DNA of 63,599 nt, filler included, from Reticulomyxa filosa (lineage: Eukaryota > Protista > Foraminifera): assembly GCA_000512085.1 (NCBI GenBank). It is 28 parts of 28 records of this genome, joined end to end, with 100 filler letters (N's around TTAATTAATTAA, not from the genome) between each part and the next. Parts side by side here need not be neighbours in the genome. Positions count along the whole stretch, not along the records: positions 24,014 to 26,824 come from ASPP01024653.1; 27 more parts are not named here. One strand, 5' to 3'. Positions within the stretch are counted from its first letter, which is position 1, and each line of letters starts with the position of its first letter. This document shows, piece after piece, positions 1 to 63,599 of the stretch. A program made the translations under genes and the position numbers. The notes under the pieces were generated by a model. That model had not been told where the DNA came from and did not search any database. It saw only the letters and a list, made by a program, of their open reading frames with translations.

Positions 1-1240
1 CTATACTTGGCCCCGATAAATCGCAACTCCGCTCCCTCTTTGATGCTGTGCCATCCCATGTAGAGTTGCATTGACAGACTTAATTCCATTTGAACTACCC
101 CTTTGCTTTTGTCGGAGGATAATCATTCGCGGAGACTCGTCTACGTATAATTGATGGCGAACAAATCTTTCCAATGATTTAGGTTGCCACTACCTTGATA
201 TTGCCACACTCGTCCAGCAGTTCCATGGGGGGGGGGGGCGCTATGTGAAGTTTGTCCATATCTGACGGCTCGCAAAATCGCAACTCGTGTTTATAAAGAG
301 CCATTCCATAATTAAACGCAGCAAGCCTACAAACTTTTTTAAAAAAAAACAAAACAAATCCAACGCTATATAGCCTCCTGGACTATTGGGATCCCCTTTC
401 TTTTCTTTGCTTCTTCATATCCTTTTTGCCATGACCTTGGCTTCGTTTCGCATACTTCCTCAACCAAATTAGAACATTCGCAAACCGATTCTTCGAACGT
501 CGTGATTTGCTCGTCATCTTATTCGTTATCATCTACTTCTTCGGCCCATCCAATCGCTGCTGCCGTAATGTTGATATCACTGCCACTTTGCGCAAGATTA
601 TCAAGCATTCGTTTTTTTTTATCTTGGCAATCTTGATTTTGGGTCATGCGGCACCAAGATCCAGTTTGTCCAATTATTCCAGCGCTATCACCGATGCCAT
701 CCGCTCTCGTCACGAGAGCATTTCCAATAACGATTATATCCGATTTTTGAATTGGCGATCCAATGGTGGTACCATTATTAAATAGCTCACAAAATTCGAT
801 TACCGCTACCAACCAGTTTTCGCTTTATTGCCCGCATCTGTTATGCGTACACATATACATTGTTTTTTTTTTTTTAATGAAAAAAGATCATGCGTTATAA
901 ACACACTTGTAACTTGTCAGTTTGTGTAATGCTAAACTTTCATCCTACTTTTTTTTTTGCTATTCCACAAGACTTGATTTACTTGGCGCCGGTAAATCGC
1001 AATTTCTCTTTCTTTGATTCTGTAACATCCAATGTAGATTTGCAGTGAAGACTGAATTCCATTCGAACTGCTCCTACTGTCGCTGAAGAACCGTCCGCAT
1101 AGACTTATATATTCATACGTTGATTGCGAACAAGTTCTTCCAATGATTCAGGTATGTTGGTATTGTCACACTCGTCCAGCAGTTCCATTGATGCGTTCTA
1201 TGATAAGTAATTCCAACAAGTCGTCCGTCTGTCCATAGTC
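1..1240 (-). pseudogene. Degenerate coding region with an internal duplicated segment (about 1-260 and 980-1240), family unknown
   Basis: Both copies encode MELLDEC...ME(L/F)SL...LRF(I/T)GAK on the minus strand, with in-frame stops and frameshifts. Confidence 0.4.
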
Positions 1241-1910
1241 GATCATTGAGACATCACACAATTCTTAACGACTTCTTCCTTGCCACGTTCGCCATTTCAA
1301 TAAGATCTTCTTGGTCGTGGCGACAATAAGATTGCGCTTGTTCTAGCGCTTTTGCGGGATATTTTCCCGTCTTTTTTCCCCATTTTCACCCCCTTTTTTC
1401 TATTTTTTCCAATGGTTTTCTTTTTTTTTTTCTTTTTTTTCCAATTGTTATCATTTTTTTTTTCCTTTTTCATTTTTTTCATTTTCTAAAATATTTTTTT
1501 TCACATTTTTCTTAAATAAAATTTTCACAATCTTTTAATTGAAATTTTCCCCATTTTTTCTTTATTTTTTTCCCTTTTCCATAAATTTTCCCTTTCTTTT
1601 CCCCCAATTTCCATTTCATTTCCCCACCAATTTTCCCTATCTCCCAATACAATAAAAAATAAAAATAAAAAACAAAAAATTCCAATCTTTCGTCGACGAC
1701 TTGCAACCTATGAACATAACAAAATCAACAATTTTTCATTTTTTTGAAGAAAAAAATAAATAAATAAAACTTTGACTATCGGAGCTTAGCTCCAATTCCA
1801 ATATCTATTTTTTTTTCTTTTAGCAATTTGAAGGGGGGGGTAGTCAAAAAATTTTTTTTTGATGGAGGCATGCCTATAACAAAACAAACAATTATTTTAT
1901 AATAAAATAT

Positions 1911-2010
1911 NNNNNNNNNNNNNNNNNNNNNNNNNNNNNNNNNNNNNNNNNNNNTTAATTAATTAANNNNNNNNNNNNNNNNNNNNNNNNNNNNNNNNNN
2001 NNNNNNNNNN
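1911..2010. other. Artificial contig linker N44-TTAATTAATTAA-N44 (first of 27; last at 62214-62313)
   Basis: Identical 100-bp spacer with stops in all six frames recurs throughout; flanking sequences are unrelated and often end in homopolymers or microsatellites. Confidence 0.98.
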
Positions 2011-2051
<41 letters not shown>

Positions 2052-3038
2052 ATCCTCCGCGATAGAACTAGTGAACACAAAAACAAACAATTGTCGAATC
2101 TTCAAAATCTTGATATCCGCGTCGATTTGTTTCGCCATTAAGAAAATGGTTTCCAATGTTTCTATCAGCTCTTTTTCACAAAGCCTTTGAACAATACACC
2201 ATCAAACATGCCAACTTCAAACTAGCACCCAAAAAAAAAAAAAAAAAAAAGTCCAAATAAAACCCCTTTTACCCGTTCATTGCGCCATCATCTTCAACAC
2301 CGACTTCGTAATAACACTTTCCATTTCCAGAAAGTAGTCGGTAATTCATTTGCGTAATCTTTTATTCACATTATATATGTACATATACGTATATACACGT
2401 ATGTATGTATATGTGTATACAAAACAAACATAAAGGGAAATACCAAATGTTGCAATCTTTCTTTGGGAGGATTGATCAGCTTCCATTTGTATTCGACTTG
2501 TCCTTCGTCATTTTCTGGGTCCAATCCTTTCTTTTGAATCGTAGGCTCAGTGTTTTCTTTTTATCATTTTATTTTATTTTGTCTTGTTTTGTTGAAAATT
2601 TGTGAAGACGTTCACCGGTCATTTTTTTTTTTTGTAGTAACATTATTTTTTTTTTCCTACCCCCTTTGGAGAAGGGAAAAAAAAAAAGAAGAAAGAAATT
2701 TCTTCCGAAAATTCCCAATCTTTTTCTTCTCCTTTTTTTCCCCCCCCTCCAATCTTTTCCTCCCTTTTCCCGCATATCTCATTTCTCTACAAAGCAAAAC
2801 TTATGATATTGGCAATGGCTTCCTTTTCTTCCAAGGTTAAAGGGGTGAAATCACACATATCAAGCTCCTCCGTTTTCTCATCGTTGTCGGACAAGTTTGC
2901 GCACTGTTGCGCTTTTTTACGCTGCTTTTGCCTTGCTTTTCGCAGCGTTTTTCGATGATAAATTGATGCATTTCGAGGAGTTTTTACGTTTTTTTTACGT
3001 CCTCTTGTCAAGCTGATACGCTCAATATCTTGTGACAT
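2011..3038 (-). CDS. Hypothetical multi-exon protein (partial), basic N-terminus
   Basis: ORF 2787-3038 starts at an ATG after an A-run; further exon-like blocks near 2050-2530 are separated by A/T- and TA-rich introns. Confidence 0.4.
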
Positions 3039-3526
3039 TTTTTTTTTTTAAAACGATTATCGATGTAGTTTGTTTGTTACTTGCTTTCTCTCTTTTTGAA
3101 AAATTTCTTTGGAATGATTCAACGTCTTGATGTGAACATTTCACACGAACAAAACAAAAATCAAAAATTCACTGCTGAAAATTTATTTATTGTTGGTTAC
3201 TCATTTCGTTTGAACATTTGCAGTACCCCTTTTGTCCACCCTTTTTTTTTTTTTGAAAACTACTTCACATCACTTGTTCAACTTGATCTTGGCTTATTTT
3301 CTAAAAAAAATATATGTATGGTCTTGTTTCACGAGAAAGTATACTTCCCCTTTTCTTTTGTTGGTCGACTTAAGCACAAAAACGAGAGTTTGCAAAAGAC
3401 TGACCACAAAAAAATAAAAAAGTGAGAATATCTTAAAAAGAAAAGACAAAGTTAACACTACTTAAAAAAAAAGGAGGGTTGAACTAAAGGCGAAGTAATT
3501 TGCAGCGACGCACTCTTTGGTGAATC

Positions 3527-4488
3527 ATGCTTCAGATTCTTGTCTTCGTATCTCTGGTTGTTGGCATTTTGTCCGACAAGACCTCGTTGACTTTTAAGGA
3601 GTATGAGGGTCTCAAGGAAGAGTTGGAACAACTAATCCGTGAGAAGAGATGTGCTCCAATTATTATCCGTCTCGCATGGCACGACGCAGGTATACCAAAA
3701 ATTAAGAGCAAAGAAAGACCTTTTCCATAGGAAGAGGAGAGGTCTATACAAAAAAAATTTGCGCAACTCTTCTCTATAAACATATGTAACAAAAAAAAAA
3801 AAAAAGGAACGTTTGATAAGTGGAGTCAAACCGGAGGTCCTCATGCAGCAATGCGATTTGAAAACGAAGGAGAAAGTATCCACGGAGCGAACCGAGGGTT
3901 GGAAATTGCCCGAAATTTATTGAAAGATATTCAAAAGAAATATGAAGGGAAAGTCACAGCGGCAGACTTATGGGCATTGGCTGGCGTCACCGCAGTCGAA
4001 GTCAGTGGTGGTCCTCACGTACCATTCCGCTTTGGACGAAATGACGCTGCGTCTGCAAAAGAAGCTGCTCCAGAAGGTCGATTGCCCGATGGCAGCAAAG
4101 TTTTGAATTTTTTTTTTTTTTTTTTTAGGAGATGCCATACAAATATACAAAAATGTATACATGTACGTATACATATTTTTTTTTTTTTTTGGTATAAAAA
4201 AAAAAAGGGGGGGTCTCTAAAAAAAAAAAAAAAAAAAAATTTTTTTTTTTGTATGCTTTTATTCCAAATGTTGTAAAAAGAAATTGGATCATTTGAGAGA
4301 TGTGTTTTATCGAATGGGCTTTTCCGACCGAGAGATAGTGGCCTTGTCTGGTGCCCACACAATGGGAAGATGCCACGCAGATCGCTCTGGCTTTGAAGGC
4401 CCTTGGACTGCCGATCCTTTGAAATTCGACAACACATACTTTCAAGATTTGGTCTCCAAGAAATGGGTTGCCAGCAAATCTTCCAAAA
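3527..4488 (+). CDS. APX: Class I heme peroxidase, ascorbate peroxidase type, 3' truncated; exons 3527-3689, 3807-4099, 4281-4488
   Basis: Splicing at GT-AG joins gives [19 protein letters not shown]...[83 protein letters not shown]: distal Arg/Trp/His and proximal His/Trp/Asp present. Confidence 0.93.
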
Positions 4489-5400
4489 GTTGTGTTTTTG
4501 TTTTGTTTTAGGAATAATGGGACGTCAATTCGAATAAATAATAATAATAACAATAATAACAATAATAACAATAATAANNNNNNNNNNNNNNNNNNNNNNN
4601 NNNNNNNNNNNNNNNNNNNNNTTAATTAATTAANNNNNNNNNNNNNNNNNNNNNNNNNNNNNNNNNNNNNNNNNNNNAAAAAAATTTAATATTTAAAAAC
4701 TACAAGATTAGTATATATATTGCAGTTTTTTTGCAATACTGTATGTGTGATATTGGAAAAAATATGACTGTGTGGCAATCTTATTCTTTCAAATCTTTGT
4801 GCTCACATGCAAATGCCGCATAAAGCCGGAGAATGAAAGGAAGCTAAAAGACAAACAACAATATTTTTTTAGAAAGTCCCAACTTTTTTAACAAATTCAA
4901 ATTTTTTTTTAATTACATATTGAACTAAATTCAAAATTAAAGATTGAAATGTTTTAGTGTAAAATCTCAACTTTTTGTTTGCGAGACATTGAATTGAGAA
5001 AAGAGGTAACTCGCCAAAGGAGCACATCAGTTATCTTCACAATGTTTTGTTTTGTTTTTAACCAATAGTTGAATTTTGCTGATATGAAAAAAGATGTATG
5101 ATATTTGACTTTTGTTTTTAATTTAAAAGATAAAATTCACAACCGTCAAAAAACAAAAAGAAAAAGAATTCAAGATATCAACAGCAATGCAAAACAAAAA
5201 AATGTGTTGCAACTGCTGCAGACCTGCAATTCCTCCTCCCCACATTTGAATGAATTTGACCAATGGTTGATAGATATTGATGTATGAAATATATTGATAC
5301 GAGAATGGAAATTAGCATGTGTGGTTGGTGGTTACACCGTTTTTGTTTGTTTGTCAATAACAATCAAACACACAAAAAAAAAAAAAAAATGAATAGCGTG

Positions 5401-6042
5401 TTATTGATGGGAGTTTCCAAAGACTCGACTTCTTTTATTTGCCGGCTGTTCCTGTTCGGTGGTGACATCACGATCAATCTGAGAAAGACAGCGTTTTTTG
5501 CCAATGAGACAATTCTCCTCATTGTCATCTCCAAAGTTGACAGTATTACATTTCGTGTTGGATGTGGTTTGTTGATGTCGAGGTTGATCAATGTCCATGT
5601 TATTGTTTGGATTATGTTGATGGTCAGTCTTAGTTTGAGACTTGTCCATTTTCTCGTCCGTGTCATTGTCCTGTCCCTCCTGTGTCTTTACATATTCCAA
5701 AGGGTCATAAGTCGGCGAAACCACAAACAAGTTTGGAAACTTGTCTTCGTCCAATTCACTTGTATTTTTTTTTTTTTTTGCAACAAAGGGAAAAAAGTGT
5801 GCACTTGTCTTATTTCCAACGAACAAATGACAAAAACATAGAGAGATAAAGAAGAGCCATGGGCTTACCAGTCATGGACGATCATAAGACAGCAAAGGTC
5901 TTGTTTCATATCTTCGATTGTCAATTGAGAATTATTAACAATTTTAATGCTCGGATGATGCAAAGGATGGCTTAATTGTTGTTTTTTAAATTGGACAGTG
6001 TCTTCATCGTCATCAGGATCGATACTTTCAATGAGGTTTTCA
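5401..6042 (-). CDS. Hypothetical protein, 3' exons
   Basis: Open exon-like blocks (about 5869-6042 and 5401-5770) separated by a GT...A-rich AG intron; no family recognised. Confidence 0.35.
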
Positions 6043-7489
6043 CTGTGTGTTATTCATTTCCATTTTTTTTTTTATTTTTTATTTTTTAAAAAAAACTAAA
6101 CATATTGTTATTATTCAATTACTAATTNNNNNNNNNNNNNNNNNNNNNNNNNNNNNNNNNNNNNNNNNNNNTTAATTAATTAANNNNNNNNNNNNNNNNN
6201 NNNNNNNNNNNNNNNNNNNNNNNNNNNTTTTTCAAGTTTCGTGCCAAAAGATTCAAATAAATTAATTAAATATTGTTGTTGTTGTAAAGTTGTGCTGTAT
6301 TAAAATATATAATGCAATAATTGTCGAAAAAACATAATGATTATCTATGAAAAGAAAATGTGTATAAATGTATTATTACGTGTTCTCTGTCAGCCAAGTT
6401 AAGACATCCTTTGTCTTGTCAACATTTTTATAACATAGCTTCCATGCCTTTAAGGCAACCTCTTCATCTATGTTGAGGAACGTTTGTTGAAGTTGTGCAA
6501 GCATGATAATAATGATGTAAACTTCAAAGCAAACCCTTTTTTTTTTTTTTAAGGCTCAGAAACTTGCTTTAGAAGTTTAATCAACTGAAATTTTAGATTT
6601 ATCGGGCTCGACAACGAATACATTAAATTGATCGTTGCATTCTTTTAATCCCCTCTTATAACGCTTAAAAAATTTGGAAAAAAAACATCAAAATAAAACA
6701 ACAACGAATTTTTATCCACTGGAAAGTCTTTAAAGACTTAAATGTTCAACATCATTCCAACCCATTGATGGATAAAAAACATGAATGAATCAACTTTGCA
6801 ACTCATTACCTCTTTCATCACAATTACATAGTAGTAATTGAAAAAGACTCAACTAAATCAATTAATGAAGAAATTTTACGCCAGCGTCAAATTGGATATG
6901 ATCAAAGTCAGAAAGCTATTAATTGTGAAGATGATAATGTGGAGCAACGGATACAAATAATAATGTATCAAATCGAATAAACAGTATGATTATTATAAAA
7001 ACAAAGGAAAAAAAAGAACAAGCTTTGTCTTTAGAATTTGTAGAGTTTGCTGTAATATTACCGAAAGAAGAATTGTTGTTCGATGTAATCGAACAAATAA
7101 ATAGGTAATTTTAGAAAAAATAGCAAAGAAAAAAATGTTGTTGCAACGCAAAGTTGATGTGATAATTATTTTGCATGTATTTCAACGTTATCTTCTTTAG
7201 AAAATTTTTTTTTAGATATTTGAGAAAAGCATATTGTTCAAAAAGAATTTACATTAGATTTAGAACGGTGTTTTATTTGTATTACAAATATGAAAATATA
7301 TGGATTCTGCATTGTAAACATTATATTTGCAAAAATTTTTGTCATACATATGTGTAAAATTCAAAAAAATTAGGCAGAACAAATTAATANNNNNNNNNNN
7401 NNNNNNNNNNNNNNNNNNNNNNNNNNNNNNNNNTTAATTAATTAANNNNNNNNNNNNNNNNNNNNNNNNNNNNNNNNNNNNNNNNNNNN

Positions 7490-8789
7490 AAAAAAAAAAA
7501 AGAAGGAATTAAAGGAATTCAGAACTTTGAGTTGGATATATTCCGAACATTTTTCATCCAATAAGGAATTGTATTGTGTTTCTCTTTTTACTAGCTCCAT
7601 TTCTTTGGCAATTTTGCGACGCATTGTATTCTATATATTGCATAGTTACTTTTTATGTCTTCTTTAGAATAAAGAAAAACAAATACTCACTCTTTCTTGT
7701 GATCTGGAGTTTTCAATCAATTGTATTAATTCTTTTGATTTTGATTGTATATTCTTTTGTGTTTTTTCTTTATCTTCGTTATAATGTTTAGTCCAGTTGG
7801 ACATCCATTTGTCAAATCCTGTTTTTATATCAGTTCGCTTCATTTCATTTTGTTGTTCACATTGTCTGATCTTGTCTTTCAAAGAAGTTAGTCTGTCACG
7901 CAATGTTTCTAATTTGCTATCGTTTAATTCTTTTTCTTCTTTATATCGTTGCTGAGTATTTTTTTTAATCAATCATATATTGGAATTAACAGACGTTAAA
8001 ATAATGAAACATATAAAATATACAAATATTTTTTGCAATTTTGCATCTTCCAAAATGTTGCTTTTTAAAAAGCAAAACAAATCATCATCTTAGAGAAAAA
8101 TTTTTAAAAAAATAGTATTTTATCTTTAACCTCTAATTTTGCGAGTTCCACAAGTTTGACGTTCATTATTTTTTCAATTAGCGGTTTTTGTTTATGATTT
8201 TTCATTTTATGACTCCAATTGATCCGCATTTTGACTTCCGCTACTTCACAAAAAGCTTCAAAACAGTGCAATACTTTTTGCCACTTTTCGTTTTCCCATG
8301 TTACGTGGGGACGTATATTTTGACGCTGTGCTAGATAATGCAAAATTGTCTGACAGCAGTGTTTAACGTTCTTACAGCTTTGTTCAACGCTCGTTTCCAA
8401 CTGTGTAAGGTCTTGTGTTTCTGCTGCCTCCAGTTCGGATGAGTCGGTGGTGTTGGCAACTAATAAAATATCTGTTAGCTTTTTACGAGCGACATATGCG
8501 TTCAAGTGATTTTCATAAATGTTTTCCAGTTCTTTTTGCTTGTTAAACATCTCGATCAATGTCTTATCAAAAACATGGGAACTGTAGGAAAAAAATGCGT
8601 ATATTGTTTGACAAAAACATTGACACTTACCGCGTCGTAAGACTTCCAATCCTCATATTGTGTTGAACAAGAAATTGATGCCAGAATCTGGCATCGCCAA
8701 TGTAAAACCTTTAGGACGTCGGTTACTTGAGACAAAGTTTCAACACTCAACGAGTCTCGCACGTTGCTTTCTTCTAAAATCTCTGTCAT
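7490..8789 (-). CDS. Coiled-coil hypothetical protein (multi-exon, partial)
   Basis: Consecutive minus-strand ORFs 8556-8789, 8104-8649, 7664-7972 and 7490-7624, rich in E/K/Q/L. Confidence 0.5.
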
Positions 8790-9137
8790 ATTTTTGCTAT
8801 CCCATTGACAAAGTTTACTTTTGGCGGAAAAGTACGGGTGAGTAGTGAAACCAATGGTAATTGCTCATGATGTGTAAAACTGCAATTTCAATTTAAATGC
8901 ATAAGTAAATGTAAGCCATGTTTATTTATGTTTCTAAGTGAGTGTGTGCTCAGCAAATGAAATGTAAAGCAATGTACTAATTTTCCTCACACGTTTGTTA
9001 AAACTTGTTTTGCAACAAAGGTGCCCAAAAAGTAAGANNNNNNNNNNNNNNNNNNNNNNNNNNNNNNNNNNNNNNNNNNNNTTAATTAATTAANNNNNNN
9101 NNNNNNNNNNNNNNNNNNNNNNNNNNNNNNNNNNNNN

Positions 9138-12050
9138 ATTATTATTATTATTATTGTTATTATTATTATTTTCTCCTCCTTTTTCAATGATCACTTGTGC
9201 ACTGGATTTGGCCAAAAGTCGGACTACATTGGGGTCATTGTCTTGCTTGTTACGTTTCATAAGGTTTCTATTTATCATGTATTGATCCAACGTACTGTTG
9301 CAGTTTGCCTTTGGCCTTTTTCGACCTGTGTTGGAGTTGTCGGGAGTTGTGGATCCGGTGGAGAGTATCTCCACATCAAACGCTTCATTGAACGTCCTTT
9401 TTTTCTTGTTCGCCTGCTGTCCATTGTCCGCAGAAAAGTGGCCCCATTGTTCGTGTTCAATGCTGTTCTGACCATTGCCGACAATGGCCTTGGCATTGGA
9501 CTGGTGTTGAATACCCTGCGAGTCCAGCATTTGTTTGAGCTCGCAATTGGAGTTGGAATTGGTCAATGCCCCCATCAAAGACAAGACTTGTCGGACCGTC
9601 TCTCGCTTTTTCGCCAGTAGCCTGCTTTTCTGGTCGTTTCCAAATGCAATATCGCCATTGTTGTCCCAGAGTTTCGTGGCGGTTTTGAAGAACAGTTGCA
9701 ACTTGGCAATCATTTGTCCAAATGTGTCCATTTTCACAAAGGGTCGAATCCATTTGGAAATCTGAGACAAGTTTTCTTTGAAGCGGTGATCCAACAGGAT
9801 CACCGCGCCAAAGTCTCTTTTGTGACGAATGACTCGTCCAATGGCCTGATTCACTGCTCGCAGGGCCTGTTGTTGATACCATTCCTTGCCATTCAAAGGC
9901 TTTGGACGATCATTGGTGCCATTTGCCGCCAACGATTGAAAGTACTGCGCGTGCATTTGATCCATGAACGTTATTTTTTGTTGCACTTTCGAGTCCATGT
10001 GATTGGAAAATGGGATGCCTGTAATCACCACTGCTCGACACGAATTGTCACTAAAGTCCATTCCTTCACTGATCTTTCCACGCATCACCGCAAACAAAAT
10101 GCTTCCCGTGATCTTGCGGCTCTTGTCGGTCAGACCTCTCTTGAAACAGTCCAACATGTCTTGCATTTGCTCCTTGTTGCTGCCTTGTTCTTCTTGTAGC
10201 ACGTGCTTCACACTTTGAATGCGATTCATTATGGTCTCTCCTCCAATCTTTGTGCGTTCCCACCACTCCAGACAGCTCTTCATGTGCACGTAACTGGCAA
10301 AGAAAACCAACACCCCGTCGGGGATTTTGCGACATAAAAACAGTATCGAATTGCCCAACTCGGTTTTGTAGTCATTGTTTTGTCGGTTTTCGTGTTTCGA
10401 ACTCAACAGTACCTTGTGTTCGTTGCTTGGGCCATGTGGTTGAATACTGGCAAATACTTGCGTTTCGTCGACCAAATGGTCATTTTGCAAGACAATTGGA
10501 AAATTTATTTGTAATTCGCTTTGAAATGAGTCCAATGGAGACAATGTGCCACTCGTCAATAGCAAACAATGGCATTTGCTTTTCAGCTCTTTCAACGCAA
10601 AGCCAGCATTCAAACACCATACGCTCACGCATCTTATTTCTTTATCTTGTGCTAGTCTCCTACATACAGTGGAGAAAAAACAAAACATTGCAAACCACCA
10701 ATCAACTAATGTCTCATTCAAAAGACAGTTTCATTTTACACTCTTTTTTTTTTTTTTTTTTTTTTTTTGTGACAAGTCATTACTACACAAACAAATAAAA
10801 AATGTTCAACTTATTGCCATTATTATTTTCGACAGAAATATTTATTTTGTAAAATTGAGGCTGAAATGAGGGGTGAAAAATAACTTCCAATGCACTCGCG
10901 AATGCTTCAATGGCAAATGATTCGCTGCTACCTTTATTCATGAGCAATGTGTTGCTGCTGAATTCAACTTCGGGGGTCGCCAACGTTTTCGAAATCTCTT
11001 GACAAATGTCAATAATTTCTGTCTTATTTTCTTTCTTAATTTCTGCTCTTCCGAGCAACTCAAATATAAAGTCGCCTTTGAATGTAACATCACGCACTTC
11101 ACGTTTCATATTCGGAATGTTGACTTGTGCAATTTCTTTTTCCAATTGCAAGAGCATTGCCTTTACTAATATCAAGTCTTCTTCTTTCACTTCATTCAAC
11201 AAAACATATACATATATATATATATATATATATAATGATATATGTACATTTAAATAAATAACAAAACAAACCATCAGTAAACATCTTCAATTCCAACAGT
11301 TGCTGGATTTCAGCAATGCACTGGGCCAACATCGACGCATGGAATTGGAAGGACATGGCGTCGCAGCACACTTGTTCGATGTTGTGGGCTTCATCGAAGA
11401 TAAGGATGCAGTTGTCCAATACGCGATGCAAGTTGTTTGGACGCACTTTTTTATCCAACAAATAATTGTAAGGCATAAACACAATTTCCGATCGGTCACA
11501 TATATCCAACTCGTAATAATAGGGACAAACCCCAATCTCATGACTTATTTGAGACAGCTCTTCCAAGTCTAACACAAACGACTCCAACACTTGCAGTTGT
11601 TGATTGTGTGCATTGTTCTTGTTCGACTCTTTTGTCAGTTCTTTGTACCCATGAAAATACTGGCATTTGGAATGGCTTTGATGGCTATTGATGGCCCGGC
11701 ACTGACGATTTAATCTTGACCCTTTATAATCCTTTTTGATCTTTTCATTGATGCACATTTGTTCCCGACTTCCGAGCATTGAAATTCGCGGTCTTGTTTT
11801 TGCAGTTTGATATTGTAATTTGTGTTTTTGCCAATTGGTCATTTGATTCAATTAAACGTGTACATATATATATATATATTCTTTTTTTTTTTTTTTTTGT
11901 TAAACTTGTAAGGAGTTCTCTTCAATTCGAAAACAGCTTGTTGTAACTGCGTATGCGTGCGTGATGAGTAAATTACATTTGGGATTGTAATGTTCTTCGA
12001 CAATGAGGTCACATGTTTTTGCCACGATTGCATTTTTTGTGGACTATTGA
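9138..12050 (-). CDS. RTEL1: XPD-family Fe-S DNA helicase, most like RTEL1 (partial, multi-exon)
   Basis: YSSRTHTQLQQ, LGSREQMCIN, four Fe-S Cys ending at CPYY, FMPYNYLLD, IFDEAHN, VWCLNAG, LTSGTLSP, DGVLVFF.SY, RGKISEGMDFSD..CRAVVITGIPF, WYQQQALRAVNQAIGRVIRH..DFGA. FANCJ not fully excluded. Confidence 0.88.
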
Positions 12051-12243
12051 TATTCAGTCAATGAAAGGAAGGAAGAATAAAAAAAAAAAATTGAACAACA
12101 GCATTTTTTTTTTTTTTTTGTTTTTTTTTTTCTTTTTTTTTTTNNNNNNNNNNNNNNNNNNNNNNNNNNNNNNNNNNNNNNNNNNNNTTAATTAATTAAN
12201 NNNNNNNNNNNNNNNNNNNNNNNNNNNNNNNNNNNNNNNNNNN

Positions 12244-13220
12244 GTGAACAAAGGAAAAGTATACACATGTATGTGTCTGCACGAAAATACGTATACACAT
12301 AAATTGATAGGTAACACATGCCGGCAATGGCGGGACGAACGCCAAAGAGGAAGTAGGCGACGCGAAGGCGAATAGCAAACACAATCAGCACGCCCGAATG
12401 CAAACAGACGAAATTGGTGGGTTTATTGGATTTGATGAAAAAGGACAACTACAAGCCACCGGGAAACAGCCGACGTTACAAGACAAGATGGACATTCTGC
12501 AACGTGCAAATCAAGTGTTGAGACAACAGGTTTCCGAATTCACATATAGCATACACATATATATATATATATGTATATTACATAGTATTCGCAACATTTC
12601 AATAAAACGACCCAAACATACTTTCTTTCTCTCTGTTCTTGTTCCGTTTTCCAAAAAATAAAAAGTTCAGTTTTGATTATTGATGACCCCTTTTTTTTTT
12701 TTTTTTGCGAGAAAGGAAAAAGGGGAGAAGAAAAAAAGAAAGATACAACAAAGTAGCGTTCCACATATAGGTTGCAGAGAAAGAAAAAGCAGTTCACCAA
12801 TGGGAAGAGAAATGCGTGCAAAAAGAAAAAACAATCGAACACTTGATTACCAAACTAGCCTTGACAAAAAGAGCGGGTCGCGGTTTTTCAATTCATGTCG
12901 AAACACATGACAAATTTACTGCGAAAGGTGGACACGCAGCCGCAACGAGTACACAGGGAGACGATTCGAGCAACTCGAGCGAAAGCCTTCTCTCTGCACA
13001 AGTGAAAGAGCTGCTCGATAACACAATGAACGAAAACATGCAAATGACCAGTGAAATTGCATCTCTCAAGTCACAGATACAGTTGCTTCGAATGAACTTA
13101 CGAGGGAGCACAAGAAACATCACCAATGCGATTGCTACCAATAACAAGGTCATTACAATCTACAACATACAATTACACAGTCCACACACACTCACACACA
13201 ACAGCAATATATATATATAA
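12244..13220 (+). CDS. Coiled-coil hypothetical protein (partial)
   Basis: Exon-like ORFs 12398-12530 and 12770-13150 with heptad character and a TA-rich intron between them. Confidence 0.45.
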
Positions 13221-13386
13221 TAACGTGTGTATATTTCAATCACAAATATATACAATATATGTATATATATGTATATATATATATATNNNNNNNNNNNNNN
13301 NNNNNNNNNNNNNNNNNNNNNNNNNNNNNNTTAATTAATTAANNNNNNNNNNNNNNNNNNNNNNNNNNNNNNNNNNNNNNNNNNNN

Positions 13387-13427
<41 letters not shown>

Positions 13428-14710
13428 TATGTTGTTTAATTTGTTTGTGTTGCGTAAATCCGTGAAACAACAAGTATGTGAACCTGGATTGGGTAGACAA
13501 GGTTGCATTTGCATTTGCATTTGCATTTGTGTTTGTGGTTGTGGTTGTGGTTGTGGTTGACGTGCCGTCGTTGACTTTTTCTTCGATGTCGTCATTGGCA
13601 GCGGACGTGTGCTTGTCCAGTCTTCGTTCGATTTTGGGCTTTTTCGTCCGAGCGTTGCTTTTCTCGATTGGCGAGCTTTGTTCGTCCGTTTCACTCTTTG
13701 CGCTGCTCACCGATCCTGCGGCATCATCTGCCATTTTTCATACAGACAAGTAAGTCATCAGAAAAAGAAGATATTGGTGTCTCTTACAACGAAAAGGCGT
13801 GTCTTTTGTTTGTGAAGGGGGAAAGGGAGGGGGGGGTACTTTTTTTGGTCACATTAAAATGTACAAACAACATTTTCAAAAAAAAATGGAAAACTTGAAG
13901 TTTGGTGTTGATGCAAATGCAAGTAGTTTTGCAACCATTTGCGGTAGTCTTCATGAAAGGTGTCAGGTAGGTTGCTTTGGAGCAAAGAGAGGAGTTGCGG
14001 GGGTTGTGGTAATGGCGTCGATTGAGATGGTCGTGGCGGAGGAGGAGGAGGAGGAGGGAGGGGGTCGTTGTCGTCTTTGCGATGGCTTGTGTGGAGAAGA
14101 GACAGAAGACATATTACTGACGGCTTCAGGAGACAACTCAATGGTCTCTCTTGCGTTTCGGCCAAATCTTTCATCCGAGTTCAAGTCCACCGCAAATGTG
14201 CTTTGTTTCAACAATGCATCTTTGTCGTTCTGTTTTGATGATGATACTACTTTTTCAGCTGCATTTGCTCCTGTTGTCACAGCAGTAGATGCTAGCTGAG
14301 CAAACGACGGCAAAGGCTGTGTCATTTCTTGATGTGCTTCATCTTTACTTGTAACTTCCATCGACTCTTCCATTTCTTTGTTTTCTTTTCCAACTCTCCC
14401 ATCTTCTGTTTTCTTTTTTTTAAAAAAAAGAACGTGTGTCAATCAGAGGGGGGGGGGGGAGGGAGGCACATCAAAAAAAAAAAAGAATTAACAGGTGTCG
14501 CATCTCTTCGTCGCACAATAGCACGCACAGCTGGGACAGTGTTGGCAGTCGAGCGTGGCTTGCTGCTGTTGGACGAGGTCGACGATACCATCGAAGGCGT
14601 GGGGTGTCCGTCGTCCGACATCAATTCCACACCTGACATAAACATACCATTTTTCTCATTGTTATTTGTCCCTTCACTTTTGTTTCCATTTCCTATTGAT
14701 TTCATATTTA

Positions 14711-14747
<37 letters not shown>

Positions 14748-14803
14748 GTTATTGTCATTGTCCGAATTTGTGTCGGTATCTGTTCCACTTTCACTTTCAC
14801 TTT
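13387..14803 (-). CDS. Low-complexity (S/T/N/P-rich) hypothetical protein, internal exons
   Basis: Minus-strand ORFs 14439-14705, 13963-14442 and 13387-13734 separated by GT...AG introns. Confidence 0.45.
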
Positions 14804-14903
14804 NNNNNNNNNNNNNNNNNNNNNNNNNNNNNNNNNNNNNNNNNNNNTTAATTAATTAANNNNNNNNNNNNNNNNNNNNNNNNNNNNNNNNNNNNNNNNN
14901 NNN

Positions 14904-15480
14904 CGACAACGACATCGACATCGACATCCAAGAGTAGTGGAAGCTGCTCGACTTTTGATGCATCCTGATTGTCGCATAGACTCTGCGCGTGCCACGTGCG
15001 GAATAGCATGTCCTCTCCCACCTTAATCTCGCGAGGCAGTGCAAATAAAAAGTTGGCTTCCGAGTCGTCGCTTGGTCGAAGACGAATATCGAGGATCGAC
15101 TCTCGGTCAAGTCCCACAATCACAAACTTGGTGACTGTCACATTGCTCGCATGCCAATATCTCGTGTGCAGTGTCGCATCACTTTTGGATATTGTCAACT
15201 CTGGACGGCAATGTCTTTGTCCCAAACGACAGCTTGTAAAAATATCTGTCCAGTGCAACCCTTCTTTTGATTCACAATCGAGTGCACTCTCGCTATCGTG
15301 TCCGACAACGAACAGTCCACCGTGCATGTTTGATCTTGAAACGTGCGCACAAAGATTTGAATGTCTGTCGGTCTGCGTTCCTCCGACGAACTTGCTGTCC
15401 ACGACTGCATTTCGCTCTGCTTCTTTGCGTTTCTCCTCGTTTTCCTTCCATAATTGGATTTCGCGCTTCAGCTTGGACAC
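14904..15480 (-). CDS. Hypothetical protein fragment
   Basis: About 190 open codons with coding-like composition; stops upstream; family not recognised. Confidence 0.35.
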
Positions 15481-18072
15481 GTCTTATTTCCATCCTGCGT
15501 TCAGTTTGTGTTCAAACACACGCGATGTCTTCCTGCGCTCGCTTGTGCATCTTCCAATACTTTTTTCCACAAACTTGCCCATATTGGCTCCATCGTTTTT
15601 TGCTGTCTGTGTTCAAATCATTCATAACATTCAAACGTTTTATATATTTTAAACAAAGACAAAAAAAAAATATTAACTTAACTCCTTTTTTTTTCTTTTT
15701 TTCTCATTTTTATTCATTTTCTTCCTATTTTTTTTTTCTTTTTCCTTTTTTATTTTTTTTCTTCATTTTTTTTATTTTTTTTCTTCCTTCATTTTTTTTT
15801 ATTTCTTTTTCCCTACCATTTTTTCCATTTTTTTTTCATAATATTTTCCCAATTTTTTAAATTATTTTTTCCCATTTTTTTTCCAAATTTAGTATCCCCC
15901 TCCCCCCTTCATATACAATCATTTTTTTATATTTATCTTGAGCTTGAAAATCTGTAAAACAACAAAGAGTTTTTTTATTTTTAAAGAAAAAAACAAAAGA
16001 AATACATTTTTTATTTATGTGTACAAACATATATATTTTTTCATTGACGTGGGCATGCCTATTGATGAAGACAAACAAACAAAAGCATATTTTTATATAA
16101 ACAAAAACGTATATNNNNNNNNNNNNNNNNNNNNNNNNNNNNNNNNNNNNNNNNNNNNTTAATTAATTAANNNNNNNNNNNNNNNNNNNNNNNNNNNNNN
16201 NNNNNNNNNNNNNNACTATTCAAAAGTTGCTCCATTATTTAACAAAACAAAGTGATGAGTTACTTTAATGTGTTGGGAGCGCCGCTAGGTGGATACGTGG
16301 GCAACGTCAGTGTCAGCAGTCGATTATATTATGCTCCCCATCCCAAAGACCTTGTCGCTGTGGATACGAACGAATTGTTCTACTTCTTAAATCCGAGCGA
16401 TTCGGTTTTTTTGGTAATTGAAGTATCTTCTATCACTCAAAAAATGGTAGTTCTAAGGAACGAGCCTTTCAATGATCAAAATAACGGAGCGCTTGATAGT
16501 GGTATTGTTATTGAAATCGAAGCGCATACTCGAACGGCAAGAACTTAATTTATCACTCACAAGGATTTGCTGTTATTGCGCATGTTCCTCTTTCCTGCCA
16601 CCTGACGCTATAATCGTGATTGATTCCATTGCTTGAAAAAGTATTTATATATATGTATTACATATATTCAACATAACATCTTGATACGTATATTGATTAT
16701 ATATTTATATGTGTTGCTTGAAATTTTTGAATAAATATTTAAAAGTGCACAAATGAAGATCGCAGTTGTCGCTGGTTACATTGCCATTGGTGCTGTAGTG
16801 AGTTCCCAGCAGTAATGGCAATAGTAGCAGGTATCGATGGCCGCAGACATGAAAGTAAACAAAGTGGCAAATCATTGTCAAATTGTTGCTGATGGAAAGT
16901 CAATATAACGAATCATGGAGTCACATTACAACGTATGCCTGTCATTGAACAAATTTCAATTTTAGTGACGGCGTGCATTTGATATGGGTCATGGTATTGC
17001 GCTTTGAATGGCGTATAATTTGAAAAAAAATTGAAGGCCTCAAATTTTTGATTAAAAAATTTCTTTTTGTGTGAACCGAATTGTGTATTTTTTGGAATAA
17101 TTTCAACTCCAAATCTCCAGCTCACCTGACATCTTTCTAGCCTAATTAAATTAAATTTCTCGCAAAAAATTTTAAAAGAAAGTCGAAAATTGTAAATATT
17201 GATTTTGTTCTCTTTGAAAAACTGATAATTGGAATTAATCGCAGGTGATAATATGCAATAGACTGATTTTGCACTCTTCTATTGTTTAGAGTTGGTGCCA
17301 AAAAAAATACAATAACATTAAATGAGCCCAATTCATATCAAAGTGCTCCAAAAGAATCACTCGTAAGCTCCGACTGTGCAAAATAGGAACTGATTCTTGC
17401 CATTATTCCTGGCAAAAAAGACTTCGGGTAGTATCTTCTTGCCGTCATGTAGGAGCAGAAAACGTATAACAGAAGATAATAAAGAAAAAGAAAAGGAGGA
17501 AGAGGAAGTAGAGTTTGAAGCCAATGAGAACAAAAATGGCAATAATATTGGCAATTGGAAGTTGGAAAGATATGCAAGTTCTTTGGTCATGAAAATGAAC
17601 AAAAGAACTAGGAAATTCCAAAAAAAAGAAGAAAACCTGAACAGTAAATAAGACAAGGAAAAAGAAAGCAAAAATGGACTAAAAAGTATAGAAATGAGAA
17701 AACAGTTAAAAAAAAGAAATGAATGAAGAGAGGCTAACAATAATGACAATGGGAACTTCGTTTCCACAATAAAGTTTGTCACCCACTCTTGATACTAATT
17801 ACTGCGATTGCAAGTGTAGTTGATGTGTTATTGATGTTTCCATGCCACAATTAATATAAGAGAGCACATATTTTCGTCCTGTTGTGACAATTGATGGAGC
17901 AGCTCATCGACTTTTTTTCATTTCCTTCAAGGATTCGCGTGGAAGATGAGAAAAACAAAAACACAATAAAAANNNNNNNNNNNNNNNNNNNNNNNNNNNN
18001 NNNNNNNNNNNNNNNNTTAATTAATTAANNNNNNNNNNNNNNNNNNNNNNNNNNNNNNNNNNNNNNNNNNNN

Positions 18073-19060
18073 GATAAACTTGAGCAGATGGTCTGTTTTG
18101 AGGTGCGGGCTGAAGCAATATGGAGACAAAGTTCATGCATCGCTTTGAAATACTGCAATCCATTGGAAATTGCCATCGATTGCTAAACACATTTCGCTTA
18201 ACATCTTCGATATTTTCACCGAGAAAACAGCATTTTCCAGTCACCATCTCAAAAGTCATGACACCAACGCTCCAAATGTCTATTATACGCGTTTGTTTAT
18301 TTGTGTGTTCATTTGACGATTATTCTGCCAAGGCCACTAAAAACATACACGTACACATGCAACACATACCGGAAGCTTTGATTTTCCAGCCGCAATGATG
18401 ACTTTATGTTGTATTTTAAAATAAGCCAAAACAAACATTTTTTTTTTGTGAAAGAGGATGAGAACAAGAGAGAAAAGTAGTTTATTCGTTGTATTTGCTT
18501 GCAAAAATGACTTCCATTAAAAAAAACAACAAGCAATACATACGCATGTATATATTTATACATGTACATACATACTTTGTACACTCATAAATAAGCACAT
18601 ATGTAAAGTACAAAACCTCCATCTCTCAGGAGCCAAATAAATTGGTGTTCCGTTCAATTCATCGCAGACCATCCAGTCATCTTCGATGCCAACAGCAACT
18701 CCAAAGTCGATGATTTTTGGGTTGTCAAAAGGGACGACTATCAATCCATTTTCGAACTTTGCATTCCTAAAGACCACATTTTCTGGTTTCAAATCGCGAT
18801 GAGCGATTTGACAGGTGTTGTGTAAATACGACAACGTGTGCAGTAATGAACGAACAATTCTTTTGGTATTTCTCTCGCTGAGACGTTCTTGGGATTTTAT
18901 TACCTCTAGTTCCGTTTATTTGTTTATTTCGTTTTTATTCGTCCTGATTGTCGTCAACTTGATTAAAAAAAAAAAAATACAACAAAACGAAATAAATTGA
19001 TGTCCGCACATTCCGTAATGATACAGGCGTAATTTTCATGTACAAATGCACACTCAAACC
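18073..19060 (-). CDS. Ser/Thr protein kinase, CAMK group (partial, multi-exon)
   Basis: CIITECAD, LSYLH..QIAHRDLKPENV, KIIDFG, GTPIYLAPE, DIWSVGV.TFEMVTG, ISKRCMNFVSILL...PQNRPSA. Confidence 0.9.
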
Positions 19061-19172
19061 TTTGCGAGCGAANNNNNNNNNNNNNNNNNNNNNNNNNNNN
19101 NNNNNNNNNNNNNNNNTTAATTAATTAANNNNNNNNNNNNNNNNNNNNNNNNNNNNNNNNNNNNNNNNNNNN

Positions 19173-19800
19173 AACTTACCATTACTGGTTGAATTAAAGT
19201 TTGTTCATGATTGATAAGAGTTGTCATTTTGCAACTGCTTTTGGTTTTTGCTTGGATAGTCTTCAATGATGTAAAATGGAAAAGTTTAACTTTTTTTTTC
19301 AAGTTCAATGAAGGGACTTCTTTTTGGTCAACAATGCTTTGACAGAAATTGGATGTTGCAATTGAACACTCCAGAACAAATTAGTTAGTTCATTAGTTTG
19401 ATTTACAAACAATTCAATTGATCTTTCCTTTTTTTTTCTGTGATATAAATTTAATATATCTTATTTTATCGTTTCCTTTGATCACATATAATTCATTTTT
19501 ATTTGATTGAATATTTCAAAAATGGATTTAATATGGCGAAAATTTCATAAAACTCACATAACTTGGATGTCCATTGAATCCCATATACTAACTGTTTTAT
19601 CATCTGATTCAGAGCAAATGAATTGACAATCATCAGATGCTGAACAGTCAATATATTATTCACACAATTAGTATGTCCAGTAAATGTATTGATTAATTTG
19701 GATAATGAACGAAACAGATTAAAATTGATATATTAAATGATTATTTAAATCTTTTAATATTCCTTTAAAATCACATTTAATGTCACGTGATTGAATTGGA
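19173..19800 (-). pseudogene. WD40-repeat pseudogene
   Basis: KLINTFTGHTNCV..ID, FICSESDDKTVSIWD, MKFSPY with frameshifts and stops. Confidence 0.7.
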
Positions 19801-20324
19801 TAATAGTTGTTGTTTTTAAAGAAACAATTGTAGACAATATTCTTCAGTCTTTACTTCATCTTTTGCATTTTCTTCCTTTATTTGCTTCATTTTTTTTGTT
19901 TTATTAATAATTGGCACTCGAAACTTCAAACAAAAATTTTTGGAGCTGAAGTTCTGTCAAAAAAACTCTTTTTTGTTTTACAAAAATGGATAGATGTAGT
20001 TCTCTTTTATATTTAAAAACAATGTAAGTTCACAAAAATCAATTACAATTATTCCTTGTTCTTTTTCATCTGTTTGTATTTTCGGAGGAGTTGGAAAATA
20101 TTTACACTAGACTATTCCTAAATATAAAATCCTCAAGCCCATTTTTATCTTGGAGATTCAAGTATTTTCTGTCCTGCTTGATGTACTTCTTCCTTCTAAG
20201 AATATTGAAATCAATTGTCAAAACNNNNNNNNNNNNNNNNNNNNNNNNNNNNNNNNNNNNNNNNNNNNTTAATTAATTAANNNNNNNNNNNNNNNNNNNN
20301 NNNNNNNNNNNNNNNNNNNNNNNN

Positions 20325-21884
20325 CTTTCATAGACATACGTGCCAACTTTAATGACATGTTTGCGAGGTTTTGCAAAACACAAGTTTGGTATCACTTTCA
20401 ATATTCTTACATTCTCAACTCTTTTGTGGATCATTATCTCGACATACGCTTGGTTTTTACTTTTGCATAGGCTTTTTGGAAGTGGGTTGCATCACGGTCA
20501 AGGCCAACATTGTGATTTTTTTGTTTTGTTATGCTCTGTTTTATTAGCCTGCTTTTTTTTTTTTCTTTTTGCTGTGGTGTTCTCCAGTGAGAAAACATTT
20601 ATTACGTACTTTGATACTATTACCTTTTTTTTTGTTGTTGCTATATCGTTGATTTGAGTGATGAGGTTAACAATTTGCTATTTTTTTGTTAATAAAATTA
20701 AGTCTTATCAGTGTTTGTTTATTCAAAGACCCGTTCTAAAAAAAAAACACCGTATTTTAATTTCTTGTATTATTGGCTCGGTTTTTGAATTATCCTTATT
20801 TTACTTACTCGGCTTATGCTTGTATTTGGTTGACAGCATTGAAAGTATTGGTAGATCGACACAGCATTTCCTCTCTTGCAGGACATTGATTAATAAGAAG
20901 AAAAAAATATTACCATATAGTACAAAATGAACTGTTTCAAAGAAGAACAAAAAGACACTAGTTGACGGAGTGTCACAAGAAAATTTTGTCTGTGTTGGCT
21001 AAGCTTCTAAAATGGCAAATGTGAATAATCAAAAAGATCATCTCCAACCACGTACTTCTCAAAGCCATACGATAGAAAGTAAAGATGTGATGGCAACAGA
21101 GTATGATGATAGCCGTAGTGGTCTTGGAGCCCGAGCGACCCCACAACTAGAGAGCAATACGCAGACCGAAGAGTCACCGATGCCAATATCGGTATCTTCC
21201 GACCCGACGAATGTGATCAGTAGTAACAGCGCAGGCGACCATACATGGGCAGATTCGGAAGAAGACATGGACGTGGAATCAGATAGTCAATGGTATTACC
21301 CTCCAGGACACGAAAGCCGGCGACTGAGCGCAAAGCAGGAGAAGCAGCAACAGAGAAGAGCGAAACTGCGAGGAATAAAGGAGGAGCACGAAGAGGAGCA
21401 CTATGAAAGCACGATGATAAGTAACAACGTCTCTTCCACAAGGACACGACATGTATCGAAGCGGAATTTCTTTGAAGAATTGGATCCAAGTCATAATGAA
21501 AAGGAGGAAGATCCATCTCCCATCGATAATGAACAGCAACAACAACAACAACAACAACAACATAGCGAAATCACAACCAATCACAATACCAATACAAATG
21601 CCAATGATAACAAGGAGAATGACGATGTGTCCATTGCAAGTGTCCCTCATCGCCATCGTCACCGTTACCCTTTGCAACTCGATAAGATTGCAGTGAGCAG
21701 CAGCAGCCCCACGAGACATGAGCCAGATGTGCGAGTTGCATTTGACAACGACGCCACCCCGTCGAACACGGCCGACGAAGACCTGGAGCTTTTGATGGAG
21801 CGCAAAGAGAAGCTCGCGAAGCTGCGGAAGAGATGTCAAAAAGTCCAAAGAAGGCTATCGAGTGAAGTTTTGTCCTGTATTTAA
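20325..21884 (+). CDS. Predicted multi-pass membrane protein with long acidic low-complexity tail (partial)
   Basis: Hydrophobic ORFs 20340-20930 followed by the 290-aa hydrophilic ORF 21012-21884; exon joins uncertain. Confidence 0.45.
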
Positions 21885-22162
21885 TAAACTATGCAAAGTA
21901 CATTGAGCTATTACATATGTTACGTACCCTGATTCATTTTATATACAACACAACGTATACACATCATATTTGGCAGTTTTTTTTTTTTTTTTTTTTTTTT
22001 TTTCTNNNNNNNNNNNNNNNNNNNNNNNNNNNNNNNNNNNNNNNNNNNNTTAATTAATTAANNNNNNNNNNNNNNNNNNNNNNNNNNNNNNNNNNNNNNN
22101 NNNNNTTTTTTTTTTGATAGTTACAAAATGAATTGCTTTCATTCCTTTGTTGAAATCGGAAC

Positions 22163-22951
22163 TTGCAAATTGTGTCAGGTGCCGATAAGCAAGCCTGGTA
22201 TGATATGGTCGACATGGATGGCTATCATACGCTAAAGACGATATACCAGTCACTACACTTGGAAGGGGATGACGCACGTACGATGCAATCCAATTGGATT
22301 GCTTTTGAACTGGCCATTGTCGAAAAGTGTATCCCGTTGGCCATCCCGTTACGAAAAGAGTTGCATAACGTGGCCTCGCAAAAGATCCACCCTTTCGCAC
22401 AAGGAACAGTCATGCAGCAACACACCATGGCCACCCCCTTGGTTATACGTAAGGGACACTATCACTCTTCGAGCAAGAGCGGTAGTCACAATGACAACAA
22501 CAACAGCAACAACAACGACGATGACGACAATGAAGGTCAGAGCTATGACAAGGACCTCAATAGCAAGAAACAGCATGTTGTACATACTGTTAATGTACGT
22601 CTTCAGTTGCTAACTCGACAACATGTAGATACTACATATCAATACCAACAGCAACGACAACAAGAAAAAGAGGAAAAACTCATTGCAAAACATTTAAACA
22701 AAACTTTGGAGAGCTCAAACTTTTCTTTGACAACTGACCTGGTGTCTCCTTCCAACCGACGATCACATGCCACCACAGTTGCGCATTCAAAGGACGCAAC
22801 TTCAAATCACAGCCCGTGGCGCATTTGGGTCACTATTGAAAACACGGAAACCAACGAAATGTACGAACATTTTCCTATTGATTGGATAGAAAATATTGTT
22901 CCCGGAAATAGACATGTTTTGTTGTCCAATTCCAAAAAAATAATTGTTTGA
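22163..22951 (+). CDS. Hypothetical protein, last exon; possible PH-like segment
   Basis: 262-aa ORF; FAQGTVM...WRIWV...FPIDWIENIVPG weakly recalls split PH strands. Confidence 0.45.
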   Translation: MQIVSGADKQAWYDMVDMDGYHTLKTIYQSLHLEGDDARTMQSNWIAFELAIVEKCIPLAIPLRKELHNVASQKIHPFAQGTVMQQHTMATPLVIRKGHYHSSSKSGSHNDNNNSNNNDDDDNEGQSYDKDLNSKKQHVVHTVNVRLQLLTRQHVDTTYQYQQQRQQEKEEKLIAKHLNKTLESSNFSLTTDLVSPSNRRSHATTVAHSKDATSNHSPWRIWVTIENTETNEMYEHFPIDWIENIVPGNRHVLLSNSKKIIV

Positions 22952-23398
22952 TGATTGTATATTTGTATGTTTTTCAATCCATCAAATTGAAACGAAAACA
23001 TGTTTGTTTGGAGTGTGCAAGTGAACTTGAGTGTCGTCTTTGGACGCAAGCTCTTAAACAAATTCTCAAATTTTCTTAGATTTTATGTACACGAACTATT
23101 ATTCACTTGTTTTAATATATTTTTGTTCTTTCTTTTTTTGGTCTTTCTGACTTCTTCTAATTTATCATTCAGCTCATCTCCACGTTTACATTACACATGT
23201 ACAAAAATAATTCTTTTTTTTTTGAAAAGATGTCAGATGGTCTTGCGCAGGTGCTTTGCTGTATCTGTTTCATTTCTTCTTTTCACTGATATGAGCGTCA
23301 GGGAATAATAACAACAAGAACATTGAGAAATTTCGAAAACTTAACTTCTTCGTGAGGCGACACTAGCTGCAAAAAAAAACTTTCTTTTTTAAAAAAAA

Positions 23399-23810
23399 AT
23401 GGGTTGTGTAAATTCTGTGAAGGTAGTAGAACAGGATGAACTGTTTAAGCCTAAAGATAAGAAAATAGCACGTTTAAGAGAGACCAAAAAAAAATTGTGA
23501 TTGTTGGTCCAGGAGGAGGTGGAAAAACCACTATTTTCAAACAATTGAGACGGCTGTTTTCTGCAGACATGGGAGACGACGAAAGAATACTACATAATGA
23601 TCATGTTAAACAATTTATAATTGACACAACGCATCACGTGTTATCCGCGATTCCAGACTGCACAGGCTTGTCAGAAGCAGGACAATATGCGTATTATTTT
23701 TTACAAGGTTTGGACGTGAAATCACCCATCGACGAAGTAGTAGCAGATCACATACTGACTCTTTGGCACGAGCCACTATTCAAACAAGCGTTCGAAGACG
23801 AAGTGGGGTG
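23399..23810 (+). CDS. Heterotrimeric G-protein alpha subunit, divergent, 5' part (frameshift in A-run 23486-23494)
   Basis: MGC N-terminus at 23399; K(I)VIVGPGGGGKTTIFKQLRRLF P-loop region; helical-domain VADHILTLWHEPLFKQAF. Confidence 0.82.
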
Positions 23811-24013
23811 CACATACACAAACACCAATCCTTCCTACCTTCTCTTCTTCCTTAACATTGTTGTTGAAGGTTTTTTTGTTTTGTTTTTGAATTTTTAAAA
23901 AAAAAAAAAAAAANNNNNNNNNNNNNNNNNNNNNNNNNNNNNNNNNNNNNNNNNNNNTTAATTAATTAANNNNNNNNNNNNNNNNNNNNNNNNNNNNNNN
24001 NNNNNNNNNNNNN

Positions 24014-25782
24014 TTTTCCTTGAATTATCATAATTTTTTTTTGATAAAATTTTTCTTCTTCTTCTTCTAAAAATTCAATAATATGTTTTTCACAATCAAA
24101 TATTTCTTGCTTTTTATTATCATTACCATCTATATATAAATGATTATTTGCTTGTAATGGAATATATGTTTTAAGTGCTTGTAAAATATTAATATCTTCT
24201 TCTATTTCTTTTTTTCTTGATTCTTGTAATAATAATGCAAAATCAGCACAACTTGCTATATTTTTAATTCCAATTATATATTTTTCATAATATTCATATA
24301 AAATTACATAAATAGCTTTTCCTTTTTCTTTATTTGGTTTAAAATTACAAAGTTGTTCATATACAAATTGTATAATTTTTAAAAATATATTATTATTAAT
24401 TTCTTCTTCATTTTTTTTAAATAATTGTGATGGTTTTAATATTCCAATATCTGAATGAGATTTATAACGATTTGCTAATCTTTGAATTTCTTTATCATCA
24501 ATCCATTCACAAATTATATCATTAATATTTTTTAATGTTTCATTACTTGCTTGTTTTAAATTATCTTCTTCTATATTTTTTGATTTCCATGCTCTAATAT
24601 GTTCATAAAATAAATGACTTAATTTAGGATTTTCAATTATAGTATATTCTTGTAATGTTGTAAATTTTTTTAATGTTAGCTTGCATTTCTATATAAACAT
24701 CATATTTTGGAACATATAATTTAATATTATGAAATCTATGATGTGTTTTTGATTGTTTTTCAAAAAAATCTTTATCTTCAGATACTATTAAATTAAATTT
24801 TTCTGCTTTTTTCATTACTTCTACAGCTGTTCTTAATTTAGTATCATTATCACATAAAATAGTAAATCTTCCAATATCAAATACTCGATTAAAATTATCA
24901 TCATAATCTATTTTAATTTTTTCTAATAAACGATTCATATCTTTTATTTTAGATGGTTTTGCTACAATAATTGAATATTGTTCTAATTCATTTACTAAAT
25001 TTATAATTTCATTACTTATCATTGCAGCTTCACTTCGATTAATTAAATCTTGTAAAGTTATTGCATGTTGAATAATTTTATTAGCTTTTAATTTATAGGA
25101 TAATTCTGATTCAAGTGAATAAGTACATTGATAATTATTATCATTTATATGTGCTAAACCATTACTTGCATATATGGAATGTTCTGAATTAAAAAACATA
25201 ACTTTTATAACTGATGTAACAGTTAGTTGTTCACAATCAGGACAATGATAAGATACCTTATTCGGAATAATTGAAATATCTTTAAATTCTTCATTTATCC
25301 ATACTAAAAGTTTTCCTTTTGAGGCTAAGCATGTTTCATTAGTACAATAACCTTGTAAATTTATTCCTGGTCCATATTCTCCAGTATATCCTGTATTTAC
25401 ATCTTTTTTTAATTTATCTGCGTTTTCTTCAACGTGTTTAATTTCTTCCATTTCCTTTTTTTTTTATTAAAAAAAATAAATAATTTAAATCTATGTTTTG
25501 GTATATATGTATATGTATATATGTGTATATGTATATATGTACAATGTATATATGTATATATACATTTTGTCGCAATAAATTCGAAACCATTTTTTCAATC
25601 ACCAAAGTTACATTGCCATTATTTTGTTCCATTTCTTTTTTTAATTCATTTTCATCTTCAATTTTATCACCAAATAATCTTATTAATGCTTCCATTTCTT
25701 TTTTATATTTATCTTGCTCAATCTTATTTTGTATTCCTTCTGAAAGCTTGTCATTTGATGTATCAATATCAAATTCTACCAT
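24014..25782 (-). CDS. Multidomain protein: helical UBA/CUE-like N-terminus + Cys-rich module + RelA/SpoT-like nucleotidyltransferase + probable start of a NACHT/STAND NTPase (3' truncated; frameshifts near 24676 and 24040)
   Basis: Exon 1 25782-25564, exon 2 from 25454. Motifs GPGINLQGYCTNETC...CPDC; KIKDMNRLLEKIKIDY, VFDIGRFTILC, KDFFEKQSKTHHRFHNIKL, YIEMQA. The shifted frame stays open for about 215 codons (SHLFYEHIR...YIPLQA) and the contig ends in IMIIQGK. Confidence 0.72.
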
Positions 25783-26277
25783 TTTTAATAAAATACAAGG
25801 ATTTTTACATTTAAAATAATTTTTATTGTATGTACGTGTCATATACTTCTCTTCCCCTTTTGTTTTAAAAAATCTATTTTGAATTAACTTTGATCAGTCT
25901 TTTCTGTCTTTGTAATTGAGTTCCATTCGACGCTCATATTCTCAAAAAACGTGAATAGTAAGTATCTTTGTAATTGTATTTTTTAAAAAAAACAAAGAAA
26001 ATGTCAAATCAGACACGTAGAATGTTTCAAATTAAACGATAACTTTTAAAAGTTTTTTAACAAAAGGGAATGAGAAAATAAATTATTTTATATCATTTAT
26101 AAGTAGTTTAACATTTTTTAAAAAAATTTACATATAATTATTACTATAATACTGCTGCTGAATCACTCAAAATGTGAGAAATTGGTACAATTAATAAACA
26201 TATCTAAGATCTTATCCCTCATTTCTATAAAACAAACTCTGTTTAACTCAGAAGTTTAAATTCCTTCCAATCTTCAA

Positions 26278-26824
26278 ATGACTTCTGAGTATATAACAAA
26301 TACTAATGAGCCTGGAAATGAGAACTCATCTCCACTTGTGGATGTGGCCTCATTGTTGAATCTTCCAAGCTTGAGTGAAAAGGATAAAAGGACAATATTG
26401 CAAGCCTTTGAACAATTACAACAACCAAAAGTTGTACTCATATCAATAGAAGAACACGAAAAAAAGAAAGAGTTGGAAAAGAAAAAGGAGGAAATAAAAC
26501 AAAAACAGGATGAATATGATAAATGGTTAAAGATATTAAAACAAAATAGTGAAGAAATAAAAAAGAAATTAATAAAACAATGGATGAACTTATTGCAAAT
26601 GTTAATCAAAAAAGATATGATTTGATTAATCATGTGGATAGTATTCTTTCTGAAAAAATGCGACAGTGTTCATTTCACGTTCAATTTTTGCAACATTCAC
26701 TCCAAAATTTTTCCAATGTTATCCTATTTTTTTTTTTTCTTAACATAGGAAAAAACAATTAATTTTTTTTTTTTTTTTTAAAAAGTACATTAAAGAAATT
26801 GAAAGTATGTGGAAGACAAATACA
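26278..26824 (+). CDS. Coiled-coil protein, 5' part (B-box-associated coiled-coil-like), one frameshift
   Basis: ORFs 26278-26625 and 26580-26762 join by a one-base shift; heptad pattern. Confidence 0.4.
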
Positions 26825-27031
26825 NNNNNNNNNNNNNNNNNNNNNNNNNNNNNNNNNNNNNNNNNNNNTTAATTAATTAANNNNNNNNNNNNNNNNNNNN
26901 NNNNNNNNNNNNNNNNNNNNNNNNGTTGTTGTTGTTGTTGTTCTGTTTTTCTTTCGTTTCACTTTCAGTGAAAAATTTCTCCAAAAAACATGTGATCACT
27001 TTTTGGAACAGCTCATAGAAGATATCTAAAT

Positions 27032-27480
27032 TTACCCACGTATCTTTTCGTGTCTTTTTATATGTTTATGTTTTTTCTCTTTTGAATACTCTGACGAACG
27101 CAACAAACTCAACAACAACAAAATGGTCACTTTTCTAACATTCGCAACGATCCCAACAGTGATCGAATTAAACGTCTTCGCAAATATAAAGTCAATGTAA
27201 CCCTTTTCAGTCGCAGATTCTTTTTCGTCATCGCTTATTGTTTTTAGACAACTCTTTATTGTTATCTCGTCCCACGTACGTCCATTCATATAGCGCTCAA
27301 TCTGTTTCTCATAGTTGCTTTTCTTGCTCGTGCCTACAATTGCCAGTTTCTTGCTATTCAAATATATAAAGCAACATTTTATTTGTGCTTCCGTCATTTG
27401 TATTGCAATAGCTCCACTGCTCGTTTTTTTTTTATGCTTCAAATATTCAACTGGATTTGTTACAGACGCTCTTACAGCAA
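27032..27480 (-). pseudogene. Degenerate HEAT/ARM-like repeat fragment
   Basis: GAIAIQMTEAQIKCCFIYL and SCLKTIS resemble HEAT helical repeats; broken frame. Confidence 0.3.
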
Positions 27481-29484
27481 AAAAAAACTTTCAACACACT
27501 CATTGTGATTGAGTACAACAATTAAAATAATTACTTAAACATCTGTTTTTATAATGTTGTCGTTATGACCTTGAATATCATAAGATTGATGTGCTCTATT
27601 TTTTTCAGCTTTTGCTTTTTTTTTATTATAACAAATAAATTATTCCATGTTAATATTAGCAACTTTCTTCAGTAAATGTTGACTTTTTACAAAGACCTTC
27701 TGTTTGCTATTATACTTTCAATCGATTACGATTTTTCGAATGTGATCTACTGTTGGGCGTGGTTTTCGAACTCCACGTGCTGAGATTTGTTTGCCTCTGT
27801 CAATAAAATGATGCCTATGACTCCGGAAAATTTAGGTGATATATCTAAAATCAACAATGCTGACATCGCCTACATGTTAAAAACTTGTGATCTTTAGATC
27901 AATTGCTTTATTTTTTTTTGAAAAAAAGGTTGAAGAGGTAGCGGACATCAATCGCTGTCCTGCAATGTATGGACTTTTTTTGTTGATACCATTTTCTTTT
28001 GATGGGGGGGGGGGAATGGGATGGGATTGNNNNNNNNNNNNNNNNNNNNNNNNNNNNNNNNNNNNNNNNNNNNTTAATTAATTAANNNNNNNNNNNNNNN
28101 NNNNNNNNNNNNNNNNNNNNNNNNNNNNNCAAGTATTTGCTGGAGTGAATACGTTCGTCTTTCTTCGATAATCACCAATGATGTGTTATTCATGTGAATA
28201 TGGATTGAAGCAACAAAAAATGTTTTCAAGTGGATATTGTCATCAAAAATAACAATGTGAATACAATCAATCAGTGGAATGGAACATAATTGTATTGCTA
28301 TTGACGTTTTTTTGATCTATCACAATACAGCGCAAAGTGGATTGTTATGTTGGTTCACAAGCCAATCAACATTATATATACAATCAAATAAAGGGAAATT
28401 GATCAGAGCTGTGATGATATTAATACGAGAGACAAAGAATAGATGGAATGTTCAAATTTGTGGAGAATTCTCTCGTGGCATGCAATCCTGCCATTAGTCG
28501 AATTCAAAACACATAGCGGATATTACCAACATCAGAACAGCGGAAAAAAAGGTATTCAAAATGACAAATATCAACCAAAAGCGAAGAAAGGCAGCTTTAT
28601 TTGAAGGTATATGTTACTTTTATCATATTTTCAGCTTTTGTGACGTGTTTTAACCAAAAACAATGTGAGCATGGATCATTACATTGTAGAATGATTTGCC
28701 TTAGATTTGGAATGAAAGAAAGAGGAAGAGGCAGAACAACAAGAAAAGAGTAAATTAAGGGAATGGAAAAAGAAAAAAAATCAATAGTGTTAGTGGATTA
28801 TCTTAAAAAGATATGACACTAGCAATAAATAGTACAAGGAATATGAATACATCAAGAAAAGCAAGGAGAAAATGAAAATGAAAGAGAATCGACACAATAA
28901 TCCCTTAAAAGTATTGGTATTCGTTTTATCAAAACTATGAATGGTTATGAGTGATGTCTATAAAACGAAATAAGTGATAATGAATTGTCTTGCGCTTGCA
29001 ATCACACAGCAACACTTGGATTAGCACGCAATACTTATTCAACGTACTCAAATTCATCAATGCGCATAATTTGGTCAACTGTCCGTCGCTGCCTTTTACA
29101 TGTATTTATGCTTGGCTGTATGGATTCCCGATATCGACACACCAAAGACACATTGAAACATTTCCAAAATGCAATTATTATGAATTTTCGTGTTGATTTA
29201 GTGGAAATATTATTGCAATTTGAATTGTTTTTTTCAATGAAAAAAAAAACCATTGTTGTCGTTGTCGAGTAAGATTGGAGGAAATGATTTGCTTAAAGTT
29301 AAAATATATTTATTATTTTTGTCTTTCTTTTTAAATAATTTGAATTAATTTGCTGTTTATTGTTTTTGTTTTTGCAACAACTAGNNNNNNNNNNNNNNNN
29401 NNNNNNNNNNNNNNNNNNNNNNNNNNNNTTAATTAATTAANNNNNNNNNNNNNNNNNNNNNNNNNNNNNNNNNNNNNNNNNNNN

Positions 29485-29652
29485 ACAATGATTCACAAAA
29501 AAGGACCATTTAATACTGCTGAAGAAATTTGGAACAAGTTCGAAACAGAATGGGAAAAAATAGAAACAAATATTCGAGAAACCTTAATAAAGTCGATTCC
29601 AAAGAAAATGCAGGCAGTTAAAAAAGCCAAAGGAAATATAACACGTCGGTAA
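29485..29652 (+). mobile_element. Tc1/mariner-family transposase C-terminal fragment
   Basis: EEIWNKFETEWEKI...RETLIKSIPKKMQAVKKAKGNITRR* matches the Tc1 C-terminal pattern W..I....LI.SMP.R..AVI.AKG..T.Y. Confidence 0.7.
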
Positions 29653-29777
29653 ATTCATTTTTTAAAAATAGTACTGAGTAAGATTGCAAATATTTAGATG
29701 TGGAGATAGTGAATCTCTTCGTATTGGGTAGCTATGAATGAGCAGATAAAGATACCAAAAACAACAGCAATACATGC

Positions 29778-32274
29778 TCACGTAAGATTAAAAACAGAAA
29801 CGATTGGCAAATGATCACTGAACCAGTTAGAATTAGGAAAGGGTGAGAGCCCGTCGTCTGGAAGGACAATACGAGACTCAACAGGTGTCAATACGCCATA
29901 AGCTTTGTTGGTATTTGTATAAAAAATGTAATCTAAGACCCCTTCAAATCCTCCCGTTTTGTTGGTGAATTTGCACTCCAGTTGATGAGAATGGGAGTCA
30001 CTCCAACTGCACTCAAAACCATCTTTAAATGGACTGAGAAAGACGATATCTTTCCAAAAGTAAGTGTGCAAACAAGGCAAGCATTTTTGCAAAGGATGTT
30101 TTTCACGATCTTCGGCCAGTTTTTTTCATCCTCAAATTTTATTGCTGAAAAGATGTTTTCAAATCTTTCCGCCTCTTTTTGTGTCTTGCCCCCCCACCAA
30201 TACATTTGCTTACACGTGACGCATTGATAAAATGACAACTGTCTACCCTCCTCATCAACTCCGTTTTTCAGTCCCTCCGGAATCGCGTCACTATCATGTA
30301 CCGCGTCGCTCTGAATACTAGAAAACGAGCCATTGCACAATGAGCATCTAATTTATATGTTAAATACAAACAAACAAAAAAAACAAAGTAAATAAATTAT
30401 ATACATATACACATATATGTGTATGTATATATTTCAATTACCTTGTGAACAGAGCTTGTTGGTCATATGAAATACCGAAATACTGAATCAAATACTGCAA
30501 GTTGAGAATCATATCATTAGAATGCAGAAACACATGAGGAGGGCAATCTCTTCTGGCTGCCAACTGTTTGGACTTAGTGATTAAATACCGACCCTGCTGT
30601 TTTGCAACATCGAACAATTTTTTGCAATCACGAGCCAAGGACGATTGACTTTTCGACCATTGTTTTTTATTCCCCGATTTTGATTCATTCTTGTTGCCAT
30701 TGGCGGTTGTTTCTTTAATTACAGACGCATATGCCTGCGACGTAGCACTTTCATCGTCGTTGTTATTTTTATTCGCACTTTCATTTCCATTTGCATTCGC
30801 ATTGTTATCTTCTCTTTCTTCATTCTCTTTTCTATCATCCTTTTTCTTTTTCTTTCCAGTAGTAGATATGGACGGCATGGACATGGACGAAAGAACGTCA
30901 TTTTTTTCGTCCACGATTGTGTTGATGGGCTTCTCAACTGTGGTGGGGTCAAAAAACTCATTATTTGCGTTTGTCGGATCAAAAAATGTAGTGTCTACAC
31001 CAATGGCCCGCATCCATCGAGCCAACTTATTCAAAGAGGGGTCCATTATCAATTTCAGCTCCGAATTGCCATGCGCCTTCATTGTGTGCGTTCCTTTTGC
31101 CAAGTACTGAAATGCACCGCTCCCAGGAATTGCATTGAAGTCACCTTTTTGTGCATACAAAATACACAGATATATGCAAAATCTTTCCTTAACAAAAAAA
31201 ATATATTTATATACATATGTATATAATATAATAATATAAATGTATATTACATAATAAATATATATACATATACATATATATATATGTATATGTATATATG
31301 TTGCATGCTCGAATTGGTTGCACATTATTAAAACAAAAAAAAAGTTTAAAGATGCGAAAAAACAACACAACAAACCGGTAAGTAAGATAGAAACATTTTG
31401 AATGTTTTGATCAGTATGCATAATTTGAGAGGCAACATAATGCAGGATATTAACAATATATGCACATTGTCGCAATCGGACGTCTCCTTTCAACCAGTGG
31501 TAGTACAAATGGCACGTGCAAAACAAAATCACGTGATTGGGCCTGTGTTGAAGCAACACAAACGAGGCGACGTTATCTCTACGATAATGATTTTGCACAT
31601 TCGTCGAGGTGCACGCATCCGCCAGATCGTTCAACTCAATAGTCATTGGGTTCGAAAAGGTCGGAAATTTCTTGTCCGTATCATACATCGCAAAATGTTT
31701 CTTTGACCATAGCAATAGACAACCTTTTTTTTTTTTTTTGCATAAAACATACATATGCATATGTACATATATACATATATGCATATATGTTTATTATATT
31801 TTTGTCAACAGAAAAAAATACCATCAGTTTTTTGTCTTGTTCTTTTTGCATAATAGTAATGATAACGATCTTGTAGGGCATTATGATGTCGGTGGGGTGA
31901 TCGACTTCTTGCAATGCGATAAGCTCACTGTTGCATGCGCTCAGAAATTGCAATAAATGAGTCAATCGTTGCTCCCATTTGAGTTGATCTGTTGGGCAGT
32001 ACGGATATTGCTTTGGACTGCAGTACTCGTCGGACAATATATTCAATGTTGTCACACGAAATCGAAACGATTTTTCGTCGTGCTTTTGCTCCATTAATGA
32101 GTCGATATGCTCCAAAGAGCGTTTCAACTTTTCAGATAGTCTTATTGCCAATTGCTTTTCCCCTTTGCTTTCACTGGAATCATTCTTTCCTTTGGGTGAT
32201 TGTTTCGTTTTTTTTTTTTTTGAGAGACGTGACACAAGTTTTGCATTAGTACACAAGCAAAAATTTGTTCGCAC
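29778..32274 (-). CDS. CCR4/nocturnin/angel-family EEP nuclease with an inserted Mut7-C RNase module (multi-exon; frameshift at A-run near 30120-30126)
   Basis: EEP: RVTTLNILSD.Y..YPYC...LKWEQR, LIALQEVD, GCLLLW, RRDNVA, TCHLYY, GDFNA.P, FTNKT..F.GVLDYIFY, PN..W.SDHLP. Mut7-C: IMDPSLNKLARWMRAIGVDT, AKQQGRYLIT, FTRCSLCNG, FYQCVTCKQMYWWG. Confidence 0.85.
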
Positions 32275-32398
32275 CGTGTGTGATTGATATATTTTGTTNN
32301 NNNNNNNNNNNNNNNNNNNNNNNNNNNNNNNNNNNNNNNNNNTTAATTAATTAANNNNNNNNNNNNNNNNNNNNNNNNNNNNNNNNNNNNNNNNNNNN

Positions 32399-34278
32399 CG
32401 ATATTCCAAGTACTCGATGGCCAGGATACTAATTACACACAACGATTATCAAAATAAAAAAAAGTGTGAGCAAAAAAAAAGAAAATTATTTTTTTATAAA
32501 TATTTTTGTTTTTTTTTCTTACAAATTGAAAGCAATACAAATCCTGGTCAGACGAGTTGATCTTACTAGCCATTATGTAATAGGCTTCGAATAGTTGTCG
32601 GTATCTTGAATGTAACAAACAAAAGTAAAAACGTTTGCCAACTACTTTTCTCTTGAATTGCACATTGTTAACGGTCGCTTAACTCAGAGCTGGTTTTGGC
32701 TGCCTTTATTTTTTGAGAAATGAATTTGTATAAAGTCAGGAACTCTTGAGACTTATTGGGACTTTCCCAAATTCCGCGGAGCTATTATGACAACCAATAT
32801 TGGTGATTTTCATGTCGGCACTAAATACACATGAACAATTTACTTGAGAAAAACAAATAACAAACAAAAAATTTTAAAAAAAGTAATAAAAAACATCATC
32901 AAATTGTAGTATAACATTGGCAAGCAGCAAATCTACGATTTTGGGCACATGAAACAGATGATATCCCTGCATCCCCAGCAACTGTCGAATTGCATCTTCA
33001 AACCGGTCTTCTCGTTTTCCTTGAGAAAACTGTTTGATGACAGTTTTTAACAATTCTTGATACTTTCGAGCTTTATCTTGTTGTGTTTGGATCCGTCTTA
33101 ATGTGTAATCCAGTGTACCACAGTATCTTCCAAACTCCAATTTGGCACATAACTTTTGGATATAACGATATAACAAATAACAGGTTTTGTCTCCCAAGAA
33201 CATTCGAAATTCGGCATTTTCTTCCATTGTAATCTTCTTCAGTGGCGAATGGATTTCTTTATTCCTTTCTTCTTTTAACTTGGAAAGCGTGGTTTCGACT
33301 TTGTTAGTTTATGGTTATACGTGCATATATGACAAGATATTTTTTGCCTGAATTATGTCAACAAAGTATTTCTACTTAACATTCAATTTCCAAGCGAGCA
33401 GAATCGCTATTATTCAAGAGCAGAACAAAGGTTTCGGATCGTTTGTTTTTATCTTTCGACTCTTTTTTTTCCGATTTGTGTTTTGTGTGCTCGCCATCTC
33501 CATCTTCGGCATCTTCGTCCTCCGCTTGTTCTCGTTCATGCTCTTCTTCGTCTGCATCAACTTCTGCTTCTGCCTCTTCTTCTTCTTCCTCGTCTTCGTC
33601 TTCTTCCTTTTTGACTTTCCCCTCCTCTCCTCCTGCTTCTCGCGGTTCCGCTTTTGCTCTTTTTTCCTCGGCATTGCTTCTTTGTGTCGAGTCTTTTTCT
33701 TTCGACTTGTCCAACGTTTCTGGGGACGCTGATGTCGACATAAATGAGGTTATCAAATCTTCCGAAAATTGCAAGTCAAACATATCGCCACACAAACTTT
33801 TCCACAGCTCCAAAAACTGTTCCAAAATTGGGATCAATTATTATTTATTATTATTATTATTATTGTTATTATTTTAAATTAAAAAAGAAACAATGTAAAC
33901 AACAACTTGTCTGTGTGACGCACATGCAGATATAAATTATAACTATAATATATATATATATATATATATGTATATGTATATGTATGTACAAAGTGTTTAT
34001 TCCAACTCAACAGCATATCTTTCTTTTTTGGATGTATCATTTTTTGCAAAGGCAAAAACGAGGGTCGATACATCTCGTAACGTGGACGGATTCGCGAGTA
34101 AGAAGCGCATGTCATGGCAGTCGATACTGGCGATATGGGTACGCTGTAGCGTGCCTCGTTCCGAGTTCAATGGGGCGATCATTTGTTGCAAAATGGCGTT
34201 GGAATTGATGACCCCAACTCCATCGACCACTCCTGACATCATTAGCGACTGGCTTTTCGTTGTGCTCGAAGAGGAAGA
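32399..34278 (-). CDS. SIN3: Sin3-like corepressor, C-terminal region (partial)
   Basis: F.GD..CYLLYRYIQKLC.KL...YQELL....QG...DRFEDAIRQLLG.QGY.LF.V.KIV matches my recollection of the Sin3 C-terminal domain; acidic linker upstream. Confidence 0.6.
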
Positions 34279-34378
34279 NNNNNNNNNNNNNNNNNNNNNN
34301 NNNNNNNNNNNNNNNNNNNNNNTTAATTAATTAANNNNNNNNNNNNNNNNNNNNNNNNNNNNNNNNNNNNNNNNNNNN

Positions 34379-35871
34379 CAATACCAACATCAATACCAAT
34401 ACTAACAACATCATAAATAATAACATGTTCAAAAAAATGTGTAAATCTTCTCACAATTTCCGTGTCTTGTCGTACAATTGCTTGGCACCTATTTATTGTA
34501 ATGAACATGCTTATCCTTACGTGAATTCGCACGTGTTGAACTGGGATTATCGAAAGTATAATATCACGCGTGAAATATTGCGCTATTGTCCAGACATTAT
34601 TTGTTTGCAGGAAGTGCAATTGAATCATTTTGAGGAATTCTTTCAAAAAGAGTTTCAAGAACACAATTACGAAGGCATATTTCGAACAAAAACTCGAGAT
34701 TCGATAAGGGAAAAACGATCAATTGACGGATGTGCCATTTTCTTTAATAAAAATCGATATGATGTTCGCAGTCGATATCACGTGGACTTCAATGAAACTG
34801 CCCGACAATATCTGGCTCAGCATTTCCATTTGGACCCCAAAAACATTCCCAAAGATACCCAGCATCCATGTCGACAAATGATTCGACGTTTGCACAAAGG
34901 CAACGTTGCTTTGATCTTGCTATTGACAGAGAAAACCAATTCGGCATATGACCACCCTCACGAACTGATTGTGGCTAATACACATATGTACTGGGACCCC
35001 AAGTTCACCGACGTCAAAGTGTGGCAAACGTATATGCTGTGCAAAGAATTGCAAAAGCTGCGAGCCCTGGGCCACAATGCGCCTATTGTTCTGTGTGGTG
35101 ATTTCAACAGTGAGCCATCATCTGCCGTTTATCAAATTTTGGTTCAATCCAAAATCGACAAGACAGCGTATAATGTTAAGTTGGTGTCTTCACGAATAAC
35201 AATACAAATTGTTTTATGCACGTACAATCATGTGCATATATTATGGACATAGATACACCATATTGTAAATAGATTAATTAATTAAATAATTCAATAAATA
35301 TATATATATATATATATATACATATATATAAAAAGGAATTAATTAAAGAATATGGCGAACAAAATATTCCATCCTTGGAAGAATTACAACATGAACTAAA
35401 CTTTGTGAGCGCGTACACGAATGAACCGAAATACACTAATTACACCGCACATTACAAAGGCACTCTAGACTATGTGCTGTATTCGAAAGAAAAACTCTCG
35501 TGTCTCAGCCATTTGGAAGAAGTGGAAGAAACACAGCTTTCCAAGGAAATGGCATTACCCAATTCGGTGCATTCTTCTGACCACGTCCCTCTGATGGCCG
35601 AGTTTGGGTATAACGATGATATCAAATCTTTTCACAATGATTTGTCCAACCAACATCAACAACAGCAGCCGTTGTTTCAGTCGAATTCACCAAACAATCA
35701 CATTTCAAAACGTGGCAACGATGATAAATTGAAAATGAAAGCAAAGCCAATTTTGTCGTCCCAAAATACAGCGTCTGCTGCTACTGCAGTTGTATTGAAC
35801 AGTAAAAATCCCAAAGATTTGGTATCTTCTTCAAATCAGTCCAGCTCTGGTCACAATCACAATCACAATCA
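34379..35871 (+). CDS. CCR4: CCR4/CNOT6-type deadenylase (EEP domain), partial; intron about 35184-35335
   Basis: FRVLSYNCLA..Y...YPY....LNWDYRK, DIICLQEV, IDGCAIFF, KGNVAL, VANTHMYWDP.FTDVK.WQ, LCGDFNS.P.SAVY, EP.YTNYT..YKGTLDY, LPN..SSDH.PL.AEF. Confidence 0.9.
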
Positions 35872-37060
35872 NNNNNNNNNNNNNNNNNNNNNNNNNNNNN
35901 NNNNNNNNNNNNNNNTTAATTAATTAANNNNNNNNNNNNNNNNNNNNNNNNNNNNNNNNNNNNNNNNNNNNGATATGCGGTGGAATGAACACGACTAGCT
36001 GATGTCCACTGCAATGCGAATGATATTTTTGGAGATATATTTGCTGGCAATGACAAGAGACATGTCGTATGGGTTGTCGAACACTGGAACCCACACTTTG
36101 ATTTGGACGCCTTCGAGCACGATGAAGCTTCGAAAGTTTTTGGTGATCTTTAAGGCGCGGGCTTCGTAGGCCTCTCCGAACTCGAACTCGTTGACCCTGG
36201 CGCCATCGGCAAGGGTTTCAAACTTGAACTGAACGAGATCATATGGCAACGAATGAGATGAAGCAATATTTGGCGGGTGCGACAGTGTGCATTTGAGGAA
36301 CTCAAGAATGAATTTGACTTTTTGCCCTCCAAGACCTGCAAAGACTCAGCTTTAGGTCTGTCAGTGACAGTGAATGAGGGCTAGACAATCAGCATACCGA
36401 CTTGGTCATTTAGTACCGGTGAGAAGAACAGTCAAGGTGACAAGCTGAGTGGTGATATCATTGTTGGCAAAGACGAAGCGTGCGACGCCGTAGTAAGCGT
36501 CGACTTGAGCAGGTCGTCGTCAATGGTTTCGGGTGGCAATGGTTTCCATATCTTGCTTGGCCAAGTTGTAGTAGCATTCTAAGGACGTGATCATTTCCTC
36601 AAAGTGAGACAGGATCATTTCGAACTGCAACTCGGGTCGGTGTAATGACACTATCAAAGCACCAAAATGCGCTAGGCGATGGTGTCTTTGAACGAGTCAA
36701 AGTACTTGCACATGGTGGCACTGAACAACAGACCACGATCCAGTTCCAACGCAATGGCATTTGCCGCCTGCGAAAGTCTTGCATAAATTGGTCGTGGATC
36801 TTTATCATTCCCCATTAGTCTTCGCTACCACTTTGCTGCGATGATATCTGCTGCTGTCGCATGAACGCCATTCTAAGTTCTTCACGCAATAGCACTTTTA
36901 TTTGATTCGAATTTCCAACAGTTTGTCAAACACCATCAAACTGTCCACAGACTTTTTGAACAAAACATTTACTCTTTTTCGATCATGTCTTTCATATCCG
37001 TCTACGCTTTTTTGAGAAACATCTTCTTTTCAATTTCGTCGTTGGCTTGCAGCAGCACGA

Positions 37061-37290
37061 TCAATTGGAACAACTGACGACTCCGAACATCACATTGTCG
37101 TGATAGTACTCAATTATCAAAGTCAGACACGTCATTAACATCGTGTGTCCACTATAAAACAAATCCGTTCGAGTGATTTTGTAACGTAAATTCACCAGCA
37201 ACGCCTCGTATAAGATATTGGCGCTCCATTGCTGCATTGGATATTCTTGGTATGGATTCGGCAATTACGTTCCCAATAAACACGACAACC
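37061..37290 (-). pseudogene. Sphingomyelin/IPC synthase-like (PAP2 family) fragment
   Basis: T*LPNPY...DLFYSGHT motif; in-frame stop upstream; abuts unrelated degenerate coding pieces. Confidence 0.55.
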
Positions 37291-37390
37291 NNNNNNNNNN
37301 NNNNNNNNNNNNNNNNNNNNNNNNNNNNNNNNNNTTAATTAATTAANNNNNNNNNNNNNNNNNNNNNNNNNNNNNNNNNNNNNNNNNNNN

Positions 37391-37812
37391 AGGATTCACA
37401 AAATGCAAAGAAGAAAAGAACATTGCAGAAAACATTTTTGGGACAAACCACTTTGGAATGTCCTTCTAAGCGACGAAAATTACAACAAGTAGCAATTACA
37501 GAAGACGCAGTACCCGATCCTTGGAGAGAACGTTTTTGTCGGAATGTTGAACGTAAGATTTCACGAGTTGGAAATAATTATCAAGCAACAATTCCAAGTC
37601 TTCAATGTAATTCCAAAGATATTGGAGGTGTTCTTATCAAAACAGAAGATATTCAAAAGCAAGCATGCTCCGTACCTCCGGAAAGCTGTAATAATTTGAA
37701 TTACAAAGAAGTGTCACTCAATAATGAAATTCTCTTCCTCAAACAATTGGATGATCTTTCTTTTGACAATGAAAAAGTAGAAGAAAAAACCAAAAAACAA
37801 CAACAAACTTAA
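37391..37812 (+). CDS. Protein with ELM2-like motif, 3' part
   Basis: SRVGNNYQATIP resembles the ELM2 start motif (IRVG..YQA.IP). Confidence 0.4.
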
Positions 37813-38332
37813 TAAAAATTTGTTTTCATTTTTTTCAAATACCATCAATTGTTTATTTTTTGATTTGATCAGCTTTTTTAAATTTTATTCTTGTATCCTT
37901 TATCATGTTCATTTTTTTTTTGAAAATATTTCCACCTTTTCACAAATTGATTTTTATCATTTTCAAACATTGGACAAAAAAAAACAAAAAATTGGACACG
38001 AATCAATTGTTTCCATATATATTTTTTCAATTATCTTGAAATGGAGAGATGTTCACAACAAATTAACGAAAGATGCTCCTTAATTTAATTAAATTAGATT
38101 GAACGTAGTTTATCTTCTTTTAGTATGAAACTATGTTTCGTAATTTTATTTTTGCTTTTATTAAAATGTACGCAATAGCATTTTTAGCAGGTTGAACTGA
38201 TGTTACAAAGCTGTTTTTTATTTCTTATTTCAATCAATTACAAGTACTTGAACACGTTTTTCTTGTTTATGCAAAAAGGGCTTGTTTAAAGAATTTTCCA
38301 AAATACTTGGAAAAACGTTTGCATATAAATAA

Positions 38333-38685
38333 ATGGCAACAACAAGCGAATTCGGTGAGGGTTCCGGCAAAAAACGGATTGACCGGAAGCAATGGTTGCG
38401 TGAGAATAAATTGAGTGATGTGGAGCACATATTTGAGGAAAGAGACATAGCTATTGAGGAGTTGACAGAGTTTGAAGAAGAGGAACTGAATGAATTTGCG
38501 AAGGACATTGGACTGGACACGCTCCAAAGACGAAGGTTCGTGAAAGCAATTTTGTCATTAGTGCAAAAGGGCGTGGAAACCGGACAGCCGATTGGAGTGG
38601 GAGGACAAACGTCTCAACAAGGTGAGGCAGGTCCTTCAACATCAGCAGACTCAGCATCGTCCCCAGTTTTGGCAAATAAAAAGTG
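38333..38685 (+). CDS. SAM-domain protein, first exon
   Basis: WLRENKL..VEHIFEERDI.IEEL.EF.EEEL.EF..DIGL....RRRFVKAI fits the SAM fold pattern; a GT donor and TA/A-rich intron follow. Confidence 0.7.
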
Positions 38686-38944
38686 GTAGTTGGGGGGGTA
38701 CAACAACAACAAAAAAATTGGATGACTAATCAAAAAAAAAAAAAAATACCCACATATGCATCTACATAATAAATAATAACAATAATAAAACATATACATT
38801 TTTACATCCACGAAATGTGAAAAAGGCAAAAGTGAATCCTAGTCNNNNNNNNNNNNNNNNNNNNNNNNNNNNNNNNNNNNNNNNNNNNTTAATTAATTAA
38901 NNNNNNNNNNNNNNNNNNNNNNNNNNNNNNNNNNNNNNNNNNNN

Positions 38945-39395
38945 ATGGAATGTGCAATCAGTGAGAGAAATTCGGAATTTCAGAGGATATAACGACTTAA
39001 TCGATTTTACAAAATTTTCATCATTTGATGGAATAATAAAATTATGTGATGTAAATACTATGAATATGATACAAACGTTAACTGATTATTCAGATCGCAT
39101 AGAAAGTGTTCAATTTTCGCCATCGTATCAACATCTGTGAATACAATCATTTTTTGTAATGTAAAAACAGGTGAAAGACTGAAAGAAATAAAATTAGATG
39201 ATGTAATACGCTCAAGATTTTCTCCAAATGGTCAATATATTGCCTCATCTTCATTATATAACATAATTCGAATATGGGATGTTAAATCAAGAAAAGAGAT
39301 GAAACAATTAGAAGGACATGGACAAGTATAATAAATGATGAAAATAAATCAAAAATAGTAGTTCAATCAAAGGCCCAATTTATGTTTGGGATGAA
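38945..39395 (+). pseudogene. WD40-repeat pseudogene
   Basis: SSFDGIIKLCD, VQFSP, RFSPNGQYIASSS...IRIWD..SRKEMKQLEGH, with frameshifts and stops. Confidence 0.75.
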
Positions 39396-39838
39396 AATAT
39401 GTGAATAAAGCTTTTTGATTTATCTTTTTTTTTCCTTCATTAAAAATATCATGTACCTGGCATTCTTTTGAATTATCAATCATTCATATCCTGTTTCAGG
39501 AGAAAATGTTGTTTTTGATAATACACACTGTTGTTCTTTTTATTTTATCTTGTTTTGAATGTTTGATACTATATAAAAACAATAGCAAATAGACATTAAA
39601 AAAAAACAATTTCAAAAATTATTACTGAAGAAAACGCAATACTTAAAATATTTTGCAATTCTTTAAAAAATATTGAATGCAACTATTTCAATATTTTGAA
39701 ACAACAAAGCAAAATAAAACACATCATTCAATGCTTGCATTCAATCAAATCAAACAAGTTTGGTATCACTTTATTTTTTTTAATCAAGCTTTTCAAACAA
39801 AAAAAACATTTTTATTTCTTATTTCATAAAACAGAAAA

Positions 39839-40025
39839 TTATCCCCAAATACGAATTGGACCTTTGCGTGAACCATAACATAAATTCAAATCATGTGCGA
39901 TATTCTTTGTCTCCTTTTTCTTTTTCAATCCAATAAATTTAAGACAATATATTCCACCATCTTCTTTCTCATCTCCTTTGGTCAGATACAATTCATTCTT
40001 ATTTGATCGAATATCCCAAAAACGA
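39839..40025 (-). pseudogene. WD40-repeat gene 3' end (frameshifted)
   Basis: RFWDIRSNKNELY...KGD...DGGI ... CYGSRKGPIRIWG*. Confidence 0.7.
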
Positions 40026-43000
40026 NNNNNNNNNNNNNNNNNNNNNNNNNNNNNNNNNNNNNNNNNNNNTTAATTAATTAANNNNNNNNNNNNNNNNNNN
40101 NNNNNNNNNNNNNNNNNNNNNNNNNGAGAAAGAAAAAACGCTAAGTGTTTTAAGTTTTTTTTTAAGTTATGCTGAAGTATTTTGTAAGAAAAAATTCTTT
40201 GTTAAATAAAATAAATTTTAATCAATTAATTTATTACAAAAATTCAAAATACAGAATTCTTAATGTCAAGAACACTTGATCATTAAGACTATTTATACGT
40301 TGACATATAATATACAAAAAGTCCGCCAGTGCCCACATCAAAAAAGGGCCAAGACTATGGGGGCCACACCAAAAAAAGGGTGTATCTATTGTCCTTTTTT
40401 TAATTATCGCTTTTGTAGGCATTACCTGACCAACTAAGAATAATTGTGAATGCGCCAGAGAATTAGCCATTCCTTTTTGCAATTATTACAAAATAGATGT
40501 TATTGTCTTCTCATTGGCAATCATAAACTATTTGCTCGTGGACTTAGTGATACTTTCTGCACAGTATTATGTCTCGACTTTTTTTTTTGTTTCATTTTGA
40601 AATCTGTTCTTTTGTTTTGTTTTTTTGTGTGCTATTTATTTCAAAATGAAAAAAAGTTGTGTAATGTTCAACTTAACTTTAGGAGCTCTTGTACGGTGTT
40701 TTCGTTGTAGCAACGTCGTAAGAAAAACTTTAAAAAACTTAGAAAGTCAAGATGTCAAGGAATAATAACGCGGTACTGGTTTTCATTTAAAAGGTCTTGT
40801 TCAAATGTTGATAGATTTAGATTTTCAAAAAAAACTTTTTTAGTCTAGAACTTTTTTTTTCCTGTTTGACGTGAAAAGTATCGCAAAGTGATCTTGATCA
40901 AATATTTGAATCAAAAGTATTTTATTTTGATGAAATATGTTAATTAAAATTGAAAATTACAATTTTCTTTTTTCATAAAAGCTTTGCAGTTGCGTAATCG
41001 TAAAACACCTTTTTTTCTTTTCTTGGTCAAGTCAGAGTTTGGGCTGGCGTTGAAGGATGGCCACACTGTACCAATGTTCCCACTCCAATAATGCACACAT
41101 CATTAATTTGGCTGTCGGCACACTACAAGTCATTTCACTACAGCCACGTCCAACGGGTGCTAAGACCGTGTCAACAGCCATCACATATATTACCACACCG
41201 ACAATCACATTAACAAACATCACAACGGCCATTTACACACTGCCATCACACAAATTGGAATGTATGGGCAGCAAAGCGCCCAATCACGAGATTTGAAAAA
41301 AAAAAAGAGTCAATATTGTGACATTGCAATCCAGTAAGTTCATTATGTATTTCTTTCAATTAAAAAAAAAGATGGAGTTATGTAAAAAACTTTGATAATA
41401 CAAAATGGAAATATGTTTCAATTTTATAATTAAAAAAAAACACAATAGACAACACGCCAAGACTACCAGAGTAAATGCTTTGCTCAAGTCAAGGCCACGA
41501 TGGAGACATACGTGGTAAGACAATGCAAGCACAAACGATGGAATGATTGGCAGCGTTCGTGTGGAAAGCAAGGTCGATATTGTCAAGAGAACTGATAGTA
41601 TATTCGTTCAAGACAAGTTGGGAGTAAATATTATAATGGCATTACACACGCCAGTCGAACAGACAGTGTGGCATCCAAATGGCATTATGTGGGCCATATA
41701 TGCATTGCGCAAATGGAAATGCCCTTATGGTGATGGTGAGCATACTGTTGGCTGGTGTGACCATTCAATGTATCAGGCCATTATCTCAAATTTCGTCAAT
41801 GTATGGGCGCGTTGCTAAATGATTGAACGTGACGAACTGTGTAGTCACAAAAAGGCCGGTACACGGCAGAGCAAAAAGGGACAGCCAATTACAAGAAGAC
41901 GGCACCCAATTGGTACATCAAACATTTTTTAACATACGTATATACATGTACATACTTTTGTTTTTTGAAATAAACGCACGAAAACAATGTATAGTTATTT
42001 TTTTTTGAACGTATAAAAAATATCATAGGACAATGACGCGACAATGACACCACAAAACGAGCAAAAACGGGGTAGAATCTACTCCGTCTCCTAAAGGAGC
42101 AAAAAAGGTTTGATATCTTTTTTTTAATTATTATAAAAATATCAATCTGATGTGTGCTTGCGTATAGGAATCCTCCGTCCGCCAAAAACTGTTACTTGTT
42201 TGCCACTTCACTCCACATAAAAAAAAAAATGGGGTCGAAGACCATCCTGTTTCCGATAAAAAAATTAGTGGTATGTTGTGTTTATATGTTTATGTTTTCT
42301 TTTATCAAAATAATGTGATTGTGTTTGTCATATATAGGAATTCCCCCGCACAAAGAAAAAAAATTTATTTTTATGTTTTGTTTGTACAATACATACCTAA
42401 AAAATTTTGATTGTGTAACACAGGAGAAAAATTGAAATGGTAGCTTTAACTCCACATTACAAGTATGTTTTTTTTTGCTGATCTAAAATTTTTAAAAATT
42501 TTTGTGTGTTTGTACAGATGAACCAGAATACAAATGTTTTTTTGAAGAAGAAATTGGATAAGTGGGAGAGGGAAAAAAAGGGGAAGATAGATAAAAAATA
42601 TTAGGGAAAAAAAGAAGGTTGAAAAGAAAATAGAAAAGAATGGAAAAAAAAAGATAAAAAAAGATTATTAAAAAAAAAGTAAAAATAAAAATTGGGAGAA
42701 AAAGAGAAAGAAATAAGAAAAAAAATGATTATAAAGAAAAAAAAAATGGTTGAAATAAAAAGAAGAATAATAAAAAGATTGATAAAAAAGAAAAAGAAAA
42801 AGAAAAATGATAAAAATTAAAAAGTATTGGAGCTATGCTCAACAATAAAAAGTTAAGTAAAATGAATTTTTTTTTTTTTTATATTGACTTGTTTAAAAAT
42901 AAAAAAATAGGAAGAAAGATCAAAATATTGTGGAAATATGTTATATATTCGATATTCGTTCGTTGCGCTTTATCGTGTCATCATATCCAATCATATTCAT

Positions 43001-44588
43001 ATATACGTCCAAGCGATGGAGGCAGAAAAGATTTTTGGTTTTTGATTTGTAGTTATTACTGATATTGCGCTAACAATGTGCTAGCGTTAGTACGACTGGA
43101 ATTATCGAAATCTGTCCTGGATCCGCAGCGAGAGTTCATCATATGATTGCAATATTCGTATCCAGATTTGGGCCAATGCAAGATCAACGGTAATTCTATC
43201 AGTATTCTCAGCAATATATCGTACAATGTCTTTCCACGTCTTTGTACAATAGTTGTAAACGCAGTGCGTGCTGCGAGCTGCCAATGTGCCGTTGCGATTA
43301 TTGCTGTTGAAAAGTCGTTTGGAGTTGCCAGTTGTCGTGTTTTTCCAATTACACAAATTAATCATATTGACAGTGAAGACAACAACAGGCCTGTCACACA
43401 AATGGCGTAAAATACTGCACACAATGGTACAGCGACAAAGACCACTGGTTGCAAGTCAAATGGAGAATAATCACTCGTACGAAAAGTGGCAAAGATAAAC
43501 CCGTTGCGAATTGAAACCATAATATCTAGACATAATCGCAAAATCAAGATACGGAATTTTACAACAGTAATTATAGTGCACATATCCATTAACAGTCGCA
43601 AGCGGCGCAAAATTATCGGAGATGAATCACGACGATAGATGGCGACAAGTTCTCAAGCGTGAAGAAGGGAGAAGATATTTATTATCAATGCATAGGCGTG
43701 CGAGTCTTTTTTGCAACAAGAATTGGTAGATTACGTTTTGCAGTGCTAATTTGCATCGAATACAACAAAGGAAGTGAGTTCGACATATGGATACAATACA
43801 TGTTTGATATGTGGAAATATTATTAGATGCGAGTATATTTAGCCATTTATTTGATTGCGAATACGGAGCAATGCAATGGTTGGATACAAACAGTTAAGCG
43901 AATGTCGTGTGGCGAGTGGGCTTGAATATTACAGTACAAAAAATTTTAGATTGTTGTCATTCTTTCGCGTGTTGGATNNNNNNNNNNNNNNNNNNNNNNN
44001 NNNNNNNNNNNNNNNNNNNNNTTAATTAATTAANNNNNNNNNNNNNNNNNNNNNNNNNNNNNNNNNNNNNNNNNNNNGTATAGTGCCATTTAGGTATGTC
44101 AGTTTTTTTTGCAATCTACTGATGAATGATCTAAAAATATTTTTTTTGTAACGCACCTGCGTCTTAAAGTTAGAAAATCGTAAAAAAACAACAGTTTTTC
44201 AACTTTAAATGTGAAATTTTCAAATAAGAAGATAGATTTGGACTTCAATTTTATGTTTTGAACCTCAAGAGTTGGTCTTGACCTATATCTTCAATAATAC
44301 TCAAACTTTGCTAAAGGAGAAGTCTGTCAAGGAAACACAACAACTTATGGAATAGTGGCCGGAAAATTTTTTAAAATCTTTTTGTTTAAAGAATTTAGAT
44401 AAATCACGTGACAAATTTTTTAAAAGTATGCAATTGTATCAAAGAGAATTTTGAAATAATTTTGATCTGTTATGAATATAAACTGAATTGACAAAAGGAT
44501 TGACCAAGAAGAGCGCTGAAAAAGTAAAACTGCCTCACTTATGACAAATAATCCAAAGCGACAAATCATTGGTTTTTTTTTTAAATTA

Positions 44589-45140
44589 CTATTGCCTAAC
44601 GAAGCATTTTTCTACTTTTGACAGAGTTTCACTCTTGGCCATACTTTCCTCAATCTCTACCTTTTCTTGGCCTAAAAGCCATTTCATTTTATGTTGCCCT
44701 AGCAAACATTCGACAGGCACTTGACTCTTTAAAGAAGTGTTCGAACTACCCCAGTCTCTGCGGAAATTGGATGATGACGCATGGCAAATCGATGAAAAGT
44801 GATGACAAGAATAGTCACAACGAGAATACCTTTTTGATATTTGGGTCACATAAAAAAAAGATTCAACTCCTCTGTCTCTTTGTTCATATATATATATATA
44901 TGTATGTGACACATAAATACAAAAGAAAAAAAAAACACACAACTCAACGATTTAAACACCATTTTATCTAAATTACTACGAAAGTTACAGTCGGTGGATG
45001 TAACGGATACAGAAAATCGTTCTGGTTTGAATATTTGAACAGCTTTTGTAATTAAATTTTTCTGATATTTAGTTTGACAATTTGTCTCGAAGCTGACGTA
45101 GCTGACATGTTCTTCTGGTGTGACGTGCACTGTCCAATAA
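44589..45140 (-). CDS. AMD1: S-adenosylmethionine decarboxylase, C-terminal exons
   Basis: YWTVHVTPEEHVSYVSFETN...LITKAVQIFKPERFSVSV is the eukaryotic SAMDC C-terminal signature. Confidence 0.85.
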
Positions 45141-45341
45141 CTGTCACACCAAATAAAACATTGATTAGCATTTGATGATTTTTTTTTNNNNNNNNNNNNN
45201 NNNNNNNNNNNNNNNNNNNNNNNNNNNNNNNTTAATTAATTAANNNNNNNNNNNNNNNNNNNNNNNNNNNNNNNNNNNNNNNNNNNNTATATGTATATAT
45301 ATGTCCATATGTGGTCTATTGCAAATGAATTGTAAAAAAAA

Positions 45342-47561
45342 GGTGGTCAAAACAGTTACGAATGGAACGAACATTGCAGTCATTTATTGGTCCCAAAAGA
45401 GGTATTAATAACGGCCAAGTTGGTGTTGGCAGTGATTGATAACAAGCCAATTGTGACAAGTGAATGGATTAGCGAACTTTGGAACACACACACAATGGTC
45501 GAAGCATCTCAGTTTGAGCCAGACGATGTTGTCAAATACAAATCGCAAGGAATTGAACATTCAATGACCGGAACTGTATCTAATCGTAAGATATTGTTTG
45601 CATATTGCCACTTGCTATTTTTAGACGAAACAAAAGTTATTGAACTGTGTTTTGCTTGGCTTGCACAAACTGCATTGCACTTGCTTTGAACTGAACAGAA
45701 AGAAGAAAATGAAAGAATTGTTCGAGAGTGCAATGGAACAGTGCACTTGATAAGCACTTTGAATGATTTGACGGAAGTGATCAAACAGTTTGTGCCATCG
45801 AATGAAATGCATAATCATTACTTGGCAGTATTCGATGACGATACAATTGAAGTCATTCACTCGCGCTTATATTCATCCCTTTCCTCTTTGCATTTGAACA
45901 TCAATCGTTGTGGATTCATTTCCGAAGCCATTTTGAATAATCACGTCAACGTGGACCCGCGTTCACAAATACCCAACTCCATTGAATGGACCAATGCCAA
46001 GACATTGAGTCGTCGTTTGGGAATGGCGAACACTAGTCACAATCATAATAATGACAATAGAAATACTCATCACTTGAACATCAATGCTAATGGCAATCAC
46101 AATAATAACAATATTATTCATAATAAAAATAATAACAATATTAATAATATTGATAATAATATTAATAATGACAAAATGATAATTGACGAAGAGACAGAAA
46201 ATGAAATGAATGATCTTATGTTCGATGATCACGTAAATAGCTTACTCCGTCCAACAAAGACATGTTCTGCGGTTGAACCGCCCTTGCAACATGCATCTCA
46301 TCATCGACCGTCCTTCTCTTCTCCGACCTCGTCACGAAGTCGTGGCATCGACAGAGACCACGCGATCAAACGTAAGCGCGAATCATCTCCTTCGGAAGAG
46401 TTACATCCACAGATCAGTCCTCCATCCTCCAAAAAAATTAAACGAATGAGTAGCTTTTCTGAGTCTTTGCCGGACAATGAAATAGTTCCATCAATTACAA
46501 TACAACAACGCCATGACTCTATCAATGAACCTCTTTCAGATCATGCTGCACACAACGCTGAACAAAGATTTATCTCTTTAAAACAATGGAAACAAGAATG
46601 GGAACTCGACGAAGACGAAAAAAAAAATACGTTTCTTCCGTCTCAATCTACACATTTGCAAAATCAAAATAACCAGTTGATCAATTGTCCATCAAAACAT
46701 ATGACAAAAATGCGGAAACGCATTGATACACACGCTCCCTTTCCTGAAGATGTTGTTTGTAAGCAAAATTAATATCTTGCACTTGATCCATGTGTATGCG
46801 TGTGTAATCTATGTAGAGAATTCAACAATGACGGTAATCCACCAATCACAGAGAATTGTATTGTTGAAATGGATTTGGTGATCAGACATGAGTTACATTT
46901 TTGTTTCTTTGTTTGTTTGTTTGTTTTTGCTCGTTTTGCTTTTTTTCCCCAATTATCAGAAAACCAAACATAAAAGCAAAGACGATAATGACCTAATTCC
47001 AGCCAATGGTAAGAATAATATTGACAGCGAATTTTCTAAGAATTTGCCTGCTGAAGCATGGACACAACCAAATTTCAAAAAATTTAAAAAAGTTTTGAGT
47101 CATGTTGTTTTCGACCAGTCCTACTCTTATAAATCCAATTGAATACATACAATAAAAGAAAAAAAGCGGATCTGACGCATCACAATTGATCGAACTCGAT
47201 ACTGGAAAAGTATACGAGAACGAAGTTAGATGGAGAGAGATACTATATATATGTATCATCTTTATTTTTCTTCTCTCCTTCTGTCCTCTTAGCCCTTTGG
47301 GTACAATAGATACCAGATGCTTGGCTGATGGAAGAGTCCAAAAGAGAAGAAAAAGAGCAAATATCGACTAATATGTTTGAAACTGAAGAAGAATCACAAA
47401 AAATTCAATCACGAAGAAAAAAAAGAAGTTTGAAAGAAATGGAAGTGGATACAAACAACAATGGACAATCACAAGAGGGTCTTGATGATATTGTAATCGT
47501 AGGATCCTCCAGACACCCAAAGAAAAAAGCAAAAAATTGGATAAAATCTTCATTTTTTTAA
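45342..47561 (+). CDS. NBS1: Nibrin/NBS1-like (5' truncated, multi-exon)
   Basis: BRCT: GG...EWNEHCSHLLV...ITAKLVLAVIDNKPIVTSEWI and RKILF. C-terminal NFKKFKK (MRE11-binding motif) at about 47070-47090, then WL.EE...EEKEQISTNMF resembling the ATM-binding tail. Confidence 0.8.
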
Positions 47562-47949
47562 AATTCTCTTTGTTGACTATTTCACCGTCTCGGCTATTGA
47601 TCAATGGCAGCCTGGTGTGATGGGTGAATTGGGGTCAACATGATTGTTTTTGAGAATTGGTACCTAGCAAGAAACAACAAAACTTTGACAAATTCAATAA
47701 TTTTGCTGCCTTGCAAATCACTTACTGCCTTTTAATAGACTTAAAATGCTATACCTTATCCTTTTCTCTTTACGAACAGGGTCGTTCAATCACACACAAG
47801 AACAACAACACCTAACACAACAATTACACACATTCTTGAATGGGAAACCCTCAAAAAAAAACCAGAAAGACCGGTTGATGAAGGTGTTCCAATTTTCAAA
47901 AGATACAATTCTACGTGTTTCAATTTCAATTAAAACGAATCCATATATA

Positions 47950-49993
47950 AACATAAATATTAAAAAAAACTACTATGTCCAAACATAACAACGCTGCAGG
48001 TCATTATCCACAATTGACCTATACCAAATCCAAACTTATGTCGGTGCAGCCCGTACAAAATGTAGCAGCCACCTTTTTTTTTTTTTGTTAAGGACGTAAA
48101 TAAGTAGTTAGTCAAATGAGCAAATAAATAAAATTAACCACAAAGTAGACATGCCCATAGCACCCACACAATTACTTCAGCTGCAGGCACAAGTAAGCGT
48201 ATATTTTTGATAACCAACAGTGAAGTCGTAGCAAGCATAGCAGCCCACATAGGAATGGAATCAACGGTCGCAAAGTAAATTGGATTTTCCACTCTTAAAT
48301 ACCTAAAATACACCCGGATGGCATATATCCACATGACAATACAAAGCAAATCTTGCACGAGCAATAAATAATTGAAGTACCCAGAATGACTGTTGTTATC
48401 GATTTGCCAAGAGGAATGCACATGAGAAGATGATGGTTTTCCATAGATACGAAAACGTAGCAAATTTTGTTCCAATCCATTGAGATAATAAATACCCATT
48501 AAAAACCATTTGACCGTATTGAGTAAAATCAACTCGTCCAAAGAAGATTTGACATCGTCCAAAATCAATTGAGATTGTGACGTCACTGCTTGGATTGATT
48601 TCGGATTGGCGCTTATTGTGCGATTAAAACAAGGCAGAGACAATGATATTATATCCTGCGTGACTAACCCATGAATTAATGAAACGAATAGTTTATTTTT
48701 AGTACTCGTGTCCGTGAGGAAGTCTCTTGAAAATAATTCTTGGAACATTCTCAAATTCGATACGCATTGTTCGAAATGATAGTAATTCGACACAGTTATA
48801 TCAATCAAACATACAATTACGCCAATCATATATGCTATATTAACACCTGACCACTCTGTGTCCGCATCTTTATTTTTCATGTTGTGTATTATATCTCGTT
48901 TTATTTTTATTTGTTTGTTTTCGGACGATAAATAAAACACCTAGGCTAGGACCCCTTGGCGGAGCAAGCAAATAAACAATTAGGACAACCAAGATGATAC
49001 AATGGATCCAGCGTATAATGTTGCAGCGATTGAATTTGGCTGAATGTGTTGTAAACAATGTATCAGAACGACAGTAGTTCCACTCAAATCGTTGGCGATG
49101 CAAACAACTGCGAATTTCATTCCAACCTGTCGATTTAATAAGAGGCCATAAAGGATTATTATATATCTTGTTCACGTCTATATCGTTGCTATCCTTCGTC
49201 TCATTATGCTCAGAATGCATCCTTCCCAACTCGTATTCGATAATCAAATCGCAAATTTCGTTAGGCAAAAATATATCCTCGTTGTCTTTTGTCCATATCT
49301 GAGTGATCACTAGAGTAGAAAATTCCAATGCTCTTTCATGACATATTTGATGATAAATATCATCCCATTCTTTGTCCAAAGCCCTTTTTTCATAAATATA
49401 GGCCAATAAATTGTGCATGGAGCTCACTCGATTGCATAAATATCCCGTATTTACTATTGATTCGATTCCACAGTCAGTACACATTGTATAGCCTTTCCAG
49501 TGTGGGTGAATCACTCCACTTGGACAATACCATATGTTGTTTTCCATTCTTTTTTTAGAGAGTGACATTCTTTTGGGGACTGGTGAAACTTCTATTCCGC
49601 ATTCATGGCATATGCCCAGACCATCTTTTGTCCGTATACAATCATAATAGCTTATCGTATTCAAATGATCACTGATAGTGGTCGAGGGCACAAATTGTAG
49701 TGTACGACCACATATACAGACAGGTAGTTTTCCTTTCACTTCTTCCAATAGTTCAATGCTTTTTTTCTTTACAAACAAACAAAAAATCAAAGCAAAAATA
49801 GAAACAGCAAAAGTTCATGTTTCGTATACCCACATTTTCTGGGATGTCTTCTCTGTTGCTTGGCAAAGGAGGTTTGCTCTGATTTTTGTTGAGACTGTTT
49901 ACAGTTAGTGACTCTTTTAATGAGCGCATTCAAGATTTGCAAGGGATTGCTATCAGATATGAAGCATACACGTAGCGCAAATGCCTTTGACAA
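47950..49993 (-). CDS. Hypothetical protein: Cys/His-rich N-terminal part + multi-pass membrane C-terminal part
   Basis: ORFs 48870-49790 (CICG, CHEC, YCP..HP...CTDC) and 48134-48940 (several hydrophobic helices); join uncertain. Confidence 0.55.
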
Positions 49994-50650
49994 ATAAAAT
50001 ACTTATTGTTTTCTTTTTTTAGTGGAGGGACGTCTTCTTTCTGCGCCGTTCTTTGTTTGTCCTTATCACTTTGTCAACGATCACAAACACTGTTCGCTTC
50101 AGATGAAACGAGTATGCACATCAAATCAATATTCGATGTGAGTTGGCTTTCTCTTTATGACAAAATCAAGTCGGAGCAAACAAAAACAGAGTTAAAAGAA
50201 AAAGAATTAAGCACACGGCATTTTGTTTAAATGAGAATTCGAAACATTTGAAACTGGCCACTTCTGACTTTATGCAGAGTAAATTGCTTCACTGAGTGCA
50301 TCATACTTATGGCCTTAAGAATAAGTTAAAATTAATTAAAGAAAATAAGTAAAAATTAACAATAAAAAAATATTAATCATTTTGAATGAAGTTTCTTCAC
50401 TGCTTTATTGATTTTATTTCAGTGATCTATATCAATATGGAGTAACTCTCGTTCTGTTGTTTGTCTAGCTTGAGCTGGTAATGCTTTGCTGTTTTGCTTG
50501 ATGCTTGTCTTTGGTGTCGACATGGCTTTATTATGTAAGTTATTTGTTGGCACGAATGTGTTTTTTACGACTAAAAGTTCGTTAATATCTTGGCCCCTTG
50601 TTGATTAATATCTCAAGGAAAAATAACACCAAAGCAAAACTAAAAAACTG

Positions 50651-53600
50651 ATGAGCAATCATGAAGAAATTTCAGAAGAGCAAGCAACATTGTTGCGGGA
50701 AGAATTAGGAAAAATGTTTGCTCAAGCAGACACAGACCAAAACCAAAAGTTGGACTTGGTAGAATTTGAGGAGTTGATGCGACGACTAATGCCAGAGACG
50801 ACACACAAACAATGTGGACAAATCTTTGACACATTAGACAAAGAGAAGTCAGGGAGTATTCCATATAAAAGTCTCCTTCAAGACAAAGAGCAATTTTATG
50901 GTTTGCTTCGGGTTACTGAAACTGAATAAAGACAATAACACTCAAACAAACAGTACTGTTAAAAGAGCAAACTTAGCTAAAAAGTGGGCACACAACAAAA
51001 AACTTGGCGAAATAGGATGTGTTAGGAGTGGTCGTGTCGACGAGTAGCAGAAGCAACGTAGAAGATACGAAAGTGGATACAAGAAAGACGATTGAGGAAA
51101 AAGTGGAAGCGACGCCAAAGCAGTTGAACTCGCGATTGACATCATTGACACCGGACACGCACGTACTAAGTTCATTGACAGCTGTAAGCGATGACAACAG
51201 CAGATTGGGACTAGCAGAGAGCGATCAGAAAGCCCAAATTGCAACGCAAGTATTGAATGACATGGAGCAATTGAAGCAGCGATTGTACAAGCTATTTGAG
51301 GAAGGAGATAAAGATCACAATGATCTAATCGACGCCCTGGAATTTTCCGAAGTGATGCTAAAGGTGATGCCAAACGCACAAGAAGCGGACATTACCAATT
51401 TATTCAATGCCTTTGATGTGGACAAATCGGGAACCATTGATTACAAAGAATTGCTTAACAAAGATGCATTTCATCTGTTTATTAATGTTACATACATACA
51501 AATACAGCACTTTTTTTTTTTTAAAGAATTACGTATAATGAAAGAAAAATAGTACAGCAATAATACCCGAAATTGTATTTTGGCTTTTTTTTTTGCTGTG
51601 CTATGCTGTGTTGCAGAGACTGTTTTTGAATGATGTTCAAGTGAAAGTAATCGAAACGGCAAAGACCATAGCAGACGAAGTGGCAATAGATGCCGCGTAC
51701 GAAACGCAGGAGATTAAGGAACAACAGGTATACGACGACCGTGACTTGAAGCTGGTGCAACAGCAACAGGCGTTGATTTACAAATTGCAACAATACGTTA
51801 ATGAAATCGGCAAACCCAATGAAGAAGAAATCAAAGTGTTACGCGAAGACAATAAGACGCTATCGGAGGACAACAAACAATTGAAACAGCAACTGCGTGA
51901 TTTGACCCAAGCCTTTGAGACCTTGGAAAATGATGTGAAGCATACCACTGATCAATACGCGTCCAGAAACGAGGCTTTGGAACAGGAACTCAAAGCTTTG
52001 AGAGAAACTTTGCACAGCGTACCACAAAATGAGGTGTATACGTGTGTTGCTTTTTTTTTTTTCTCTCCCAATGTAACTCTTTCCCCCTTTTTTTTTGCAC
52101 ACTTGTGTCCGTGACTTGAAAGAGAATGATGAGTATGGCATTCAACGATAATGGACCCTTGATCACGTCACCGATCGAAAAGCAGCTGCAAGAACTAGAA
52201 GAAGAAAAACGGCAAATGGAAACCCTGTTGGGTGAACGACTAAGACTAGTCCAAGACTTGCAAGAGCAAGTCGGCGAATTGGAAAAAGTTGTCGCACAAC
52301 GAACTCAAGACTTGGCTCAAAGAGATCGTGGACTTGATGCCATGGAATCCGAACTCACGAAAACTAAAAATTTGCTATTTCGACGCATGCAGTCGTCTGT
52401 GCGTTTGAAAAACGAGGTGTTGGAATTGGAGGAGGAGTTGCAAAAGCAAGATCAATTCACGCCCAAAGAGGTATTTACCATTGATCTGTGTCTCTTTCAA
52501 TGTCTACTGTTTTCTCCCTCACCTATTTAACAACATTTGTGGTCTCGTACGTCGAATGAGTTGCATATAATACATATATATATGTATATATATATTGCCA
52601 TGACATAGCCAACGATTCCTGAAGGCAACGCCACCCTTCACATGCGAAGGCTATCCAAAGACATGGAAGCTCACTTTGAAAAAGGTTTGCTTCATTTGTA
52701 TGTATTGTGTGCGTCGCTTCAACAAATATGACACAACCTTTGCTTTAATTTTTTGTAATAAGAATCGCAAGAATGGGATGCATTTGTGCAAGAAATTAAT
52801 GCGTTTGGTCGAAATACCAGCGCCCCTTTGTCTGATGAAATTTATGAAGGTACATTTTTTATACGTGTGCCATCCTTGCATGTGCGTATATTTTTGGTGT
52901 CCCTTTGTGGCTGTGCTTTAAAAAAAACAAAACAAATGTTGGTATAGACGACGGCAAGAACAAAATAAGAGAGGAATGGGAAAAGAAATTAAAAGAATCA
53001 AATGCGGAATGGGACAATCAATTGAAGCAACTACAAATAACGCACGAAATGGAACTAAACGAATTAAAACAGACATTGAACAAAGAATTTGTCCAAAAGT
53101 GGAAGGAAGAGGAAATCAAAGTAGTACATGAAAGAAACCAACAGCTGATTAGTATGGAAAATGAAATTCGAAAACGAATCGATAAGTTTCGAGAACGAGA
53201 AAGTGAAGAGCCAATAGCTCAGTCAATTGATGGTCAAATCGATTTGGAATCATTGAAATTGCTTTATGAAGACGAAATGAAAAAATCTCGCCAATTTTAT
53301 GATAAAAAAATTGAAGAATATGTTTGTCTTATCAAATCATTCACTCATATGTTTCCTTTTTTAAGTCAGCCCATGGCAGTCCCATATTTTAACCGCGTTT
53401 GGATTCATTTTGCTTGCTTCGCTTGTTGCTTTATTTCTTTGTGTCTTTTTTGGGCAAAAACAAGGTGAAAAATTTGAGAGAGGAACTATCCAAAGAATTT
53501 GAGGCAAGCAACAAACAAGTGTCAGAACTTCGAGAATTGGAAATTGCAACACTGAAAGGAGAAAATTTGAAATTAACAAAAAAAATGAAAAATTAACTGC

Positions 53601-54141
53601 TGATATCCGCCGCGAAGTCGAAAAGAATTTGTTCACTCGACAACAATCTTTGAATGGCCCCACTTCGCACAATAGCTTCGATATAGAAAATGATCTTTAT
53701 CCTCAAAATTTAAATGTGACACAACAAGATGAAATAACATCTTTGCAAATCCATATTAAAGAAGTAGAACAAAAATCGACCGGGCAAATGCAGAGATTGA
53801 TTGACAAACACAATACTGAGATCCAAGCCCTTCAAAGATTATATGAAATGAAACTAAACACTGAAATACTAGAAATACATTATTTACGTGAACAAATGCA
53901 AGAATACATGCGAATTGCAAGTCAGTCGCAAACTGATGTCGATCCACCAGAATTCTCTGACCAAAAGTCACCAAAAAAACTACAATCCAAACAATTGCTG
54001 GGAGATGATGAAGAAGAAGAACATGTACCGACAAATCGTTCATGTGGATGGTATGTACTTTTTTTAGTTGTAAAGAAAAATATTGATCTGTTGTATTGTA
54101 ATGTGCGAAATAGTGTTGTCTTTGGTTGTTTGTGGTGGTGA
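50651..54141 (+). CDS. EF-hand (4x) plus long coiled-coil protein, multi-exon
   Basis: EF loops DTDQNQKLDLVEF, DKEKSGSIPYKSL, DKDHNDLIDALEF and DVDKSGTIDYKEL, then coiled-coil exons to the stop at 54141. Confidence 0.8.
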
Positions 54142-54799
54142 TCGAGAAGCGCAATAAGTGACTATATATTTTTGTACATATTAAAATTGATAATACAAAA
54201 GGACAATAGTTCAATATGAAAAAGTTTTCAAACATTTATTTTCAACTGATAATATATCTATTACTTTGTAAGTATTTCTCAAATGAATGCTTTCTCAACA
54301 TGATAACAACATGTTAATAAATCTTATTGTTTCAACGAAATAATAATTTATGTCTAGCAATACATTTACAGATTGCAGTAATTGATTAATTGAAAAGATC
54401 ATATATATCGTTTATAAGAACTAGGGGAAGTAGTGTATTCTGAAGATAAGTTGTAGAAACAATTATTGACAATATAATTATATTTGCGATTATAATTGAC
54501 AGATGAATTTAATGTATTTAGCTATTAATTGTGAGTATATGGAAATAATATATAAAGAAACAATTGGAATTTATCAGTATTTATATGCACGATTACAGAA
54601 CCAAAATTATTTTTCAAAACTAATATTATTTTTATCAAAATATAATAAATATTTGAGTTAAATATATGTTGATGGAAAAGTAATATAAAAAAATAAAGAA
54701 TACTAAAAAGTAGTTTGTTTGATACTAAAATATGAAACAATGTAATATAGTTCAAGTTGCGGTATTAAATTTAAGCAGACAATAAAGTGAAAGAAAAAT

Positions 54800-55440
54800 A
54801 AATAAGAAATAACATTTTATAATATGCTGAATACGAAAAAGAAAGCGATAATTAAATTATTATACTAAAATATTAACAATTATAAGTTAAATAACTTAAT
54901 TCAATAACTTCAGTAATTAAATTTATTAGTTTGAAAAACAATAATAAATTATACATAAAAATTATAACGGATATATTTTCTGGAAATTTATGTCTAGATT
55001 GGATGAACAAAAGAAATGAAGATATGATTTAATGCGGATCAATTTGACATGAATAAATTAAGTAAAATTTCATATAATACAAAAAGTGCTATACACAAAT
55101 AATGAAGGATGTTTACAATCGAAAGGAAATATATCAGTATTGGTGAATCAGGATTTAAAGATATTTCAATTACTACAGAAAAACATGTTATAATGTCCTG
55201 ATTGTGAACAATTGACTATAACATCTGTTGTCAGAGTTTATTTTTAAGTTTAGAACATTCAATTTGCTCAAGTAATAATTATTTGCATGTGGATGATAAT
55301 AACTAAATTACGTAAAGCAATGGAAGTGATAAAAAATGAAATAAATTTAATTGATTGTTTCGGAAGATAAAAATTTGTTCGAAAACAATCAAAAACACAT
55401 AATCGATTTTATAATGTTAATTATATGTTATAAACATAAT
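54800..55440 (+). pseudogene. Decayed paralog of the RelA/SpoT-like gene at 24014-25782
   Basis: Broken-frame matches: GCLQSKG, FKDISI, CPDCEQLTITSVV, EHSI, (T)KLRKAMEVIK, VSEDK..F..QSKTHNRFYNV. Confidence 0.8.
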
Positions 55441-56209
55441 GCACTGTAAAAAGCAAAAGAAAGTTGACAAATAAAACAGCTACTTATAAAGATGATTAAT
55501 TTTTTACACAAAGAAACAACATTTAGACATAAATTATTTCAAAATGTTGAACTATCAATCTTTTTGACATAACTCAATTTAAATGCAATAACTCTTTAAT
55601 TTTTTTAGTTAAAAACGGTGTTATTTGTTGTAATACAAAATTTTTTCGCTCACATGAAATATATTTTACAATTATTGATTTGGTAATAAAATTTTTTAAA
55701 TAATATTTATTGTTTAAATATTATAATAGCTTAAATTCAATCATTATATATGAAATATCGTAGCATTGTATGTCTTGGACTACTTTTAAATTTTTTTTTT
55801 AAATAGCTGAAAGTTAAGATCTAATCCTAGTTAAAAGAGCACCTAGTCCCAAAAGGAATACAGTACTCAAATAAAAACAAAAGCAAAGGAAAAGATCAAC
55901 AAAATTTGTTAAACTCACTCACAATCAAAAGTTAAAGGTTGAGATCAATCAATGGTTGTGAAAACAATTTGGCTCTTCACTGTGGAGTTCAGGACGTTGC
56001 TAAACTGAATTCTCTGAGCATTGTTTTCGAAGTGTTGAAGTTTCATAAAATATTAAGATTCAATTAGCTACTTTTAATAAATTAGAAAAAACTAAAACAA
56101 AAATTAAAATTTAATACTTAAATAATCAATTTTGTGTAATGTTTAATTGCAATTATTCAATTGAAAGTTGTTCAAGCTTTGTTTGATCTTTCTATTCTGT
56201 TTCAACCGC

Positions 56210-56555
56210 TGTTTTCAGAAATTTCGCTTGGTATACTCGTTGTTCGATATCTGATCTTACGAAATATCGCAAGATCAGATTATAAAATTTTCAACTAGTA
56301 TAAACACTTTTTTATCTACGATAAAAAAAATTTTACTAGTTGAAAAAAATTTTCTTATTGTTTGTTTTCTTTGTGTCTTTGTCTTGGTTTCTGTTTTCGC
56401 ATCAATCTTGTTGAAGACGAAAATTGTTGCTGATAACCGAAGATTAACTTCGAACTTCTTTCAGATACTGCTAGTTGTTTTGTGCTTGTTTTTCTTCAAA
56501 ATACAAATTTTTTTTCAAACATTTATATCCATGATGAAGGATGTTTAAATTAATT
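56210..56555 (-). repeat. Dispersed repeat, copy 1 (hairpin-rich, possibly a retroelement 5' region)
   Basis: Reverse complement aligns by eye with 63135-63440, including the shared CTAGCAGTATCTGAAAGAAGTTCGAAGTTAATCTTCG. Confidence 0.85.
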
Positions 56556-56569
56556 TTTTTTTTTTGTGG

Positions 56570-56990
56570 GAAACTATTGGAAAGGACTGTGACAATGAGA
56601 TTGATGTGGTATTTGATGAACACCAGACAATACATCAGAATTATCATTGACAGACTCCATTCACACATCGTTCGACAAGACTGGAGTATCGTATGCAGTA
56701 CTGCTTGACATCTCATCCGCGTATGATAGTGTGTGGAGAGATGGATTGATATACAAGATGAGCATGAATTTAATTTGAAAGGAAGAATGTATTGGTGGCG
56801 GACAGTCTCCTCAAAGGCAGAACTGGACAAGTTGTGTTGAATGGAATCAGTTCCAGCATGAAACAGTTCGAAACAGGATTGCCACAAGGATCTTCGTTGT
56901 CTCCTGTTATTCCTGCTGTAAATCAATGATATTGCACAAGCAGTCCAGAGTCTAATGTTCGCAGATGATGTTGCACTGTGGACAACATGA
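56570..56990 (+). mobile_element. Non-LTR retrotransposon (LINE) reverse transcriptase fragment, degenerate
   Basis: AVLLDISSAYDSVWRDGLIYKM, FLKGRTGQV, GLPQGSSLSP, INDI, MFADDVALW across frameshifts. Confidence 0.9.
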
Positions 56991-57129
56991 TGAAATTTTT
57001 TTGAAGCTTTTGCACTGGGAGAGCGTGAANNNNNNNNNNNNNNNNNNNNNNNNNNNNNNNNNNNNNNNNNNNNTTAATTAATTAANNNNNNNNNNNNNNN
57101 NNNNNNNNNNNNNNNNNNNNNNNNNNNNN

Positions 57130-58288
57130 CTCCTTCTTCTTCTCTTTCTTCCTCTTCCTCTTCCTCTTCTTTTTCACTCCCTCTGTTGCCCTGTGATTCT
57201 GTTGCGTTATCATTGCCATCGTCGTCATATCTCATCACTATCCGCGTTGCTTCCATCACCAAACCGGCACTGACACATGCGCTGAGAAATGTTTGGTTGT
57301 TAATGTACGTATCTCCATTAATGGACTGATGCGCGCCGTCAGGCAAGCGTCGACATTTTTTGGCAAAGTCGTTTAAGTATCCGCGCGTATGTAATCCTTC
57401 CAATTCTTCTATCTAAAAAAAAAAAAAAAATAAAAAAAAAAATGGTCTTTTCATAAGTTGTTAAGAGGGAGAAAAAAAAAAGCCATACTGTTGGAACAGG
57501 AGATGGCAATTCATTGATGTAGTGACAAGAACAATCCCATTTCATATCGTGAATCATTTTCACAAGTGCTCGCAGACGGTCTGGTCTTTCATTAAACTGC
57601 TCCGATGCCAACTCATTGTTCACTTCGTGTAGCAAACAGCGCTCGTCGGTTAGTATGTATACGTGGTCATATCGTTCCACGTTGTTATTTATATTCGTAT
57701 TTGTGTCCTTGTTCTCGACCGTATCACATTTCGGGGAGCTATACTTGCCCTTATTATTGACAGGTCCTTGATTGTTCTTCTTTTCTGTTTCGTCCAAGTC
57801 TATTACGTCGATTATAATTCTGTGCTGCATCAAACATCATTTCGCCCATCCCAAATCCCTTTTTTTTTTTTTTTTTTTTTTTTGCTTGGCATTCACATAA
57901 TGCGTTTTTCACAACCAGTGGCTAAAAAAAAAAAAAAAAAAAAAAAAACAAAAAAAAAAGTTACCTTTTTGCGAAAAGGCGCACATACGCCGTGGCGAAT
58001 TTGGGGAAGATGTATGTCCAATTCAAAGCTGTTATCTTGATCCACTGGCCCCCCATTAATATCATCGGATGTTTCTTGGGTAAACCTTGATATTTGTGAA
58101 TCAAGGGAATCATGGGAGAGTTTGGGTTTTTTGCGGCCCCGTTGCGTGTCGACATTTTCCAAGCGGGACAAGGTTCGCTTCTTTTTTGATACTTCTCCAC
58201 TTGTCACTGTCTCAGGAAGCGACAAATTTAAACTAGATAGTTCCAACCTGGCATACATATCACACCACTCATCCACAATAAGAGACAT
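57130..58288 (-). CDS. Class II histone deacetylase, N-terminal part (partial)
   Basis: TDERCLLH...ERPDRL, EEL..LHT..YL, GDTYINN.TF.SACVSAG...EAT..VM. Confidence 0.8.
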
Positions 58289-58696
58289 GCATCAACCCTC
58301 AAAAACTTGAACTTTTCCATCAACATCGTTCACTAACGCTCCCCTCCACGACTGTCCAATATTAAGCAAATTTCTATTACGTTTACGAGTGAAGATAGTG
58401 TCATATTAAACAAAAATATTAAAAATTTGAATTGTATAAGGTAGGATAAATCCGTCAATCTAGTTTTTTCTTTTTGCTTTTTACATGCTTTTAAACTGCA
58501 CACATGGCCACGACCCTCAAAGAATGGAAAAGAACAAAGTTCAAAAAAAAAAAAATACAACTGGCAAGCACATTTTTTTGGCGTGGAGCAAGAAAAGGAA
58601 CAAAACAGACAAAATCAAATGATAGTCCAATGAACAAAAAAAAAACAACCGACAAACAATATTATTTTCATTGAATAATATCCTTTTCTTTTCCTC

Positions 58697-61600
58697 TCAG
58701 TGGACTTGTTGATGGAACCAGTGATCAAACAATCGCCGCATATCTTTTCTGCCAGCAGTCACCAAGGCATGAATACCTTCAGTAGCTCCATCCTTGTCAG
58801 CGTGTAATGACAACATATTTTTGAAGTAGTCAATATCCTTTTCGTGCATTAGCTCAGGCATACCTGCCGGGACCATCTTAATTGACAATGATTTTTAAGT
58901 GTATAGTAGTATAGTAAACAAACAGAAAAAAAACAAACTATTTTATCATTGCGAATGTTAAGTCTATATACCTATATATGTACACACATATAAATATATA
59001 TATATACATATACATATATAACATACCAAAGCAAAGAGCACTAATAGGAGCCTCGACTCTTGCCTAAGAATATTGAAGGCGTCAGCGACCCAAACTAAAA
59101 AGTCGTCATATTTTTCACCTTGATCGATGCAATACTTCATAGCTGGAGTAAACAATAAAGGCACTTTTTCTCTTTCCATTCCCATTTTTTTCTTGAAATT
59201 TCCCAAGAAATGTCCAAAGTCGATGTGGAAAAAGTGTCCTTTGTCAGTGATGAGCACATTGGACGGGTGTCGATCTCCAATTCCCAAAACGGACGTCGCG
59301 ACACAATATCCAGCGCACGATCTGGCGAAATTTTCACGTGCTTTGTGCAAGTCATCCGCACCAGGATTGTTTTTGGCCATATACATGTCAATGCTCTCTT
59401 TGGCAAATGTGCCATACACTTTGTTGATTTCCTTGACAGTGATCGAGGGCAATACCAATTCCAGCATTCCCACGCCTTCCATGTTGGAGTTTACTCCTGT
59501 GGCCAACACACGATAGGGTTTCAAATGCAAGTCAATTTTATTTTGGAGCCACATTTGATCCATGATTTCAAGGATTTGAATGGTGAGCATATCTTGACGC
59601 AGGTCGTCTCCGGATTTGAACATAACAGTGATTGGCTTGCCAAATTCGTCACTGTTTTGCAATTCCAGCCATAGTGGCACTTTGGCCGAGTCCATAAATC
59701 GACATTTGTCCACTAACAATTTGGTAGCATGCCAACGAGGATTCAAAGGGATTTGAATGCCCTTTACCGGCAGCTCTTTGTTCAATTTATGCAACTCGCG
59801 TTTCAGCACCTCTTTGCACTTTTCTTTGCTCCACTTTTGTATTTTGTACACGCGATAGACTTTGTCAGCAATTACCTCAAAGCGTTTCAAAAGCATGTTT
59901 TGCATGAACAACTGGCGCGCATGCTCACCAGCATGTTTCAAGTACTCTTCCATGATCAAGCCAAAGCGTTCGCAGTGTTGCAATTCGTGAAACTCTGCCT
60001 TTAATGCCCAGAACAGGAAATGTCCAATTTGATAAGGATTGCGTAGTCCCCTTTCCAATAAAAATTCTTGAAGTCTGCTGTTGTGATGATTTTCATATTT
60101 CAAGCATTGGATCAATTGCAGCAAATACTTGGACAAGTCGCTGTCGTGCATATCAGAAATCCAATGGATCGCCTTTTCTCGCAGATACGTATCCGCATAG
60201 CGATAGTCCAAGAATTCGATTGCGTCCCAAGGTTTTTTCGGAGGAGCCCAAATGTCCAAGTATTTATGACATTCGGTCACGCATTTGATATCTGTCCAAT
60301 CGACTGCGCGTAAGAAAGCGGGCAAAGCATTGCTTTCAGTGAACAAAAAGTTGCGACAGCTCCACACCAAAGCCTTTTCTTCGGGCAGCAACTCCTCCAA
60401 TGGATTTTTGCTTAGTATGGTTTCCAACTTCACTTTCTGTTCGGTGCGAAGTTCGGATCGTTTCAATTGCTTCACTCCTCCCACAGTGTTGGGGTCATAG
60501 GTAACGCGCTCTCTCGCGAGATATTTGGGTGCAATCACTTCGAATGCAAACTCGTCAAACTCGATTAGCAATTGGCATTCACGACGACGTTTCATACTTC
60601 GCGTATTGCGACTGGTGCTGTTTGCGGTGATGCTGGACTTTTCGACGGGATTGATGGTGGGACTGGTGGCATTGTTTGTGATTGAGGCTCGCGAGTCGAC
60701 GACGGTGCCGTTTGTGTCATTCGTCGAACCATTTTCATCGCTTTGATTTGTGTCGATACTCGAAACCGTGTTCATTGTGTTGCTGTCGATGGTTGTCTCG
60801 GTGGTCATTTCTTCGCTCACGCCACCTTCGTTCCACGTGCGAGAAGTTGATCTTTCTTCGGGGATATATCGGGTGCATCTGTCGCGATTGGTGCCACGAT
60901 AGCGATAAGGCCGCAATGCATAAGGGTCGTTCTTGGGCCCATGCTTGTTTCTTTCGAAAGCGGGTATCTCCCACAATGTGAGCAGGTATTTGCCTCGACG
61001 CAGTTTGTGACGATGATCAATCAAGGGAACACGACACCATGCCAAGCATTCGTCGGTCTTGCCGTCGGCCATGACACCGAGCACTTGAATACACACCACG
61101 GTCTCGCGAGGGATCTGAGAGTATTGAATTTGTTTCACTCCCAACCATTGTCCATATGGGATGTGATTATCACAAGGCAGGGAGGTGCTGGACAACACGC
61201 AGTTGGAAAAGAGATTATTGCCATGCCACAACTCCACGACCACTTTCAAAGAACGCATCAACTTTTCATCAAAGCGAGGACATTTCAACGCATTCATCAA
61301 TTGCACAATCTTTACTCGGAAATGCCATTCTGTCTCATGCAAGTACTTCATTTGATTTTCCAAGACAAATGTCTTTTCGGTTTTGTCCTTGTCCTTATCT
61401 TTGTCCTTGCTTTTGCTTTCGTACTCATATTCCTTGCTATCTTCCGTCGACTTGTCTTTGCGACTGGCTTGGATGTGCTCGTCCAATGGAGATATGATCA
61501 TGTCTTCCTGCACATAGCTCGCATCTCGTACAGACACGTCGTATGCATTGACCAGACTTTCTCCGTATTTTATTTGCTTTTGTCTCTCTTGCTCTATCAC

Positions 61601-62145
61601 TTCCGTTCGATCTGCACGTTGCACCAACACAAACTCCACGTCGTTTTCATTACGCACTGCGTTACGCACGGCCTCGTATTCAATCACTTTCGTATCTCCG
61701 TAGATATACTCTTCGCATCCGGCTACTTTCAATATAAACGACTCTGGGTCAGCGCTTGATTTGTAAGGCTCGTCCAATCGCTTCATCAGCGATTCAATCA
61801 CATCCTTCGCGGTCGTCACCAGCGCTTCAATTTGAATTGTCACAAATTGTCGATGCTCCGCAAATTGCTTTGGAATACGAGTGCGGGCCAAAAAGCACCC
61901 ATTGGGCATGTCACGCAGAGGACCTTCGCTAAAGTATTCCGGGAAGCAATACATCTTCGCGTCAGGCAACATCTCAAAGTGATTTATTCGAGCTGCGCGA
62001 CTGCGATACGCATTTACCATGTCGTTGTCAAAGTCCCATTCGTGTGCAGGAAAGTTCAGTGTCGCATCGACCACATCTTCGCCCTCGTAGGGTTCCATGG
62101 GACGAGTCGCCAAATAATTCGCATAAGTTGTTCCAAGCTTCACAT
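58697..62145 (-). CDS. Class I phosphoinositide 3-kinase catalytic subunit (RBD, C2, helical, kinase); 5' truncated, last intron about 59025-58880
   Basis: FILKVAGCEEYIYG (RBD), C2 domain, YLLQLIQCLKYE, IGHFLFW.LKAE, MDSAKVPLWL, FKSGDDLRQDMLT, SCAGYCVAT.VLGIGDRH, FHIDFGHFLGNFKKK, M...GMPEL. Confidence 0.95.
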
Positions 62146-62339
62146 TTTTTTTTTCAAAGTGTAATCGTCAACAGAATAAATTCATACACGTACACTCAGT
62201 GCCCCCAAAAAAANNNNNNNNNNNNNNNNNNNNNNNNNNNNNNNNNNNNNNNNNNNNTTAATTAATTAANNNNNNNNNNNNNNNNNNNNNNNNNNNNNNN
62301 NNNNNNNNNNNNNTTTTTTTTTTTTTTACAACACAGATC

Positions 62340-62973
62340 AGCGGTATTCCTAATAATCATGGATTGAATCCATATTTTACAGAGCATGGAACAGACATTG
62401 GATTTGTGAAGATATTGATACAATGCAACAATATTTCTTATCTAACCTGATAGAAGTTCAATCATTTGAAAAGATTATATTCGTTCATTGATATTTAGTG
62501 AACGCAAGATTATTTGTCGGCTGATTACTGGCAAAATTGGATTGAATGATTATTTGTATAACATCCAAAGATCAGATTTTACTATTGTAGTGAATTACGT
62601 CACAATTGGTGGACAAATATCCAAGAATTGAAACAATTCATTATTGGGGATCGATCATGGAAGCCAGATGTCAGGATCAAAGTTGTAAAAGCAGCAGCTA
62701 AGTTTGTAATCGATACCAAGAGAATCATAAGTAAATCTCAATTTAAATTGAAATAACTTTATTGTTTTTCTTTTGGTTATTTTTTGAATGGACTTTTTGA
62801 TGTAAGATTTTGTGTATCTTTCTTTTGTTTTTGTTTTTTTTTTTTGAGTAATGTGTTCTATTTCTTAGAACGAGGTGCTCTTTTAACTAGAAAACCTGAG
62901 TTTATGCAGGCAAAAAGCAGCGCGTTAGTCCAACACTTGATACGCCCACTACAACACATCTAAAAAAAAAAAA
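62340..62973 (+). mobile_element. LINE 3' end: degenerate ORF2 C-terminus, T-rich 3' UTR and poly(A) tail
   Basis: ERKIICRLITGKIGLNDYLYNI resembles the post-RT RL.TG...LN..L region of non-LTR ORF2; ends KFVIDTKRI; A12 at 62962-62973. Confidence 0.65.
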
Positions 62974-63134
62974 TCAAGTAAACACAAGTGTTTGTTATGT
63001 CGTGGACAACATCCAAGTGGTTCTGTGCAGTGTAAAGTGATTCGCAAAGCCAGAGAAAAGCTTGGAATCAAATTAACGAGGAAAGAAGATGAATTCCTGA
63101 AGAAAAAGCATATCAAACAAGCAACTCAATCAAA

Positions 63135-63440
63135 AAAAAATCCTTCATAATCGAGATAAACTTTTGAAAAAAAAGTTGTATTTTGAAGGAAGGCAAACAC
63201 AAAACAACTAGCTACTGCAACATCTAGCAGTATCTGAAAGAAGTTCGAAGTTAATCTTCGATTATTAACAACGATTTTCGTCGAAAACAGAAACAAAGAC
63301 AAAGAAAATACTTTTAAAGAAATTTTTTTTAACTAGTAAATTTTTTTTTTATCGTGATAAAAACTTTTTTTACTAGCCAGGTATCTGATATTGCGATTTT
63401 GCGAGAGATCAGATATACAAGATAACAAACGAAACACCCA
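63135..63440 (+). repeat. Dispersed repeat, copy 2
   Basis: Homologous to the reverse complement of 56210-56555. Confidence 0.85.
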
Positions 63441-63599
63441 AAATGAACAGTCAAAATAAAATAATTTCAACAAGAAAGAATGGCGAACAAAATTATAAGC
63501 ATTCACATGCTTTTCTTTAATACAGTAGGTTGCAAAGAAAACTGAACGCCTAAAACGATATCCTATGATGATAATTGATTTTCTCCATGAAAAATCAAC

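Follow-up and report, generated by a model that had tools for sequence, protein, structure and literature searches.

A RelA/SpoT-type synthetase domain in a predicted NACHT-WD40 receptor family of the foraminiferan Reticulomyxa filosa

Results

A single gene with two exons and a frame break

Contig ASPP01024653.1 of Reticulomyxa filosa (GCA_000512085.1; 2,811 bp), to which the analysed piece is identical in every letter over its whole length, carries a single gene, on the minus strand. We estimate a probability of about three in four that it encodes the N-terminal ~560 residues of a STAND/NLR-like protein from a lineage-specific R. filosa family with a synthetase-NACHT-WD40 architecture, the synthetase being a receptor-activated pyrophosphokinase. 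The source organism, which the original prediction had described as a rhizarian-like protist, belongs to the Rhizaria. The following features were assigned, in the order in which they are read; positions are those of the window, the whole stretch of DNA that was analysed (63,599 nucleotides, filler included).

25564 to 25782, minus strand: exon 1, putative CUE/UBA-like helical domain (blastx to paralog N-termini)
25455 to 25563, minus strand: phase-0 spliceosomal intron, 109 nt long, GT..AG and TA/CA-rich (scan for splice sites, frame arithmetic)
25074 to 25394, minus strand: four-Cys all-beta module, C36, C41, C70 and C73 (AlphaFold and family conservation)
24678 to 25061, minus strand: first part of the predicted RelA/SpoT-type synthetase, toxSYNTH (PF04607 with E 2.9e-4, VIA, alignments to Tas1 and YwaC, motif census)
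24676 to 24678, minus strand: frame break, a single extra base that separates the Ala258 codon (GCT) from a Thr codon (ACA) (family consensus and paralog DNA, L001)
24500 to 24676, minus strand: second part of the synthetase in frame +1, TLKKFTTLQEY... and the LSHLFYEHIR helix (model of paralog P0005, HMMER alignment to Tas1 402-430)
24035 to 24499, minus strand: helical linker of ~150 aa, with YIPLQA and an acidic stretch at its end (AlphaFold of P0005, paralog conservation)
24014 to 24034, minus strand: IMIIQGK, first strand and start of a NACHT Walker A, cut by the contig end (continuation in paralogs)

The helical N-terminus that had been predicted proved to be a separate exon ahead of the intron, with an upstream alternative ATG at 25842. 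The intron bridges ..LLRQN and EMEEIK.., the two exons being in different frames, and the modules that flank it are found in one chain in paralog proteins. Exon 2 encodes, in order, the four-Cys module, the synthetase domain and the helical linker. An ORF of 272 aa (24633-25451, minus strand) carries the first part of the synthetase. The second minus-strand frame lacks a start codon; predicted to run for about 215 codons, it is in fact open for 225, starting at 24688 and running off the contig at 24014, carries SHLFYEHIR and YIPLQA, and has IMIIQGK as its last residues. All of the motifs quoted in the original prediction lie on the minus strand, in the predicted order, within these two frames. 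At 0.108 stops expected per codon, 225 successive open codons have a probability of ~7e-12, and the longest open stretch is of 273 codons as against 115 in 1000 shuffles; the open frames are therefore not due to chance. The pieces 25564-25782, 24636-25451 and 24014-24688 were each searched separately, with the exons unjoined and the break not bridged, and the fold across the break was taken from the intact paralog P0005.

The central domain resembles Tas1 and other alarmone synthetases

Profiles and structural models support the assignment of the central domain to the RelA/SpoT nucleotidyltransferases, and thereby a predicted pyrophosphokinase. Searched against the PDB, the family profile found Tas1 (E 1.7e-9) and YwaC (E 0.0026), with no other PDB match below 0.01, and the best Foldseek match was again Tas1 (E 5.5e-7). 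Tas1, or Apk1, is a (p)ppApp synthetase toxin of the Pseudomonas aeruginosa type VI secretion system, with an immunity protein. The model of the contig's own piece (VIA) matched YwaC, Tas1, RelQ and RelP with Z of 11.2-11.8 (YwaC 11.8, Tas1 11.5 at rmsd 2.4). The model of P0005 gave Z of 12.1-13.6 to alarmone synthetases, and its residues 47-233, across the break point, align with Tas1 and YwaC; other nucleotidyltransferases reached at most 7.8. The prediction of a RelA_SpoT fold thus stood in the structure and profile searches, but not at the Pfam threshold: the piece scored 21.5 bits against a PF04607 gathering score of 27 (E 2.9e-4), the domain being split by the frame break. The same Pfam family was matched by 13 of 29 family members (best E 1.3e-5). 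PADLOC and NCBIfam searches returned nothing relevant. A housekeeping RSH enzyme was considered and rejected, as the protein is without a hydrolase or TGS domain and has its synthetase fused to NACHT.

The motifs of the first part are KIKDMNRLLEK (residues 168-178), FDIGRFTILC (191-200), KDFF..THHRFHNIKL (227-245) and YIEMQA (253-258). With active-site roles assigned after PMC11782079, they comprise basic donor-site residues in the pattern K168-x-K170-x3-R174-x3-K178, the catalytic residue D192, and E255-x-Q257. The [RK]-x-K-x3-[SR]-x3-K motif, the next-strand Asp and the ExQ strand are all present, and align with PIKSRERAMQK, KDLAR and GEIQ of Tas1, while an H..YE..R motif in the LSHLFYEHIR helix has its counterpart in GHKYYEDWR of Tas1. 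FD[IV]GRFTI, [VI]Y[VI]EMQA and LSH..YE..R persist in ~50 copies whose overall identity is only 31-75%.

The replacement of Gly-Tyr by His-His in the acceptor loop, also predicted, was confirmed by alignment, T236-H237-H238 standing where YwaC has N-G-Y. The loop has lost the Gly but retains a side chain of aromatic or imidazole type; among the copies, ~40 have His-His, ~9 His-Tyr, one His-Phe and one Tyr-Tyr. The Tyr that stacks on the acceptor base is conserved in alarmone synthetases (PMC11782079). Since both this Tyr and the preceding Gly are His, acceptor specificity, or even activity, may differ.

We infer that ATP would serve the pyrophosphokinase as the donor of pyrophosphate, which would be passed to the 3'-OH of an acceptor molecule. 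The acceptor would most probably be an adenine nucleotide, giving a (p)ppApp-type product and draining ATP, and less probably a guanine nucleotide or the CCA end of tRNA; an adenine nucleotide is favored because Tas1 is the closest relative of the domain. It is possible, if unlikely, that the enzyme targets translation in the manner of CapRel, FaRel2 and PhRel2, pyrophosphorylating the 3' CCA of tRNA and making no free nucleotide. As tRNA CCA ends are universal, such an activity would work in a eukaryotic cytoplasm. CapRel is moreover a close structural match (Z 10.5-12.0), the His-His loop departs from nucleotide-making enzymes, and the fusion of a Zn-type module beside the synthetase recalls CapRel, in which a fused Zn-finger-like domain inhibits and senses (PMC11782079). 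However, the matches of the profile at E <0.01 are with the (p)ppApp-making Tas1 and the (p)ppGpp-making YwaC, and CapRel is not among them. In addition, the R. filosa domain and Tas1 have in common the block KxxxRxxxKIxxDYxGD..xxDxxR. Both observations speak against a tRNA target.

The frame break: decayed copy or assembly error

The original prediction restored the reading frame by dropping one base near 24676, which was exact. The frame changes at GCT/A/ACA (24680-24674): frame 0 stops matching at ..EMQA and frame +1 takes up at TLKKFTTL, as in the family consensus EMQATLKxFTTL. Paralogs read through this point with no change of frame, and at least 10 are collinear with both pieces, the homology running from EMQA (residue 258 of the first piece) into residue 5 of the second. 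Because a run of seven A (24671-24665) adjoins the break, starting 5 bases away, the extra base can be placed only to within a few bases. A surplus base inside the run itself (24665-24671) was considered and set aside, consensus and paralog DNA placing it best at 24676-24678.

The surplus base may be real, and this copy a dead pseudogene that makes no complete synthetase or receptor, only the family being functional, a reading to which we give somewhat less than even odds. A stop codon would then follow 14 codons past EMQA. Under the consensus TLK reading the break sits in an AA dinucleotide (24676-24677), outside a long homopolymer; the closest paralog contig, L001, is also split, over at least three frames; and the Walker A of paralog P0001 is scrambled (IIQGNQDQ). 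Large young gene families usually contain many decayed copies. Against decay, ~218 codons past the break are open at 0.108 stops per codon (P ~1e-11), every catalytic and structural motif downstream is intact, and dN/dS relative to a paralog is 0.36 after the break (0.12 before it). The A run 5 bases away also speaks for a sequencing fault: single-base indels are common beside A-runs in pyrosequencing, and the R. filosa assembly is, we presume, a fragmented draft that includes such data. This copy may be a pseudogene or may carry an assembly error.

N-terminal modules

Exon 1 encodes a small helical domain with the motif KEMEALIRLFGD..ENELKKEMEQNNGNVTLVIEKM, and gave blastx matches to the N-termini of ~20 paralogs; GN is invariant in the alignment (A3). 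Pfam CUE was matched by 6 of 17 family members (best E 3e-4) and not by the exon itself, and the exon 1 profile matched the UBA-like domain of USP25 with E 0.023. These matches weakly suggest a CUE/UBA-like fold.

The module that follows has its four cysteines in CTNETC (residues 36-41) and CPDC (residues 70-73). Conservation within the family is at least 90% at G29, C36, C41, W51, C70, C73, N88 and E90, and the AlphaFold pLDDT is above 90 across residues 21-130 (block means). The module probably binds Zn. It could be assigned to no known family: the Pfam search gave only faint Zn-ribbon matches, a length-limited protein search, which carries little weight, gave none, and the sole match in the structure search was a generic beta-sandwich (Z 5.4). 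As a separate lead, Atlas features link the module to eukaryotic, rotifer-labelled clusters.

NACHT and WD40 domains in paralogs

The helices of the linker correspond to residues 210-345 of P0005 in the AlphaFold model, and the linker is conserved in all paralogs. A structure search with it returned only Dps-like four-helix-bundle matches with Z of 6-7, non-significant for helical bundles.

The contig ends at IMIIQGK, and any NACHT and WD40 parts of this copy would lie beyond it. Paralogs go on as (I/T)(I/L)QGKSGSGKS (Walker A) and later FILDGFDE (Walker B), and match Pfam NACHT (PF05729, E 5e-11). The full-length paralogs ETO36350.1 (1734 aa) and ETO08206.1 have NACHT, pentapeptide repeats and 9-14 WD40 repeats. 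Each WD40 unit is exactly 42 aa long; the units share 61% identity with one another, and their variation is concentrated at a few positions. The expectation that a GxxGxGK[ST] NTPase follows IIQGK was thus borne out by collinear paralogs, which carry GKSGSGKS, and full-length paralogs supplied both the Walker A and B motifs and the C-terminal repeats that had been anticipated. Judging from these sequences, the family order would be CUE/UBA-like domain, four-Cys beta module, synthetase, helical linker, NACHT, pentapeptide repeats and two WD40 propellers.

A large R. filosa family with one architecture

At least 50 synthetase-bearing copies are present in R. filosa. Relatives found through the NACHT region have the same N-terminal modules wherever an N-terminus is present, so that one fixed architecture is seen across the family, with no shuffling of N-terminal domains. 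Shuffled N-terminal repertoires are typical of fungal, plant and animal NLRs.

A whole-library search with the 272-aa query gave few matches beyond R. filosa, none of them shown to be fungal. Remote relatives of the enzyme domain come from bacteria or viruses, and a MuF polymorphic toxin whose C terminus is a RelA_SpoT domain (P0084) is, like Tas1, one of its nearest relatives. Among named NACHT sequences from outside the foraminifera, the nearest is bacterial (Candidatus Magnetobacterium, 31% identity). These relationships would fit a contaminating bacterial sequence, or a bacterial toxin gene acquired only recently by transfer. Such an origin is nevertheless extremely improbable: the gene has a GT..AG intron that unites exons of different frames, its DNA is 22.7% GC, paralogs number in the dozens on R. 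filosa contigs, the few other matches are environmental sequences, and tblastn of phage records gave no match. The genes with which the original prediction compared the AT-richness of the region belong to unrelated pieces. The intron and the abundance of paralogs in R. filosa lead us to reject contamination, and we take the gene to belong to a lineage-specific R. filosa family.

Discussion

A proposed mechanism and role

The source organism, the gene structure, the order of domains, the fold, the conserved catalytic residues and the expansion of the family are established by the present analysis; that the enzyme is active, what it makes, how it is switched on and what it does for the cell we infer. 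In the scheme that we propose, the WD40 propellers would bind a non-self or danger ligand, and the NACHT domain would then exchange nucleotide and oligomerize. The N-terminal pyrophosphokinase, now clustered, would be freed from inhibition, and the affected region of the syncytial cell would be arrested or killed.

To our knowledge, nothing is known of foraminiferal immunity, and our literature search found no paper connecting Reticulomyxa with NACHT. It seems distinctly unlikely, but conceivable, that the family is not immune at all and consists of nucleotide-signaling or housekeeping STAND ATPases, acting for example in metabolism or on the cytoskeleton, whose synthetase makes a second messenger and is no suicide effector. 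A single fixed architecture with no N-terminal shuffling fits this equally well, and the CUE/UBA-like domain may point to regulation through ubiquitin. Tas1 and the MuF polymorphic toxin, to which the enzyme domain is most closely related, are however toxins; in fungi and bacteria, NACHT-WD40 proteins with an enzymatic head act as switches for death or defence (PMC4986451; 10.1101/2022.07.19.500537); and the copy number is high, with repeat units that vary at a few positions. These points argue against a non-immune role.

A bolder form of the defensive reading, which we regard as doubtful, is that of a foraminiferal immune or allorecognition system in which dozens of NACHT-WD40 receptors fire one Tas1-like pyrophosphokinase. 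Its His-His loop would give a substrate or product unseen in bacteria, and the four-Cys and CUE-like modules would be a built-in inhibitor and regulator comparable to the pseudo-Zn-finger of CapRel.

Significance

The RelA/SpoT-NACHT-WD40 design has been known in fungi (since 2014) and in bacteria, and is apparently undescribed so far in Rhizaria; our literature search found no biochemical characterization of a eukaryotic RelA/SpoT-headed NLR-like protein. The same logic is now found, in at least 50 copies, in the very distant Rhizaria as a third lineage, with an ATP-consuming bacterial toxin as its closest solved relative. This supports the idea that nucleotide pyrophosphokinases of the toxin type have recurrently served STAND receptors, across life, as executioner modules. 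The domain is compact, well conserved and assayable, and comes with natural His-His and His-Tyr variants of the acceptor loop. Foraminifera are ecologically important organisms with large syncytial cells that are able to fuse, and the family may offer a first molecular handle on their non-self recognition. If the bolder reading given above is true, its pyrophosphokinase would be the first alarmone-type suicide effector, ATP-draining or translation-blocking, shown to act inside a eukaryotic cell.

Comparison with known systems

For the enzyme domain alone, Tas1 (PDB 6OX6) is the best profile and Foldseek match (Z 12.7; 171 of 194 residues could be aligned). Both have K..R...K, DY.GD, D..R, E.Q and H..YE..R, but identity is only 18-20%, and the acceptor loop has Gly-Tyr in Tas1 and His-His in R. 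filosa. The settings also differ: Tas1 is a secreted interbacterial toxin, and the R. filosa domain stands at the N terminus of a eukaryotic STAND protein that is intracellular. RelP/YwaC, RelQ and the tRNA-modifying toxSAS CapRel/FaRel2 share the fold (Z 10.5-13.6). The donor motif of FaRel2, R64-x-K66-x3-S70-x3-K74, with the catalytic D90 (PMC11782079), has a spacing identical to that of the R. filosa domain, and CapRel, like the R. filosa protein, combines sensor and synthetase in a single chain. In contrast, small alarmone synthetases and toxSAS are stand-alone or toxin-antitoxin proteins, with neither NACHT nor WD40, and keep the acceptor-loop Tyr that is His in most R. filosa copies.

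In architecture, the family resembles the fungal RelA_SpoT-NACHT-WD40 NLR-like proteins, for example of Gaeumannomyces graminis (Dyrka et al., 2014; PMC4986451). They have the same domain order, an N-terminal enzymatic "class 1" effector and internally similar WD40 units. The R. filosa family differs in coming from another supergroup, the Rhizaria, and in its additional CUE/UBA-like domain, four-Cys module and pentapeptide repeats. Moreover, in fungi the RelA_SpoT type accounts for under 1% of a repertoire that is shuffled (PMC4986451), whereas the R. filosa type has expanded as one architecture.

Among bacteria, the bNACHT antiphage proteins count alarmone synthetases among their effector domains (Kibby et al., bioRxiv 10.1101/2022.07.19.500537), and share with the R. 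filosa family a sensor-switch-effector logic built around NACHT. A bacterial protein, P0121 (31% identity), also resembles the NACHT-pentapeptide-WD40 chassis of R. filosa, though our searches retrieved none from bacteria with the complete architecture. Unlike bNACHT, the R. filosa gene is eukaryotic and intron-bearing.

A split gene with two open frames

The naked foraminifer Reticulomyxa filosa (Rhizaria) lives in fresh water. All 2,811 bp of its contig ASPP01024653.1 (GCA_000512085.1; GC 22.7% for this piece) lie at 24014-26824 of the window, identical letter for letter.

Features of the contig, in window coordinates
24067-25937, minus strand: NLR-like gene, GenBank model of 552 aa
25782 (ATG; alternative ATG 25842) to 25564, minus strand: exon 1, from homology to paralog N-termini and splice arithmetic
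25563-25455, minus strand: intron of 109 nt, GT..AG, phase 0, from splice-site and frame analysis
24633-25451, minus strand: ORF of 272 aa
24688 to the contig edge, minus strand: second frame, start-less
Within 26278-26762, plus strand: 115-aa Lys/Glu-rich coiled-coil ORF, GenBank-annotated gene, no Pfam family

The exons and both frame pieces were each used as a separate query, straight from the genomic sequence and unjoined. The original prediction, of an NLR-like receptor with a RelA/SpoT-like head, quoted motifs that were all found, in the quoted order, in the 272-aa ORF. The helical N-terminus that it described is present but not contiguous with the rest: it is encoded by exon 1, to which about 20 paralogs have homologous N-termini, and the intron resolves the frame difference between exons 1 and 2. 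Much of this intron (25490-25562, minus strand) is imperfect TA/CA-rich, microsatellite-like sequence (TATATACATATA...). The GenBank 552-aa model starts upstream of the ATG favoured here and runs across the frame break, presumably bridging it with an artificial intron. Neither GenBank gene of the contig (552 aa, 115 aa) has a Pfam match on record. The 115-aa-ORF gene is divergent to the NLR-like gene, about 500 bp upstream of it; its reading seemingly goes on in another frame at 26580-26762 (MDELIANVNQKRYDLINHVDSIL...), a hint of an intron or of another frame error.

The second frame stays open for 225 codons and, as predicted, contains SHLFYEHIR and YIPLQA, with IMIIQGK at its end. The probability of such an open stretch is about 7e-12 (stop probability 0.108 per codon); the longest open stretch was 273 codons, as against 115 codons in 1000 shuffles, and more than 10 paralogous proteins contain both frame pieces in collinear order. 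Frame 0 finishes in ..YIEMQA (GCT, 24680-24678) and frame +1 restarts with TLKKFTTL (ACA from 24676); joined, they give the family consensus EMQATLKxFTTL, where paralog DNA reads GCA ACA TTA AAG. Consensus and paralog DNA thus place the surplus base at 24676-24678, in keeping with the predicted break near 24676, and the exact base is ambiguous because of an A7 run just after the break (24671-24665). Translation through the break would stop 14 codons past EMQA, within the catalytic domain.

We would put a real frameshift in the window copy at somewhat less than an even chance. The nearest paralog contig, ASPP01002404.1, is itself split: its positions 1469-4880, annotated as two genes (proteins P0005 and P0102), read in at least three frames, with shifts within A/G-rich acidic stretches and the four-Cys module described below. 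Together with scrambled Walker A motifs in other copies, this points to decay or poor assembly; either pseudogenes are common in the family or single-base assembly errors are frequent. Against long-standing decay, the frame downstream of the break is open, all motifs of the window copy are intact, and dN/dS relative to this paralog is 0.12 upstream of the break and 0.36 downstream.

The head has an alarmone synthetase fold

The Pfam RelA_SpoT match is sub-threshold (21.5 bits vs 27 needed). A 27-sequence family profile, however, matched Tas1 (6OX6), a type VI toxin that makes (p)ppApp, at E 1.7e-9, and the small alarmone synthetase YwaC/RelP at E 0.0026. When the 272-aa ORF of the window itself was modelled with AlphaFold (pLDDT 86), its residues 131-267 matched YwaC (Z 11.8) and Tas1 (Z 11.5, rmsd 2.4), and also RelQ, RelP, Rel and CapRel, whereas unrelated nucleotidyltransferases reached Z 7.7 at most. 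P0005, the closest paralog continuous through the break position (75% identity; pLDDT 87.7), had Tas1 as its top Foldseek match (E 5.5e-7). Its residues 47-233 (VIA) matched YwaC (Z 13.6) and Tas1 (Z 12.7), so the synthetase domain extends across the break in the window copy. Among more distant sequence relatives is P0084, a bacterial-type MuF polymorphic toxin of 2115 aa whose C-terminus holds a RelA_SpoT domain.

Synthetase motifs (272-aa ORF numbering) and their equivalents
K168-x-K170-x3-R174-x3-K178: PIKSRERAMQK in Tas1; R64/K66/S70/K74 in the tRNA-modifying toxin FaRel2 (PMC11782079)
D192 (FDIGR): catalytic Mg-binding Asp; KDLAR in Tas1
E255-x-Q257: EIQ in Tas1
LSHLFYEHIR: GHKYYEDWR in Tas1

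These motifs are near-invariant across about 50 copies with 31-75% identity elsewhere. The single clear departure from known synthetases is the acceptor loop, where the predicted replacement of GY by HH was borne out: THH is matched in the alignments by NGY of YwaC and by GY of the relative P0086, and this GY lines up with LGY of Tas1. In a motif census the loop was His-His in about 40 copies and His-Tyr in about 9. The Tyr of known enzymes stacks on the acceptor base (PMC11782079); His is a plausible stacking replacement, but specificity may differ.

Residues ~20-126 are predicted with confidence to fold as an all-beta module (pLDDT block means >90, residues 21-130) with conserved Cys at C36, C41, C70 and C73, to which sequence, structure and feature searches assigned no known family or fold. 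Exon 1 is tentatively CUE/UBA-like, and the ~150-aa helical linker gave no significant structural match.

One architecture, expanded

Relatives of the window gene are almost all R. filosa proteins, with a few from environmental sequences. Past the window-homologous region, full-length members (ETO36350.1, 1734 aa; ETO08206.1, 1368 aa; ETO33612.1, 1081 aa) carry Pfam NACHT (best E = 5e-11, ETO21379.1), pentapeptide repeats and 9-14 WD40 repeats. Partial paralogs overlapping the end of the window gene run on into ..(I/T)(I/L)QGKSGSGKS (Walker A) and ..FILDGFDE (Walker B). The predicted feature is real and the receptor reading is supported, the NTPase motifs and C-terminal repeats being seen in paralogs and the synthetase by profile and fold.

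In R. filosa relatives found through NACHT, local profiles made from the three N-terminal modules recovered the same head wherever the N-terminus was present. What has expanded is a single architecture rather than a shuffled repertoire, in at least about 52 copies (counted as different ExQ strands in the proteins retrieved, motif census). Two proteins depart in layout: P0093 (RFI_08856) has the beta-module and synthetase unit twice in tandem before a single NACHT domain, and P0039 (ETO26992.1) has it after an unrelated ~580-aa N-terminal region annotated 'vcbs repeat-containing'.

ENA/JGI metagenomes and a whole-genome-shotgun record with prefix AAFX01, which we take to be a soil metagenome, hold relatives of 31-46% identity (P0046, P0025, P0064 and P0081). 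Other foraminifera or related protists, as yet unsequenced, probably have the family too. Outside the foraminifera, the nearest NACHT relatives (P0120, P0121, P0122) are environmental, Candidatus Magnetobacterium bavaricum and Mortierella proteins; that of Ca. M. bavaricum is a NACHT-pentapeptide-WD40 protein at 31% identity. The NACHT-WD40 chassis may be of bacterial origin.

Proposed mechanism and known systems

The WD40 units of ETO36350.1 are exactly 42 aa long and 61% identical to each other, with a few positions holding most of the variation, a pattern resembling fungal NWD/HET-E-type sensors (PMC4986451). By analogy with fungal and bacterial NACHT-WD40 proteins, ligand binding by the propellers would lead to NACHT oligomerisation, which would switch on the N-terminal enzyme. 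Since Tas1 is the closest relative, we propose that this enzyme would add pyrophosphate to adenine nucleotides and deplete ATP. The main alternative, which seems rather unlikely, is that it attacks tRNA as CapRel does instead of a free nucleotide. The Zn-type module fused beside the synthetase recalls the inhibitory/sensing pseudo-Zn-finger of CapRel (PMC11782079). The receptor may plausibly serve in defence against infection or in fusion incompatibility of this syncytial organism.

RELA_SPOT-NACHT-WD40 proteins have been catalogued in fungi (PMC4986451), and a study of bacterial NACHT proteins names alarmone synthetases among their effectors (10.1101/2022.07.19.500537). In a literature search of incomplete coverage, the papers with both RelA_SpoT and NACHT concerned fungi throughout, and none linked Reticulomyxa to NACHT. 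The novelty lies in the lineage, in the affinity to Tas1, in the His-His loop, in a pair of additional N-terminal modules and in the expansion of a single architecture.

What the first reader, a model, noticed from the sequence alone, without database searches (positions are those of the whole stretch)
29778..32274. Mut7-C (PIN plus Zn-ribbon) RNase module nested inside a CCR4-family EEP nuclease
Seen: the EEP motifs run normally to GDFNAIPGSGAFQYL, then a full Mut7-C set follows (DPSLNKLARWMRAIGVDT; AKQQGRYLIT; FTRCSLCNG; FYQCVTCKQMYWWG; about 31060-30190), and only then the closing EEP motifs (FTN..F.GVLDYIFY; SDHLP). The canonical CCR4 at 34379-35871 has only a short loop at the same position, which is an internal control. 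Known: Mut7-C is normally standalone or fused to the DEDD exonuclease of Mut-7/EXD3/Nibbler, which trims small RNAs. Inference: a Nibbler/Mut-7 analogue in which an EEP deadenylase or 3'-phosphatase replaces the DEDD domain, possibly acting in small-RNA or transposon silencing.
Basis: partly seen in the sequence, partly recalled or inferred. Interest (0 to 1): 0.8.

Follow-up and report, generated by a model that had tools for sequence, protein, structure and literature searches.

The report
CCR4-like nuclease with nested MUT7-C domain
This Reticulomyxa filosa gene encodes a CCR4-type RNA 3'-end nuclease with a MUT7-C RNA-binding module inserted in one surface loop; the layout is real and shared by many protists, databases already list it, no paper found here has studied it, and this copy carries two frame breaks.

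Summary
The piece is one whole 2814-bp Reticulomyxa filosa contig with a minus-strand, four-exon gene. Pfam finds Mut7-C above threshold in two exons. The switch from the nuclease (EEP) domain to Mut7-C lies inside a single exon.

- There are three AT-rich GT-AG introns.
- There are two frame breaks, at about 31885-31879 and at the A7 run 30126-30120. Each looks like one missing base. They could be assembly errors or a recent pseudogene; I could not decide.

The layout is not unique. An exhaustive HMMER search found 72 other cluster representatives. Of these, 35 show N-terminal EEP, then Mut7-C, then C-terminal EEP, and 21 more are fragments of that layout. Named members come from Rhizaria, stramenopiles and a euglenid, and the ESM Atlas holds a 120-member, mostly diatom cluster. 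No paper in the searched library describes it.

A complete homologue folds confidently. Its EEP halves reassemble into a CNOT6L/PDE12/ANGEL2-like fold, and the insert's only significant structural match is the MUT-7 C-terminal domain (8Q66).

The insert most likely binds RNA rather than cutting it. A role in small-RNA pathways is untested.

The parts
31822..32094 (-). Exon 1, from the candidate ATG at 32094-32092. It carries the EEP N-terminal motifs (TLNIL, ALQEVD). The frame stays open upstream to the contig edge, so the true start is uncertain.
   Evidence: Family profile positions 33-107 and 112-131; tblastn with relatives.
31879..31885 (-). Frame break 1. Relatives align in one frame up to 'HPTDI' and in the frame shifted by 2 nt (equivalently -1) from 'ALQDRYHYYYAKRTRQKTDG'. 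There is no room for an intron, and C4 and C3 runs lie next to it.
   Evidence: The phase-1 donor G|GT at 31822/31821 only works in the second frame.
31724..31821 (-). Intron 1: 98 nt, GTATTT...AG, phase 1, GC 0.18.
   Evidence: tandem AT-rich repeats and an A15 run.
31376..31723 (-). Exon 2: the EEP core (GCLLLW ... CHLYYH ... ILLTG).
   Evidence: Family profile positions 131-236, E 4e-29.
31145..31375 (-). Intron 2: 231 nt, GTTTGT...AG, phase 1, GC 0.19, containing an (AT)n array. The deposited model reads through it.
30442..31144 (-). Exon 3: the EEP GDFN motif followed, in the same exon, by the N-terminal (PIN-like) part of Mut7-C.
   Evidence: Pfam PF01927 at 42.3 bits; family profile positions 236-367, E 5e-42.
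30639..30950 (-). Loop of about 105 residues rich in Lys, Asn, Glu and Asp inside the Mut7-C N-terminal part, absent from relatives. Its composition is exon-like, so it is probably coding.
   Evidence: Unaligned insert; GC 0.39-0.44.
30348..30441 (-). Intron 3: 94 nt, GTAATT...AG, phase 2, GC 0.16. It splits the Arg codon in front of the first CxxC.
30191..30346 (-). Mut7-C zinc ribbon: CSLC at 30346-30335, CVTC at 30223-30212, then YWWG.
   Evidence: Pfam PF01927 at 27.8 bits; family profile positions 368-441; all four Cys are invariant in the family.
30120..30126 (-). Frame break 2, at an A7 run. The zinc-ribbon frame ends at '...KFEDEK' and the EEP-tail frame begins at 'KLAEDREKH...'. A run one A longer would join the two frames.
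29778..30122 (-). Rest of exon 4: linker and EEP C-terminal motifs (FTN, LDYIFY, SDH), then the TGA stop at 29780-29778.
   Evidence: Family profile positions 510-579, E 4e-17; tblastn with P0002, P0003 and P0004.

Best explanation
The contig carries a Reticulomyxa filosa member of a widespread protist protein family. In this family a CCR4/Angel/PDE12-type EEP domain (a Mg-dependent enzyme acting on RNA 3' ends) has a complete MUT7-C module (a reduced PIN-like domain plus a zinc ribbon) inserted in the surface loop after the GDFN strand and helix.

Shown:
- The two EEP halves are both present, with every catalytic motif residue intact.
- In a complete relative the two halves fold back into one EEP domain around the insert.
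- The insert is a true MUT7-C by sequence and by fold.

Inferred:
- The EEP domain is the catalytic part.
- The MUT7-C insert does not cut RNA. It adds an RNA-binding surface that holds single-stranded RNA and feeds its 3' end to the EEP site, as the MUT7-C domain does for the unrelated DEDDy exonuclease in MUT-7 and EXD3.

The protein lacks the LRR region that docks true CCR4 onto the CCR4-NOT complex, so it probably works on its own. Its substrate is not known; candidates are poly(A) tails, 2',3'-cyclic phosphate ends, 2'-5' links or small RNAs.

The Reticulomyxa copy has two one-base frame breaks. These are either homopolymer errors in the assembly or recent inactivating deletions.
For: - Organism and contig.
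- Motifs and exon structure.
- Pfam Mut7-C above cut-off in two exons.
- Ten relatives each show EEP profile positions 1-173 followed by Mut7-C; an EEP C-terminal hit appeared explicitly for P0002.
- 35 complete and 21 partial nested proteins among the 72 non-self HMMER hits.
- Single uninterrupted ORFs in relatives. Transcript-derived ORFs.
- AlphaFold2 model of relative P0004 has pLDDT 84.7 and pTM 0.82. Foldseek aligns it across both halves to CNOT6L (TM 0.73-0.74 by target), PDE12 and ANGEL2.
- By sequence, the nearest solved proteins to relative P0007 are yeast Ccr4, ANGEL2, PDE12 and CNOT6L.
- The insert alone folds at pLDDT 93. Its only significant PDB match is the MUT-7 C-terminal domain 8Q66 (E 5e-4). 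The insert profile against 8Q66 gives E 2.6e-10.
- 'LTRD' of standalone Mut7-C is 'T-x-S/N-K/R' in the nested family, and the matching C. elegans MUT-7 stretch likewise has Ser-Lys ('TVPSK').
- In MUT-7 and EXD3, removing the C-terminal domain lowers RNA affinity 6-8 fold, and constructs lacking it degrade RNA less efficiently. The isolated domains served as negative controls in the RNase assays and bound RNA only weakly: PMC11347159.
- No LRR hit in exon 1 or in ten relatives.
Against: - There is no transcript or read evidence for Reticulomyxa; no RNA run was listed. Splicing and the frame breaks therefore rest on homology and composition alone.
- The two frame breaks may mean this copy is dead.
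- The joined spliced protein was never searched or folded. Folding was done on a relative whose best alignments to the window's exon pieces show 36-46% identity.
- Three acidic positions of the PIN-like site stay conserved in the family: Asp286 in 25 of 29, Asp302 in 28 of 29 and Glu326 in 25 of 29 (P0004 numbering). A second nuclease activity is therefore not excluded.
- No biochemical data exist for any member.
Confidence: 0.7

Rival explanations
1. The Reticulomyxa copy is a recent pseudogene. The two one-base frame breaks are real deletions, so no full-length protein is made from this locus, although the family is functional in other organisms.
For: - Two independent breaks occur in about 1.9 kb of coding sequence.
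- The contig ends in what looks like a transposase tail, which fits a repeat-rich neighbourhood.
- No transcript support could be obtained.
Against: - There is no in-frame stop in any exon segment.
- All EEP catalytic motifs and all four zinc-binding Cys are intact, and the splice sites are canonical.
- Both breaks are of the same kind (one base short) and lie at or beside homopolymer runs. The second falls exactly on one of only three runs of 7 or more in the exons. This pattern also fits homopolymer under-calling in a draft assembly. That the assembly used pyrosequencing is my recollection and was not checked here.
Confidence: 0.4
2. The insert is an active PIN-like endoribonuclease, making the protein a two-headed enzyme that cuts RNA internally and then trims the new 3' end.
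For: - Asp after strand 1, the Asp of 'GxD' and a Glu are conserved in 25-28 of 29 family members.
- Pfam names the domain an RNase, and the PIN classification paper says activity depends on the species (PMC5499597).
Against: - The Asp of 'LTRD' in standalone Mut7-C is Ser or Asn followed by Lys or Arg in all 29 aligned members, and the matching C. elegans MUT-7 stretch also has Ser-Lys.
- Isolated MUT-7 and EXD3 C-terminal domains were the negative controls in RNase assays.
- No Mut7-C nuclease activity is reported in the papers read.
Confidence: 0.15
3. The nesting is an annotation or assembly artefact: two genes, or a chimeric contig.
For: The contig is short, and the deposited gene model is poor.
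Against: - The GDFN motif and the Mut7-C start share one exon with no stop between them.
- The same order is seen in 35 complete proteins from independent sources, including single ORFs on 2.3-kb and 518-kb contigs and Trinity transcripts.
Confidence: 0.02

Closest known systems
MUT-7 / EXD3 (the Nibbler family): DEDDy 3'-5' exoribonuclease with a C-terminal MUT7-C domain
   Same: - Both pair a 3'-end RNA-degrading catalytic domain with a MUT7-C module of the eukaryotic 'T-x-S-K' type and a four-Cys zinc ribbon.
- The insert's only significant structural match is the MUT-7 C-terminal domain 8Q66.
   Different: - The catalytic domain is an unrelated fold (EEP, not DEDDy); no PF01612 hit was found.
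- MUT7-C is nested inside the catalytic domain rather than appended.
- There is no MUT-8-binding beta-sheet insert. Reticulomyxa instead has a low-complexity loop at a different position.
CCR4-like EEP enzymes: Ccr4/CNOT6/CNOT6L, ANGEL2, PDE12, Nocturnin
   Same: - The same fold and the same catalytic motifs.
- These are the best sequence and structure matches.
   Different: - No LRR (CCR4), no ANGEL2_N region and no PDE12-like N-terminal domain.
- The short loop after GDFN is replaced by an insert of about 250 residues (MUT7-C plus a long helix).
- Which chemistry it performs (deadenylase, 2',3'-cyclic phosphatase or 2'-5' phosphodiesterase) cannot be told from sequence.
[quoted passage not shown]
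   Same: The same nested layout. These are the true family of the window's gene.
   Different: These are only machine labels. No paper in the searched library links Mut7-C with CCR4 or describes the family.

Membership tests
EEP superfamily, CCR4-like branch (PF03372) | The conserved catalytic motif set: Asn in '..LN[IV]L', Glu in 'LQEV', Asp and Asn in 'GDFN', Asp in 'LDYIF', and Asp-His in 'SDH'. | tested here: met
   All are present in the exon translations. GDxN, the Asp of DYIF and SDH are invariant in 29 relatives. Pfam scores of the separate pieces are below cut-off.
EEP superfamily, CCR4-like branch (PF03372) | A complete EEP fold formed by the two halves. | tested here: met
   Tested on relative P0004, not on the window's joined protein. 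pTM is 0.82 and TM is 0.73-0.74 to CNOT6L, with the alignment spanning both halves.
CCR4 proper (Ccr4p/CNOT6/CNOT6L, CCR4-NOT subunit) | An N-terminal leucine-rich repeat that docks onto CAF1. | tested here: not met
   No LRR family hit in exon 1 or in ten relatives. The family profile starts with the EEP domain. Only 204 nt lie between the candidate ATG and the contig edge.
Mut7-C (PF01927) | A Pfam score above the gathering cut-off. | tested here: met
   42.3 and 27.8 bits against 23.3. Relatives reach E 1e-29.
Mut7-C (PF01927) | A four-cysteine zinc ribbon at the C-terminal end. | tested here: met
   CSLC and CVTC are present. All four Cys are invariant in the family.
Mut7-C (PF01927) | The fold of the solved MUT-7 C-terminal domain. 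| tested here: met
   Tested on relative P0004, residues 268-440. 8Q66 is the only hit with E below 0.001. The insert profile against 8Q66 gives E 2.6e-10.
Catalytically competent PIN-like nuclease | A full set of acidic metal-binding residues. | tested here: inconclusive
   The first Asp, the 'GxD' Asp and a Glu are kept. The Asp of 'LTRD' is replaced by Ser or Asn.
MUT-7/EXD3/Nibbler | A DEDDy 3'-5' exonuclease domain (PF01612). | tested here: not met
   No such hit in the window's pieces or in ten relatives.

The most novel reading that the evidence does not exclude
The nested EEP::MUT7-C family is an independent second pairing of MUT7-C with a 3' exonuclease. It would then do in diatoms, rhizarians and euglenozoans what MUT-7 or Nibbler does in animals: trim or turn over small-RNA 3' ends in silencing pathways.
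Probability: 0.12. Interest if true: 0.7.

Novelty: new variant of a known kind. Interest (0 to 1): 0.42.

Why it matters
- MUT7-C was given its first function only in 2024, as an RNA-binding helper for the DEDDy exonuclease of MUT-7 and EXD3.
- The same module sits inside a structurally unrelated 3'-end enzyme in at least three eukaryotic supergroups. This is independent evolutionary support for the idea that MUT7-C is a general RNA-holding accessory for 3'-end processing.
- The finding points to a large, unstudied protist enzyme family, abundant in diatoms, whose substrate is open to direct testing.
- For Reticulomyxa it corrects a truncated and mis-spliced deposited gene model.

Tried and rejected
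- **Mini-intron explanations for the exon 4 frame switch.** I considered a 26-nt intron (30001-29976) and 62-nt or 95-nt introns ending at 30012. I rejected them because relatives align without a gap on both sides of the A7 run.
- **Continuing the zinc-ribbon frame to '...MVLSAVGV' as the EEP 'SAY' motif.** Rejected: relatives match the other frame from 30122 onward.
- **A phase-0 donor for intron 1 in the first frame.** This is incompatible with the acceptor. It was resolved by the frame break in exon 1.
- **The deposited model P0001.** Rejected as a gene model: it reads through intron 2 and ends at the intron 3 donor.
- **Word-index protein searches** found only the queries themselves or a few close relatives.
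- **The Atlas feature search** on exon 3 gave nothing.
- **No RNA run was listed**, so read laying was not used and neither splicing nor the frame breaks could be checked.
- **The joined spliced protein** has no reference, so it was not searched or folded. Exon pieces were used by reference, and a complete relative was folded instead.
- **Rfam** found nothing in the piece.

Full report
**What the piece is.** Positions 29485-32298 are one whole 2814-bp contig of the foraminiferan Reticulomyxa filosa. The deposited product is 'carbon catabolite repressor protein, partial' (605 aa) and matches the contig at 100% identity. That model reads straight through an AT-rich intron and stops just before the zinc ribbon, so the nested layout is not visible in the public record.

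**Gene structure.** The gene lies on the minus strand. I placed the exons by tblastn with relatives and by scoring each exon piece against a profile of 29 full-length relatives.

| Part | Coordinates | Notes |
|---|---|---|
| Exon 1 | 32094-31822 | from the candidate ATG |
| Intron 1 | 31821-31724 | 98 nt, GC 0.18 |
| Exon 2 | 31723-31376 | |
| Intron 2 | 31375-31145 | 231 nt, GC 0.19 |
| Exon 3 | 31144-30442 | |
| Intron 3 | 30441-30348 | 94 nt, GC 0.16 |
| Exon 4 | 30347-29778 | includes the stop |

- All three introns are GT-AG, have matching phases and contain AT-rich simple repeats. The exons have GC 0.41.
- The six exon pieces cover the family profile in order: positions 33-107, 112-131, 131-236, 236-367, 368-441 and 510-579.
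- I searched the exon pieces separately by reference.

- Pfam Mut7-C passes its cut-off in exon 3 (42.3 bits) and exon 4 (27.8 bits).
- The EEP GDFN motif and the start of Mut7-C lie in the same exon with no stop between them. The zinc ribbon and the EEP tail share exon 4. The nesting is therefore not an artefact of joining two genes.

- There are two frame breaks. Relatives align in one frame up to 'HPTDI' (31885) and in another from 'ALQDRY...' (31879). The second frame is the only one compatible with the phase-1 donor of intron 1.
- In exon 4, the zinc-ribbon frame ends and the EEP-tail frame begins exactly at the A7 run 30126-30120.
- Both breaks behave as one missing base, and there is no room for an intron at either. 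No exon segment contains a stop, and all catalytic residues are intact.
- This fits either homopolymer under-calling in a draft assembly or very recent deletions. No sequencing run was listed, so I could not decide. I put a true pseudogene at about 0.4.
- Reticulomyxa also has a loop of about 105 residues rich in Lys, Asn and Glu (30950-30639) inside the Mut7-C N-terminal part, which relatives lack. Its exon-like composition suggests it is coding.

**The layout is a family, not a one-off.**
- An exhaustive HMMER search with exon 3 against 1.84 billion cluster representatives gave 72 non-self hits at E up to 0.001.
- Using three sub-profiles, 35 hits show N-terminal EEP, then Mut7-C, then C-terminal EEP. 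Another 21 are fragments with the EEP N-terminal part directly before Mut7-C.
- Pfam on ten of them gives EEP profile positions 1-173 followed by Mut7-C.
- Named members include:
  - Rhizaria: Lapot gusevi, Amorphochlora amoebiformis, Leptophrys vorax
  - stramenopile: Mallomonas annulata
  - euglenid: Ploeotia vitrea
- IMG labels several metagenomic members 'Ccr4/uncharacterized protein with PIN domain'.
- A structure search of the ESM Atlas finds a 120-member cluster, mostly diatoms, automatically named for both domains.
- Relatives are encoded as single uninterrupted ORFs or as complete transcript ORFs.
- In a tree of the Mut7-C modules, nine of twelve modules without an EEP partner form one well-supported clade. 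The other three are short proteins inside nested clades and are probably fragments. One origin of the nesting is compatible with this tree but not proven, because the tree is unrooted.
- No paper in the library contains both 'Mut7-C' and 'CCR4'. The ten papers that mention Mut7-C describe only standalone, ubiquitin-fused or DEDDy-fused forms.

**Fold.**
- The close complete relative P0004 comes from a Tara Oceans metagenome contig. Modelled with the family alignment, it gives mean pLDDT 84.7 and pTM 0.82.
- Foldseek aligns the model across both EEP halves to CNOT6L (TM 0.73-0.74 by target), PDE12 and ANGEL2. The alignments span about 598 columns against targets of about 335 residues, so they bridge the insert.
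- By sequence, the nearest solved proteins to relative P0007 are yeast Ccr4, ANGEL2, PDE12 and CNOT6L, with Nocturnin further away.
- The insert modelled alone has pLDDT 93. Its only significant PDB match is the C. elegans MUT-7 C-terminal domain 8Q66. The insert profile hits 8Q66 at E 2.6e-10.

**How it probably works.**
- The EEP catalytic set is intact, so the EEP domain is the likely active site.
- No LRR is present, so this is not a CCR4-NOT-docking CCR4.
- In the insert, the first PIN-like Asp, the 'GxD' Asp and a Glu are conserved. The Asp of 'LTRD' in standalone Mut7-C is Ser or Asn followed by Lys or Arg in all 29 aligned family members, and the matching C. elegans MUT-7 stretch also has Ser-Lys.
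- Busetto et al. 2024 (PMC11347159) report three relevant results:
  - The isolated MUT-7 and EXD3 C-terminal domains served as negative controls in the RNase assays and bound RNA only weakly.
  - Removing the domain lowers RNA affinity 6-8 fold.
  - Constructs lacking the domain degrade RNA less efficiently.
- I therefore infer that the nested MUT7-C is an RNA-binding arm that presents a single-stranded 3' end to the EEP site.
- The substrate and pathway are unknown.

**Verdict.** The gene is a Reticulomyxa member, possibly broken, of a widespread protein family that databases list but no paper found here describes. The family pairs MUT7-C with a second, unrelated 3'-end nuclease fold. Interest is moderate.

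Noticed in passing
window 29488-29652 (+): A 54-codon ORF is cut by the contig edge and runs convergent to the nuclease gene. From memory, its pattern resembles the C-terminal tail of Tc1/mariner-type transposases. Pfam gave nothing significant. The Atlas feature search gave only unnamed clusters, with a weak nearest named cluster carrying DDE_3.
   Followed up: partly
P0008 (954 aa, ENA metagenome protein): This family member carries three tandem Mut7-C modules nested between the EEP halves.
   Followed up: partly
window 30086-30048 (-): Just after the linker, 'KCLPCLHTYFWKD' weakly resembles the second zinc knuckle 'QCVTCKQMYWWGG'. The closest relatives keep 'LPNLQRFFW' without the cysteines. 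It may be a decayed duplicate of the knuckle or a clade-specific motif.
   Followed up: no
L002:1-9917 (ENA soil-type metagenome contig, 518 kb): Family member P0066 is an intronless ORF tightly flanked by a 1380-aa UvrB/UvrC-like fusion gene and a protein of more than 8000 aa. The organism is unidentified. The gene spacing looks compact, so whether this member is eukaryotic was not established.
   Followed up: no
window 31201-31299 and 31753-31789: Introns 1 and 2 consist largely of (AT)n and ATATGCAT-type simple repeats, and intron 1 ends in an A15 run. This explains why the deposited model could read through intron 2 without a stop.
   Followed up: partly
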